Below are positions 1 to 64,000 of a DNA stretch of 64,000 nt, piece by piece; position 1 is the stretch's first letter, and every line of letters begins with the position of its first letter. The position numbers and the translations under genes were made by a program. The notes under the pieces are model-generated. The model worked only from the letters and a program-made list of their open reading frames with translations, did not search any database and was not told the DNA's origin. The DNA comes from Blastocladiella emersonii ATCC 22665 (lineage: Eukaryota; Fungi; Blastocladiomycota): NCBI GenBank assembly GCA_025594325.1, contig JANHCV010000001.1, positions 4,402,001-4,466,000 on the forward strand. Direction: 5' to 3'.

Positions 1-110
1 CCGCGCCGTTCCGCGCACGGATCAGCGCGGCCCGCGAGCCCGCGCACGTCGACCGTGACGTCTGCCCGCCCCTCTACGTGCCAGTCCCCACCCCGCAACT
101 CCCCGCCATC

Positions 111-439
111 ATGTCGTACTGGAAGACCGCCGGCCTCTCGTTCGTGCCTCTCGACTCTGGCCGCCGCGGATCCCCCTCCCGCTAACCCGTGCCCGTGCCC
201 CTCCAGGTACCTGCAGTACCTCAACATCGCCTCGCGCGCGACCCGCAACGCCCTCAAGGCCGACCTCAAGGTGGTCGCTGCCCGCCGCGACGAGCAGACC
301 CTCAAGGTCTCCAAGTGGGTCCAGGGCAAGCAGGGTGAGGCTGTACGTGCTCTCCCTCCTATACTGCACGGCGAAGACCGGTCGCTAACTCCGACACGCT
401 GCGCTTCTGTAGAAGGACGTCCTTGCCCCCAAGGCCTAA
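111..439 (+). CDS. ATP15: Mitochondrial F1 ATP synthase epsilon subunit; 3 exons (111-139, 207-342, 413-439)
   Basis: Spliced product MSYWKTAGLSYLQYLNIASRATRNALKADLKVVAARRDEQTLKVSKWVQGKQGEAKDVLAPKA matches the epsilon pattern (W..AGLSY..YLNIA...R.ALK). Both introns are GT..GCTAAC..AG. Confidence 0.9.
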
Positions 440-752
440 GCGGCGACTCCCTCGCGCTTCCTGTACATGCCCTCGTCCGGGCGTGGTTGTCACGGCGGGT
501 GACCCTGCTCGCCGTCGGCTGCGCCACGGGCTTCTCTCCCCTCACCGAAATTCCTACCGTACCCCTCGTCTACTCGCGCCGAATGCTGAATGGATCGTGT
601 TTTGAATCACCATCGCGCGCGCGCCGCTCATCAGATCGTCACGTCCGAGCCAGGAAGTGAGTGCAGTCAGGCAGAACAAATCAAATTGGACAGGTGGTGA
701 GAGGGGAGATCGTGGGGTAGAGACAAGGAGAGTAGCACTCGGGTCCGAGCAC

Positions 753-1532
753 TTAGTGGTGGTGGTGGTGCTCCTGCTCGAAGCGGATGCCGCAGTAGCC
801 GCACGAGTGGTTGCCGGGCTGGTCCAGGTTGATGTACACCTTGGGGTGGCCGAGCGGGCCGCCTACGTGATCCGCGAGTCAGCGACCGCGTTGCGAGGAC
901 CTGAGCAGAGGAAGGGTACGAACCGCCGCCGTCGCACGCGACGATGCGCTTGTTGACCTTGCGCACGGGCTCCTGCGCGATCAGGTCCATGGCCGGCGTG
1001 GGCTTGGGCTACACGGCGCACGCAAGGTCAGAGCTATGGTCTCCCATTGAACAGAACCCGTCGAACGCACCTGAGCCTCGAGGTCAATCTGCTCGAAGCG
1101 GGGGCCGGTCATGACCACCTCCTTGCGCTTGTAGTAGGCGTAGTCCTTGGACGACACCGTCGCCGTGGCGGTCGCCTTGGGGGCAGCGGCCACCTCGGAC
1201 GAGAGGAGACGCTAGACATCAACGGAAGTACGTGACGTCGTCAGGGCCGAGTCCACCTTGTGTTGCTCCATCACCGCTGGGTGTGCTCGCGAGGGAGGGT
1301 GGGGTTCGCGCGGGCGAGATCGGCGGGGAGCAGGCTCAAGCGCCCGTCTGCGAGAGACACGGTCCGGTGTTGATACATGGTAGGCCCTGGGCCAGTCGTG
1401 ATACATTGCATGTTGCGCGGTTCCCTCCCTCCTCCCTCCCTCGCAAGTCGATCCATGGTCATGGTTCCGAGGCAGGAAACCCACCAGAGCGGGGCGGCGC
1501 ACGGCCGCGGCACGGGACGTGAAGCGAAGCAT
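753..1532 (-). CDS. NDUFS6: Complex I 13 kDa-A subunit (zf-CHCC); 4 exons
   Basis: Spliced peptides [68 protein letters not shown]. Exon 1 (1485-1532) encodes transit-peptide-like [16 protein letters not shown]. Confidence 0.9.
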
Positions 1533-1963
1533 GGTTGCACACAAGTTGTGGGACACGGTCGCCGCCACCGCGGGCGCGGCCACGGCCTCGATGGGTGCGC
1601 TCGGGCACGGCGGCCAGCGCCGCGGCGACGCAGCGAGGCGCAAGCGGCGGTCACTCCCGATCACATGATGCGCCCGATCGTGAGGAGCGCGTTCGCGCCG
1701 ACGCGCCGGCCGTCCCACCGTCGTCGTCCTGTCCCTCCTCTGCTCCGCATCTGCCGTGAGTTTGCCAGCTGCTCAACCATCGGCCTCGGCCTCCATGTAA
1801 ACACTCTCGCAAGGCGCGCCATACTCATCGCCGCGCTCCCACGCCTCGACCTGCGACGACGGCTGTGAGTCAGACCCAGCGGCCGCCCTCAAGTACGCCC
1901 CCGCGTCCGTCAAGCTTCCCTACGGCTCGGTGCTGATACGAACCGCAGCTCCAACCTATCCAG

Positions 1964-4943
1964 ATGACTGGCCCGCTCGTCGTCTGGGACCCCGAGGACG
2001 AGGTCCCCACGCCCGTCAGCGCGGCGCCTGCTGCTGCCCCACCCGCACCAACACCCGCACCACCTATCGCAGCGCAGCCACCAGCACCACAAAAACCGGT
2101 CCATCCCTTCTTTCTCCCGCGATCCGCTCGCGCGCCACCACCTGAGCCGGCGCCTGCACCGCCCGCTGAACCCGCTCCCGTCGCCGCAAATGCCGCTGCT
2201 GCGCCCAAACCCGCGCCAAAGGAGCCCTCGGGCGAGCCACGCAAGCTGCATCCGCTCTTTGCCGCGGCGCGTCAGGCCAAGGCTACCGCTCCTGCCGCCG
2301 CCGCCGAACCCGCACCCTCGGGCCCGCGGCGGAGCACGCGCCAGCGGCGCACGACGCAGCCTGCAGCACCACCCGCCGGTGATGACGGTGACGATGTGAT
2401 CTACGTCCCGTCCGACGGCAGCGACGACGACGCGATGCCGCGCGCCAAGGGCAAGCGCGCCGGCCGCTCGCCCGCGGTGAACACGCGCGCCAAGAAGCGC
2501 TCGCGCACCGGCAAGCTCCCGTTCGCCGCCGCGAGTCCGAGCAGTGAAACGACCGTGATTGACCTCCTCGACGACGACGACGATGCCGCTGATGACGGGA
2601 CCGGCGAGTCCGTGTCCGTCGCCGCCCAGGCCGCGCAGCTCGACCTGCTCGCCGCCAAGAAGCGGTCCGACGACCTAATGCGCAGCTTCTTCAAGTCACG
2701 CCCGGCGCCGCCGGGCGAGTCGACGTCAGCTGCCCCTAATGCGCCTGCCCCGCACCCGTTCTTCTCGGTCCGCTCCAAGGCCGCTCAGCCGCCACCAGCG
2801 GCCGCTGTCGTAGATGATGTGGCGCCGACGTCGGGTCCCGTTCGCCGCATCCCTGCATCGACGGCCGGGACCGGGTTCGTGCCCAAAAAGTCGGTCCCGG
2901 CGACGCCTGTCGGGCTCTCGCTACCGTGGCCCGGCGCCGACATGGTCCACGTCAACCCGCCCCCGTCCATCCCCGCTGTTGAGCGCGACCTCGCCTGCCG
3001 ATTCGGCGCTCGCTCCCCGTCGATCCCGCCGCCACTCGCTGCCGACCACGACGCCGTGCGGTGGCAAGTCGACCCACCACCACCCTCTTCTTCCGCCCAC
3101 CTCCGCCCCTGCTCGCTCGAAGACGCGCAAGCGCAACTCGACGCGCTTCCCGCGAGCCGCCGGTCCGCGGCCTCGACGTTCGACGTGGCCGAGCTCGTCC
3201 GCCGCCGCAGCGAGTCGGACGCGTCGGCGCCCTGGACCGTGCGGTACGCGCCGCAGCGCGCGGGCCACGTCCTCGGCCACCGCGCCCACGCCGAGCGGCT
3301 CACGCGCTGGCTCGCCGACTGGCAGCTGCCGACCAAGCTCGAGGCCGAGATTGGCCGGAAACGCGCCAGCAGCGGCGCTAAGAAGCAGCAGCAGCAGCAG
3401 CCGAAGCGCAAGAAGCGGCGGCGGCAGCGGCTGTGCGATCTCGGGTCGGACCTCGACGATTTTGTCGTCGACGACGAGGACGACGAGAGCGGGGTGTCGA
3501 CGGACGCGGGCGGCGGCGGGTCGCAGTGGGACGCCGACGATGCCGACGAGGTTGTCCCCGCACCGCGCTCGCGGGCGCGGGTCGTGGTCGATGACGACGA
3601 CGACAAGGACGGCGAGTACTGCGACTCGGCCCCGTCCTCGTCGCGCCGCAAGTCGCGCCGCGCGGCCGCGCTCGAGCAGGTCGACCAGCTCAACGGCGCG
3701 TACGTGCTCGCGGGCGCGCCGGGCGTCGGCAAGTCGGCGCTCGTGTACGCGGCAGCGCGCGAGGCCGGGTTCACCGTGTTCGAGGTCAACACGGGGTCGC
3801 CGCGCGGCGCCAAGGACGTCGAGGCGCTCCTCGGCGAGATCGTCGAGAACCACACGGTCGTCGGGTCGGGCGTCGGGCAGTCGGTCGCGATCCTGATCGA
3901 GGACGCTGACGTCGTGTTTGACGAGGACCGCGGGCTGTGGCTCGGCGTCGCTGCGCTCGCCGCCAAGGCGCGCCGGCCTATCATCATCACCTGCTCCGAT
4001 GCGGCAGTTGTCCCGACCGACCAGTTCCAGATCGCGCACTCGGTCACGCTCAGCCCAGTTCCCGCCCACGAGATCGCCGCGTACGCGCACGCGGTGCTCG
4101 TCGCCGAGGGTACCCCGTGCGACCTCGCGAGCGTCCAGCGGGTCGTAGACGGGATGCAGCCGCTCGACGTGCGCGCCGCGCTCAACAACATCCAGTTCCT
4201 CGCCCGCGCGGTCTCGGACACCGAGTCGGCCGCGCCCGCTGCAACTATGAGCGATGCGTCGGACCTCGGGGGTCGACTCGGCGCGCTCGAGACATGGACC
4301 GCCATGGACGCCGCCCTAAACCATCTGTCGCACCGGTCCGGCCGCGAGCACCCGCTCGACGCGCTCGAGCCCGAGAACCCGCCGCCCGAGCACCCCGACG
4401 CATTCGTCTTGCCCGACGACCACCGCCTCATCGTGCGGCCGTGGGTGTACGACGCGGCGCTCGATGCCGTGTGCGCGTCGGCGAAGTGGCTCGCGCAGCA
4501 CCTCAGCAAGCTCCCGTGCTGGACGCGGTCCGACAGCGAGGACCTGGTCGACGTCGAGTACCCGCTCGAGTACCTCGTGCGCGCGGGGTCCAACGGGCGC
4601 GCGTTTGCTCAGCCTGCCGCGACGCACGCCGAGGATCTCGCGGTGCTCGCGACGCTCGCTCGGCTCGATCTTGCGCAGCTGGACGCGGCTGAGGCCATGC
4701 TCGCGAGCGCGCCGGGGCGACGGTCGACGCGCCGGTACGTTCGCTCCTTATCACCACTCAAGGCGCTCCGCTAACCTCACTCTCGATCCGCGTAGACGCA
4801 TGCTCGGGTACGAAACCCACCTCGGGATCCGCCGCGACAAGCTCGAGACCCTCATCGCGTCCCGCGCCGGCCTGCTCCTGCTGCCCGATGGCGAGCCCGA
4901 ACCATCACCATCCGACGAGCCCATGGTCGACATTGGGGCGTGA
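1964..4943 (+). CDS. ELG1: ELG1/ATAD5-like AAA+ subunit of the alternative RFC clamp unloader
   Basis: W(T)VRYAPQRAGHVLG motif, Walker A GAPGVGKS, FEVNTGSPR, Walker B ILIEDAD, KARRPIIITC, DVRAALNNIQF. Intron 4735-4795 (GTACGT..GCTAAC..TAG) extends the frame to the stop at 4943. Confidence 0.8.
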
Positions 4944-5145
4944 GTGAGATGAATATAGCCTCCCTTTTGCGTGCACGCATGCGGTACCGTCTCGTGCCGG
5001 ACGAGGGACGCGAACGTGATGAACGACGCGTGGCGCGACGCGTCCTCGGGGAACCGAGCGAATCCCATGACAGTTGGCGATCCGCCTCCTTTCCGCCCAT
5101 TCGGGATACCCCGACCTGCCATGCAACTCTGAGCAACGACCAGCG

Positions 5146-8100
5146 ATGCCGACTGCGACTAAGGACGGCAACGGGTCCAGCCCGACCGGCCTCCCGCTGC
5201 TGCGGGCAAAACTCGCGCGCGAGATCGTGTCGCGGGCCGAGAGCGGCGCAATGCTGCGCACCCGGTCGGGCAGCGGGTCGGCAGGGTCACCGACGTCGCC
5301 CGACGGGTCGACAAGCAACGCGTCGCGGTTCCCGACGCAGCCGGACCTCGCGAAGCTGTGTCAGGTACGGCTAGCCGTGCCGCACACGCAAAGACCACGG
5401 AGAGCTCACAGCAAACAACGTGTAGCCACCGAGCGACGAAGCCGCGCTCGCGAAACGCATCTCGCTCGGGTGCGCGCTCAACCACCCCATCGACTCGCAG
5501 GGGAACACGCCGCTGCACCTGGCCGTGCTACATGGCGACCGCGCGCTCGTCGCGCTGCTGCTGCGCAAGGGCGCCGACCCGAACGTGCAGAACTGCGCGG
5601 GCTTGTCGCCGCTTGACGTGGCCGACGCGCTCGAGCGGACCAAGGACGCGGTCCCGCCGCCGGCCCCGGTGCCCGCGACGCCGACGACGCCCGGCTCAGC
5701 GACGACACCGGTCACGCCCAAGCCGCCAAAGGGCGTCCTCTCGCCCGACGCGGGCCCGTCGATCGCGTGCCTGCTCGAGCGGTTCGGGTCCGTGGACCGC
5801 GATGCACTGGCGCCGACGCGCGACTTTGACGCGCGCCCGGCGCTCGCGCTGAGCACCAACGACCTGCTGTCCGCAGCGACGTCGCCGCACGTGCTCGCGA
5901 CGCTCGGCCAGACGTGGCACCTTCTCCCGCTCATCAACCCGCTGACGCTGGACGCCGTGGACCGGTCGTCGCCGGGGGATCCAGGGACGACGCCGCTGAT
6001 GCGGGCGGCGGCGGGCGGACACGCGGACCTGGTCGCGAAACTGATCGCGCGCGGGGCGAACCTGCGCGTCACGGACCGCAAAAAGTTCACGGCGCTGACG
6101 TGGGCGGCGGCCGGCGGGTGGCGCGGGACCGTCGCCGAGCTGCTGTCGGACCCGCACCCGCGGCCGTCGGACGCGGGCGTGGGCGCCGCCGTGTCGCCGC
6201 TGCTCGTCGCGAGCTTCTTCGGACACACCGAGGTCGTCGACCTGCTGCTCGCGCACGGGTGGAAGCCCGGCGTCGCGGACGTCATGATGAGCGCGTGGAT
6301 GCGCCACGGCGGCGTGCTCGACCGCCTGCTGTCCGCAGGCGGCCCGCTGCTGCAGCCGTTCCTCGCGTGGCTCGCGCGCGGGCGGAGTGCGCGGCACGAG
6401 TGGGAGGCGCGGCACTGCTTCCTGCACGACCAGGGCACCGATCCGGCGACGGCCTCGGCCATGGTGGCGGCAGCGGGCAGTGGGGGTGGGGGCGGCGCGG
6501 CGGCCACGGGTCTGTCGAGCGCGTCGCTCGCCGACGTCGAGATCGAGCGGCTCCTCACGGTTGCGAGCCCCGAGTCGGCGCTGACGGCGGGCAAGGCGTA
6601 CGTCAAGTCGGTGCCGACCAAGACGGCGCACCAGGCCGGGCACGACCTGCGGTCCGAGCTGCAGCAGCAGGAGGTGTCGCGCATGCTGCGGATCCGCGGC
6701 GGCGAGGTCGCGCCGTTCCGCCGCGGGCCCATCCTGGTCGGCCGGCGCCGGCGCGGGCGGCCCGGGTCACCCGCCAGTGCGTCACCGCGCGAGGACGGCG
6801 AGGGCGACGACGACGAGGAGAGCGCATGGGTCATCAGCGACGCGCTGGTTGAGCAGGTCAAGGCCGAGTACCGCGACCAGTACCGGGCGGTCGCGCAGGC
6901 GCTGCCGTCGCGCGGGACAGAGATCGACGTGGACGTGGCGATCCTCGCGGTGCAGGTGCTCGAGCTGTTCAAGTGCGCATCCGACGGCGACAACAGCAAG
7001 TACACGGCGCACTCGGTCAAGATCGCGAGCCAGGTGCAGACGTGCGAGGCCAAGTTCCACCGCACGAAAACGTCGCGGTGGCCGCACCGGATCCAGAAGC
7101 TGCTCGCGGACCGGTGCCAGTACGCCGAGGACGAGCTGGTCCCGGACCTGATCAAGTCGACGCGGCTCGCGTCGGGCATCTGGCCGCCGCCGACCGCCGT
7201 CGCCAACATGCTGTCCGCGGCCGACCGCGTGCTAAGGTTCATGCGCGGCGTCGCCGAGATCGCCAACGCGGCGGGCGTGTGGCCGTGCGGCCGCATCGCG
7301 CCGGCCGCGCTCGTCCGGCACCCATCCTTCTCGCGCGGCCCGCTCACCTTCGCGTCGTACCGCCGCGACAACCAGCTGCACCTGATCGACGCGCTGACGC
7401 AGAAGGCCGGGTCGCGCAGCAGCACCGTGAGCCGGGCGCCCAAGACCGCGGCGACCGCGGCGCGCGGGAACCCCGAGGACGAGCGGTTTTTTGCCACCGA
7501 CATTGACCCGGTCGTGTCGCAGTTTGTCGCGGCGGTCCGCGGCCTGCGCGACGCGGCGCGCGCCGACGCCAAGCAGGTGTACCGGTCGCAGAGCCAGGCG
7601 ATCCACGCGCACATTGACCAGCTCGTCGACGAGGTCCAGGGGTACTCGCTGTTCCGCGGCGGGATCCCGCCCACGCTCATGACCGACGACGGCAAGGCCA
7701 CGCTCCCGGCGACCATGGCAAGGCGCGTCGCCGCGGTCCGTCAGTCGGCGGACACGCTCGTCCAGCGCGCCGTCGTCGCCTCGGGCGTGTGGCCGCCGCC
7801 GACCGCGCCGAAAGACCTCGTCGACGCGCTGCTCCCGTGCGCGGTCGCCGTCAAGGAGGTGGTCGAGTTTGCGCGCGCGGCCGCAGCCATCGTGCGCAAG
7901 TCGGGCGACGCCGAGATGGCGCGCGCCGAGGAGCGCCAGCGCATCTGGATGCACGGCGAGCAGGTCCGCACCATGTTCCAGCTGTGGGAGAGCGCGGGCA
8001 ACAGCGAGGAGAAGCACGCGCCGTCGGCGGCCGCGGTCCGGTCGTCGGTCGTGCTCCGCGACAGCGGGTGGCTCGAGGATCCGTCCGACGGGCTCGTGTT

Positions 8101-9614
8101 TGACGAGACGCACGGGTACGTCCGCGGCGGGCGGCTGATCCGCCTCGTCGAGCGGTTGACGCATCACGAGAAATTTGGCACGGTTACACGAGCGTGGCCG
8201 TCGTGAGCGAGGTGCTGACCATCGACCGCGGGTAGACGAGTCGTTCATCAAGGCGTTCCTCATGACGCACCACTCGTTCACGACCTCGCTCGACCTGCTC
8301 GCTGTCCTGTTCAAGCGGTACGACCAGGCGCCGCCGTTCGGCATCAACGACGAGGAGGTGTTCCGCGCCTATGTCGAGCTGAAGGTGATGCCGGTCAAGG
8401 CCAAGTACGGTTTTCGGTGGTGACTGACGATGGCCATCGCGTACTGACCCCATGGCCTCGGACGTAGGGTCCTTAACGTGATCATGATCTGGGTCAACAG
8501 CTTCTTTGCCGACTTTCTCAACGACGAAAAGGCGCTTATGGTCAAGCTCAAGGAGTTTATCAATCTCAAGGCCGCGCACGATTTCCCGAGCAAGGCCGAG
8601 CAGATCATGAACCAGCTCGCCAACCAGGTCCGTTACCGTGGTCGCGTACCTGATGCTCGCGCTGACTTTTGTGGAGCTTGTAGCTCGCGGCCCTCGACAG
8701 CGCCGAGCTCCCGCTGGACACCAAGGTCGCGCCCAAACCGGTCCTGTCCAAGGCGCTGTCGAAGCTCGAGGAGCTCGCGGTCGGCGCGGTCATGGACGTG
8801 GACCCGCTCGAGGTCGCGCGCCAGTGGACGCTGATCGAGGCCAAGTTCTTCCGCGCCATCAGGTACGGACGGTTCATGGCCACGCTCTCCCCCGCCATCA
8901 AACTGACATCCACCGTCGTCGTGTAGCAACAAGGAGTGGATCAACCAGATCTGGGGCCGCGCGCACGAGGCGAGCCGGATCAAGGCGCCGACCATCGACA
9001 ACATGATCATGACGACGAACCGCGTCACGAAGCTCATCGCCAACATGGTCGTCAGCGCCGAGAAGGAGCGCGAGCGGCACGCGGTCATCAAGTACTGGAT
9101 CCACGTCGCGCAGGCGTGTGCGACGCTGCAGAACTTCAACGCGGTCACGGCGGTGGTCGCGGGCCTGACCATGGGTCCCGTGCGGCGGCTCGACAAGACG
9201 TGGAAGTCGTTCAACCAGAAACACCCGAAATCGAGCGAGGCCTTCACCAAGCTGTCGGACGTGGTGAGCACGAGCGGGCAGTACCTCAACTACCGGCGCA
9301 TGATCAAGGCGGTGCACCCGCCGTGCATCCCGTTCCTGGGCGTGTTCATCACGGACCTGACCTTCATCGAGGACGGCAACCCGGACTACCTGCCCGAGAA
9401 CCACCTCATCAACTTCGAGAAGCGGCGCAAGGTCGCGGCCATCATCGAGGAGATCACGCGGTGGCAGCGGTCGTGCCGGTACCACCTGTACCCGGTGCCC
9501 GCGCTGCAGAAGTTCCTCACGGACCTGCGCACCAACGAGCTGACCGAGCGCGCGCTGTACGACCTGAGTCTCAAGGCGGAGCCGATCCAGGACGACGACG
9601 ACGATGACGAGTGA
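5146..9614 (+). CDS. Ankyrin-repeat-containing Ras guanine nucleotide exchange factor (REM + CDC25 domains); about 6 exons
   Basis: ANK repeats (GNTPLHLAVLHG..LLRKGADPN; GTTPLMRAAAGGH). REM domain (VRGGRLIRLVERLT..DESFIKAFLMTHHSF). CDC25 domain (DPLEVARQWTLIE; LQNFNAVTAVVAGL; PCIPFLGVFITDLTFIEDGN; INFEKRRK). Confidence 0.88.
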
Positions 9615-9816
9615 GATCGGGCGAGAGCAGCGAGGATGGACAAAAAAACATGCATGAAATCAAAAGGTAGAGTGAGCGGGAGGACGCAAGACCCAGCGTG
9701 GTGCCACGTCGCGCGCACAGACACGGCTAAGAGGAGGGGAGGGGAGGGAGAGGAGATGCGCGCGACACGCCACAACCACAACGGACCTCGGACCCGAGCA
9801 ACGCCAGACAGCTCGT

Positions 9817-11133
9817 TTAGGGCTTCTTGTACAGGTTGGCCATGGTGTTGTCGGAGCGGTGCGACAGGCGGTCGACCTTGTCGAAGAGGCTGCGACGGGT
9901 CTGGGCGGACTGCGAGAAGGAGGTCACGCCGTCCTCGGACATGGTGACGGTGAGGGACTCGTCGGCGAGAGTGGGGATGGACTCGGCGTCGACGCCGAGG
10001 AGCGCGACGAGCTTCTCGGTGTGCAGCTGGGTGTACACGTTGGCGATGACCTGGAGGAACTGCTTGCGCAGGCCGGCGAGCAGGGCGTCGGCGTGCGGGG
10101 CGAGGAAGTAGTCGACCTTGACGAGCTCCTCGACGTCCTTGAGCGAGGCGGCGACCGACTCGAAGTCAATGTTGTTGAAGAGGTGCTCATAGATGTTGCA
10201 CAGCGGGTCCTGGACGCGGTAGCGCTCCTGGGTGGCGAAGCGGGCAATGTCGCGCGTGTTCTTGTAGGCGGACAGCGTCGAGGCGGCGACGACGTAGCGC
10301 AGCAGCCAGGGGGCGGCCGACTCGATGGCGTTCATGTAGGCCGAGTCGGTGAAGAGCTCCATGGCGCGGTCGAGGCCGTTCTCGGCGCGGAAGACGACGA
10401 AGAGGGCCCAGTGCAGGAGCCAGGTGCGCTGCTGCAGCGTGTGCGAGGCCGAGGCCAGCGGGGCGCCCTCGACGGCGTCGCGGACGCGGAACAGGGTGTC
10501 GACGGGCGAGGGCCCCTCGGCGGCGAGAATCACGGCGGCAAGCTTGCCCCACTGCGAGGCGAGGATCAGCTCCGAGTTGGTGGTGATGCGGCGGAACTGG
10601 TCGAGGGTCTTGGCGGCCTCGGTGTACATGCCGGCGTCGTACTGCAGCTTGCCGTGGTGGTACAGCTTCTCGATGGCGTCGGCCGAGATGCTGCACTTGT
10701 CCTGGATGTAGGCCGAGTTGGTGGCGCGGTCGGCGCGCAGGTTCTCGGCGTCCGACTCGATCACGTCGAGGATCGCCGACAGCTCGTCGTCGACGTTGTC
10801 GATCTTCAAGCGGGTCTCCTCGGCGCGGGCGACGACGTCTAGACGGGTGGGGTGTCTGGTGTGAGCCGAGCGGGGTCCGAACGGCGGCGGATCACAGCAG
10901 GCTCACGCACCAGCAATCGACGCGGGCTCGGCACCGGCAGCCTTGATCTCCTCGGCAATCTCCTCGGCGAGGTCGGCGCGCGAGGTGGAGCTGGCGACGG
11001 CGAGGGCCTTGGCGAGCACGTCGGCGGCGGGGTAGGCGCCCGACGCGGCGACATGGCGCAGCACGGGGACGGCGAGCTGCGCGTCCAGGTACTTGGCAAC
11101 GGTCGCCGTCAGGTCGTACTTCGTCGCGGTCAT
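9817..11133 (-). CDS. EIF3E: Translation initiation factor eIF3 subunit e (Int6); 2 exons
   Basis: N-terminus YDLTATVAKYLD..L; QQRTWLLHWALFVVF, YMNAIESAAPWLLRY, YRVQDPL, DYFL; PCI domain. Confidence 0.92.
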
Positions 11134-12127
11134 GGTGTGCGAGGGGTGGGTGGGCCAACCCGCCGTGGCCGCCGCCGCCGCCGTCGTCGTGAGCGGGCCG
11201 CCAGCGCACGGCGGTGCACGGCCGCGGCCACGGCGGCGACGGGAGGGAAAAAAGACGAGCTGCAGTTGATCGCGTGAGCGTCACCTGACGGTCGCGCGGC
11301 GCGTCTCCACGCGCTTTTTCGGCAGGCTCAGGCAGGAAAGGTCGCCGAGCCACCCGGTGCCGTGTTCCCCCTTGCCTCGCAGCCGTCCTTGCCCGTCCCC
11401 GAGACCCACACTCACACGCGGATTCCAATGGAAAGCAAATGGATCTGCAGTAGACGCTGCAACGCTTTTCCTTGCACGCAGTCCGTCGAAGCGCGCGGCT
11501 TCCTGAGCGGCGCCCCGAGAAATCTAATTCCGCCCCCCTTGTGCGCGCACAAGCCGGTTCTCACCCTCCCGCCCTCTCACCACGCTCCCGTCATCCGCTT
11601 GTGCTCCATCGGATGCCCGGGGCCCATGCGGGCGATGGTCCTGCGGTGACGACGCTCTCACGCGCCCGAGAACAAGGCGGCCGGGAGACTCGCCCGCTTG
11701 TTTTCTTCGCCCGCCTCTTGCTTTCTTCGTTCGCGTCTCGAAAGTCTCCCGTTGCATTCGCGCCCTTTCGTCCTCGGCTGCACCCCGCGATGCAGCGCGG
11801 ACCGAACAAGGCCCGCCGAGGCCGCGCTTGCCCGCCCCCGCGGACCGTGATCTCCTGGACCAGACACTTCTCGTCGTCCGCCGTTCCATCGGACACGCGT
11901 CGTGGGAGACGCGAGGGGTGCGCGCTTCGTTGTTCGATGGCACGGAGCATGCGGGCGGGTCTTGCCTCGTCGCGCCTTCCCGAATCAGCGTCAAAACACG
12001 GCCGCTGCTGCTGCCCCCACGCGCGCGTCGAGCTTGTTCGGAGCGTTCTCCCGCGCCTCCTCGCCGCCGACATATCATCTTCGCTGTCTCTCCAAACCGT
12101 TCGCTCGGCTATCTATCCTTCGCGACC

Positions 12128-13294
12128 ATGTCCGAGTGCGTAGCGTCGCGAGCTAGATTCTTCATCCGGTGTGAGCTCATCGCCCGCGCGGCTCCAGCTC
12201 GCTGGACAACTTGCTCGCGTCCCTGCCGCCGTGGTCGTCGACGCACGGCCTCGCCACCTCGCAGGACCTGGCCTTGCTGCTCGGGACGACTGGATCGCAG
12301 CAGCCAGCCTCGAGTGGCGCCTCCCCCTCGACTTTTTCCTCCGCAGGCAGCGGCGCGGCCGCGTGCTATCCCACTCCCTCCCCGAACCTGGAATGCGCTC
12401 CTCCGCACTCGTTCGTTGCGCCGAGCCCCATCGATACCACCTGGCACGGCGGCGCTCCGTTCCTCCCCTACCTCCCCACTCCGCCCCCACCGCAGCCGAC
12501 TTACTCGGTGACGCTCTCGGTCTGCCCTATGCCGCCGTTTGGTGCCGCGCAGCCTGGCGTCGTGCCGGCTGCCGCGACCTACACTGGCGTCGTCCATGAC
12601 GCGACCCTCCGCGCGTTTCTCTTGTCGCTCCTCAATCCGCTTCCTTCCCCATTGGACATGTCCATGGCCTTGCCGCTTCCACCGACGCTTCCCGCACCGT
12701 CTCCGCCCGTCACGATCCCCCTCACCAACTTTGCCGCCGCGGCTATGCCGCTCCCCTCGCCGTCCTTCCCGACCTGGGCGCTCGAGTCGAACCTCGCCGC
12801 ATCCTTTGTCGAGGGCGTCACGGGCAAGCTGTACAACCCGGGCAACATGTTCGAGGTCCCGCTCGCGCTCGTCCTGATCGGCGGTGTCGGCCAGCTCGAC
12901 GCGACCCGTCCGCTCCGATTCAAGGCGCGCTTCCGCTTCTTCTGCATCCAGGACGGCAAGAGCACGACGTATCCCGGTGTCCGCGGCGGCGTCGCCCACG
13001 GCGAGGAGCACGCGGGCGACCACGAGTTTGGCGGCGCGCTCGTCGACGGCCGCATCGAGTTTGCCGTGCCGCTGTTCGGGCTCTCGAGCGGATGAACGAT
13101 CAGCACGCTCGAGTTCACGTCCGTGGTCGTGGATTGCCACGAGGCCGCGTTTGAGCGTACGTGTATCGCGATCCGGGGGTGTGTGCGATGCAGGGCTGAC
13201 GCGTTCTCTTCTTGTAGATCGATACGGGAACCTCAAAAAGTACCGCATCAAGTGCACGCGCAGCCGCAAGCGCGAGACCAGGCGCGGTGAGTAG
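12128..13294 (+). CDS. Orphan gene: Pro/Ser-rich N-terminus, predicted beta-rich C-terminal domain and basic tail; in-frame TGA at 13093-13095 (true end is 13095 or 13294)
   Basis: 8-nt exon 1 (ATGTCCGA) then intron 12136-12197 (GTGCGT..CAG) gives MSDSLDNLLASLPPW in the frame of ORF 12211-13095. After the TGA the frame stays open into a second clean intron 13157-13217 and a final exon ending HRYGNLKKYRIKCTRSRKRETRRGE*. Confidence 0.6.
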
Positions 13295-14339
13295 ACGAAG
13301 CTTTTGATTGTGATAAAGACGACTTTACTTGATGATGGACGGCACCATTGACGTCGGCCAAAGGGTAGAGCTGCCCTTTGACGATAGCGATACGCGTACA
13401 AGTACTTGTGTCCATGAGGTAGAAACTAACGCACACCGGAGCTGCAGCATCCAAGCTCGCGGTGGCGGCGCCAACCCGGCGTGGCGCAACGACGCGTCGC
13501 GAAATCACGTTTTGTCTCCGCCCAAGTGCGAGACGCGTCTCCCCCACCACGAGCATCATCTCCCAGCGACCAAAAATCATCTCAGCGCCACTGCGGGACA
13601 CAGTTACGAGGCGTGAGGGTATCCCGTGGCCCGAGTCAACACTCGGTGCAACGTTGAGCGCTCGCGGACCCGCCCCGGCCCCTCAAATACCGGCCGGATC
13701 CCCGGCCATCCCCTCGCTCTCTCACCTCAAGAGCGAATGACATCCGTTGTTGCGTCAATTCCTAGCTTGTTCCACCGCGCACACCCCCTATCCGTCCCGT
13801 ATGAGCCGCGTCTGTGGCAGAGGCGCGGGCTTCTTGACGACGGCCAAGCGATCATGGCGACGTGTAAAGACAGCGGATGTGGTACGGCTTCGCCCACCAT
13901 GGAGTGTGGATATGGTGCTACTTTATTGCTCGGGTTTGATTCGCCGATGCCTTTGTGGATCGGATGTGTTGCTAGTTTAGCTTGCTGCGATTCGGGCAGC
14001 GCGTCTGCGCGGCTGCCTCAGTCGCCTTCTTTCGTCCATGGCATGTGACCCTCGAGATGGTGAGGACATGACAGCGCGATGCACTCTTCGGTCCAACCTC
14101 TGTGACGATTGAGTAGTTGGGCTTTCGCTGCATTCAACTGGTCATGTCGCGGCCGCGAAGCAGCTTCCTCGCTGACGACTCGGATTCCCATTTCGAACGG
14201 CCGCCTCGCGCTCAGGACGCGGCAGGGCATCTGGCTGTGCGAGCACCGTGACCACGGCGGCAGTCGCAAGTTGTCACACTCCAGGGCCTTGATTACGAGA
14301 AACACGCGTGATATCTATGTACAACAGAGCTACTCTTCT

Positions 14340-16123
14340 CTAGTTCTTCTTCTCGTCGGCGCAGCACACGGCGCACGGGTCGGGGCACCGGTACTGGCAG
14401 TGCGCGGACATGCCGTCGTCGAGAAACTCGGGCTGCACCGTGGTCGAATGGATCCCGACCGTGTGCAGGAGCGTCTTGATCGCCGCCGCCGTCGCCGCGT
14501 AGTCGGCCTCGGCGTCGCGCAGCATCGCGATGTGGACCGTGGCGACCGACTTGGCGTTGTCGAGCTGCCACACGTGCAGCTCGTGCACGCCGACGACGCC
14601 GGGCACCTCGCCGATCTTGCGCCGGATGGCGGGCAGGTCGAGGCCCTCGGGCGCGACCTGCAGCAGGATCGTCGACGCGCGGCGCACCAGCGGGACGGTG
14701 CCCGCGAGCAGCAGGCACGTAATGGCCAGCGACACGAGCGGGTCGAGGTACACGACCCACCGCGGCACCTCGCCCGTGACGGGGTCCATCATGGCCAGCG
14801 CCACGCCCGCCGAGATCATGACCGCGATCGAGCCGAGCGCGTCGCCCAGCACGTGCAGGAACACGCCGCGCATGTTGAGGTCGTGCGAGTGCCCGTCTCC
14901 ACTGGTCTCGTTGGCGTGGTCGTGAGCATGAGCATGGCCGTGCGGCAGCCCGGCCTCGAGGTCGCGCTCCTGGTGCTGCAGCGCCGCCGCGTCGGTCGCG
15001 GCCTGGAGCACCTTGTCGGGGATCGACGGGACGGGTGGCAGCGGCGCGACCTCGTCGGCGGCGACCCGTGCTGTGCCCGAGGTTGTCGAGAGGCTGCGTG
15101 CGCGGAGCACGGGCGACGTGGCGGGGCTGTGGTGGATCGAGCGCGCGTCCGCCGACGACGAAGAGGAGCTGGCGGCCTGGAGGTCAATGGACACCTTGGT
15201 CCCGACGCGCACGATGCGGTACGCGGGGCCCTCGCCCGTGATGGTGCCGCTGTCCATGTTGTTGCCGCCGTTGGTGACGGTGCTGCGCAGCGACGCGGCG
15301 CGCGACTGGTGCGAGCGGATCGAGACGGCGTCGCTCGGCTTGGCGGGCGCCGCGAGCGTGGCCTTGCTGTCGCCGCCGGCGGTTGCTGGCGCAGACGCGT
15401 GGTCGTGGCCGTGATCATGATCGTGATCATGATCGTGGTCATGTGCGTCGTCGCCGTGCGAGTGGCCGCCGTGCGAGTGGCCGCCGTGCGAGTGGCCGTG
15501 GTCTATGTCGCACACTTCAGAGTCAGAATGCATCACAACATCTCGCGACACGATAAGCGCGTACCGTGGAAGAGGAACAGGCCGAGAATGTTGACGCCGA
15601 GGCCGATCGCGCCGACGATGAGGACCTGCTTCGGGTTCTTGATCTCCTCGGGGTTGTAGAAGCGCTCGATCGCGTCCAGCACAATGGTCAGGCACAGCGC
15701 CAGCAGGAACACGCCGTTGATGAGGGCGCCGACAATCTCGGCGCGGCTCCACCCGTACGAGAAGCTGGCGTGGAAGGTGGTGCGGCTCGCGAGCCGGATC
15801 GCGTACAGCGCCACGACGAGCGACAGCACGTCCGACAGCATGTGCCAGGCGTCAGCGACGAGCGCCAGCGAGCCCGAGATGTGCCCGACAACCAGCTCGA
15901 CCAGGAAGAAGGAGCCCGTCAGCGAAAGCAGCGTCGAGATGCGGCCCTGCCGCGACGTGAAGAAGGCCTTGGCCCGCGCAAACGTCGTGGGGTTGGCCGT
16001 AATGTCGGGAACGGCGCCCTGTGATGGCGACTGGTTCGCGGTCATGGTCGAGTCGGCGATGAGCGGGGTTGTCGTTGTGGCGGTGGGGCCGTGATGGTGA
16101 GCGTCGGTTGTCGTGGCGACCAT
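14340..16123 (-). CDS. ZRC1: CDF-family zinc transporter (Zrc1/Cot1/ZnT1-like); 2 exons
   Basis: SLALVADAWHMLSD, SYGWSRAEIVGALINGVFL, His-rich loop, NMRGVFLHVLGDALGS, VHELHVWQL, GIHSTTVQPEF. Confidence 0.92.
15411..15497. repeat. Coding tandem repeats in the His-rich loop: 15-bp unit x3 plus 6-bp GATCAT/GATCGT repeats
   Basis: GCCGTGCGAGTGGCC x3 at 15453-15497. The region encodes HGHSHGGHSHGGHSHG..HDHDHDHD on the minus strand. Confidence 0.85.
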
Positions 16124-16411
16124 GGCGGGCGGGGGCACGCTCGGGTTATGTAGTCCCGCGCTCGAATTCGGGCTATCGATGGGAGCGGGCGGGGAGGGTT
16201 CTCTCACTTCCTTTTGAGGGCGCAAGGGCGGCGGGCGGCGTGGAGAGAGGACCTCCGCGGCCGACCATGGAGGTACTCTGGATTCCGGGCCGCCACGTTC
16301 AGCCGACCCGTGCTTGAAACTCTGGCGGGAAGGACCTGCGCGGCCCTCGCGTTCTCTCTCGAATTCCATCACACGTCGCATCACAAAGAGTCACAACTGT
16401 ATTCTCACAAA

Positions 16412-18005
16412 CTAGGCCTCGATCACCGTCAGCGCCGACCAGTCCACCGTGATAAAGTCAGCGAGCTCGGCAGGCACGACGGGGTCCGCCGTCCACTTGG
16501 CCACCTCGATCTTGGCCACCTTCTCGTCGAGCGCCGCGCGCTTGCCGAGCCAGCGGCGCGACAGCGTGCCGTTGGCGGGCGCGCCCGACGCGGCCGCGAG
16601 CTTGACGCCGTCCTCCTTGAACAGGCGCACCGAGGCGTTGCGCAGCAGGCCAAACAGCACCTCCCACAGGCGGCCGAGGATCGCGGGCGGCAGGCGCTCG
16701 GCGATGCGGTTGAGCCACACGAGCTCCTCGTCCTTTTGCCAGCGAATGTCCGACTTGTACCCAAACTTGTCGCGGTGCGCGACCAGGTCAATGAGGATGC
16801 CCGGCACGTCGAGCAGGTTGAGCGTGACGCGCGCCTTGGCCCGCGCCAGGTTCTTGCCGCCGCCCTCGTGCTGGTTCTTGAGCACAAAGTTGTCGATGGT
16901 GATCCCGCCGAGGCGCGTGTCGCCGCGCGCCAGGCCAAAGTACACATCCCCGATATTGATGTGGACCGGGCCGGGGTTGGTGAAGCCAACCTCGAGGTCC
17001 AGGCCGAGCCCGTCCTTGAACGGGTTGACCAGGATCGGCCGGATCACGAGCGGGCGGTAGAAGAAGAGCTCGGGCGGGTCCATGCGCGCGCCGTAGAAGA
17101 CGTTGAACGTCTGCGCGGGCGTGGCCTTGCTCGGCTCGCCGATCGTGTGCAGCTGGAACCCGCCGAGGTACGCGTTCTGCGCCAGGTCCTTGTATGCGAG
17201 CAGCAGCGGCACCGCGTCGTTGAGCCCCTTCATGACGTCGGGGAAGACCGGGTCGATCCACAGGTGGAACTTGACCTTGCCCTTGGCGACCACCAGGTCG
17301 TTGACCCAGCAGTTGACGAGCACCGTGTCGCCCTCGCCGCGGTAGAAGATGCGCGCCGAGACGGACGGGAAGTTGGCCGTGAGCGGGATCGGGAGCCGGT
17401 TCGAAATGTCCACGTCCACGTCGATGCCGCGCTTGGTCAGCGTCGACTGGATGTTGTCGATGGTGAACGGCCAGTTGGCGTTGTACCACGTCCGCGCCTT
17501 GTCGAGGTACGGCAGCGCGTCGAGCGTCACGTCGATCTTGCCCGCGAGCTCGACAATCGAGTCGGCACTCGACCCGATCCGGATCCCGCGCACCGTCGCC
17601 GACAGCGGGCGGTCCTTTTTGCCCTTGTTGCCGAACAGAATGTCGCCCGACTGGTCAATCACGGCGCCGAGCTCCTTGACCGTGTCGGCGCCCGCCGCGA
17701 ACGCGAGCAGCGTGTCGAGCTTGAGCTTGCCGCCCTCGAGCGACAGCGACTGGACGCGCGGCGTGACGATGGGCACGCCATTGAGCAGCACGTTGAGCGA
17801 CGCGTACCGCAGCGTCATGCGCACGCGATCCGCGAACCGGATCTTGCGCAGGTCCACGGCGACGGACGCCGTCATGGTCGTCGTGTCGGCGAGCCCCGTG
17901 GTCACGTCCTCGATCACGAGCCAGTCGCCGACCGTGTTGACGAGCCCCAGCACCATGTCCTTGACCTGCGCGATCACGGGCGTCACGTCGAGGTTGAGGT
18001 GCACC
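16412..18005 (-). pseudogene. 3' part of a large LEA_2/DUF3712 (Tag1-like) beta-repeat protein gene; 5' end missing or rearranged
   Basis: Open frame with typical codon usage from VHLNLDVTPVIAQ to the stop at 16412, including LEA_2-like LEVGFTNPGPVHINIGDVYFGL..LGGITIDNFVL. Upstream of 18005 the frame runs into out-of-frame or unrelated sequence. The family call is by resemblance only. Confidence 0.6.
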
Positions 18006-18257
18006 ACGAGCCAAACAGAATGCCGTGCGCTGACCAGTTCGATCAGTCGTGCGATCACGATTTTGCGCCACGCGACGCGGTGCGCCACACAACCGCCACA
18101 TCCCGCACGAGCGAGTTTGTCCGGTACTGCTGGAAGCTGCACCGTGCGCTTGTGATCCGGTGCGAGCGCGGCTGCCCGCCTCGTCCGGCCTTTCTCAACA
18201 TCGGTATCAGCGGCCGCCGTGAGCAGCGAAGCCGCGCGCCTCGCAGCCCTCGTAGCG

Positions 18258-18827
18258 GCACGGCATTCTGTTTGGCTCGTCGCCATCCAAGGCCGCCACG
18301 CTGCTCGCCAAGGCGCGCCTCGTGGTGCCGTCGGCCATGGTCACCAACGACAAGCTGTTCGACTACGTGCTCAAGCAGATTGGCGTGTCGCGCTGCCCGC
18401 GCTGCTTAAGCGCCTCGACATTGAGTCGGTCGACGCGGACGTGGGCAAGCAGGTCGCCGTCAAGGCGGCCGCGTCCATTGCGCTCGCCGTCGACTTGTCG
18501 GTCAAGATGCCGTACGCGGGCCTCGTGGCGTTCGTCGATGGTGTCCCGCTCGCCGCCGTCGGCGTGCGCGATATCGTGCTCGCGTCGCGCGACGGCCGCA
18601 TCGGCGTGACGGCCAGCGTCGCGCTCGACCTCAACGAGTCGGAGCCGACCAAGGACAAGGTCGCCGACCTCGTCAACCAGATCGTCGCCAACAAGAACAT
18701 TACGCTCAGCGCGGGCGCCGACTCGGTCGTGTTCGGCGTGTCGCCCGCGGACGCGGTGCAGACCATCAGCAAGGTGCACCTCGACCTCGACGTGACGCCC
18801 GTGATCGCGCAGGTCGAGGACATGGTG
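18258..18827 (+). pseudogene. Inverted internal fragment of the same beta-repeat gene, with a frameshift near 18388
   Basis: Reads GILFGSSPSKAATLLAKARLVVP..KQIGV, then in another frame ALLKRLDIESVD..GADSVVFGVSPADAVQTISKVHLDLDVTPVIAQVEDMV. Its last 55 bp match the start of the minus-strand remnant with 2 mismatches. Confidence 0.65.
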
Positions 18828-19096
18828 TACCGTGGCCATCTATAGCCGCGGCCACCATGGCCAACGATGATCATGGCCAAATCGACTAACTAGCTTTAAG
18901 GCAGACGAGAGACTTGAAGGACAGGAACCAAGAGAGGAATGCACACGCAAAATACTATATGGGATGGGACAGTTATGATACAAGGGTAAAGGGTGGAGGA
19001 GTTGACCAAGGCTATATGGTTCAACGAGGGCAGATAGATACAGCCGCCGTGCAATGGCGCGTGCGACGAACAACACATCACAATACGACCAGCGTC

Positions 19097-20900
19097 TTAC
19101 ACGATCTCCTTGACCTTCTGCGTGGGGCGGTACGAGTCGAAGTGGTCGACGACCTCGGGCGAGTAGAACAGGTCGCCCATCTCCTCAAGCGACTTGCCCT
19201 TGGGCTCGGGGAGCCAGAACGTGAGCAGGAGACCGCCGATCATGCAGGCCGTGAAGATACCCAGGATCAGCGACATGTGCTCGCCGTCCTTGCCCTTGAG
19301 CTGGTCGAAGCCGAAGGCGGCAACGATCGCACCGGCCTTGCCGGCCGCAGCCGAGACACCGTGGCAGCGCGAGCGGAACTTGGTCGGGAACACCTCGGCG
19401 GGGAGCACGTAGGTCGTGGCGTTGGGGCCAAAGTTGAAGAAGAAGTTGGCGGCGCCGCAGATGACGAGGAACCACACGGTGCCCTTTAGCTGGTTGAAGA
19501 AGATGGTGAGGACGAGGAAGATGGCGGTCAGGAACGTGAACCCCATGAGCTGGATCTTGATGCGACCCATCTTCTCGATCAGGAACACGGTGAACCAGTA
19601 GCCGGGAACGGTGCCGCAGAGCGACAGAATGAGGTTGCCGATCGACAGGTTGAGGAAGTACTCGTAGGCGTTGGCACCCGAGTCGTAGCCCATGAACTTG
19701 AGCAGGTCCGACTGGTTGAGCTGGACACCGTAGAAACCGACATCGAGGAGGAACCAGCAACCCGCGGTCGCGGCGAGGACCTTGCCGTTCTTGAAGTTGC
19801 CGAACACCTGCTTGAACTCGAGGTGCGCGTACTTCTCCTGGAGGTAGCCGGGCTCACCGGGCTGGCGCGCGTTGGCCGCGAGGTCGAGCATCACCTCCTC
19901 GTCGCCGTTCTTCATGGCCTCCTCGGCGGCCTTGACGGCCTTGAACGACTCGGACTCGGGCGTCTGCAGGCGGTGGTAGAGGCCGACGAGAGCGGGGATC
20001 ACGCCGAGGAAGAGCAGGATGCGCCAGACGCCGTCGAAGCCCTGCGTGTACGCGGCCTGGTTGTCGGGCGGCGGCATGAGGTACGGTTTGCTGCCGAGAA
20101 TGGTCAGGACACCGGCGAGGGACGCAACGAGAATACCGACGCCCTGCATAGCGAAGACAGCGGCCTGGAGGTGGAGGGGAGGACGGTCAGTTTCGAGTCG
20201 TTTTGCGTCGGATCTTCGCCCAACTCGCTCCGAATCGTACCAGACCGAGTCCACGAGTCTTCGTGACCGAGTTTTCGGACGACACCGAAGCCGACAACGG
20301 ATAATCACCCCTGTGGGAATTTTTCGTTTTCGTTAATATATGGGGTCAGGGGAAGTGGTGGTGGTCGGTGGTGGTCGGTGGTGGTCGGTGGTGGTGGTCG
20401 GTGGTGGCCATGGCCGACCGACCCGGGCCACCCCAAGTCACCCTCGAGTCAGAAAAATGACCGTACCCAATACCCACGCCGAGAACGAAACGCCAGAACG
20501 CGAGGATCGGGCCGATACCGATGGGGGTCTTGGTGTCGGCGGCGGTCGAGGTGTTGATGGTGGCGACGATCATGATGATGAGGACGAGCGAGAAGATGGC
20601 GCGGCGGCCGAAGCGGTCGGCGAGGTAGCCGAACGTGAGCTGGCCAATGAGGGTGCCGGCCTGCGTGGCGGCCTTGAGCAGCGAGGTGGTGGTCTTGGGC
20701 ATGTCCGAGGCCTTGGCCGGGTTGGAGTTCGGCACGAAGAACCACGAGTAGGCGATCATGGGGATGGCGAGGTTGACGACGAAGATGTCGAAGGCGTCGG
20801 TTGCGAATCCGATGCCCGAGACGAAGATGGTCTTGAAGTTGATGCGCGTGGCCTTGCCACTGTCGAGCTCGGCGAACTCGGCGGCAGCAGCGTTCGTCAT
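19097..20900 (-). CDS. PHO84: Phosphate:H+ symporter (MFS); 3 exons (20900-20467, 20310-20241, ~20165-19097)
   Basis: SGIGFATDAFDIF, FGYLADRFGRR, spliced GIGGDYPLSA..E..TRG..AAVFAMQG, WFLLDVGFYG, FFNFGPNATTYVLPAEVFPTKFRSRCHGVSAAAGKAGA. Confidence 0.93.
20355..20407. repeat. Intronic minisatellite (GTGGTCGGTG)n in PHO84 intron 1
   Basis: Three exact 10-bp units plus degenerate flanks, visible directly in the sequence. Confidence 0.9.
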
Positions 20901-21597
20901 GGTGGTGAAGTGCTGCGTCTAGTCGAGGAGGGAGGGACGGCGAGGCGGATGTCGCCGAGAGAGGAGAAGGACAAGGATGAATGCGGCCGGAGGTCGATTG
21001 GAGAGCAGAGCGCGGGGAGAGCGGGACGGGCGGAGGCCTTATAGGTCTGGCCGGCGGCCGGGGCGCATCGTGCGTGCGGAAGCGGAAGGCCGCGGCCGAG
21101 GTCCGGCAGCCGGGCGGCGTCGTCACCAGCCAAGCCTTGCGAGCCCGAAAGCGGAACACTGCACTTTGAAACGGACCCTGTCCGAGCCAAGACGCACGAA
21201 AACGTGTTCGTGCACGTCCGTAAGCTGTCTGAAGCCTTCACAGAAGCGAGGATCATTGTACGAGACCACAAGTCGTGATTCTTCGCTCGATCTTCTCGGC
21301 GACCCTCATGATCGCCGTGGGTGGCACAGCACCGCTGCAAGCTGCGCACGAGGGACCCCCAGAATACGGCTGGAAGCCGCCTGCCTCACGCTGAGCAACT
21401 GTGTGCGACGTCACCGTGAACGTGTCCGGCCGCGGGCGACAGTGTGCACCGTCACCGTGAACGTGTTCAGCGACGAGGGCCCACGCCATGTCCCACGGGC
21501 ACCACGAAGCCTCATCTTCGCCCTTGGCACGTTTTGCTGACGTGGAACGGCCTGGACGCATGAGCGCCATGAGGGACGGGGCTGGCTTGGTCCCGCA

Positions 21598-21699
21598 GAG
21601 TCGCATGATGAGGGCGAGAAAACGTTTTCGTGCTCGAGGCAGCTCAGCCGGCGTTGCATCACCGCATCACTTGATCACCACGCTGATCTGAAACGACTC
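21598..21699 (+). ncRNA. Candidate orphan box C/D snoRNA
   Basis: Box C ATGATGA 21605-21611, box D CTGA 21688-21691 (a second CTGA at 21683), terminal stem GAGTCG/CGACTC. No rRNA-complementary guide recognised. Confidence 0.3.
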
Positions 21700-21935
21700 G
21701 CGACATCGACGCGTCTCGCACCGCGTCCCGTAATACACCGACCAGGCTGTTCGGCCGGCCGCTCGAACGAATGTATAAGAATGCACGAAGCTAAAGTGGC
21801 GGGTCTAGGCCGAAGGCGGGGCCTTCGATCGAGTATTTATTTAGTGATCAGAGTGGTGATCCCGTTTCACGCTGGACGCCCACAGCAACGGCTCGCGTGT
21901 GATCACGCAGTGGCGCTCCGCGACCACCGCGTCTG

Positions 21936-21942
21936 CATAAAT
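21936..21942 (+). promoter_or_regulatory. TATA-like box of snoRNA unit copy 1
   Basis: CATAAAT about 28 nt before the start of the near-identical block. The equivalent position in copy 2 is TATAAAT (32029-32035, minus strand). Confidence 0.5.
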
Positions 21943-21999
21943 CTTCCGTGCTGACCCACACCCGCAGACCTGGTCCTTGGATCAGTCCACTTCGGTGGG

Positions 22000-22151
22000 C
22001 CAACACGAACTGCCACGGAGCCCGGTTGGACAATGACCGAGGCTTTGTCCAAAACTATAGTTGTGATGTGAGAGCCACACGTCCTATAGGAATCCCCAGT
22101 GAAGGTCGTCAAAAAGAGAGACCCTGGGGGGCTGACACAGGACGGATACTC
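22000..22151 (+). ncRNA. snR34: Box H/ACA snoRNA, snR34/U65(SNORA65)-like, copy 1
   Basis: 3' hairpin: lower stem CGTCCT/AGGACG, upper stem TCCCCAG/CTGGGGG. Pocket strands ATAGGAA (22086-92) and GCTGACA (22131-37) pair around LSU UGUCGGC-UC-UUCCUAU (yeast Psi2880). AUA box at 22146-48, 15 nt from the pocket. 5' hairpin contains CTGCCAC, complementary to GUGGCAG 3' of yeast Psi2826. Confidence 0.8.
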
Positions 22152-22189
22152 AACTTACGTTGCTGCTTTACGTGACCGCTTGAGACGAT

Positions 22190-22287
22190 TCGATGCAGAT
22201 GATGACCATGGCTTACGCCAGTCGAAACTAGCCCAGAGGGCCGTGTTGTTTCAACGTTAACCATCTTTCGGGGCTGACACGCATCGA
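22190..22287 (+). ncRNA. snR39B: Box C/D snoRNA, snR39B/SNORD2-like, copy 1
   Basis: Box C ATGATGA 22199-22205, box D CTGA 22274-22277, terminal stem TCGATGC/GCATCGA. Guide ACCATCTTTCGGG is complementary to LSU CCCGAAAGAUGGU; the 5th nt upstream of box D pairs with the G equivalent to yeast Gm805. Confidence 0.88.
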
Positions 22288-22473
22288 TCAACAACACACC
22301 GTCCGGCAAGAACACCTTGCCATGCGTTGCTACTTTGGCTCACTCGACATTCGGAACGAGATGAACGCGTCCTCGATCGCATTGTGAACCCACACTCGTT
22401 TCGACGTCGTCGGTATCGCTCCTCCTGCACTTGACGAGTTTCGCGACACAGCTTACGCCACCACAAGCATGTA

Positions 22474-23680
22474 TCAACAAAAGTCGTCCGTCGCGGCGAG
22501 AAACGCGAGCGCCGCCTTGGCCATGACCAGCGAGCAGTCATGCGCCGCGTCCGGGTCCGTGACCATGGACAGCCGCTCGTCCGCCACGCCTGCAAGCCGG
22601 TACACAGCCTCGAGCGCGGCCCAGAACCCAGCGCTCGCGTCCACGGGCACGAGCGTGTCGCGACCGCCGCCAAGAAACTGCACCCGCGGGAGAGCGCGCG
22701 GACCGCGATCGTGCAGCAGCAGCGGCACGCGGTGAACCGGATCGACGCGGCGCACCAGCTGCGCCAGCGACGGCGGGAACGCGACGTGCCACGGCGGCAG
22801 CTCGCCCTCGGGCTTGCGCGCCGCGAGCTTGGTGTACCGACCGCGCATGAGCGTTTCTAGCGAGAGTGAGGGGTGAGGTGAGCCGAGTTGGGTGAGAGAT
22901 CGTCAGCGGGAGGACGCGTACCGTAGTCGCCGCAGCCCACGAATCCGATAATCAGGTCGATGCGCGGGTCTACGCGGTGGGATCGTGAGCGCTCGAGTCG
23001 AGTAACCAGTCGAGATTGCCATTCGCACCGTTAAGTCCGGCGATAAACGACGCGTGCGCGCCGAGACTGATGCCCGACACGCCCCACGCGACGGGCGGTG
23101 CGCGGCCGTCCACCTCGAACCGCGCCGGGAGCTGGTCGATCAGGAACGACACGTCAAGCGCTGTCCCGCGCCTGTCGTCGCGATCGGCGCGCGTTAGCGA
23201 ATGCAATACCGACGAGTAGGTCAAGAAAGTCGGTACAGACTGGATCGAGTACATGTCGACGGCGTGCATCGGGTTGCGCGTCGCGCCCGTCCACCCGCAG
23301 TTCCCCTGCTCGCGCACAAGGCGCCCGCCGTGGTTGCGCTGGTCAAACGCTACGGCCACGATTGGTAGCTGGTCCCGCGATCGCGAGCGGCCGGCATAGG
23401 CGCGGCACATGGCGTCCATCTCGTGCGCCGTAGCTACACGGTCGTTTGAGCTCCGTCACGTCAGATCGCTGTTCCGCTCGCGTACATAGCCGTCGAGCAG
23501 ACACGCACACTGGCGGCCGTGCAGGCAAAAGATGACGCGGCACGGCATCTTCGCGTCGGCGCCGGTCAAGCGCGACAGGCCGAAGACACGGAGCGCGATG
23601 CCGCCCACATCCCACTCGTCGACGGCCGCATCCTTGTGCGCGGTCGGGATCAGCGACGTGAACTCGACTGAACCATTCAT
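22474..23680 (-). CDS. Uncharacterised fungal alpha/beta-hydrolase; 5 exons
   Basis: IFCLHGR, AFDQRNHGGRL, GTALDVSFLID, nucleophile elbow GISLG, DPRID..IGFVGCGDY, GGRDTLVP (Asp), AAHD (His). All introns GT-AG. Confidence 0.85.
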
Positions 23681-23909
23681 AGTGTACGCGTTGACGATGA
23701 TAGAAAGCAAGCAGTTGCAGCAAGTTACATGGCAGGGACTCCCTTCCGCGCTTCCATGTCGTACAGGGCTGCCGTGGCGCAGGGTCGGTGCCGACGACGC
23801 AACCCAGCCGGCGGGACGACGTCGGCGGCCATCGTCGGCGAGCACTCCCTCTCTCCCGTCCTGTTCTGGCCATCCATGACCCATGTAACGAGAGCACCAT
23901 CAGGCTACC

Positions 23910-25133
23910 ATGGAACTACTTGAGCGTGTCGGCACCTGGATCGAGGTCACGGACCCGTACGAGGAGCTCGCCGAGCTGTACGCCGACGAGCAGCACCACA
24001 CGCACAACGCCCACGTCTCGCAGCATGAGGAAGAGTTTGAGATCGACGTCGAGTGTACGTCTCGTCTCGGAGTCTGGGTGTGAGATGTCCGTGCTCGACT
24101 TATCCTGACCCTCGGCTTCCGCCATGGCCTCGCGCGACCCGCTGCCCTTGTCGGTTACAGACCCCGAGAACTCCAAGTCTGAGGCCACTGTGACGTTCCA
24201 GATCCTGCAGAACCAGTCGACGCAGGGCAAGGGACAGTACGTCCGCTCCTTCGCGCTCATCCGCGCCGATCCGTCGGCGACATGGACGATCGCTCACACT
24301 CGCCGCCTTGTCCAGGACCGGTTTCTGCCTGTGGGACGGCGCCGTGTGTCTCGCGCGATTCCTTGCTCGCAATACGCACAAGCTCGAGCTCGGCGGATCG
24401 CGGTACGGTCGTCTCACAACTTGCTCCGACACGCGCGAATCGCGGAACTGACGATCCTGCGCCCTCGCGACGCGCCGCTGCTCGCACACATAGCATCATC
24501 GAGGTCGGCAGCGGTTCGGGCCTCGTGAGTCTCTCACTACTTCATCACACGCCCCCCGTCGCAAGCGTCACCATGACCGACCAGGAGGCGCTGCTCAAGC
24601 ACCTCCGCCGCAACCTCACCAACCACCAGGAGCGCCAGTCCCGGCCTTCTCGGGTTCGCGGAAGCACCAAGTCCGCCAAAGCCACTGTCGCGACTGAGGT
24701 GCATGTTGAGGAGCTTGAGTGGGGCCTGGGTGACCCGCTCGCGCGTCATCCTGCACTGCAAGCCGTCGTGCGCGATCAGCGGCAACGCGGCGACGACGAG
24801 TCGGCTGTGGGCGGTTGGGACTTGGTCATCTCGAGCGACTGCGTGTACAACGAGCACTTGGTCGGCATCTACGTTGCGACTTTGAAGGGTTTGCTGCTCG
24901 CCCGCGTCGCGAAGGCGCGGCATGGCGTTCAGTACCGCGCCCCGATCGCGTTCGTGTGCTTTGAGCTGCGCAGCGACCACGTCACGCTCAAGTTCCTCGA
25001 GACGCTATTCGAAGCTCACGACGATCTCCTCGTTCTGCGACTCTCGCGTGAGCATCTTCCGCCGACCTTTCAGTCGGGCAGTTTGGCCCTCTACGCGATC
25101 CTCATTCGCGACGACGACAACGCAATCGAGTGA
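23910..25133 (+). CDS. Family-16 (METTL21/Rkm5/Efm6-like) SAM-dependent protein methyltransferase; 4 exons
   Basis: Spliced QTGFCLWDGAVCLARFL, motif I IIEVGSGSG, VTMTDQ, ELEWG, DLVISSDCVYNE, FELRS. Confidence 0.85.
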
Positions 25134-25172
25134 AATAAATAGATTACAGTCTTCCCCTCCACTTTCCGCTCA

Positions 25173-28086
25173 CTACGTCAGTGGTGCTGGCGGCGTACGA
25201 GCAATCTGCGGCCGCGTCTCAAACGCCGACGAGTACTCGCCCAGCTCCTGGCTGTTGTACTGGTGCCCGTCCTTGGGCAGCTTCGGGGGAGGAAGCGCGT
25301 GCTCGTCGCGCTGCAGGGTCGTCGAGGCCCGACCGGCCGGCGGCGGGACCTGCGACGCGGCGACGACGCGGATCGAGCGTGGCCGTGACCGTGGCTCGGC
25401 CGCCGTCGCGCTGTTCACTGATTGTGCGTCGTACCCGATCGACGAAGGCTGCTGCTGCTGTTGCTGATGGACCGGCGGCAGCGGCTTCGAGGCCATGCCA
25501 AGGATGCTCGGTGGACGAGCTGCGGCGGCTCCTTGCGTCCGTGGCCCGGGGATGGCCGAGATTGACGACGAGGGTGAGGCGCCGACCATGCCGCCGAGCG
25601 CGTAACCCGATCCGCTGCGATTCTCCGAGACGGTGCTCTTTCGTCCGAGCGAGACGGATGTGGCCGTGGCCGCGGGCGCATGCTACAGACGACATGAGGG
25701 TCAATCACGGAACATGCACAACGAAGACGGACGCCGTACCTGAGCCCGAGCTGCTTGGGAGCGAGCCGGAACGAGTCGACCTTGCGAGCGGCTGTCGGGC
25801 GCCTCGTACTGCTTTAGGAACTCGTCGCCGAGCGCCTCGTCCGATCCGACGCCGAGTTCAGCGACGGGATCCACGTCGTCACCGCCCGCATCGGGCTCCT
25901 CGAGCTCCTCCTCGTAGTCCTCCTCCTCGCCATCCTCGGACTGCGCATCGTCATCGTCGTAAAACTCGGAATCTACACGCGCGGGCGGCACACGAGTCAG
26001 CGAAACCACGAACACATGTGCGAGTTCGTGATCCGGTTTGATCCGACGGACGTACCCGCATCAAGACGCTCGAGGATCCGGTCCATCTGCTGCCCGAGCC
26101 CATCAATCGCGTTGCCGCGAAGACAGCGCAGGAGGTCGGGGATACCCATTGCGCGAGCCGCGTCGGCGAGCTCCGGGACCTCAATGACCGCGTACACGAC
26201 GCCGTGCACGTAGCTGCGGACGACGGGGTCGGGGTGCTCGAGCAGCGTGGCCATGACACGCAGGAGCGGGTGCATGACCTCGGCGGCCTTGCGGCGGCCC
26301 GCGGTGCGCAGCACGAGGTTCATGAGCAGCGCGCACGCGTACACGAACGTGCCGTCGGCCACCGTGTCGAGGTCGTCCTGCAGCAGCGTCACGACGAGGT
26401 ACCGGATCACGTCGCCGTGCGTGATGAGGTACGACTGCGCCGAGCGGCGCAGCGACATCTTCTCGAGGATCCCGAGGCAGTGCTGCTGCGTCGAGGGCCG
26501 GTCGGCCATCTTGAGCGCCGTGAGCACGGCCTTGAGCAGGTGCGACTCGAAGTGGCTAAAGTACGCGCGGCCGCAGTAGAAGCCGCACATGTAGTTGACG
26601 AGCTTGGCGACCTGCTCCTTGACGCCCGGAAACGCGTGCGAGAAGGGCGCGAGCGTCGGCTACATGGCGAAGCAGGGCGTCAGAGTGGATGGATGCCCCT
26701 CGCCTCGCTGAACCGCGCGCGTACCTGGGCCGAGTGGAAGCCGAACAGGTCGTAGTCGATGTAGCCCTTGACGACGATCCGCCGTTGAGGTGCCGTCGGC
26801 TGCGATGCGGCGCGCTAGGCGGGCAAAGGAGTTGTGAGCGATTCAGCGGCCATGGATCCGGGTGGCATCAGGATCGAACGTACGAGTCGAAGCGCGTGCA
26901 GCAGAACCATCTTGGTGCGACCGCTCGTTGAAATGTCGTTAGTGAGGGCCTGCTTGATGAGGTCAAAGTTGAGGTACTTGGGCCCGAGCCGCGCGGGCTG
27001 GTTGACGTTCTTGCGGAAGCTCTGCATCCGCTCCAGGACGCCAGCGATGTACTCTTGCGTGATCTACAGGACGCTCATACGAGTCAGCGAGCGATTCCCA
27101 ACGATACCGCGACCCGCCGCGCGTACCCGCTGCCCGTTGAGCGTCGACGCCAGAGTCCCGATCATCTCCGAGGTGATGGCGAGCAGGTTGTGGTAGTCGG
27201 CCTGCAGGATCTGGTGCTTCTTGAGCAGCCGCGTCTCCCGCGCCTTGTACTCTTCGACCGAGAGCACGATCTCGGATAGGCGGGACGGGACGACGACGTG
27301 GAGGTGCGCCGTGATGAAGTCGGTCAGCTTGCGCCGCAGGTCACCGAGCCACTCGGCCTATATGCGACAATCGCGTTAGTCGTCGAGTCCAGTCATCGCA
27401 GCGCATGGATCGGACCGAGAAGATGGTCGCAAAGGTCGGGTGCATCCTCGGGTCAGGGATGAACGGCAGCGCGTAGTACTGGAGAAATTCGGCCGTTTGC
27501 GAGAGCTGCGCGCCGCGCGTCTCGAGAAAGGCCTTGAACGTGTCGAGAGTGGACGACAGCGGGAGCTACACGCCGCACGAGCGTTAAATTCTGGTCGTCG
27601 TTGGCTCAACCGCGAACGCACGCACCTTGGATGCGGTCTGGTCGACGTGGGCGTTGACGGGGAACACGGCAAAGTGGATGCTCGTGTAGAACTCGAGCCG
27701 CATGGCCTCCTCGCTGCTGCGCGTGCCGTCGGATAGGTGCGAGTCCCATAGGTTGAAGAACTGGCCGCGCTCGCCACGCTCGAAACTCTTGAGGAGTGCA
27801 TCCTGAAGGTAGTCGCCGTGAGTAACAGATGGTTGCGACACTTATCATTGCGCGGCGTACCCGAACATCGGCGCTATTCAGCGTGGCCGTGCCCGACGCA
27901 ATCGAGATGAAGGTGTTGCCCTTGGCCGCATACTCCTTGGAGAAGGCGCTCAAAGTCTCGTTGAACTCGGACACGGTGAGGTACTAGTGTGCGGCGGCTC
28001 GGTCAGCGCAGGGCCCAGCATCTCTAGACCGAAAGCGATTCTACCTCGCGGACGAGGCTCGCGACTTGGCGCTCAGCTATGGTCAT
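25173..28086 (-). CDS. ARMC9: LisH domain-containing armadillo-repeat ciliary protein ARMC9; multi-exon
   Basis: LisH (VASLVREYLTVSEFNETLSAF), FFNLWDSH..RLEFYTSIHFAVF, FKAFLETRGAQLSQTAEFLQYYALPF, LQADYHNLLAIT, LEKMSLRRSAQS, VRSYVHGVVY. Confidence 0.88.
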
Positions 28087-28314
28087 GTTTGCATGGAGTT
28101 GAGGGTTGCGTCGAGTTGCATGCCTTCCGAGAGCGGGAAGAGAGGGGGGAAGCGATCGACTTGAGGAGTCGCGCCCTCGGATGAGAAACGCGGAGGCTGA
28201 AACGCGACGCGTTTCCGTCACCTGACGCTGGAGACAAGAGACATGGGCGGAAACCGACCAGTGCCAAAGAAAAAAAAAGTTGTATGTATCGTGATATATC
28301 GCCGCCACCGGGCT

Positions 28315-30202
28315 CTACTCGAGGAGCTCTAAGTCTTCTCCTGGGCGGAGGTAGCCACGCGTTGGGCTGTTCGCGTTGCTGTGGCCGACGTTCCACCGCG
28401 AGATGAAGCGGGACAAGGCCCAGAGCGAGAACCCGAGGCACATCCACACGAGGAGGAGGACAGCGTGGTACGGCTCGTTGGCCACGGCGACGGCCACCAT
28501 CCACGTACACACAGCGACAAAGCACACGGGGACGATCGCGTACACCTGGAACGGGCGCTCCGCGTACTTCCACTTGACGCTGACGTAGCGCAGGAGCAGC
28601 ACGGCGAGGGCGGTCGCTCCGTAGAACAGGTACGACGCGAAAGAGTACCAGTGGATCAGCTCGATGAGGCGCGCAGACGCGACCATGGGGATCGCGAGGC
28701 CGAGCTGCAGCGCGAGCGCGCGCATCGGCGTTCCGCGGGCGGCATTGAGCGTGGCAAAGAAGCTCGGGAGGTGCGACTGCTGCGCAGCAGCGGTGACGAG
28801 GTGGGAGCCGGTGTAAAGCGTCGAGCAAAGTGCGCCAAAGGAGCTCGCCACGATGCACAGCGGCAGGACAATCTTGCCGATCGCACCGAACGCGAGGCTG
28901 CCGTACTCGGCGACGAGACCGTGGTTCGCGGCCAGATCCTGCTCGGGAAGCACGACAAGGTACGCGACGTTGGTTGCGACGTACGAAACCGTCACGAGGG
29001 TCACGGCCGAGACGATCGCCCGAAGCACGACTCGTTCTGGCTCCTTGACGCGCTCCGTGACGTAGTTGAGGTTGTTCCTAGAGGGGTACGAGGCGTTAGT
29101 CGCGTGCTCGCCTGCGTGTCCGGCTTGCTACTAACGCACCATCCGTCAAAGCCCCACAACGCGGCCTGCAGGGCGAGGAGCATCGAGTGGTGGGCAGAAG
29201 CGGGCGTGGTACCCGCCGACTGGTCAGCAGCTGCTGGTGCAGCAGACTCGGATGCAGCAGCAGACTGGTTTGAGCCGCCACTGACGAGCGGTCCGAGCCC
29301 ACCGCCGCGAACGAGAATGAAGAGACCCGAGAGCGAGATGAGAGCGATCGCAGCGAGCTTGATGCCGAGGAACGTGGTTTGCGCGCGAGTCGCGACGCGC
29401 GGCGAAAAGGCGTTGATAGCGATCCCGGCGACGAGGAAGACGAGCGCGATCGACCGTTCCACGATGAGATCAGTTCCACTCGGGGCCTTGTCGTTGTCGA
29501 CGAGGTCGAAGAGTCGGCAAGTGTACTGCGCGGCGGTCGCGGCGAGGATCGCCGCGGTACCCGACTTGAGCAGGGTGATGGACGTCCAGATGAAGGCGAG
29601 CGCGGGGAAGCGGCCGTACGCTTCGAGCAGGTAGGCGTACTCGCCGCCGTTGCCGCTGATGAGCGTGCCGAGTTCCGCGTAGCAGAGGGCGCCCGTCAGC
29701 GATAGCACGCCAGCGAGGACCCAGATAAGGAGCGACGTCCACGCGCTTCCCGTATAGTCGAATATAGGGCCGGGAGACACGAAGATGCCGCTACCGATCA
29801 TCATGCCGACAATGATGGACAAGCCTAGTCAACGAGAAGGGTGCTCGTGAGCCGAGCTGCCCAAACGCGCGTGCGCCACCCAGCTGTCGGGTCGCGATGC
29901 AACAAGCATGGGAGATACGTACTGCCCCAGAACCCGAGGTCCCGCCTAGAGTCCGTGTACGGATCGTCGTCGCGCTCCGTTGGCTGGAGATGGATCGCGG
30001 CCGTGTGCTCAAAGAGATCAAAGGACGAGCCCGAGTCGAACGATTGGCGGACGGGCGAGCGAGCGCGGGCACCGGCGGCACCTCCTGGCGACATGGGCAC
30101 AGAGATGGACGACGAGGTTGAGAGGCGCGGCGATCGCGTCAGCGTCTCGGGACTGCCTTGGGCAATCGGCTTGAAGCCGAGCGAGGGTGGGGGCGCTGGC
30201 AT
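28315..30202 (-). CDS. APC-superfamily LAT-type amino acid permease; 3 exons
   Basis: SIIVGMMIGSGIFVSPG, LCYAELGT..GGEYAYL, ALWGFDGW, YVATNVAY, LPSFFATL..TP..AL, RPFQV. Confidence 0.9.
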
Positions 30203-31052
30203 GGCGGCGTCACAGTTCACCGACTGGTTTTCATCAGCTTCATTCGTAGGCCGTGCAAGCGGCGGGTGGGGTGAGAGGTCGAAGGGAGCGCGAGTGCCTC
30301 TCGCCGCGATGTGCGGTGGTGTGGCGAAGCGCGCCGTATCAAAATTTAGCGACACGTGCAGCGCGCGACGCTGTCGTTTGCGGCAATGCCCTCGACATGT
30401 ACTCAAAATGACACGATGCAATGGAGTCGCAGGCGTGGCATAATGTAGTTTATAAGTGTCGTGTGGTCTCGTACGATCGCCGATTCGTCGGGGTCGTCGC
30501 TTCTCCCCTGGCAGCCGCGTCGCCACGATACGCGGGATGGTCGCGTGTGATTTGCCCCCGCTCTTCGCGTCGCCCGCGGCTGCTAGGCCAGTCGCCGATG
30601 GTGGCTTTGTCGTCCGACCAGCGCAACCACGTCAGACATCGAGCGCCGCGTTGATCCTGCGCAGCACTTCTACTGCTGCTCGGCGAGGGCGGGCGACGAG
30701 CACTGCCGCGTTCAGCCTTTGGCTGGGTAAAGGTTCGCTACGCCGGTGGGTGCGGGTGCAAGCGTAGAGATGTGAGCATGGTGGGTTCGCACCCGCGCTT
30801 GAGACCGCGAACTGGCCACGATTGCGACCTCGACGCGCCATACGACTGTTCTCTCGACACGGCCGAGTCCGGGCTGCTTGCGTTGAGCGGGGATATGGAC
30901 ACGCGTGGGCTCATGCTTCACGGGCCGTGCGGGAAACTTTGTGGCTAGAGAGTGCGGAGACGGAAGCGCGAAGCCGCCAAGGAAGCGAGATCGCGCGGCT
31001 CGAAGCTGAGCATCCTCGCGCCTCTCTCGGCTCACCTCGTTTTCCTCGCCAG

Positions 31053-31462
31053 AAACGCTCATACGAGGGCGGTACACCAAGCTTGCGGCGCGCAAGCCCG
31101 AGGGCGAGCTGCCGCCGTGGCACGTCGCGTTCCCGCCGTCGCTGGCTCAGCTGGTGCGCCGCGTCGACCCGGTGCACCGCGTCGACCCGGTGCACCGCGT
31201 CGACCCGGTGCACCGCGTGCCGCTGCTGCTGCACGATCGCGGTCCACGCGCTCTCCCGCGGGTGCAGTTCCTCGGGGGCGGGCGCGACACGCTGGTGCCT
31301 GTGGACGCGAGCGCCGGGTTCTGGGCCGCGCTCGAGGCCGTGTACCGGCTCGCGGGCGTGGCGGACGAGCGGCTGTCCATGGTCACGGACCCGGACGCGG
31401 CGCACGACTGCTCGCTGGTCATGGCCAAGGCGGCGCTCGCCTTTCTCGTCGCGACGGACTGA
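31053..31462 (+). pseudogene. Orphan copy of the hydrolase last exon, with an internal 18-bp triplication
   Basis: Acceptor CCAG at 31049-52, then TLIRGRYTKLAARKPEG..AAHDCSLVMAKAALAFLVATD*. No homologous upstream exons are present. Confidence 0.8.
31160..31213 (+). repeat. Tandem repeat CGCGTCGACCCGGTGCAC x3 (RVDPVH x3)
   Basis: Three exact units here versus one unit in the intact gene near 22735-22752. Confidence 0.95.
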
Positions 31463-31675
31463 TCACGTCGTGTTTATACACGTACACGCATGTGATCCAA
31501 CCACCGTGTGATGAACGGGTTCGTGAGAGCGGGATGACGGATGCGACGGCGTCGTTGTGGGGGAGCGAGCGGGACCACGGCACTATCAAGGACGCGCTCA
31601 TCTCGTTCCGAATCTTGGATGAGGCCAAAGTAGCAACGTATGGCAAGGTAGTCTTGCCGGACGGTGCGTTATTGA

Positions 31676-31773
31676 TCGATGCGTGTCAGCCCCGAAAGAT
31701 GGTTAACGTTGAAACAACACGGCCCTCTGGGCTAGTTTCGACTGGCGTACGCCATGGTCATCATCTGCATCGA
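31676..31773 (-). ncRNA. snR39B: Box C/D snoRNA snR39B-like, copy 2
   Basis: Boxes, guide and terminal stem identical to copy 1; one substitution seen inside (GGCTTACG vs GGCGTACG). Confidence 0.85.
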
Positions 31774-31819
31774 ATCGTCGTAGTCGCGAATAAGGTCACG
31801 TAAAGCAGCAACGTAGGTT

Positions 31820-31971
31820 GAGTATCCGTCCTGTGTCAGCCCCCCAGGGTCTCTCTTTTTGACGACCTTCACTGGGGATTCCTATAGGACGTGTGGCTCT
31901 CACATCACAACTATAGTTTTGGACAAAGCCTCGGTCATTGTCCAACCGGGCTCCGTGGCAGTTCGTGTTGG
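31820..31971 (-). ncRNA. snR34: Box H/ACA snoRNA snR34-like, copy 2
   Basis: No difference from copy 1 seen across hairpins, pockets and the AUA box. Confidence 0.78.
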
Positions 31972-32351
31972 CCCACCGAAGTGGACTGATCCAAGGACCA
32001 GAACTGTGAGTGTGGGCCACCACGGAACATTTATACCGAGTGCCCCGCGGCGGCGGCGCGTGGGAGGGCGAAGGAGGAGTGGCTGAGCCGTTCCTTGCGT
32101 GGCGTGACCCCACGTTGGCCGTTGTCAGGGCCGGCTGAACTTGCAACTACGCTCGCGACCCGCGATGTTGATCGACCTCGAATCTGCCGGCCCGAGAAAA
32201 GTCCGGCACCACGACCACGACGCAGCTCATGTATCTCCGAGCCTGAGGCTCTCGCGACTTGTTGCATTTCTTCCGTTCCGGCGTCCCTGGGCGTGATACA
32301 TAAGGCCGACCTGCGCTCGGTCCGGCCTCCTCGACAACAACCATCACGACC

Positions 32352-33491
32352 ATGTATCGTTCCAGCCTTCGACTCGCGTCTTCCACCCGACCGCTGCTCG
32401 CGGTGAGCCCGGTCGTCCCTGCGATGCGCTTCGCGGCCCCGCTGGCCACCGTGGCGCCGATCGCCGTCCTCGGCCGCGGCTACGTTACGAAGCGGCCTGT
32501 CAAGCGCCAGCAGCATCAGGCTCGGACCCCGAAGCCGTCCACGACCATGGCCACCAGCTCGGCCGTCGACAACCTTCCCGCTGCCCCCGCCGCCGAGACT
32601 CCCGCTCCTCCCGCCGCCACGACCCCCGCTCTTCTCGCCGACACCCCCGCCGTCCCCGCTGCCGCCGCGCCCGCGAGCTTCATGGACAAGCTGCGCGCCT
32701 TCTTCGCCAAAAACTACCACGGCGTGTGCGTGCTGCTCAAGGAGGACTACCCGCGTTACCGCGCGCAGCAGCTCATTCCCGAGTCGCAGTGGACGCGGCG
32801 CGACCACGTGTTCATGTCTCGCGTGCGTTCGGACCTGCGCACGCTCGCGCCGTTCGCCGTATTCGTGTTGCTTCTCCCCGAGGCGATCCCGTTCCTCATC
32901 CTGCGCGGCATGGTCCCGAGCACGTGCCTTGACGCGTCCGACGTCGCCAAAGCGCGCGCGAAGCGGGTCCCGGTGCGCGACCGGATCGCGGGGAACCTGG
33001 TCAAGGCGCTGACGACGCGCAAGACGGTGTCCGGGTTCAACCCGGCCTCGCTCACCACGGCCGCGGGCGTGCGGGACATCACGGTGCGGTACGGCGCCGA
33101 GTTCGACCCGCGCGGGCTGAAGCGCAAGCAGCTGGCGTTCTGCCTCGACTTTCTCGGCGTGTCGCCCTTGTTCCCGCACCCGTTCGGCCTGGCCGCGCGG
33201 CTGGCGCGCACGGTCGCGGAGCTCGAGGCCGACGACCGCCGGATCGTTGCCGAGGGCGGGCCGCGCAAGCTGACGGACGCGGAGCTCGCGGCGGCCAGCG
33301 AGGCGCGCGGGGTGTCGACGGTGGCCACCGACGGCCGCGCGGCGCCGTCGCGTGCGCAGCTCGAGGCGTACCTCGCGACGTGGATCGAGATGAACACGGC
33401 GACCAAGCCCGGCGTGCCCAAGCCGCTCGTCGTGTTCGCGCGCATCGTGCAGTACGAGCGACTTGCGCGGGCGCTGGAGGGTAAGGCGTAG
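32352..33491 (+). CDS. LETM1-domain (LETMD1/Pnt1-like) mitochondrial protein; single exon
   Basis: Arg/Ser-rich presequence; LTRR-like WTRRDHVF..RVRSDLRTLAPFAVFVLLLPEAIPFL..VPSTC; LEADDRRI..LTDAELAAASEARG. Confidence 0.8.
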   Translation: MYRSSLRLASSTRPLLAVSPVVPAMRFAAPLATVAPIAVLGRGYVTKRPVKRQQHQARTPKPSTTMATSSAVDNLPAAPAAETPAPPAATTPALLADTPAVPAAAAPASFMDKLRAFFAKNYHGVCVLLKEDYPRYRAQQLIPESQWTRRDHVFMSRVRSDLRTLAPFAVFVLLLPEAIPFLILRGMVPSTCLDASDVAKARAKRVPVRDRIAGNLVKALTTRKTVSGFNPASLTTAAGVRDITVRYGAEFDPRGLKRKQLAFCLDFLGVSPLFPHPFGLAARLARTVAELEADDRRIVAEGGPRKLTDAELAAASEARGVSTVATDGRAAPSRAQLEAYLATWIEMNTATKPGVPKPLVVFARIVQYERLARALEGKA

Positions 33492-33545
33492 GAGGTAGAC
33501 GTGTAGTATATAGAAACAAAAGTTGTTGATGGCACAGAATCACTC

Positions 33546-35345
33546 TCATGACCGGCGGAACCAGCTCGTCCACTGGACACTGCTGCGCGGGGACCACGAC
33601 CGCGGCTTCTCCTGCGCGACGGGCTCCGGCTCGAAGCTCGCACTCGAGACACTCCCGCCGCGGTTCGGCGCGACCGACGACGCTTTCCGCGCGCCGAGCG
33701 GCGGGAGTTTCGGGATCTCGACGAGGACGGCGGGGTCGACGGCCGCGAGCCGGACGAGCGGGAACAGCAACCCGAGCGTCTCGACGAGATGGATCTCCGC
33801 GGGCAGCCCGTCGTCATTCGCCGGCACGCGCACGGGGGTCCCGCCGAGGGCGAGGAACCGGAGCTCGCGTATGAGGTACAGCGTGGCGACGACATCGTCG
33901 AGCGCGAGCCCGCGGGCCGCGGGCACGTCGATGGCGAGGTGGCGGAGCCGCGGGCAGTTGGCGGCGAGCGTCTGCAGGCCGGCGGGCGTCAGGATCGTCG
34001 CCGACGAGAAGCGGCCGCCGGCCGATGACATGGGCACCATGACTGAGACGGCGACCGAGGGCCGCGACGACGAGCTGAAGGCCGCGGGCAGGGACACGCC
34101 GAGGAACGAGCTCCCGCCGGCGGCGGTCCCGCCGATCATGGACGGCGGCGCCGTGTGGGTGCCCGAGAGCCCGCCGTTGCCGGGCCCGCCGAAGAGGGCA
34201 GACGCGGGCCCGCGCGCGTCGGCGGCGCCGATGCCCCACCGCGTGTTGGCCTGGGCAGCCGCGACGGCGGGCGGGAGGTCGTCGAGCCCGGTTGCGTACG
34301 GGAAGATGAGGGTCAGGCTGTGCAGCGAGGCGAGCGACTGGGACCACCGCGCGAGCGCCGCGTCCTCGAGCAGCACGGGCGGGCGCGACGACACGATGCA
34401 CAGGGTGCGCAGGGTGTTCCGGCTGGGCCGGAGCCAGTTGGCGAACTCGGCGGCGCTGCCGATCAGGCACTGGTGCAGGGCGAGGTGCGTGAGCCCGCGG
34501 ACGGTGCGGGCGAGGATGCGCAGCTCGACGTCGCCCAACCGCACGTCGTGCAGCTCGAGGTGGCGCAGCGAGCTCGCGTAGATGAGCGTGTTCCACGGCA
34601 TGGCGGCGACGGTGGGCGACTCGGCGCGCAGCTCGGCGAGCGCTTCGGCGAGGGCCTCGGCACGCGTCACCACGTCGCTGAGGACCTGCGGGTGCGGGAC
34701 CGCGACCACCATGACCGTGGCCGCGCGCAGGTGCGCCGCCTCGCGCCACACGTGGCCGACGCCCGCCAGCGTCCGGTGCAGGCGCACGCGGCGGATCTCG
34801 GCCGGGTCCGAGTCGTCGTCGAGCAGCGCCAGCAGCTTGGCGACCAGCTTGATGTGCACGGCCACGCGTACGCCCGCCGAGTGCTTCTTGCGCACTGGAG
34901 GCGCGGGTGGCGTCGCGGACCTGGACGCCGCAACCGCAGCGTTGCGCTGGGCCACGGCGTCGTCGTCAATGTCGGTATCATCGTCATCGTCATGCACGGG
35001 GTCCACGCTCGCGACGCCGGCCAGCGTGAGCGGCGGATCCTCGGCGGCCACGGCGTACACGGGCGCGTTGTCGGTGTGGTGCAGGCCCTCGATCTCGGCG
35101 AGCGGGATACCGCCCGACAGCGGCGACTTGGACCGCGCGGGCGGCGTCTTGACGCGGAGCGGGGTCCTGCTGCCGCTGCCCCCGCTGGGCGTCGGTGGCG
35201 GGCTCGCCGACGTGACGGGCGGCGACATGGGGAGGGGGATCTCGGCCGGGTCGACCGTGTGCGAGGCCGGCATCTTCTTCGTCTTCGGGGTTGTTGTTGG
35301 CGCAGCGGGCGAGGAGGAGGGCTCCGTGAGGTCGGCCGTCGCCAT
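33546..35345 (-). CDS. F-box-like / RNI-type leucine-rich repeat protein; single exon
   Basis: F-box-like segment (IKLVAKLLALL..LAGVGHVWREAA) followed by LRR units LRHLELHDV, LTHLALHQC, LRTLCI, LHSLTL, CPRLRHLAI, LRFLALG. Confidence 0.7.
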   Translation of the reverse strand: MATADLTEPSSSPAAPTTTPKTKKMPASHTVDPAEIPLPMSPPVTSASPPPTPSGGSGSRTPLRVKTPPARSKSPLSGGIPLAEIEGLHHTDNAPVYAVAAEDPPLTLAGVASVDPVHDDDDDTDIDDDAVAQRNAAVAASRSATPPAPPVRKKHSAGVRVAVHIKLVAKLLALLDDDSDPAEIRRVRLHRTLAGVGHVWREAAHLRAATVMVVAVPHPQVLSDVVTRAEALAEALAELRAESPTVAAMPWNTLIYASSLRHLELHDVRLGDVELRILARTVRGLTHLALHQCLIGSAAEFANWLRPSRNTLRTLCIVSSRPPVLLEDAALARWSQSLASLHSLTLIFPYATGLDDLPPAVAAAQANTRWGIGAADARGPASALFGGPGNGGLSGTHTAPPSMIGGTAAGGSSFLGVSLPAAFSSSSRPSVAVSVMVPMSSAGGRFSSATILTPAGLQTLAANCPRLRHLAIDVPAARGLALDDVVATLYLIRELRFLALGGTPVRVPANDDGLPAEIHLVETLGLLFPLVRLAAVDPAVLVEIPKLPPLGARKASSVAPNRGGSVSSASFEPEPVAQEKPRSWSPRSSVQWTSWFRRS

Positions 35346-35872
35346 CGAGGAGGGTATGATGGAACGAGGATCCCAGATCCGCGGCGGTCAGGCTGAGGTT
35401 GATGCGTCTAGTCTTTGGCGCTCCAGTCGCCGTGCGCAGGATGTTCGTCGTCGTCTACGTCGTCGCCGTTGCCGTCGTAGTCGAAGGAGAGCGAGGACGG
35501 TGACGTTCTATTCTGGTGATGCGTCGGCGTCGGCGGCGGCGATGGAACGCGCGGTGCGGCGTTGCGGCGCAGGCTGCAGCAACACCGTGGGCGCGTCAAG
35601 TGTCCGCTGGCCTGCCAGCAGCGTGCGATGATGACGAGGATCAACACGCAGATTTGGAGGAGAAGGGAGGAGAAGGCCAAGGTCGGCGCCGGCGGCGGTC
35701 GGTGGCGAAGGCGGGGAGGCGCTGCTTCGGCGTCGGCCTGGCCCACGCGACCCACGACGCGTGAACGTGCAGCCCGCATGGACATGCGTCCCATCCGCTG
35801 ATCGAATCCGTGATCCCGCATGACGCTGCAGCGTGGTATAAAACGGCTCTGTATATATTACGTATGAGTGTG

Positions 35873-38540
35873 CTAGAGATCCTTGGCAGAAACCACCTCG
35901 GCATCCTCCCGCCTTGCGAGGTTGGCCGCGGTCGCCGCGATCCCGGCGTGCAGCGCGTTTCGCGCCGACGCGACCGCGTGCACGGCGCGTTCCGCGAGCG
36001 GCGACAGCCGGATGCTGTTGGCGCCGTCGTCGTCTGGCCATGCGGTCGCCGCCGCGTGCGGGAGGGGGGACGCGGCATGGCCGGTCGGGCTCTTGGCCGC
36101 CGCGGCGCCTGCGTCGCGACCGCCACCGGCGAGCGGCGCGAAAGCGATCGGCCACGGCTCCGCCGTCACCCCATCCGGCGCACCTCGCCAGTGTGGTGGC
36201 CGATGATGCGCGCGCAAACTGCTGCCGTGCTTGGAGAACCGGCGCGCGGCGGTCGCGGCCGTGGGGCTGCACGTCCACTCGCGCTCGATGCGCAGCGCGC
36301 ACCACATACCGCGTCGTCCGACCTCGGCGAGCGACAGCAGCGTGGCGCTCGGGACGTGCGACGACAGCCGCAGCGCCCACAGGAACCGCAGGATGAAGTC
36401 GGCGACGATCGCCACGTAGTACGACCGCGCGCGGAAGTGGCGCCGCGGGCGGGTCAGGACGGGCCAGGTTGTCGGGCCGACGGACGCGGAGAGGGGGAGT
36501 GTTGAGAACGGCGCGGGCGACGGGTCGCGCGAGTTGGAGGATGAGGTGTAGAAACCCGGGTGCCCGGACGGGTCGGCCTCGTCGCCGCCGTCCGAGGCCG
36601 AGTGGTTGGGCGCGTCGAGCGTGGCGGGGGAGGCCGCGTCGGTGCCCGAGTCGACGAGACCCTTGGCCGAGTCCTGCGCGTGGTACGCGTGGTGCTTGCC
36701 ACTACCCGTGACCTCCTCGTCGCTCTCGCTCGTAGCGCCGCCGTCGGCCTCGTCAGTCCGCCGCCGCCGCTTCGACGACGCCTCGACGCCGCCAAACACG
36801 CCGCCCGTGGACGCAGCAACCGAGCGCGTGCGCCGATGCGACGCAGCCGCGCTGTTCCACGCGCCAGCGAGCGTGGTCGGTGGTGGACGCACGCCGAGCG
36901 ACCAGTCGAGGAACACGTCCCAGTAGAACGAGTACAGCGTGTTGACGAGGCCGGCGACGAGCCACGCCGCCGTGGTGCCCGGGCTCACGCCGCCCGCGCT
37001 GTAGTGGCGGTGCGCCGCGGACAGGAAGATAACGGGGAGCGCCGACGCGTACTTGATGGCGTTGGCGAGGTGGCGCGCCGCGGGCGTTGGTGGGAGCGGG
37101 AGGTAGGTCGGGAATCGTGGCTCGTCGGCGACCGTGGCGGCAGCGGCAGCGGGCCGGTGCGCGAGCGGCTGCAGGTACGTCGACGAGTTGGCCGTCGTAA
37201 AAGGTGGCGGGTGCGAGTGATGCGATGAGCTCGGGGAGTGGGCGAGCGGTAACGGCGGGGGTGACCGATGGCGCACCTTGGTGCCCGTGCGCGACGAGGA
37301 GACGGCGTCGTGGTCGCCGACATCAGCGTGTGCGAGCTTGTCCGAGGCGTGGACCTTTGACGCAGCAGCAGACTCAGCGGCCATGGCGCGGAACCACTCG
37401 GCGATGCACTGGCGGAACCGGACGAGATATGGTAGGCTGTAGAGAGTGTGGTGTCAGCAGCGGTTCGCGAGAACCGAAGAGCAATGATAGCGGACCTGAT
37501 CAGGACGGGCTCAATGAGCGGGTGCGCAGGGACCGAGGCGCCAAAGCTGACGTAGATGTCGGCAAAGACGCGGGCAAAGCTGGTGAGGAAATCGGCGAGG
37601 AGCACGTCCGAGAAGTTGACGACTTGCGAGAGCGATGGGGTAAAGATGCGAATGAGGCCACTGTTGAGGGACACGAACGGCGTTAGCGAGGTCGGACGGC
37701 GCGTAGTAGCAACAGTCACAGTCCGTACCGAACGAGGTGCATGCGCTCCGTATACCCGGCAATGTTAACGGGGAGCAGCAGGACGGCGAGACCGAGGAGG
37801 TAGACGCCGACGGGCCCGAGATGGAACAGCGAGTGGAAGATCCACGCGAGGACAGCCGTGAGCCCGACAGCCTGCAGGACCTGGTAGGCCGTCGACGCGC
37901 CCGACGGGTGCGGTCCAGATCCGCGCGTCCCGCCCGGCGCGAGGGAGAGCACGCGCGCGACGGGGACCCCACTCGACTCGGCGGCGACGAGCGCGATCGC
38001 CCACGCCGTGGCGCCGAACAGGAGCAGCGTGAGGACGCGGTACCCGTCGTGCGGCAGCGTCCACCACGTCGGGTCCTGCGCAAGCGGGTGCGTCACGTCG
38101 AGCGGCAGCGTGGTCTTGGACGGCACGGGGTGCTCGTCCTCGAGCCCAGCACCGACGGCGTCGTTGGGCAATGGCGGCAACGCGGGCACCACTTCGGAGT
38201 CGAGGTCGATGGCGATGGGCGTAGGCGCGGCGACGACAATGTGCGCGCGTTCTGGCGGTGCGAGTGGCGGCACAGCTAGCGCGGCGGCGGCGGCGGCGCC
38301 ACGTGTCGCGACTGCGAGATGGGCGGTGATCAGGAGCATGATGGCGGCCACGGCGAGCGCGAGGTACGCCCACAGCCGGCGCTGCGAGGGACATGGCGCT
38401 GCATCGGCTGAGCTCGGTTTGACGACTTCCGGCAGCAGCGCGTCCGTGTCGTGCAGTGGCGGCACGTCGACGGCCACGGCGACGGCGACGGCGCCCTCGG
38501 GCAGCGGGGCCGCTGGGCGCGGCGGCAGCGGCAGGTTCAT
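35873..38540 (-). CDS. ERD1: EXS-family membrane protein (Erd1-like); 3 exons
   Basis: YRVLTLLLFG, FSDVLLADFLTSFA, spliced LPYLVRFRQCI, HLANAIKY, YSFYWDVFLDW, ILRFLW, EVGRRGMWCALRIEREW. Confidence 0.88.
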
Positions 38541-39208
38541 GGGGAGTGCGGCCGCGCGCGCGCAGAAGTCGATGCGTAGCAGAGTGGGGTGGCGTGGAGT
38601 GAGATCTGCGCGGGGGGAGCGCGAACGGAAAGCTTCGCGCGCGGCGAGGGACACCGGCGGCGGGAGACAACGCGAGCGGGCTGTGGCGGTGGCGCTTGCC
38701 GCGCACGTGCGGCGGGCTGCGAGGCAAAACCGGGGCGCACGTGAGCAAAACCGCGCGAAACTCGGGCGAGATCGGGCGGCGCGCGGATCACCGCGGGTTT
38801 TCAGCTGGCTGCACTTCAAGACCGCCTCACGCCGCCGCCGGGTTCGCTGCGTCCTCAACCTCGCACACGACTGTATGCTGTCCATGTCACTCAAAGCAAC
38901 CTGTTGCACCCGCTCCATCCCCAACAAACCCGCCCCCGCGTGCGGCCCACGGAGGGCTAAGCGCGAGCGTTCCGGCGGCTCGGGTGTCGTTCGCTGCTGC
39001 GCTACGCCTGGTGTCCCTGCGCGCGCGTGGGCAGGAGCGATGCCCGCCCTGATGGGCGGCTGCGGGTGGGCTGCGGGCGTCTGGAGCGAGAGCGGGAACT
39101 GCAGAGCGCCCCCAACTTCAGCCCGCTCACCACTCTTCTCTCTCTCCCCCTCTCTCCACCTATCGACCTCGTCCGTTCCAGTTGCTGTAGGTCTGCACTC
39201 TCGACACC

Positions 39209-40298
39209 ATGTTTGCCTCCCTTCGCACCGCCGCTGCCCGCTCGGTACGCCCGCCTCGCGGTTTATCGCACACCATCGCGTCGAGGCCCTTGACCAACGT
39301 GTCATCTCTGATGAGTGTAGCTTGCCCGCTCGTACGCCACGGCGCCCAACTCGGTCCTCGTCGTGGTCGAGCACCAGCAGGGCAAGGTTGCCGCCGGCAC
39401 CCTCAACGCCGTGACCGCCGCCCAGCAGATGGGCTCGCAGGTCGCCTTTGTCGTGCCCGCTGCCGATGCCGCCGCCGCCGCGCCCATCGTCGCCGAGCTC
39501 CAGGCCCACAACCCGGCCCGCATCGTGGTCGCCACCGACGCTGCCCTGGCTGCCCACCCGACGGGCGCCGAGGTCGTCGCTCCCCTCGTGGCCCAGGCCG
39601 CGCGCGAGCTCGGCGCCTCGCACATTGTCGGCCCCACCTCGGCCTACGCCAAGAACATCCTGCCCCGCGTCGCCGCCCTGCTCGACGTGTCGGCTGTCTC
39701 GGACGTGGTCTCGGTCGTCGACAAGGACACGTTCACCCGCCCCATCTACGCCGGCAACGCCATCGCCACGGTCAAGTCCAAGGACGCCATCAAGATCGTG
39801 ACCGTGCGCCCGACCGCGTTCGCCGCCGCCACCGCCGGCGCCGCTGGCTCGGCCCCCGTCGACACGGTCACGACCGCTGCGCCCGCCACCGCGTCCAAGT
39901 TCATTAGCGAGGAGATTGTCAAGTCGGACCGCCCCACGCTCGACGCCGCCAAGGTGGTCGTGTCGGGTGGCCGCGCGCTCAAGTCGGCCGACAACTTCAA
40001 GATCCTGTACGACCTCGCCGACAAGCTCGGCGGCACCGTGGGCGCGTCGCGCGCCGCCGTCGATGCCGGCTACGCCGACAACTCGCTCCAGATCGGCCAG
40101 ACCGGTAAGGTGATTGCGCCCCAGCTCTACATTGGGTGCGGTATCTCGGGCGCGATCCAGCACCTCGCCGGCATGAAGGACTCCAAGGTCATTGTCGCCA
40201 TCAACAAGGACCCCGAGGCGCCCATCTTCCAGGTCGCCGACTACGGTCTCGAGGCCGACCTGTTCGAGGCCGTCCCCGAGATGACCAAGAAGCTGTAA
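39209..40298 (+). CDS. ETFA: Electron transfer flavoprotein alpha subunit; 2 exons
   Basis: [80 protein letters not shown]. Confidence 0.96.
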
Positions 40299-40322
40299 GG
40301 TGTTTGCCTGCTGATCGGTGAT

Positions 40323-40349
40323 CGTGTCGTGTCGTGTCGTGTCGTGTCG
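40323..40349. repeat. (CGTGT)5 microsatellite in the ETFA 3' region
   Basis: Visible directly in the sequence. Confidence 0.9.
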
Positions 40350-41239
40350 TCCCTCCCCGCTCCTCTCCCTTCGCGAGCGCGTCGTCGTTGTTCCCTTGAT
40401 GTTGATATAGCTATCCCGGCCGTGCCTGGCCGTTTACCCTCTTTCCACTTGCCTTCGGGTCTCGAGTGCCTCAAGTTGCTGTGGCGGCCGTGATCGCTCC
40501 TGCAAGTCAAGACGCGTCAGCTGTCCTTCCGCCCCGCGTCCCTTCGACCAGCAACTACGCCAGGTCGCTGCGCGTCCATCCTCGCTCTCCGATCCCTTCT
40601 GAAGCGCGAAACACACCATGAAAGCTTAGAGACCCTCTGCACTGGTCGGCGCTCGGGCGGCATGCTAGGCCCGCCTTTGTGCCAACAATTTTGGCGGATG
40701 CTCGCCGTCATCTTCGCCGCTGAGGGCAGCGAGACGGCGGAGGTCGTCTCAGTCATCCGCGGCGGCGGGCGTCTCGGCGTTCCCAGCCCGCCGCGGGCGA
40801 GCGAACGGTCGGGTGAGTTTCGCTCCTGCGGCCGTCCATCTCCAACGCTGCCAACCCAACTCGCCGCGCCCATCGCTGCCGCCCTCGACTTGCTGCACTC
40901 CCTCGGCCGCAGCTTGCACACTGCACCGCCGTGCCCGCTGCGTCCCCGACCCGCATCCGACCTCGTCATCCCCGTGCCCGCCGTCTCGCACGCCGCCCCA
41001 TCGCGCCCCGCCCGCCCCCGCCGAGGTCCCTGCCGCGCGATCGCGGTCCGCCCCCGCGCGCAAGCTCCACTTTCGCGACGCGCCGCAGACCCAACCGCGC
41101 GCCCGCGTGCGAGACATTTTCCGTCCCGCGGAGACGCTTCGCCGATCGGGTCTCGTCCCCGTCCCCCTGCGTCCTTGCGGCGTGCAGTGATTATTTAATT
41201 GTGTGGGAGTAGCGTCGTCCTCACGCTCGAAAGTCGATC

Positions 41240-44200
41240 ATGGCGGACGGAACGGCGCCTGTTTCGGGCAGCGGCGACGCGCAGCTCCGTGGAGGTGCGT
41301 CACTTCGCGCGCGTGCCGCGTGGTCCGAGGAAACTCACCTCTTTGCTTCACCTCACCCTCACCTCGTGTCCCCCGCGATTATTTTTCGCATCCTCTAGAG
41401 GTACGCCTGACAGCACGATTGAATTCACAACGCGATCCTGACCTCCCTCGCCCGCGTCCAGCTCCTCGTCCTCGCCGCCAACTTCCTCGCCTCGGTCCCC
41501 GGCGGCCACGATGCCGGCCGCGTCCTCCTCGAGTCGGCCCACGACGGCGGCCTGCTGCCGCGCACCATGGACTACACGGGCCAGTACCGCTCGCAGACGC
41601 CCGCCGAGCTGGTACGATCTCTTTCACGCTGCGCGCCGTCCCATCGCGCGACTGACCACCGTCATGTCTCGTAGCTGCGCAACATCAGCGCCATCCAGTC
41701 GACCGACCTCGTCGGCATCGCGCAGAAATGGATGCAGTCCAACGCCCTCTCGTCGCTCCTCGCCGCCCCGCCGGCGCCCGAGCGCGAGCGCATGCCCATG
41801 TCCATGAGTACGTGGTGGCCGCGGACCATGGCCATCGCCACCCCACCACTAACACGGCCACCACCACCACCCATTTTAGTTCAGAAACTCCGCCTACGCC
41901 AGTCGCACCCGGGCCACCGCGTGACGCTCGCCGAGGCCATGGGCAAGTACGAGGAGATCGGGACGCTGTTCGGGCACACGTTCGAGGTGCTGTGCATGGC
42001 CTTCGACCGCACCCAGCGCCGCATCATCACGGGCAGCAACGACTGGTCCGTCAAGGTGTGGTGCGCCGAGTCCGGTTGGCTCCTCTACACGCTGCGCGGC
42101 CACCTCGCCGAGGTCGAGTTCGTCACCGTCAACCGCGAAAACACCATGATCGCCACCGCCGCCGGCGACGGCACCGTCCGCGTCTGGGACCTGCGCACCG
42201 GCATGCCCGTCGCCACCCTCCGCACCACGCCGCCGCCGCCCGCCCCCGTCGTCGATGGGCCTGCGGCTGCGGCCGCCGCCCAGGCGACGAACCGCGTCAC
42301 CGCCGTCCTCTGGTCGCCCTCGCCGCACCCCGAGAACCGGTTCCTCCTCGCCGCGACGCGGAATGACGCGACGGTCCGCATCTGGCGCTGGGAGCGACCG
42401 GCGGCGGCGGCTGGCGCCAACGCCGCGGCTGCAGCTGGCCCTGGCCACTTCCCCGACCCCGACCACCCGCTCGAGATCCCCGTCCGCACGCTCCCGCACA
42501 CGTACCCCGTGTGTCTCGGCATCGACCCGACGGGCCTCCACATCGCCATCGGCGGGAGTGACGGGATCCTGCGTCTGCACTCGACGCGCCCACTCATCGA
42601 GCACCACCTCGCTCGCGCCGACACGGTCCCGATTCCTGTACTCCCACCCTTCCCCGCCGCCGCCGCCGCTGACGCCATGGATGTGGATCCCGCGGAGACA
42701 CAGAATAGCGGCGACGCGATGCAGGTCGACGACGTGCCGCCAGCACTCCCGCCGCTCTCGCTCGACACGATCCCGTGCGTCGCGCACCTCCGCCACACGG
42801 GCCCGCTCGCCGACGTGCACTTCTCCAACAAGGGCGACCGCATCCTGTCGGCCAGCGAGGAGGGGCTCGCCAACATCTGGACCCTCAACCCGGCCACGGG
42901 CGAGTGGGAGTCGGTCCTCCTCCAGGCCGAGCCCATCCACGAGCCCGACGCCGCCGCTGCCGCCGCTACGGATACCGCCGCGCGCCCCTCGTCTGCCGCG
43001 GGCGCCGACGGGTCGCAGGCGGCGGCGGCCAAGCGCAAGCGGCGGCGCAAGCCGCGGTACCACGTCACCGTGTTCTGCTGGCTGGTCGGCGACGACTACG
43101 TGGTGACCTCGAATGCCGACGGGTACATCCGCGTGTACGAGTCGCAGCACGGCGAGCTGGTGCACGCGATGCGCGGCGACGGGCAGTCGAGCACGGGCGG
43201 CAACGCGCCCGCGGCGGCCGTCGCGGCCATGACGCCCGGCGGCGGGGAGCACATTGCGGCGTACGCCGAGGACGAGCCGTTCGAGATCCTGACGCTCGAG
43301 CCGCACCCGCACGTCCCCGACGTGTTCCTGAGCGCGACGTACATGGCCGGGCACGTCGCGCTGTGGCACCGGTCGCAGTCCGCGCCCGTGTGGACGCGCA
43401 CGCTCAACGGCGTCGTCGGCGACGCGCGCTTCTCGCCCGACGGGTGGACGTTCCTCGTGTCCGAGTACCACCAGGAGCTCGACCCGACCGGGTCGCAGGT
43501 CACCCGCGTGTACGCGATCGGCCGCGACGCCCTCGTCGCGCCCGTTGAGCAGTTCTTCACCAGCGACTTTGACCAGATCGATACCACCTTTGCCGTCCCC
43601 ACGCTCTACGGCCACAACCACCCGTACCACGAGGAACACCCGCAGCTCATCCGCCCGCGCAACTCGGACGTGTACCCGCACCAGCCGCCCGTCGCCGCCC
43701 GCGCAGCGATACCCGCGGGGCTCCCGCCCCACGCCCTCGTCGAGTCGGACCTCGCTGTCGCCGCGCTGCTCGCGAGCGCCGCCCAGCAGCTCGTCATGGC
43801 CGAGTCCGCCGTCCTCCCGCCCGCCGTCGTCGAGGCTCACGCCAAGTCCGTCTCCAAGCGCCCGCGGTCGCACGCCGCCCGCTCGCACCACCACCACCAC
43901 CACCATACCACGACGACGGCGGCCGCCGGCGCGAGTATCGCCGCCAACCCCGCGGCCGCGGTGAGTGCCGGCTGGTTCGCCAACCTCGCAGCCGCCGGCA
44001 CCGGGCTCCCGCCGACGGGCGGCGGGATCGGGCTCATCGACTTTGACCCGACGCAGATGACCATGATCGACAACGATGACTCGGACGACGGTGACTACGA
44101 GGAGGAGGGCGGCGCTGGCCACGACGACGATTTCGCCCCGGCCGCGGCGTCGTCATCGAACCGCCGCCGTCGACGCCGCGGCGAGGAGTACGAGGAGGAG

Positions 44201-47167
44201 ATTGCGGAGACCGCCAGCGACGAGCTCGTGTACGCCGAGTTTGGCGACGACGATGCCCTCGCCGACGTGTTCGACCAGGGGTCCGAGTCGAGCGACGTGG
44301 ACGCGGGCTTCCTGGACGACGACGACGATGAAGATGGTTCGTCGCGCCGCCGCACACGTAGCAGCCGACGCCGCACCGGCCGCACCGCCACCACCGCCAA
44401 CGCCCGCTCGTCCTCGCGCGGGAACGCGTCGTCGCCCGGCCCCAGCACGCGGTCCACCCGCATCACGCGCAGCAGCAGTGGCGGGATCGCCCAACGGCCA
44501 GCGTCGTCGGGAAACCGCCAGTCGTCGCGGATCCGCCGCCCGTCGCGCCGCCACCGCGAGACGTACGGCGACGACGGCATTGGGACCGGTGGGCTCGAGA
44601 TCGACCCGCTCGAGCTCCTCGACGACGAGCTCGAGGCCAACCAGCGCACCCGCGGCCGCCGGCGCCGACTCCGCCGCGCGCACGACGACGAGGACGACGA
44701 CGAGGTGCCGGCACCTGCACCGCGCCGACCCGGTCTCCGGTCCCGCTCGCCGCCCCCGCGGCCGCCGCCGCTCCCGCGCGCGGGTGCTCGGACGCGCGCG
44801 ACCACGCGGGCGTCGTCAGCCTCGGCGACGATGCCACCGCCCGCGGTGAACGGGCGCCGGACGCGGTCGTCGCGCGCGGTCCCGACCGACGACGACGACG
44901 ACGAGGAGGATGTCGAGGAGGAGACCCCCATCACGTCGCTCGCCACGTCGCCCGAGCCCGAGCCCACGCCCGGCCCGTCCTCGGCGCGCAGCCAGCGCGC
45001 GCGGCGGCGGCGCGCGCTCGAGTCGGACGACGATGACGACGACCACGCGCTGCTCGGCGAGGAGGACGAGATCGCGCCGATCGCCGAGCTCGCCAACAAC
45101 GGGCGCCGGCATTCGGGGTCGCGGGCGCGGCGTGTCGTCATCAATGACGATTCCGACGCTCGCGGCGAGTCGGGCGAGGACGTGCTCATGGCGGCGGGCT
45201 CGTCGTCGTCGGCCCGGCCAACGCGTAGCCGCCGTGCCGCCGCGACCGCGGCCGTCGCGGCTATCTCGGCGCTGCCCCCGATCCCGTCCGAGGTGGCGAA
45301 CGGCGGCCGGAACCGCCGCGGACGCCGGCATAACCCCGACACGGTACCGGTCCCCGAGACGCAGGCGTTCCACGACTACGTCGATAACGAGGAGGAGGGC
45401 AGTGATGCCGCGAGTGAGGAGGAGGCGGTGCCCGTGCCGCCGCCCCGCGCGTCGCGCAACCGCGCGCTGAGCTCGAGTTCCACGACCACCCTTCCGCCCG
45501 CCCCTGCGCCAGCGACGACCGCGCGCGGCCGGACGCGCCGCACCTCGACGCTCCCACCGGCGACGCAGGTCGAGCGGTACCCGGACTGGATGACGGCGAC
45601 CGAGACGGACGAGTTTGCGTACTACCCGCAGGCCGGCGACCGCGTCGTCGTGTTCATGGACGGGTACCGGCGGTTCCTCGACGCCGCCAAGGACGCGTAC
45701 CGGTCGGCCGGCGCCGGCCCTGGCGGCAACAGCCCGTACGCGTCGCAGCGCCTGCACCTGTTTGGCCGCGTCGACCACCTCGTCGCGACCGTGTCCCAGG
45801 TCAACGTCGAGCGCGTCGTCCGCGGCGGCGGGGTTGTCGCGTGGGTCGTCGCCCTGCACGTCGTCCCCGACGGCGAGCCCGGCCCGCCGCGCGTGCTCGT
45901 CATCAAGTACGAGGACCTCGGGATGCCCGACTTTGTCGTGCTCGAGTCGCGGTTCCGCCACGCCGTGGCGATGACGGCCGAGATCCAGATCGCCGACACG
46001 ATCCGCGTGGTCGCCGACAAGGGCGAGCGGTGGGACGGGACCGTGATCGACGTCAAGTCGGACTCGGAGTGGGAGAAGTTCGCCGTGCAGTGGGACGACG
46101 AGGACGAGGACTCGGGCGACGCCAACGGCGCCGTGAGCCCGTGGGAGCTCGACCTCGAGGGTGCCTCGCGCAGCAGCGACGAGTACCTCCCGCCCGCGAT
46201 CCGCGACCGCGCGACCGCTACGCTCATGGCGACGCGCGGGTGGCCGCAGCCCGAGAATATCGGCGCCGTCGTACCCAACGTACCCCGGCCCGCGTCCGTC
46301 ATCTTGTTGCTTGCGCGGCTCCAGGGCAACTTTTACCGCCACCCCGCCGAGCTCGCCGCGGACCTCGGCCGGCTTCTCTCGTCGCCCTACTCGGGCGCCG
46401 CAGACCTTGCGACTGTCGCGACTGTCCGCGAGTTGCAACGCAGCGTCGCCGCGGCGGCGGCCCGCGCGTCGTCGTCGCCCGCCCTCGGAAACGGGAACGG
46501 CAACGCGGTCTCGCCCAGTTTCCGCGTCCGGCTCCGGCTCGACTCGGAGGCCGCCGGCTCCTCGTCGTCAGCGCATCCCGCCCCCGCAACGCACACCGAG
46601 GACGACGTGGTCCACTCGGGCTACGACGACTCGGAGTCGGACCCGCCCGCGCCTGCACCCGCCCCCACCACCACGCGGCGGTCCGCGCGCACCGCGTCGT
46701 CCTCATCGACCGCCGCAGTACCCCCGCCCCTGCCGCCACGCAACGGCCGCCCGCGCCGCGCCGCGTCGCACCTCGTCGCCCCCACGCCAGCCGCCCACGC
46801 GGCCGAGTTTGCCAGCGAGGACGAGCTCGTGTCCGGGTTCACGATCGCGCCGCGCCGGCGCACGTCCCGGCGGTCGCTCGACCTCGACGATGACGAGGAT
46901 TTCGATGACGATGGCGAGGTGATCCCCGCGCCCAAGAAGCGCAAGCGCGCGGCCGCGGCACCTGCGCGGAAGCAGCCGTCGCGGCGCCGGGCGCATGCGT
47001 CGGACGAGGAGGACGACGAGGAAGAGTACGACATTGTCGGCGACGGGCTGGATGAGGACGAGGAGGACGAAGACCCGATCGTCGACGACTCGGACTCCGA
47101 CTCGGACGCGTACAGCGACGGCGAGGGCGCGGCGTCGTCGCGGGCCAAGCGGGCGCGGCGCCGGTGA
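41240..47167 (+). CDS. BRWD/PHIP: BRWD/PHIP-like WD40 + cryptic Tudor + degenerate bromodomain protein; includes a probable 2-nt exon at 41399-41400
   Basis: N-terminal ELLVLAANFL..LLPRTMDYTG; LFGHTFEVLCMAFDRTQRRIITGSNDWSVKVW..LRGH; EQFFTSDF; YYPQAGDRVVVF; VSPWELD; RLQGNFYRH. Confidence 0.85.
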
Positions 47168-47268
47168 TGTGTTCGTTCCCAAGATGATTGAATGGAGTGT
47201 TCCTTTTGTGCACAGCAACAAGCATGTAATCACGCGAAACAAACGATAGGGTAGGGGATGAGGGAGAC

Positions 47269-48812
47269 TTAGATCTTGAGCTTGGTGTTGACCTCCTTGG
47301 CCAGGTCCTTCTTGCCGGCGGCGGGGGCCTTGGCGGCGGCGGGGGCCTTGGTGGGCTTGCCCTTGAGCTCGACCGTGTAGGGGATGAAATCCTCGCCAAC
47401 AAAGGGGCGGAGGGGCGGGGGCACGACGAAGCCGTCGTCCGTCTGCCAGTTCTCGAGGATGCAGCACAGCGTGCGCTCGGCGGCCGTGAGCGTCGAGTTG
47501 AGGCAGTGGACGTACTTCTTCTCGCGCTCGCCCATCTTCTTGATGCCGCAGCGGATCTCGAGGTTGCGCGACTGGTAGTCGGTGCAGTTGGAGCAGGACA
47601 CGAGCTCCTTGAACTCGCCCTGGAACGGGAACCACGCCTCGAGGTCGTACTTCTTGGCGGCGGCGTTGTTGAGGGCGCCCGAGACGATGGAGATGACGCG
47701 GTACGAGAGGCCGAGCGACTGGTAGAACTCCTCGGAGGTGGCGATCATCTCCTCGAGCATCTCCCACGACTTCTCGGGCTCGCACAGCACGAACTGCTCC
47801 ACCTTCTCGAACTGGTGCACGCGGAAGATGCCCCACGTGTCCTTGCCGTGCGACCCGGCCTCCTTGCGGAAGCACGACGAGAAGCCGGCGTACTTGATGG
47901 GCAGGGCCTTCTCCTCGATCCACTCGTTGGCGTGGAACGCCGAGATGGGCTGCTCCGAGGTGGCGATCAGGTACTTTTCGTCGCCCGCGTCGCCCGTGAC
48001 CTTGTACAGCTCCTCGTCGAACTGCGAGAGCTGCGCGGTGCGAGCCATGACGTCCTTGTTCATGAAGTACGGGGTCATGAGCTTCTTGTAGCCCTTCTTC
48101 TTGAGGAAGGCGAGGCCGTACTGGACGAGGGCGAGGATCAGGTCGACGCCGTGGCCGGTGAGGAAGTAGGCGCGGTGGCCGGCGATCTTGACGCCGCGCT
48201 CCGCGTCGTAGCCGTCGAGGCGCTGCAGCACCTCGTGGTGCGACAGGCGCGCGCCCTGCACGGGCTCCTTGCCGTCCTTGAACCAGGTGCGCACCACCTC
48301 GTTGTTGGCCTCGTCGTTGCTGTCGACGACCGACGGGTGCACCAGGTTGCCGAGGAGGTTCAGGGCAGCGTTGAGCTTGTCCTCGGCCTCCTTCTTGGCC
48401 TCGGCCAGCGCCGCCTGCTCGGCCTCGACCTGCGCCTTCTTCTTGAGCAGCTCCGACGCGTCCTTCTTGGCCTTCATGAGCGCGCCGATCTCTGTTCACG
48501 CGCAGGAATGGGTGTGAGCGTGCGTCCGGAAGGTGCGAGTAGCGAGCGGTAGGTACCCTTCTTGACGGCGTTGAGCTCCTTGTTCTTGGCGTCCACGTCG
48601 AACGAGACTAGCAACGCAGAGATCGCGCGTCAGCAACATCCATCACCCTCACCGACGAGGCGCAGCGGAGCAGTACTTTTGACCCACTGCTGGTCGAGCT
48701 CAATGACACGGTCGACGCCCTTGGGGTCGGCGCCGCGCTTGCGCTCCGACTCGCGGACGGCGTCGGGGTTGCCGCCCTTCTCGACGCGGAGCAGGTTGAT
48801 GTCAAGCGTCAT
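47269..48812 (-). CDS. SES1: Cytosolic seryl-tRNA synthetase; 3 exons
   Basis: MTLDINLLR, YLIATSEQPI, CFRKEAGSHGKDTWGIFRVHQFEKVEQF, ELVSCSNCTDYQSR, HCLNST. Confidence 0.97.
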
Positions 48813-49226
48813 GGTTGCTACTTTTGGCGTTTCGTGTGCAAGTCGCGCGATCCGGCGAAGGAGAGAAGGAGAGGCGACTTGGAGCGAGCGACCGGACGGA
48901 GGCAGCGGAAGCAGCAGCGGGGAGGCGCTTGACTCGAGGCGCCGATCACTCGCGTGAGATCACGCCGCGCGGGGCCGATACGCGACGCGCGGGCGTCGCA
49001 CCTCACAGACACCGCGAAATAGTCGGGAATGACTCGCCAGACTATTCTACGCCCTGAAAGAGTGTATAGGCGCGGTGAGTCGGCGTCGAGTCGATCCTGG
49101 CGACGGGCCACGGGACCGAGTGTGATCAAAACCGCCGCCACGCGCCGACCGCGTCGCGTCGCGCCTCTCACCTCGAGCGTGTACTCTCTTGCTCGCACCG
49201 CAACCCACAGCACCTACCCACTTGCA

Positions 49227-51371
49227 ATGAAGTACAAACTGCGATCGTCGCCGCCGTCCGAGTCGACGCCATCGAGCTCGCCGGGCCCGGCCGCGCCGCC
49301 GGCCGAGAGGTGAGCAAAAAACCCCATGCGACCAAATCTCGCCGTCCTCACACTCCCCCCTCAAAACCCTAGCCCGAACCTGCTCGAGTACACGACGGTG
49401 CCGCTCAACGAGGCCAAGACGACGGCCAGCGACGGCGACGTGACGCTGGTCGGGTTCCAGCACGGCCAGACCTTTTGCTTCCAGGGCTACTGCCTCGTCG
49501 GCGCCGTCCAGGGCGCCTTCTCCGTGTACAACTTTCTCGCGGTGGCTCCACCACGGGAACCCGTCACGGACGGCGTGGTCCCGCCCGTCGCGGTCCTGCA
49601 CCCGTGCTTTGCGCCGTCGACACACTCGCTGCCCGTGCTCCGCGCCGTTGAGTGCCCCGCATCCACGCAGCCCGCGCCCGTCGCCGACTCGCAGCGCGCC
49701 GTCGCTGTCCCGCCGACCTCGCCGCTTGGGAAGCGGATCGCGCGGCTGCTCGCGAAGCTGCAGGCCAAGAACGAGTTTGACGCGGTCCTCGCGCTCGTCG
49801 ACTTCTCGTGGGCGCAGCTGCACGCGGTGCACGGCGTGACGCCCGAGTTTGTCATCTTCGACCCGCGCGACCGCGAGAACGCCGGGCTCGCCGCGAAACA
49901 CCCGCGGGTGCCCGTCCCGCACGTCACGCCCGTGGTCGGGCCCGTCGCGCACACGTCGACGCTCGCGACGCCCGAGTCGTGGCAGGCGGCGCTGCACACG
50001 GTGCTCGCGGACGCGGCCGTGTACGCGGGCCTGACGGAGCTCGAGTCGCTCGCCGTGTACCCGACCGTCGTCGCAACGGGCGCCAAGTCGTACGGCAAGT
50101 CGACGTTCAACCGCATGGCCGTGAACGTGCTGCTGTCGACGTTCCCCGAAGTCGCGTTTCTCGACCTCGACGTCGGGCAGGCCGAGTTCACGGCGCCCGG
50201 CGTGCTCGCGCTGACGGTGGTCGACCACCCGGTGCTCGGGCCCGGGTACTGGTCGCGCCCGCACTCGGGGCGCACCAACCACGTCGCCGCGCACTTTTAC
50301 GGCGCGGCCAGCCCGCAGTCGGACCCGGACCTGTACTGGGAGCAGGCGGCGCACCTGATCGGCGCGTACCGCGCGTACGCCGACAGCGTGTGGGCGCGCG
50401 AGCGGCGCGTCGTCCCGCTCGTCGTCAACACCATGGGCTGGGTCCGCGGGCTCGGGTACATGCTCCTCGAGGCCACGGTGCGCGCCGTGGTCCCGACGCA
50501 CGTGGTGGTCCTCGAGCACGCGGCGTCGGACCGCGACGCGGTGCCTGTTGACGAGCTGCTGCGGCCGTGGACCGAGACCGAGGGCGCCGAGGAGGAAGGC
50601 GGTGAGGAGAGCGCCGCGCAAGGACAAGTATTCGTGCCGCGCGTGATCAAGGCGACGGCGCTGCGCGGGATGCTGCCGAACGCGCCGAAACTCAACCCGG
50701 CGGACCTGCGCACGCTCGCGCTCGCAGCGCACCTGCTGAGCCGGCCGGGCGCGTCGCTCGCCCGCGTCCTCGCCGGCAACGACGCTGGCGGAAAAGACCC
50801 GGCGTGGCTCAACGCGGCGCCGCTCACCTCCCCCACCTACCCGACGCTCCGGGCGCCGCTGCACCGCGTGCACGCGGCGTTCCCACACGCAGACATCCCG
50901 CGGGCCGAGCTGCTGCGCGCGCTCAACTCGATGCTCGTCGCGCTCGTCGGGTGCACGGCCGACCCGCGCGCCTCCGTCACCGCCTCGATCCGCGCGCGGT
51001 GCGGGCGCACGGGGGCGCCTACGCAGTCGCGCCGCGCGCCGACGGCCGCGACGTCGCAGTACCTCGGGATGGCCGTCGTGCGCGGGATCAGCGGCGCGCC
51101 GGCGCACGACCCGAGCCGGCGCGTCCTGTTCCTCGCATCCCCCGTGCCGCTCGCGGACGTCGGCGTGTACCGCGACACGGCGCTCGTCCGCGGCGAGCTC
51201 GAGCTGCCCAACTGGATCGCGGCGTACGGGCTCCCGCCCGCGACGATGGGCGCCAGCGTCGTCGCGCCGTACCTCTCGGCCGCTATGGGCGAGGGGACGG
51301 GCAGTGTCGCGCAGCGCACGTGGCGCGGGGTCCCGCGGCAGGGGCACGCGCGTGGTGGTGGAGGCAAGTAG
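49227..51371 (+). CDS. GRC3/NOL9: Polynucleotide 5'-hydroxyl kinase (Clp1-like P-loop); 2 exons
   Basis: P-loop GAKSYGKST, FLDLDVGQAEFT.PG, VVNTMGWVRGLG, LNSMLVAL, GMAVVRGI, LVRGELELP. Confidence 0.9.
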
Positions 51372-51389
51372 ATGATGATGATGATGATG
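51370..51389. repeat. (GAT)6 microsatellite immediately after the GRC3 stop
   Basis: Visible directly in the sequence. Confidence 0.85.
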
Positions 51390-51916
51390 GCGAGCAGGAT
51401 GATACATAAACCCTTTTTTTGAGATGATGGTGGAGGCACGCGCGACGAGGTGGAGAGGACGCGAAGCACGGCCCACGTGAGCCGTTTGAGACGCGCTCGA
51501 TTTGCTCTTCGCCTCGCCGCCGCTGCCGTCCTGATTCCCTCGGCAAACGCAAACTGGGGACGTCCGAGAGAACCTCGAGAGCGTTACCGTGGCCATGATC
51601 CAGCTCTGCACCTTGAATTCTTCGGCGCGTCAACGGGGCCGCGCAGGACAAGGGGAGGATGAAGAACGGCCACGAGGGGTAGCGGTTGCCGGCGGGCGGG
51701 CAGCCCGGCCAACTGCGTGCAATAGTATCACAGGGAAGAAAGCCGTACAAAGCGCAAACTAGAAGGGAGGCAAGATGAGAGAACGGTAATAAGTATTGAG
51801 GTGCGCGGGCCCGCGAGCGAGCGAGTCCACGCTCGATGCTCTCCCGCCCGCCGTCGCCCCGCCGCGCCCTCGTCCTCCCTCCCCGCCCAACCGTAACGCG
51901 CTCTCGCTCTCCCCGC

Positions 51917-52080
51917 CAGCGACCGTCCGCGCGCGCGCCGTCGTCGCTCTCAACCCCGCTCGAGTGCACTCGCGCACCCGCATCATATCACCGCATCACG
52001 CGGCACTCCCTGCAGTCCCCGCAGCGACCGTCCGCGCGCGCGCCGTCGTCGCTCGCATCCCCGCTCGAGTGCACTCGCGC
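51917..52080 (+). repeat. Two 59-bp direct repeats (51917-51975 and 52022-52080; 2 mismatches) upstream of INO80
   Basis: CAGCGACCGTCCGCGCGCGCGCCGTCGTCGCTC..CCCCGCTCGAGTGCACTCGCGC; each copy contains the 12-bp palindrome CGAGTGCACTCG. Confidence 0.92.
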
Positions 52081-52205
52081 TCGCACCGCCCCGCTCCAGC
52101 TGCTGCGTGTGCGAGGCGCTCTCACTCCACCCATCGCCATCGCCATCGCCATCGCCGCGATCGCGGGTCTGCCACGGCTGGCCTGATCTCCCACACTCTC
52201 GCGCA

Positions 52206-55200
52206 ATGGTAACAACCCCGCTCCCCTCCCGAGTTTACCGCCGACTCACACACTCCCCCTTACTCGTAGGCCGCCCCGTACGACCCCAACACGCACTCGT
52301 ACGTGACGGGCTCGGCCGCGCGCGACCGCCACCCGGCGACTGGCGCCGCTGCCGCGCTCGCCGGCGAGCTGGCCACGCCCTTCACGCTGCACCCGCCCGG
52401 TTCCGCCTCGGCGTCGGCGTCGGCGTCGGTGTCGGCCGGCCACTCGTCGCCCGCCGTGTCCGTCGGGTCCTTCACCTCGGCCACCACGGCGCTGCTCGCC
52501 ACCCGCGCCAGCAACGCGTCGCCCGTCCCGCCGCTCAACAGCACCCACCCCGTCGCTGCCCCGCCCGCTCGCGGCCTCTTTGCGACCACCGAGTTCTCGC
52601 TGCCCGGTCCTTCGACGGCGGGTGCGCCGAACGGCAACCATGCGCCGGCGCCGCGTAAACGGAAACGCGCGGGCAGCCCGCAACCGTCGTCGCTCGGGTC
52701 CGCGTCCGGCGCGCTGCTGTCGGCCGCCGCCTCGCCCTACTTCAACGCCAACGGCGAGTACACGTACCCGCCCGCGACCCTCGCTGCCGCCGCCGCTGCT
52801 GCTGCCAACGCCGCCGCATCCTCAACCGATCCACCCTCCCCACCCCCACCCGTCTCCGCGACCACCGCGCGCGCAATCCAGCCCGCCATCGACGCGTACG
52901 CGGCGCAGCTGCACGCGCGCGCCGACCACGTGGCGCGCGTCTACCGCGAGTGTTCCGACGCCGCCAACCTGCCGCGCAAGCTGACCGTCGAGCACCACGC
53001 CAAGACGCGCGTCGCTGCGAAACGCGCCAAGCTCGTCGCCCTCCGCGATACCGCCATGGAGCGCGCCGTCGCCGAGCGCAAACGGCTCGCGCACAACGAG
53101 GCGCGCCGTGCCGCGCGCGCGGCTAAGGCGGCGGCGGCGGCGGCGGCGGCGGAGGCCGCGGAAAAGCTCCGTGCCGAGGCCGCGTCTGCGCGTGCTGCTG
53201 CGGCGGCGGCCGCCCGGCTCGCTGGCGTTGGCGGGTCCGCGTCGAGCTCGAGCGCCGCGTCGCCGATCACCGCGGCCTCGCTGCTCCTAGGCGGGGTATC
53301 GACCCCGCGCGCCGCGTCCGGGCTCGCCAACGGCGCTGTCCCGCTCGGCGGCACCCCGGCCTCCGCGTCCCCGCCCGGCGGGACCGGCGAGGAGCCCACG
53401 ATCCCGCTCGACTCGCAGTCCGCCGCGCTCCTGCGCCGGTCTACGCGCACCGGTGGGCGCGCCGCCGCGGTTGCGGCGAGCTACGCGATCGCGGCCGTCG
53501 CGTCGCAGGAGGTCCGTGGGTCGCGCCGCGGCGGCGCCGACGTCGCGGACGAGGACGACGACGACGAGGACATGTTGGGCGTCGACTCGGACGACGGGCC
53601 CGTCGGCTTGCGCCGCGGGAAGCGTGCCGCGACCGACGACGATTTCGGTGACGGGCTCGGCGGGGCGTTCGACGACGACCGCGCGAGCGGTGCCGCGGCC
53701 TCGAGCTCGACCGCACCCGCGTCCTCGTCAGGCACCCGCGGCGGCCGCCGCCTCGGCGCACGCGCGTCGGCCGTGGGCCCCGAGTACGACGCGATGCGGC
53801 AGCGCGTGTGGCGCAACATTGCGCTGACGCAGATCCCCAAGGTGACGCGGTCGGTGCAGTCGAACGCGACGATCCGCCTCAACAACCTCAAGCGCCTCGG
53901 CAAGCTGCTGGAGCGCGAGTCCCTCGCCCTGCGCCGCCCCGCGCCCCGCGATATCCCGGCCACCCGCGCGAAGACGGTCATGCGCCAGACCCTGCTGTTC
54001 TGGAAGCAGAACGAGCGCGTCGAAAAGGAGGCCCAGAAGCGTGTCCAGGCCGAGGCCCTCGAGCGCCAGCGCCAGGCCGAGCTGCTCCGCGAACAGGCGC
54101 GCCAGGAGCGGAAGCTCAACTTCCTCCTGTCCCAGACCGAGCTGTTCACGCACTTTGTGTCCAAGAAGATGAAGGCGGGCGCCGACGGCGACACGGCGGG
54201 CGCGGCCACGGGCGAGTCGGGGACCGAGGCCGGCAGCAGTTTTAGCGACGCGGCCACCGCTCCCTCGAGCGACGCGCCCGCCGCCGAGCCCATGGTCAAG
54301 CCCGTCGAGGAGATCAACTTCGACGACGACGCCGAGTGCGAGGCGCAGGCGCGGGCGTACGCGCAGGACCTGGTGAGCCGGCACGGCACCAACAAGGACT
54401 CGTTCACGCTCAACGTGGTGCAGCCCAAGATGCTCGCGTGCGAGCTCAAGGAGTACCAGCTCAAGGGGCTCGAGTGGCTCATCTCGCTGTACGAGCAGGG
54501 CATCAACGGGATCCTGGCCGACGAGATGGGGCTCGGCAAGACGGTCCAGTCGATTGCCCTCCTCGCGTGGCTCGCCGAGAACCATAACATGTGGGGACCC
54601 TACCTCGTCGTCACACCCGCCTCGACGCTGCACAACTGGCAGCAGGAGCTCGTCAAGTTCGTGCCCGGGTTCAAGGTGATCCCGTACTGGGGCAACCAGA
54701 ACGACCGCGCGGTGCTGCGCCAGTTCTGGGCCAAGAAGAACCAGGTGTACGACCGCGACTCGCCCGCGCACGTCGTGGTGACGTCGTACCAGTACGCGAC
54801 CACGGACCTCAAGTACCTCCTGTCGGTCGAGTGGGAGTACATGATCCTCGACGAGGCGCAGGCCATCAAGTCGTCCGAGTCGATGCGGTGGAACTCGCTG
54901 CTGCAGGTCCGGTCGCGCAACCGGCTCCTGCTCACGGGCACGCCCGTGCAGAACTCGATGAAGGAGCTGTGGTCGCTCCTGCACTTCATCATGCCCACGC
55001 TCTTCGACTCGCACGCCGAGTTCAACGACTGGTTCTCCCGCGACATCGAGTCGGCCGCCGTCAACAAGCGCAAGATGAACGCCGAGCAGGTCAAGCGCCT
55101 CCACATGATCCTCCAGCCCTTCATGCTCCGCCGCGTGAAACGCGACGTGCAGTCCGAGCTCGGCGAGAAGATCGAGGTCAACGTCTCGTGCGGCATGTCC

Positions 55201-57584
55201 AAGAAGCAGCTCCTGCTCTACCGCATGATCAAGCAGAAACTCTCGATCCGCGACATCCTCGAGTCCGTCCGCAACAGCGGCACCGCCCGCGCCCGCGCGA
55301 GTCTCCGCGCGTCCAACGCCAACGGGAACGGCGGGGCCGCCGCCTCAGCGGGTGGCTCCTCGGCGACGGCGCGCCGTGCCCGCGGCGCTGCTGCGCCAGG
55401 CGACCCGTCGGCAACCGGTGACGACGCGCTCGCCGACGACCAGCGCGCCATCGACGACGACGACGAGGACCCCGAGGCCGACTCGCTCATGAACGTGGTC
55501 ATGCAGCTGCGCAAGGTGTGCAACCACCCGGAACTTCTCGAGCGCGCCGAGACCGTGTCGCCGCTCGTCGTCGCCCCGCCCACGGGCACCAAGGTCGGCG
55601 CCTGGGTCCCGTCCATGGACGACTACCACGTCACGATCCGCGGTCGCAATGCGCTCGCTACGCTGTTCCCGCGCCGCGTCGCCGGGCTCGTGCGAGACGT
55701 CGGGTTCATGCACGTCGAGGCCGCGGGTGGGGCGGCTGGTACGCTCCGCGTCAGCGCCGCCAGCGTCGTCCCCGCGCCCGCGCTGCTCACCGGGTACACG
55801 GCGCCGCAGATCGAGGCCGTCCGGTGGCGGCTCAACGCGTTGCAGCGGTGCCGCCTGCACGCCGAAATCGCCGCAGCGTTCCCGTACCTCCCCGCGTGGA
55901 CGTGGTCCGAGGCCGGGTTTGCGGCTGGAGACGACCCGACGACGCGCCGGATCCGCCGCGAATCGCGGCGCGAGTTCCTCGATGTCGACCCGCACTGGTA
56001 CCCGGCGTCGCTGCAGATCGTGCAGCCGCGGGCGGTCGCGCCGCCGCCGCTCGACGTCGCGTACGTGCGCGGCGCGCCCGGGTCCGCCGTCACGTCCGCG
56101 TACCACCCGCTGTTCTGGACGTCGCCCGCGGACGTCGCGGTGCCCGTGATTTCGACGGCCGACGGCGCCCATGTCCTGCCGGACGTGCCCGAGACGAGCG
56201 AGCTGGTGCGGCTGTTCCCGAGCGTTGGGCGGCTGCCGCACCCGATCCGCGTCCCCGACATGCGCGCCCTGATCAGCGCGTCGGGCAAACTGCAGGCGCT
56301 CGAGACGCTGCTGCCCAAGCTCAAGGCCGGCGGGCACCGGTGCCTCCTGTACTTCCAGATGACCAAGATGATGGACCTCGTCGAGGACTACCTCACGTAC
56401 CGCAAGCACTCGTACCTGCGGCTCGACGGGTCCACGACGCTCGGCCAGCGGCGCGACCTCGTCTCCGACTGGCAGACCCGCGACGACCTGTTCATCTTCC
56501 TCCTCAGTACGCGCGCGGGTGGCGTCGGGATCAACCTCACGGCGGCCGACACGGTCATTTTCGTCGAGAACGACTGGAACCCGACGGTACGTTTTCTCCT
56601 CGGCGCGCGCTTGCTTCGTGTCGTTGACTCTTGCGCTCCCCGTTCACGTAGTCGGACAAGCAGGCCATGGACCGCGCGCACCGGCTCGGCCAGACGCGCC
56701 AGGTGTCCGTGTACCGCCTGTTCACGCGGCACACGATCGAGGAGCGGATCCTGGAGCGCGCGCGCACCAAGGACGAGATCCAGCGCGTGGTCATCTCGGG
56801 CACGCCCGGCGCCAACGACGACGGTGGCGACGGCTCCGAGGCCGCCAACGCCGCGCTCGCCGCGCCCTCGGCGAAGGAGATGATGTCGCTCCTGTTCGGC
56901 GATGAGGACGACGCCGAGATGCGCGCCCTGCTCGAGTCCGAGATGATGCGCGGGTCCGGCGTCGGCGCTACGGGGATGGCGACCTCGGCCACCAGTATCG
57001 CCGCCTACTCGGGCGCCGCGCCTAAGCGACGTGGGCGGCCCAAGATCAACAACCCCGCCGCTGCGCCCGCTGCGGATAGCGGCGTCGAGGACGCGGCGTC
57101 GTCGGCGAGTGGGACGGCAACGGCAGCGGCTACGGCGGCGGCGCCCGCGCGCAAGAAGCGCGTGGTGCGCAAGTCCGAGGACGGGACCGACGCGGCTCCC
57201 GCGGCCCCGCGCGGACGCAAGAAGGCGGCCGCGGCGACGACCGACGCGACCGCGGATCCAGCTGACCCCACGGCGGCCGCGGCGGCTCCGCCTGCGCCCA
57301 AGAAACGCGTCCGCAAGCAGGCCACGGCCGAGGACGGCTCCGCGGCGCCGCCCGTCAAGCGCTCGCGCGTCACCAAGAAGGCTGCGGCCGCGGCTGCTGC
57401 TGCTGCTGCCGCAGCGGCGGCCACGGCGGACGTGTCTGGACCAGCAACAGACGCGGCGACGGGCATCGCGCCGGCGGCCGCGGTCGAGACGGACGTGAGC
57501 GGCGGTGGCGACGGTGGCCAGGTGTTCATGGCGGCGCCGGCGTCGGCCGCGGACGAGGAAGGAGACGAGGAGATTGAGATTTGA
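52206..57584 (+). CDS. INO80: INO80 chromatin-remodelling ATPase; exon 1 is the ATG only; introns 52209-52269 and 56587-56650
   Basis: DBINO domain ([29 protein letters not shown]), [33 protein letters not shown], split helicase with insert, [37 protein letters not shown]. Confidence 0.96.
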
Positions 57585-57662
57585 TACGGCCTGTGTATAT
57601 GACAATATTTTCCCGCTTCAAGTCGAAAAGGCCACGGTGATGGGTCAGCCCGCGCCGCGTGA

Positions 57663-59145
<1,483 letters not shown>

Positions 59146-59649
59146 ACTTCATTGTACATCCTCCCTTTTTGTTCATCTCTCCTCTCCCCTTCCCTCCCTG
59201 CCGTGTAAAATGCAATAGTCTGCAACTTCTCAACCATGTCCGCCTGTCTCGCGCACCACGCACCCGTCCCCGCGCCTCCCCGGACAGCGGCACCGCGCTC
59301 ACGCCCGCCCACGGCGACAGCGCTCAAGAATAGCGACGCTGCGACGCCGACCCCGCCACCGGATGCCCGCGCTCTCGGGAGAACTCGCTGCGGCTCCGGC
59401 GTCGTCGCCCGTAGGCATGGACGAGACGATGCAAACTCTAGCGCTCGATTGGCCTCGGCAGCGCGGCGCCCGTCTCAGCGTCGCCGTTTGCGAGATGAGT
59501 CGGGGGGCGTCGCCGGGATGAAAGACGGCACGGCGTTGTCAGGGCGATCCCTGGACGTCTCGCGCGAGCCCGACTCCGCAAGTACCGGGCTCCCCCCCGC
59601 ACCCCTCCATCGTACTCGCCTCGCTCGATCGCACACCTTGCAACCAACC

Positions 59650-61022
59650 ATGGCATCGCAGTCGCGCGCGGCGCTGATGCGCGCCCTGCAGCTCGGGCTC
59701 GGATTTGTGCTCGTCTTCAGTGCGTTGTACGTGCATCGCGCGCGGAGAACCGCGACCGCGACCCCGAGGGCTCACGTCCCTCGCCTCGCCCATGTAGCAA
59801 CTTCTCGCAGTCGTTCGTGACGACGCTGTACCCGGCCGAGGGCTTCAACGTGCTGGCAACCATTTACGCATTCTACATTCTGTCGTCGCTGGGCGCGCCG
59901 TACCTGACGCACCGGGTCCCGCTCAACCTCATCTTCCTGGCGTGCGCCGCCGTGTATGCGCTGTTCATCTTCGCCATCAACTGGGGCGTCGCCGCGCTGT
60001 ACGTGACGTCGGCGCTCGTCGGGCTCGCCGCGGGGGCCTTCTGGGTGCACGAGGGGTTCTATATCACAGTGGTGAGCTCGTCGTTTGGCGTCGATGTCGG
60101 CAAACTCACGTCCACGTTCCTCGCCGTCTTCACCATCAACTGCATGGCGGGCAACGCGCTGCCGCTGATCCTCATGTCCGCGGGGATTCCCATGTCCACG
60201 ATCCTGATCACTATGGGCGCCATCGCGCTCGCCGGCGGTCTCATCATGGCGTTCCTCCCCAAACCGTACCCGGCGGGCGCTGAGCCGTCCGCAGCGGCCG
60301 CCGCCGCGTCGCAGTCCGTGTCCCTGGGCGCGCAGTTCCGCGCCATGGGCCGGCTCGCGACGTCGCGGCCCATGACGGATTGCCTTGCGCTGATCCTGTG
60401 GAACGGGTCGCTGACGTCGCTGGCGTTCGGCAACATGCCGCGGTTCCTGCCGGCGGACGTGGCGGGGTCGACGCTGGTCCCGTCCATGTTCATCGCGTAC
60501 GGGTTCACGGGCACCGTCGGGTCGCCGCTGTGGGGCCGCGCCTACGACCGGTGGGGCACGCTGCCGCTCGTCGTCGGCGTCGCCGTGCTGGGCGTCGCGA
60601 CGTACGCGCTCACGCTCGTCGCGATCAACGCGCCCGACGCGATCGGGCGCGCCGGGTGGATCGTGGCGATGGGCGCGCTCGGCGCGCTCGATAACGCGAC
60701 GAATTGCCTCATCAACTTCTCGCTCGCGTCGTGGTTCCCGAGCGGCGACGATACCTCGCCCGCGTTCGCCGTGTACCGGTTGACGTTCTGCCTCGGGTTC
60801 ATCGTCCTGTCGCTGCTCAGCAACCTCAACCTGTGGCAGGTCATCCTCGTCATCAACATCATCCTCATGGTCCTCACCGTGCTCACCTTCGGCCTGCGGC
60901 TGCGCCGGATCAAGCGCGAGGCGGCCACGGACCGCGAGGCCGGTTCGCCTGCCGCAACCGCTGCGGCGACGGGCGCCGACGAGGCCGTGGATGTCGCTGA
61001 CAAGCCTCAGATCGCAGTCTAG
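59650..61022 (+). CDS. UNC-93-like MFS transporter; 2 exons
   Basis: Spliced LGFVLVFSAFNFSQSFVTTL..GFNVLATIYAF; SALVGLAAGAFWVHEGFY; about 10-12 hydrophobic segments; AFAVYRL. Confidence 0.78.
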
Positions 61023-61130
61023 GACACGAGAGAAGTCATGTTTATACATTGCGCGCGGCGGCGCGCGCTCACGCCCCTATAGTTTACATTATATACACAG
61101 GTTTCTTGACCCGACTCGCGGCCGTCGACC

Positions 61131-62245
61131 TTAGCGGCAGGTATCCTCGAAGCGCGTCGACATGAAGTCGTCCTTTTCGGCGGCCGGGATCGTGGCCCAC
61201 GAGAGCGGGCGACCGTTGGCTACACGAGGGGCGAGGGGTGAGAGTCAGAGAGGTGGTCGGGGTCGGAGGGGTGGTCGCGGGCAGCACCCGTGGCGGAAAC
61301 CGTACTGTGGACGTCGAGGCGCTCGGCGTACTGGACGTGCTCCATGTGGAGCATGTAGACGTGGCCGTTGTGACTGCTCGAGAGACACTAGCGTCAGTTT
61401 GGTGGGGGAGTGAGGGAAGTTAGTTTGGTCGGCGAGGGTCGGACCGCGGCGACAGACGGCGACGTACCGCCTTGCACGGCTGCGTCACGGAGTAGCCCAC
61501 CTGGTTACCGCTACACAAACGACGAGGTTGTCAGTATCCATCGGCTCAAAGATGCGGAGCGACTGGTGTACCAGCACAGGCACGCGACGTCGCGGATGCG
61601 GCACTGGCACTTCTCGGTCGTGTAGTCGTCGCCGAACATGGCGATGGTCGCGGGCGGCGAGTCGGTCGAGAACAGCTCGACGCCCGCGTCCGCGAGCAGG
61701 ATCGCCTTCATGCCGCGGTGGCACACCAGCGTCCCGCAGTACTTGCAGTTGAGCATGCACACGACCTTGGCGCGGTACCGCTGCGAGTGCCCGTGGTGGT
61801 GCTGCGCCGACGACGACGACGTCGTGTAGTTGCCGGTACCGGCACCGGCGCTCAGGCTCGGCGACCCGTACGACCCCGCTAACGACGGACTCGTCAGGAA
61901 CGAGTAGTACTGCGCCGCCGTCGAGTACTGCGCCACGGCCGGCGCGTGGTTGAGCTCGCGCGTCGCCGCCGATGCGGGCGCACCGAACGAGAAGGTGAGC
62001 GGCGGCATGGCACGCGGCTCGTGTTGTTGCTGCTGCTGCTGCTGCTGCTGGGGCGCGGCCGCCGCGTCGACGGTCTGGGCCCGCGGCGTGGTCGGGACGG
62101 GGGCCGGGGCGCCGGGGAGGAAGTGCGGGAGGTAGCCCGCGTGCGTCTGCGTCGGCTGCTGTGGGGCCGAGCTACCCGACAGGCTGATCGTGCCCGTGGG
62201 CGCCGCCGTCGTGGTCGTGGTGGTGGTGGTCGAGTTGCCCGACAT
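61131..62245 (-). CDS. FAM72: FAM72-domain protein; 4 exons
   Basis: LNCKYCGTLVCHRGMKAILLADAGVELFSTDSPP..KCQCRIRDVACLC/GNQVGY.V.QPCKA/CLSS.HNGH..RLD/LSWATIP..CR*. Confidence 0.9.
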
Positions 62246-62875
62246 TGTGGTGGCGACCAGTAGTCGGTCGACGGGCGGGCGGGGAGGCACGCGGGGTCAG
62301 GATCGAGGAGGGCACGCGATCCCGATGATCGAACTTGATGGATAGATGTAGTCGCAGGAGCAGTCGATGATGGCTGCGAGGATACTTGATATCGTAGTAA
62401 TAGGTCAAGGATATGACTTAGAGAGATTTGATGAGGGAGCAGAGCGGGAGTGAGGGAGGATGAGGCCGGCTCAAGGGCAGGGGGTCCTCCCACCCGAGCA
62501 AGCTGTGCCCACGAGGTGTGATACATTTGGGCAATATCATAATACTGCGAGTGGAAACCGGGTCTCAACCGCTGCGGCGGACGCAGGTGATTGGTGGACC
62601 GACCGACTGGGAAATGCGTCATGTCTCCAAGGTTTTCGCTCATGAATCAAGGTGGGAAACCTTGGCAATATAGCGGTTCGCCCGCCCGTTTTGCAAGCGA
62701 AAACGAAACGCGTGATCGTGTCTCGCAGGCGCGTCTCGCAGCTGGCAGCGCGTTTCTCACGTGTGTGGCGGCCGATCGTGGCGCCTCTTCGCTTTCGCTT
62801 CGTGGTCGCGGCCGTGCCGTATCAACAACCTCGGTCTTCCCTCCCTCGCTGCGAGCATCACACCCACGTAAGGCC

Positions 62876-63551
62876 ATGTACACTCTCCGCAACGCGATCA
62901 AGCGCACGACCGCGGGCCCGTGCCGGTCGCTCCTGCTGCAGCGCGGCAAGCAGACGGCGTCCGAGTGGAAGGCGCACGGCCAGCGCGGCGGCGTGACGGG
63001 CTCCGGCACCCCGACCCTCGGCAAGAGCGTCGCCATGCTCACCGTGTTCGGCGCGTCCATGTTCGGCCTCACCAAGTACTTTTTGAACATGCAGCGCCGC
63101 AAGAACCGTACGCTTGCTGTCGCGGGGTCCCTCGCCGCTGAGAGACGCTCACCGTGATGGTTTCTAGTCGTCATGGACATTCTCATGTTCCAGCTGCGCA
63201 CGAACCCGACGCTCAAGGACGAGCTCGGCGAGAGCATCGACCTGGCCGGCTGGAAGTGGATCGACGGCGAGATTAACCAGCTGCGTGGTATCGTTGACGT
63301 CAAGTTTGACGTGACCGGCACCAAGGGTACTTCGTCAGTACCTTCGCCCCTTCACCGATCGCGATACTCACGTCCATGGCGCGCGCGTCCGTGTAGGCGG
63401 CGTCGCGACGATCGCCGTCAAGATGCAGCGGTACCCGCACGACCCGACGCGGTGGCAGACGGTCGACTACCACGTCGAGATGCCCGGCAAGTCGTGGAAC
63501 GGCTACGTCGACGACGAGTCGGGCACCCTCGTGCTCCAGGGCGGCCAGTAG
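62876..63551 (+). CDS. COA1: Cytochrome c oxidase assembly factor Coa1-like; 3 exons
   Basis: Presequence, single TM segment, then LRTNP.LKDELGE..WIDGEINQLRG.VDVKFDVTGTKG.G. Confidence 0.78.
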
Positions 63552-63828
63552 TTTTAACCGTCCCGCGGGCTCATTTTTGCTTGATACAACCTCATCCCTG
63601 CTCGCATCCTTGTGGCCCTGTCTCGCACTTGGCCAGTTCTGAGCAAGGACGCGTCAGACTGACTCGGCCAATCGCCGCGATCACGGCGGGAGACGCGTCG
63701 CGCGCGCGAGGAACAAGCACGACGCAGCCGACGCGTCGCGTCCCTCGTCCGAACATGCGTCGAGCTGCCTCTCTTCGCGCCAATTATCCTCGCTAGACTC
63801 TGCTACACCTCAAACACAATCGCGAACC

Positions 63829-64000
63829 ATGCATCAACCCGCCATGCGCCGCCCCTTCCACAAGTTCCTGGCCGTCGCCGCCCTCACGACGCTCCTCCTC
63901 GCCGTCGCGACGTCGGTCCACGCGGCACCCGCCCTTCGGCGGCGCCACGGCGACGCATCGTCCGCCACCGCGCGATCGCTTGTGCTCAACCGGTTCGCGC
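63829..64000 (+). CDS. 5' end of a secreted protein (signal peptide); truncated by the window edge
   Basis: MHQPAMRRPFHKFLAVAALTTLLLAVATSVHA-APALRRRH: hydrophobic core, AxA-like cleavage site and a Kex2-like basic motif. Confidence 0.55.
   Translation, partial: MHQPAMRRPFHKFLAVAALTTLLLAVATSVHAAPALRRRHGDASSATARSLVLNRFA

Follow-up and report, generated by a model that had tools for sequence, protein, structure and literature searches.

A duplicated, host-free unit of predicted H/ACA and C/D snoRNAs in Blastocladiella emersonii, and a candidate 3′-end processing motif shared with Pol II small RNA genes

We analysed a window of 64,000 nucleotides from Blastocladiella emersonii ATCC 22665 (the whole stretch of contig JANHCV010000001.1 between 4,402,001 and 4,466,000); positions in the window are counted from its first letter. 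The window contains a duplicated mixed unit whose parts follow one another in the order TATA-like box, H/ACA-type RNA, spacer, C/D RNA and trailer. Copy A occupies 21936-22340 on the plus strand and copy B 32035-31627 on the minus strand, and in both copies each RNA is followed by CGTTGCTRCTTT. All the elements listed in a first-pass annotation of this DNA, made from the letters alone, were found in place. The features are as follows.

21936..21942, plus strand: TATA-like box of copy A, CATAAAT, corresponding to TATAAAT in copy B
21970..22151, plus strand: predicted H/ACA-type snoRNA of copy A (snR34/U65-like), ~182 nt, 182/182 identical between copies, 5′ end approximate
21971-22000, plus strand: two small extra leader hairpins at the 5′ end of the H/ACA RNA
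22004-22065, plus strand: long 5′ hairpin, fold z -2.5 against shuffles
22010..22016, plus strand: CUGCCAC, putative remnant of the snR34 5′-pocket strand, a 7-nt perfect complement of GUGGCAG
22066-79, plus strand: hinge AUGUGAGAGCCACA, with AGAGCC(A) at 22071-77
22080-22144, plus strand: 3′ hairpin, fold z -2.4 against shuffles
22086..22138, plus strand: predicted pseudouridylation pocket of the 3′ hairpin, strands AUAGGAA (22086-92) and GCUGACA(C) (22131-38)
22146-48, plus strand: AUA box, directly after the lower stem
22152..22190, plus strand: spacer between the RNAs, 39 nt in copy A and 47 nt in copy B
22158..22169, plus strand: internal 3′ motif CGTTGCTGCTTT, G variant, 6 nt past the predicted H/ACA 3′ end
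22191..22286, plus strand: box C/D snoRNA of copy A (snR39B/SNORD2-like), 95/96 identical between copies
22191-96 / 22281-86, plus strand: terminal stem of the C/D RNA, 6 bp, present in the MFE fold
22199-22205, plus strand: C box AUGAUGA, canonical
22260-72, plus strand: D guide, 13 Watson-Crick pairs with the organism's own LSU at 949-961
22274-77, plus strand: D box CUGA, canonical
22305..22321, plus strand: trailer hairpin GGCAAG-loop-CUUGCC, directly upstream of the terminal motif
22325..22339, plus strand: terminal 3′ motif CGTTGCTACTTT plus GGC, A variant, after the C/D RNA and the trailer hairpin
22474..22848, minus strand: co-duplicated ORF of 124 codons, convergent with the unit and outside it, with its copy at ~31045-31460
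31627..32035, minus strand: entire unit of copy B, with TATAAAT at 32035-29, H/ACA RNA at 32001-31820 and C/D RNA at 31772-31677
31813-02 and 31638-27, minus strand: 3′ motifs of copy B, after the H/ACA RNA and after the C/D RNA respectively

The two copies lie in inverted orientation 9.3 kb apart. Repeat finding and MAFFT alignment place them in an inverted duplication of ~0.93 kb (21932-22864 against 32039-31045), whose alignment begins at the TATA-like box, with nothing alignable further upstream. A DNA search of the entire genome, a 32.65-Mb assembly of 21 contigs, returned these two copies and no further ones. Both are intergenic, and neither lies within a protein-coding gene, in line with the host-free arrangement first proposed: copy A is flanked by a divergent MFS transporter gene (19097-20900, minus strand) and the convergent ORF, and copy B by a divergent LETM1-like gene (32352-33488, plus strand) and the other copy of that ORF, which matched no Pfam family. 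Inverted duplicate pairs are numerous in this genome, and some of them lie close to contig ends.

The first RNA adopts a hairpin-hinge-hairpin-tail fold in which the 5′ and 3′ hairpins each beat their shuffles; for the whole 206-nt region z is only -1.2. The first-pass annotation had given this RNA about 150 nt, a figure that the conserved block corrects to ~182 nt: the copies are identical over 185 nt starting at 21970, so that the perfect-identity block reaches 22154, 3 nt beyond the predicted 3′ end at 22151, and the motif begins at 22158. The 3′ hairpin is built from a 6-bp lower stem (22080-85 with 22139-44) and a 7-bp upper stem from 22093 with a 4-bp extension. An H box of the form ANANNA is absent from the hinge at 22066-79, where by reading the closest strings are AGAGCC(A) and AUGUGA. 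The AUA triplet of the tail is an accepted variant of ACA, and the top of the pocket lies 15 nt from it, in agreement with the eukaryotic ruler of 15-16 nt (PMC7991803, PMC6984369).

The pocket of the 3′ hairpin has a single outstanding predicted target. Its strands, 7 and 8 nt long, form 7+7 bp with the organism's own LSU rRNA, a eukaryote-type molecule encoded on contig 17 of the assembly (...UGUCGGC-UC-UUCCUAU...), and leave U3017 and C3018 unpaired. Across SSU, 5.8S and LSU, U3017 is the best pocket site by 5 bp, the runner-up scoring 9, and 3 of 2000 pocket shuffles reached the score of 14. The duplex is the one that had been predicted around the equivalent of yeast psi2880, and the region of U3017 belongs to the peptidyl-transferase centre of the LSU, the yeast psi2880 / human U65 site.

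In yeast, psi2880 is assigned to snR34 and Gm805 to snR39b, and snR34 has a second target, psi2826 (PMC5699541). The GUGGCAG complementary to the strand at 22010..22016 sits just 3′ of LSU U2963-U2964, the yeast psi2826 position, and the distance from U2963 to U3017 is 54 nt, equal to that between 2826 and 2880 in yeast. This 5′ pocket is non-standard, with 7 bp on one strand and 3 bp on the other and 19-24 nt to the hinge boxes. It is probably a half-decayed snR34 5′ pocket that would have lost its guiding function. Free and box-anchored scans for other targets of the 5′ hairpin gave only GU-rich matches at chance level. The RNA resembles snR34 / SNORA65 (U65) in a 3′ pocket directed at the same LSU uridine (GGC-U-C-UUCC) and in a 5′ hairpin that keeps a 7-nt strand for the psi2826 site, with targets 54 nt apart. 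It differs in several ways: half of the 5′ pocket is lost, the hinge shows no canonical H box, the tail carries AUA instead of ACA, extra leader hairpins add ~30 nt at the 5′ end, a second snoRNA follows downstream, and no Rfam similarity is detectable.

The second RNA is a box C/D RNA with a single guide. Its D-box guide, ACCAUCUUUCGGG, predicts by base pairing a Gm on the G of CCCGAAAG: C22269, the fifth nucleotide upstream of the D box, pairs with LSU G952, and none of 1000 shuffles equalled the match. The 13-nt guide and its placement on the Gm805-equivalent G, both claimed in the first-pass annotation, are thereby upheld, and both of the complementary sequences that it predicted are present in the organism's own LSU. 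The equivalence of the two sites to psi2880 and Gm805 holds as well; the yeast numbering is taken from the literature table together with the locally conserved sequence and the 54-nt distance between the uridines. Both sites are modified from yeast to human. On the D′ side, the best candidate guide was a 9-nt match to SSU 40-48, which 158 of 300 shuffles equalled, and it was set aside; the molecule is treated as a single-guide RNA. No convincing further paralogues of the C/D guide were found in the genome.

Rfam models had been suggested as a check. At gathering thresholds (40 bits for snR39, RF01197; 37 bits for SNORD2, RF01299) no match was obtained in the whole window. In a permissive scan the C/D RNA was the only hit, and its best matches were the two expected families, snR39 (26.4 bits, E 0.02) and SNORD2 (21.6 bits), both below threshold; for the H/ACA RNA, the Rfam H/ACA families gave zero matches at E up to 10 in 21800-22450. 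Like snR39B / SNORD2 / CD47, the Blastocladiella C/D RNA is a single-guide molecule of ~96 nt with the same predicted Gm, and unlike them it falls below the Rfam gathering thresholds. A pattern scan of metagenomes recovered 8 snR39B-like RNAs that share the 3′ half of the C/D RNA; a TGTTGT...TTAACCATCTTTCGGGGCTGA tail is common to it and to those homologues that lie in RPL7 introns, which, read by eye, are seven of the eight, the eighth lying behind a tRNA. A snR34-like hairpin upstream was found for none of the eight. The N. crassa counterpart, CD47, is intronic and guides Gm785 (PMC2780460). The Blastocladiella C/D RNA differs from CD47 and from the RPL7-intron homologues in its setting: it is not intronic and sits downstream of an H/ACA RNA.

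Divergence between the two copies is concentrated outside the RNAs. Identity is 41% upstream of the TATA box, 76% from the TATA box to the 5′ end, 58% in the intergenic part and 90% in the trailer, where the stem of the hairpin is preserved and its loop differs in the alignment. The spacer is 72% identical and contains an 8-nt indel outside the motif. The first-pass annotation had described RNA bodies ~99% identical, an indel in the spacer and diverged flanks; the first two points stand, and the 3′ flank is not simply diverged, for it holds the co-duplicated ORF, ~95% identical. That ORF differs at 19 synonymous and ~2 genuine non-synonymous codons and is itself under constraint; used as a neutral-rate yardstick, it gives a rough estimate of neutral divergence near 20%. 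At ~20%, ~36 changes would be expected in the H/ACA body and ~19 in the C/D body, and the observed numbers are 0 of 182 and 1 of 96. From this comparison, the RNA bodies of both copies appear to be under purifying selection, as originally suggested. A conversion tract is the less attractive account because a diverged spacer lies between two bodies that are 100% and 99% identical. Covariation lends no support to the folds, since there are two near-identical sequences only and no orthologous unit was retrieved from another species.

The same data bear on the most sceptical reading of the locus, in which the likeness to snoRNAs is accidental or the copies are pseudogenes in decay, their identity being due to recent gene conversion or an assembly artefact. 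The availability of two sequences without covariation, and the abundance of inverted duplicates in this genome, some near contig ends, would be compatible with it. Against it, the two guides are independently significant and fall at sites modified from yeast to human; divergence is seen in flanks and spacer and not in the RNA bodies; and the duplication arms lie 4.4 Mb inside the contig, with different outer-side neighbours for each copy. We regard this reading as very improbable, and the genes are very probably real, with ordinary functions and an organisation that is unusual for fungi.

The motif that follows each RNA extends far beyond this unit. Six matches with at most one mismatch occur in the window, against 0.17 expected, and 76 exact matches occur genome-wide, against 11 for a reversed control. 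The flanks, which were not part of the search string, are biased at 65 distinct sites: T at -2 in 47, a purine at -1 in 57 and a purine at +12 in 53, giving a consensus with CCUR before the motif and a purine, often GGCC(C), after it. Small RNAs lie upstream of the inspected sites. Two Rfam-confirmed U3 genes have the motif 2-4 nt beyond their 3′ ends, and it also follows SNORD57-like and snR52-like C/D RNAs as well as H/ACA-like RNAs; several of the motif-linked C/D RNAs carry 13-15-nt rRNA guides adjoining CUGA. Two more motif loci look like U3 copies. Rfam searches of the genome further placed the motif, or a variant with 1-2 mismatches, 8 nt downstream of both U2 genes, at +1 nt of U5, at +0 nt of U4 and 32 nt downstream of two U1 genes, past a hairpin. 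It is absent behind all three U6 genes, which end in T runs. Its distribution is that of an snRNA-type 3′ box: present after U1, U2, U4, U5 and U3, absent after U6. At other loci, too, a hairpin often stands just ahead of the motif, like that at 22305-21.

Two further properties of the motif loci were considered. Complementarity to rRNA at ≥11 nt was found 19 times, against 12 in a downstream control, which is no gain; only matches of ≥13 nt are informative, and these occur at 6 distinct motif loci. A rule assigning the G variant to internal and the A variant to terminal positions fits six unit families, and counter-examples reduce it to a tendency.

From its genome-wide siting after Pol II snRNA and snoRNA genes, we read the motif as a predicted 3′-end processing signal of these RNAs. 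It resembles the metazoan (Integrator-dependent) and plant snRNA 3′ box in being a short element from a few to ~40 nt past Pol II snRNAs and in its absence from Pol III U6, and it differs in occurring also after snoRNAs and inside multi-RNA units. The metazoan and plant 3′ box consensus is unrelated to it in sequence. A search for the motif string in the searchable literature returned nothing but unrelated primers; the motif is previously undescribed, and it is a more interesting by-product of this analysis than the two guides. Of the Integrator subunits, INTS2 was the top Pfam match of one ORF, where its 18-20 bits stayed below the cut-off of 25, and INTS3 was not found. On balance we think it likely that (CCUR)CGUUGCURCUUU(GGCC) is a sequence-defined signal for 3′-end formation at practically every Pol II snRNA and snoRNA gene of this early-diverging fungus and that it also punctuates multi-snoRNA precursors in place of the RNase III hairpins of yeast. 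It would then be the fungal equivalent of the snRNA 3′ box of animals and plants, and an Integrator-like or new factor may recognise it.

The arrangement of RNA, motif, RNA, motif recurs elsewhere in the genome. One locus (L072) combines two C/D RNAs, two others (L011 and L074) are candidate H/ACA + C/D pairs and a further one (L006) is an array; at all four, a C/D RNA lies 10-70 nt behind a motif, which suggests that read-through is normal. Two loci, L058 and the U3 locus L031, have a single RNA with two tandem motifs, so a motif need not precede another RNA.

Transcription of the unit appears to start from one place. Just one TATA box is conserved, 28 nt ahead of the conserved block, and it resembles in type and rough position the elements of the U3, U1, U2 and U4 genes of this genome, in which CATAAA, TATATA or TATAAA stands at a similar distance upstream of the 5′ end. 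The snRNA-type upstream element RCCACAACC, present at the U1, U2, U4, U5 and U6 genes, is not clearly found upstream of the unit. In neither copy does the spacer contain a TATA-like sequence. Given a single conserved TATA box and a 39-47-nt spacer that is unconserved and TATA-less, co-transcription of the two RNAs is the most economical reading.

Two adjacent genes, transcribed separately, would give the same order of parts. The motif after the H/ACA RNA would then be a true terminator, being of the same kind as those that end the monocistronic U1, U2, U4, U5 and U3 genes, and the C/D RNA would need a compact or internal promoter of its own; the tandem motifs behind single RNAs at L058 and L031 agree with such a role. 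Yet the two RNAs are very close together, the spacer between them shows no conserved promoter element, with its TATA-less sequence, limited identity and indel, and the C/D RNAs that follow a motif at short distance at the four loci above suggest that read-through is usual. Separate transcription therefore seems unlikely to us.

A spliced non-coding host transcript (UHG-like) from whose intron the C/D RNA is released has precedents in Neurospora and Candida, where clustered C/D snoRNAs lie mostly in introns of non-coding hosts, and in the homologous C/D RNA that is intronic in RPL7 on Dikarya-like metagenome contigs. At the present locus, however, inspection by eye of the sequence flanking the C/D RNA turned up no convincing splice sites: the GT sites shared by the copies are only GTTGCT and GTGACC, and no clear branch point was seen. 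Such a transcript would also leave the H/ACA RNA exonic at the extreme 5′ end, and the genome-wide motif that follows each RNA would provide a route independent of splicing. We hold a spliced host to be improbable.

The reading we prefer, to which we assign a probability of roughly 70%, is that of a stand-alone, TATA-driven Pol II snoRNA gene, present as two functional paralogues, that would produce an H/ACA-C/D precursor with the predicted guides and use the motif as a processing signal. A single precursor would carry the H/ACA RNA first and the C/D RNA second. The 3′ hairpin of the former would guide pseudouridylation of LSU U3017 and the latter 2′-O-methylation of LSU G952. The motif (CCUR)CGUUGCURCUUU, which stands 0-40 nt downstream of where Pol II snRNAs and snoRNAs end, would act as the processing signal: cleavage at or near its internal copy would free the H/ACA RNA and at the same time open an entry for 5′-3′ trimming up to the C/D RNP, and the unit would finish at the terminal copy with its upstream hairpin.

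Polycistronic snoRNA units of S. cerevisiae such as snR190-U14 and snR72-78 are processed by Rnt1 and Rat1, and their spacers are cut at AGNN-capped hairpins. The Blastocladiella unit resembles them as a predicted Pol II unit with a short spacer and no protein-coding host. It differs from the described S. cerevisiae and N. crassa clusters, which are C/D only, in being mixed and in having a sequence motif after each RNA. The first-pass annotation had called known polycistronic units C/D-dominated, and the described fungal clusters (yeast, N. crassa, Candida) do consist of C/D RNAs only, often within introns of non-coding hosts (PMC2780460 for N. crassa). Mixed C/D + H/ACA clusters are known in plants and trypanosomatids (PMC2780460); the present unit is like these in bringing both classes together with no host gene, and unlike them in its lineage. 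No report of a mixed H/ACA + C/D cluster in fungi was found in the searchable literature. The unit had been thought probably unannotated, and the literature agrees: the genome paper of B. emersonii ATCC 22665 makes no mention of snoRNAs (PMC9730499), and the searchable literature shows no annotation or study of Blastocladiella snoRNAs.

The two guide RNAs are the expected orthologues of well-known families and would by themselves only close a gap in the annotation of a fungal lineage. As a mixed, host-free unit they recall the arrangement of plants and trypanosomatids and suggest that genes were organised more flexibly at the base of the fungi. The shared motif offers a testable model of how Pol II snRNA and snoRNA precursors are cut, and it bears on the evolution of small-RNA 3′-end formation, for which animals have an Integrator-type system and yeasts the Nrd1/Rnt1 systems. 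If the model is true, the motif would offer a practical way to track down all small Pol II RNA genes of this genome, those not yet known included.

A candidate box C/D RNA lies 230 nt 5′ of the TATA box (CATAAAT, 21936–21942) of copy A of the mixed unit, in which an H/ACA RNA is followed by a C/D RNA and which is present in the window as copies A and B:

21598–21705, plus strand: candidate box C/D RNA with AUGAUGA at 21605 and CUGA at 21689, closed by a terminal stem GAGUC/GACUC

Copy B lacks this candidate, and it is not followed by the 3′ motif, (CCUR)CGUUGCURCUUU, which stands past the 3′ ends of both RNAs of the unit and of many Pol II snRNA and snoRNA genes. Its top rRNA complementarity spanned 9 nt, a length equalled by 185 of 300 shuffles. 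At best, the candidate is an orphan C/D RNA.

The 3′ motif also punctuates further multi-RNA units in the source assembly, at loci L072, L011, L074, L006 and L019, including:

L072: two C/D RNAs
L011: an H/ACA-like RNA, then an snR52-like C/D RNA
L074: an H/ACA-like RNA, then a C/D RNA with a 14-nt guide to SSU 159–172
L006: an array including an snR54-like RNA

Downstream of a second, variant U1-like gene (L106, 44 bits) stands a different element, GTTGTTGATTT. This string also stands 5′ of the C/D RNAs at L040 and L041, and it could be a variant form of the 3′ motif. A multi-copy element conserved over more than 380 nt was aligned across five loci (L026, L028, L052, L054 and L057; L029 is a duplicate of L028) and terminates in A(U/G)UUUUUGG, which resembles an Sm site and lies about 12 nt 5′ of the 3′ motif. 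It matched no Rfam family at E-values up to 0.5, and it is distinct from U1, U2, U4 and U5, which were found at other loci.

Approximately 55–80 nt 5′ of the U1, U2, U4, U5 and U6 gene starts in the same assembly (L088–L093, L106–L109) stands RCCACAACC, which looks like an snRNA proximal sequence element; in some of the Pol II snRNA genes that carry it, there is a TATA-type box as well, no more than about 50 nt from the 5′ end. No RCCACAACC was evident 5′ of the mixed unit.

On the metagenome contig Ga0160505_101775 (L082:1200–1520, minus strand), an snR39B-like C/D snoRNA follows an apparent tRNA gene, recognised by eye, at a distance of no more than about 20 nt; this layout is that of a tRNA–snoRNA dicistron, an arrangement described as plant-specific.

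The two copies of the ORF duplicated together with the unit differ by a 36-nt in-frame indel (~22735 beside copy A versus ~31140–31175 beside copy B), in which an 18-nt tandem unit resembling CACGCGGTGCACCGGGTC is present two additional times. Genome-wide, inverted pairs with members 7–50 kb apart are found for many small-RNA genes and for at least one ORF, for example:

C18:121735 (+) and C18:129326 (−)
C11:1755494 (+) and C11:1775232 (−)
C2:26774 (−) and C2:37388 (+)
C8:20916 (+) and C8:32405 (−)
C18:13806 (−) and C18:24419 (+)

Some of the pairs are identical and lie close to contig ends. In this assembly, segmental duplication in inverted orientation, or else fold-back assembly near contig ends, seems pervasive, and the mixed snoRNA unit seems to be no special case.
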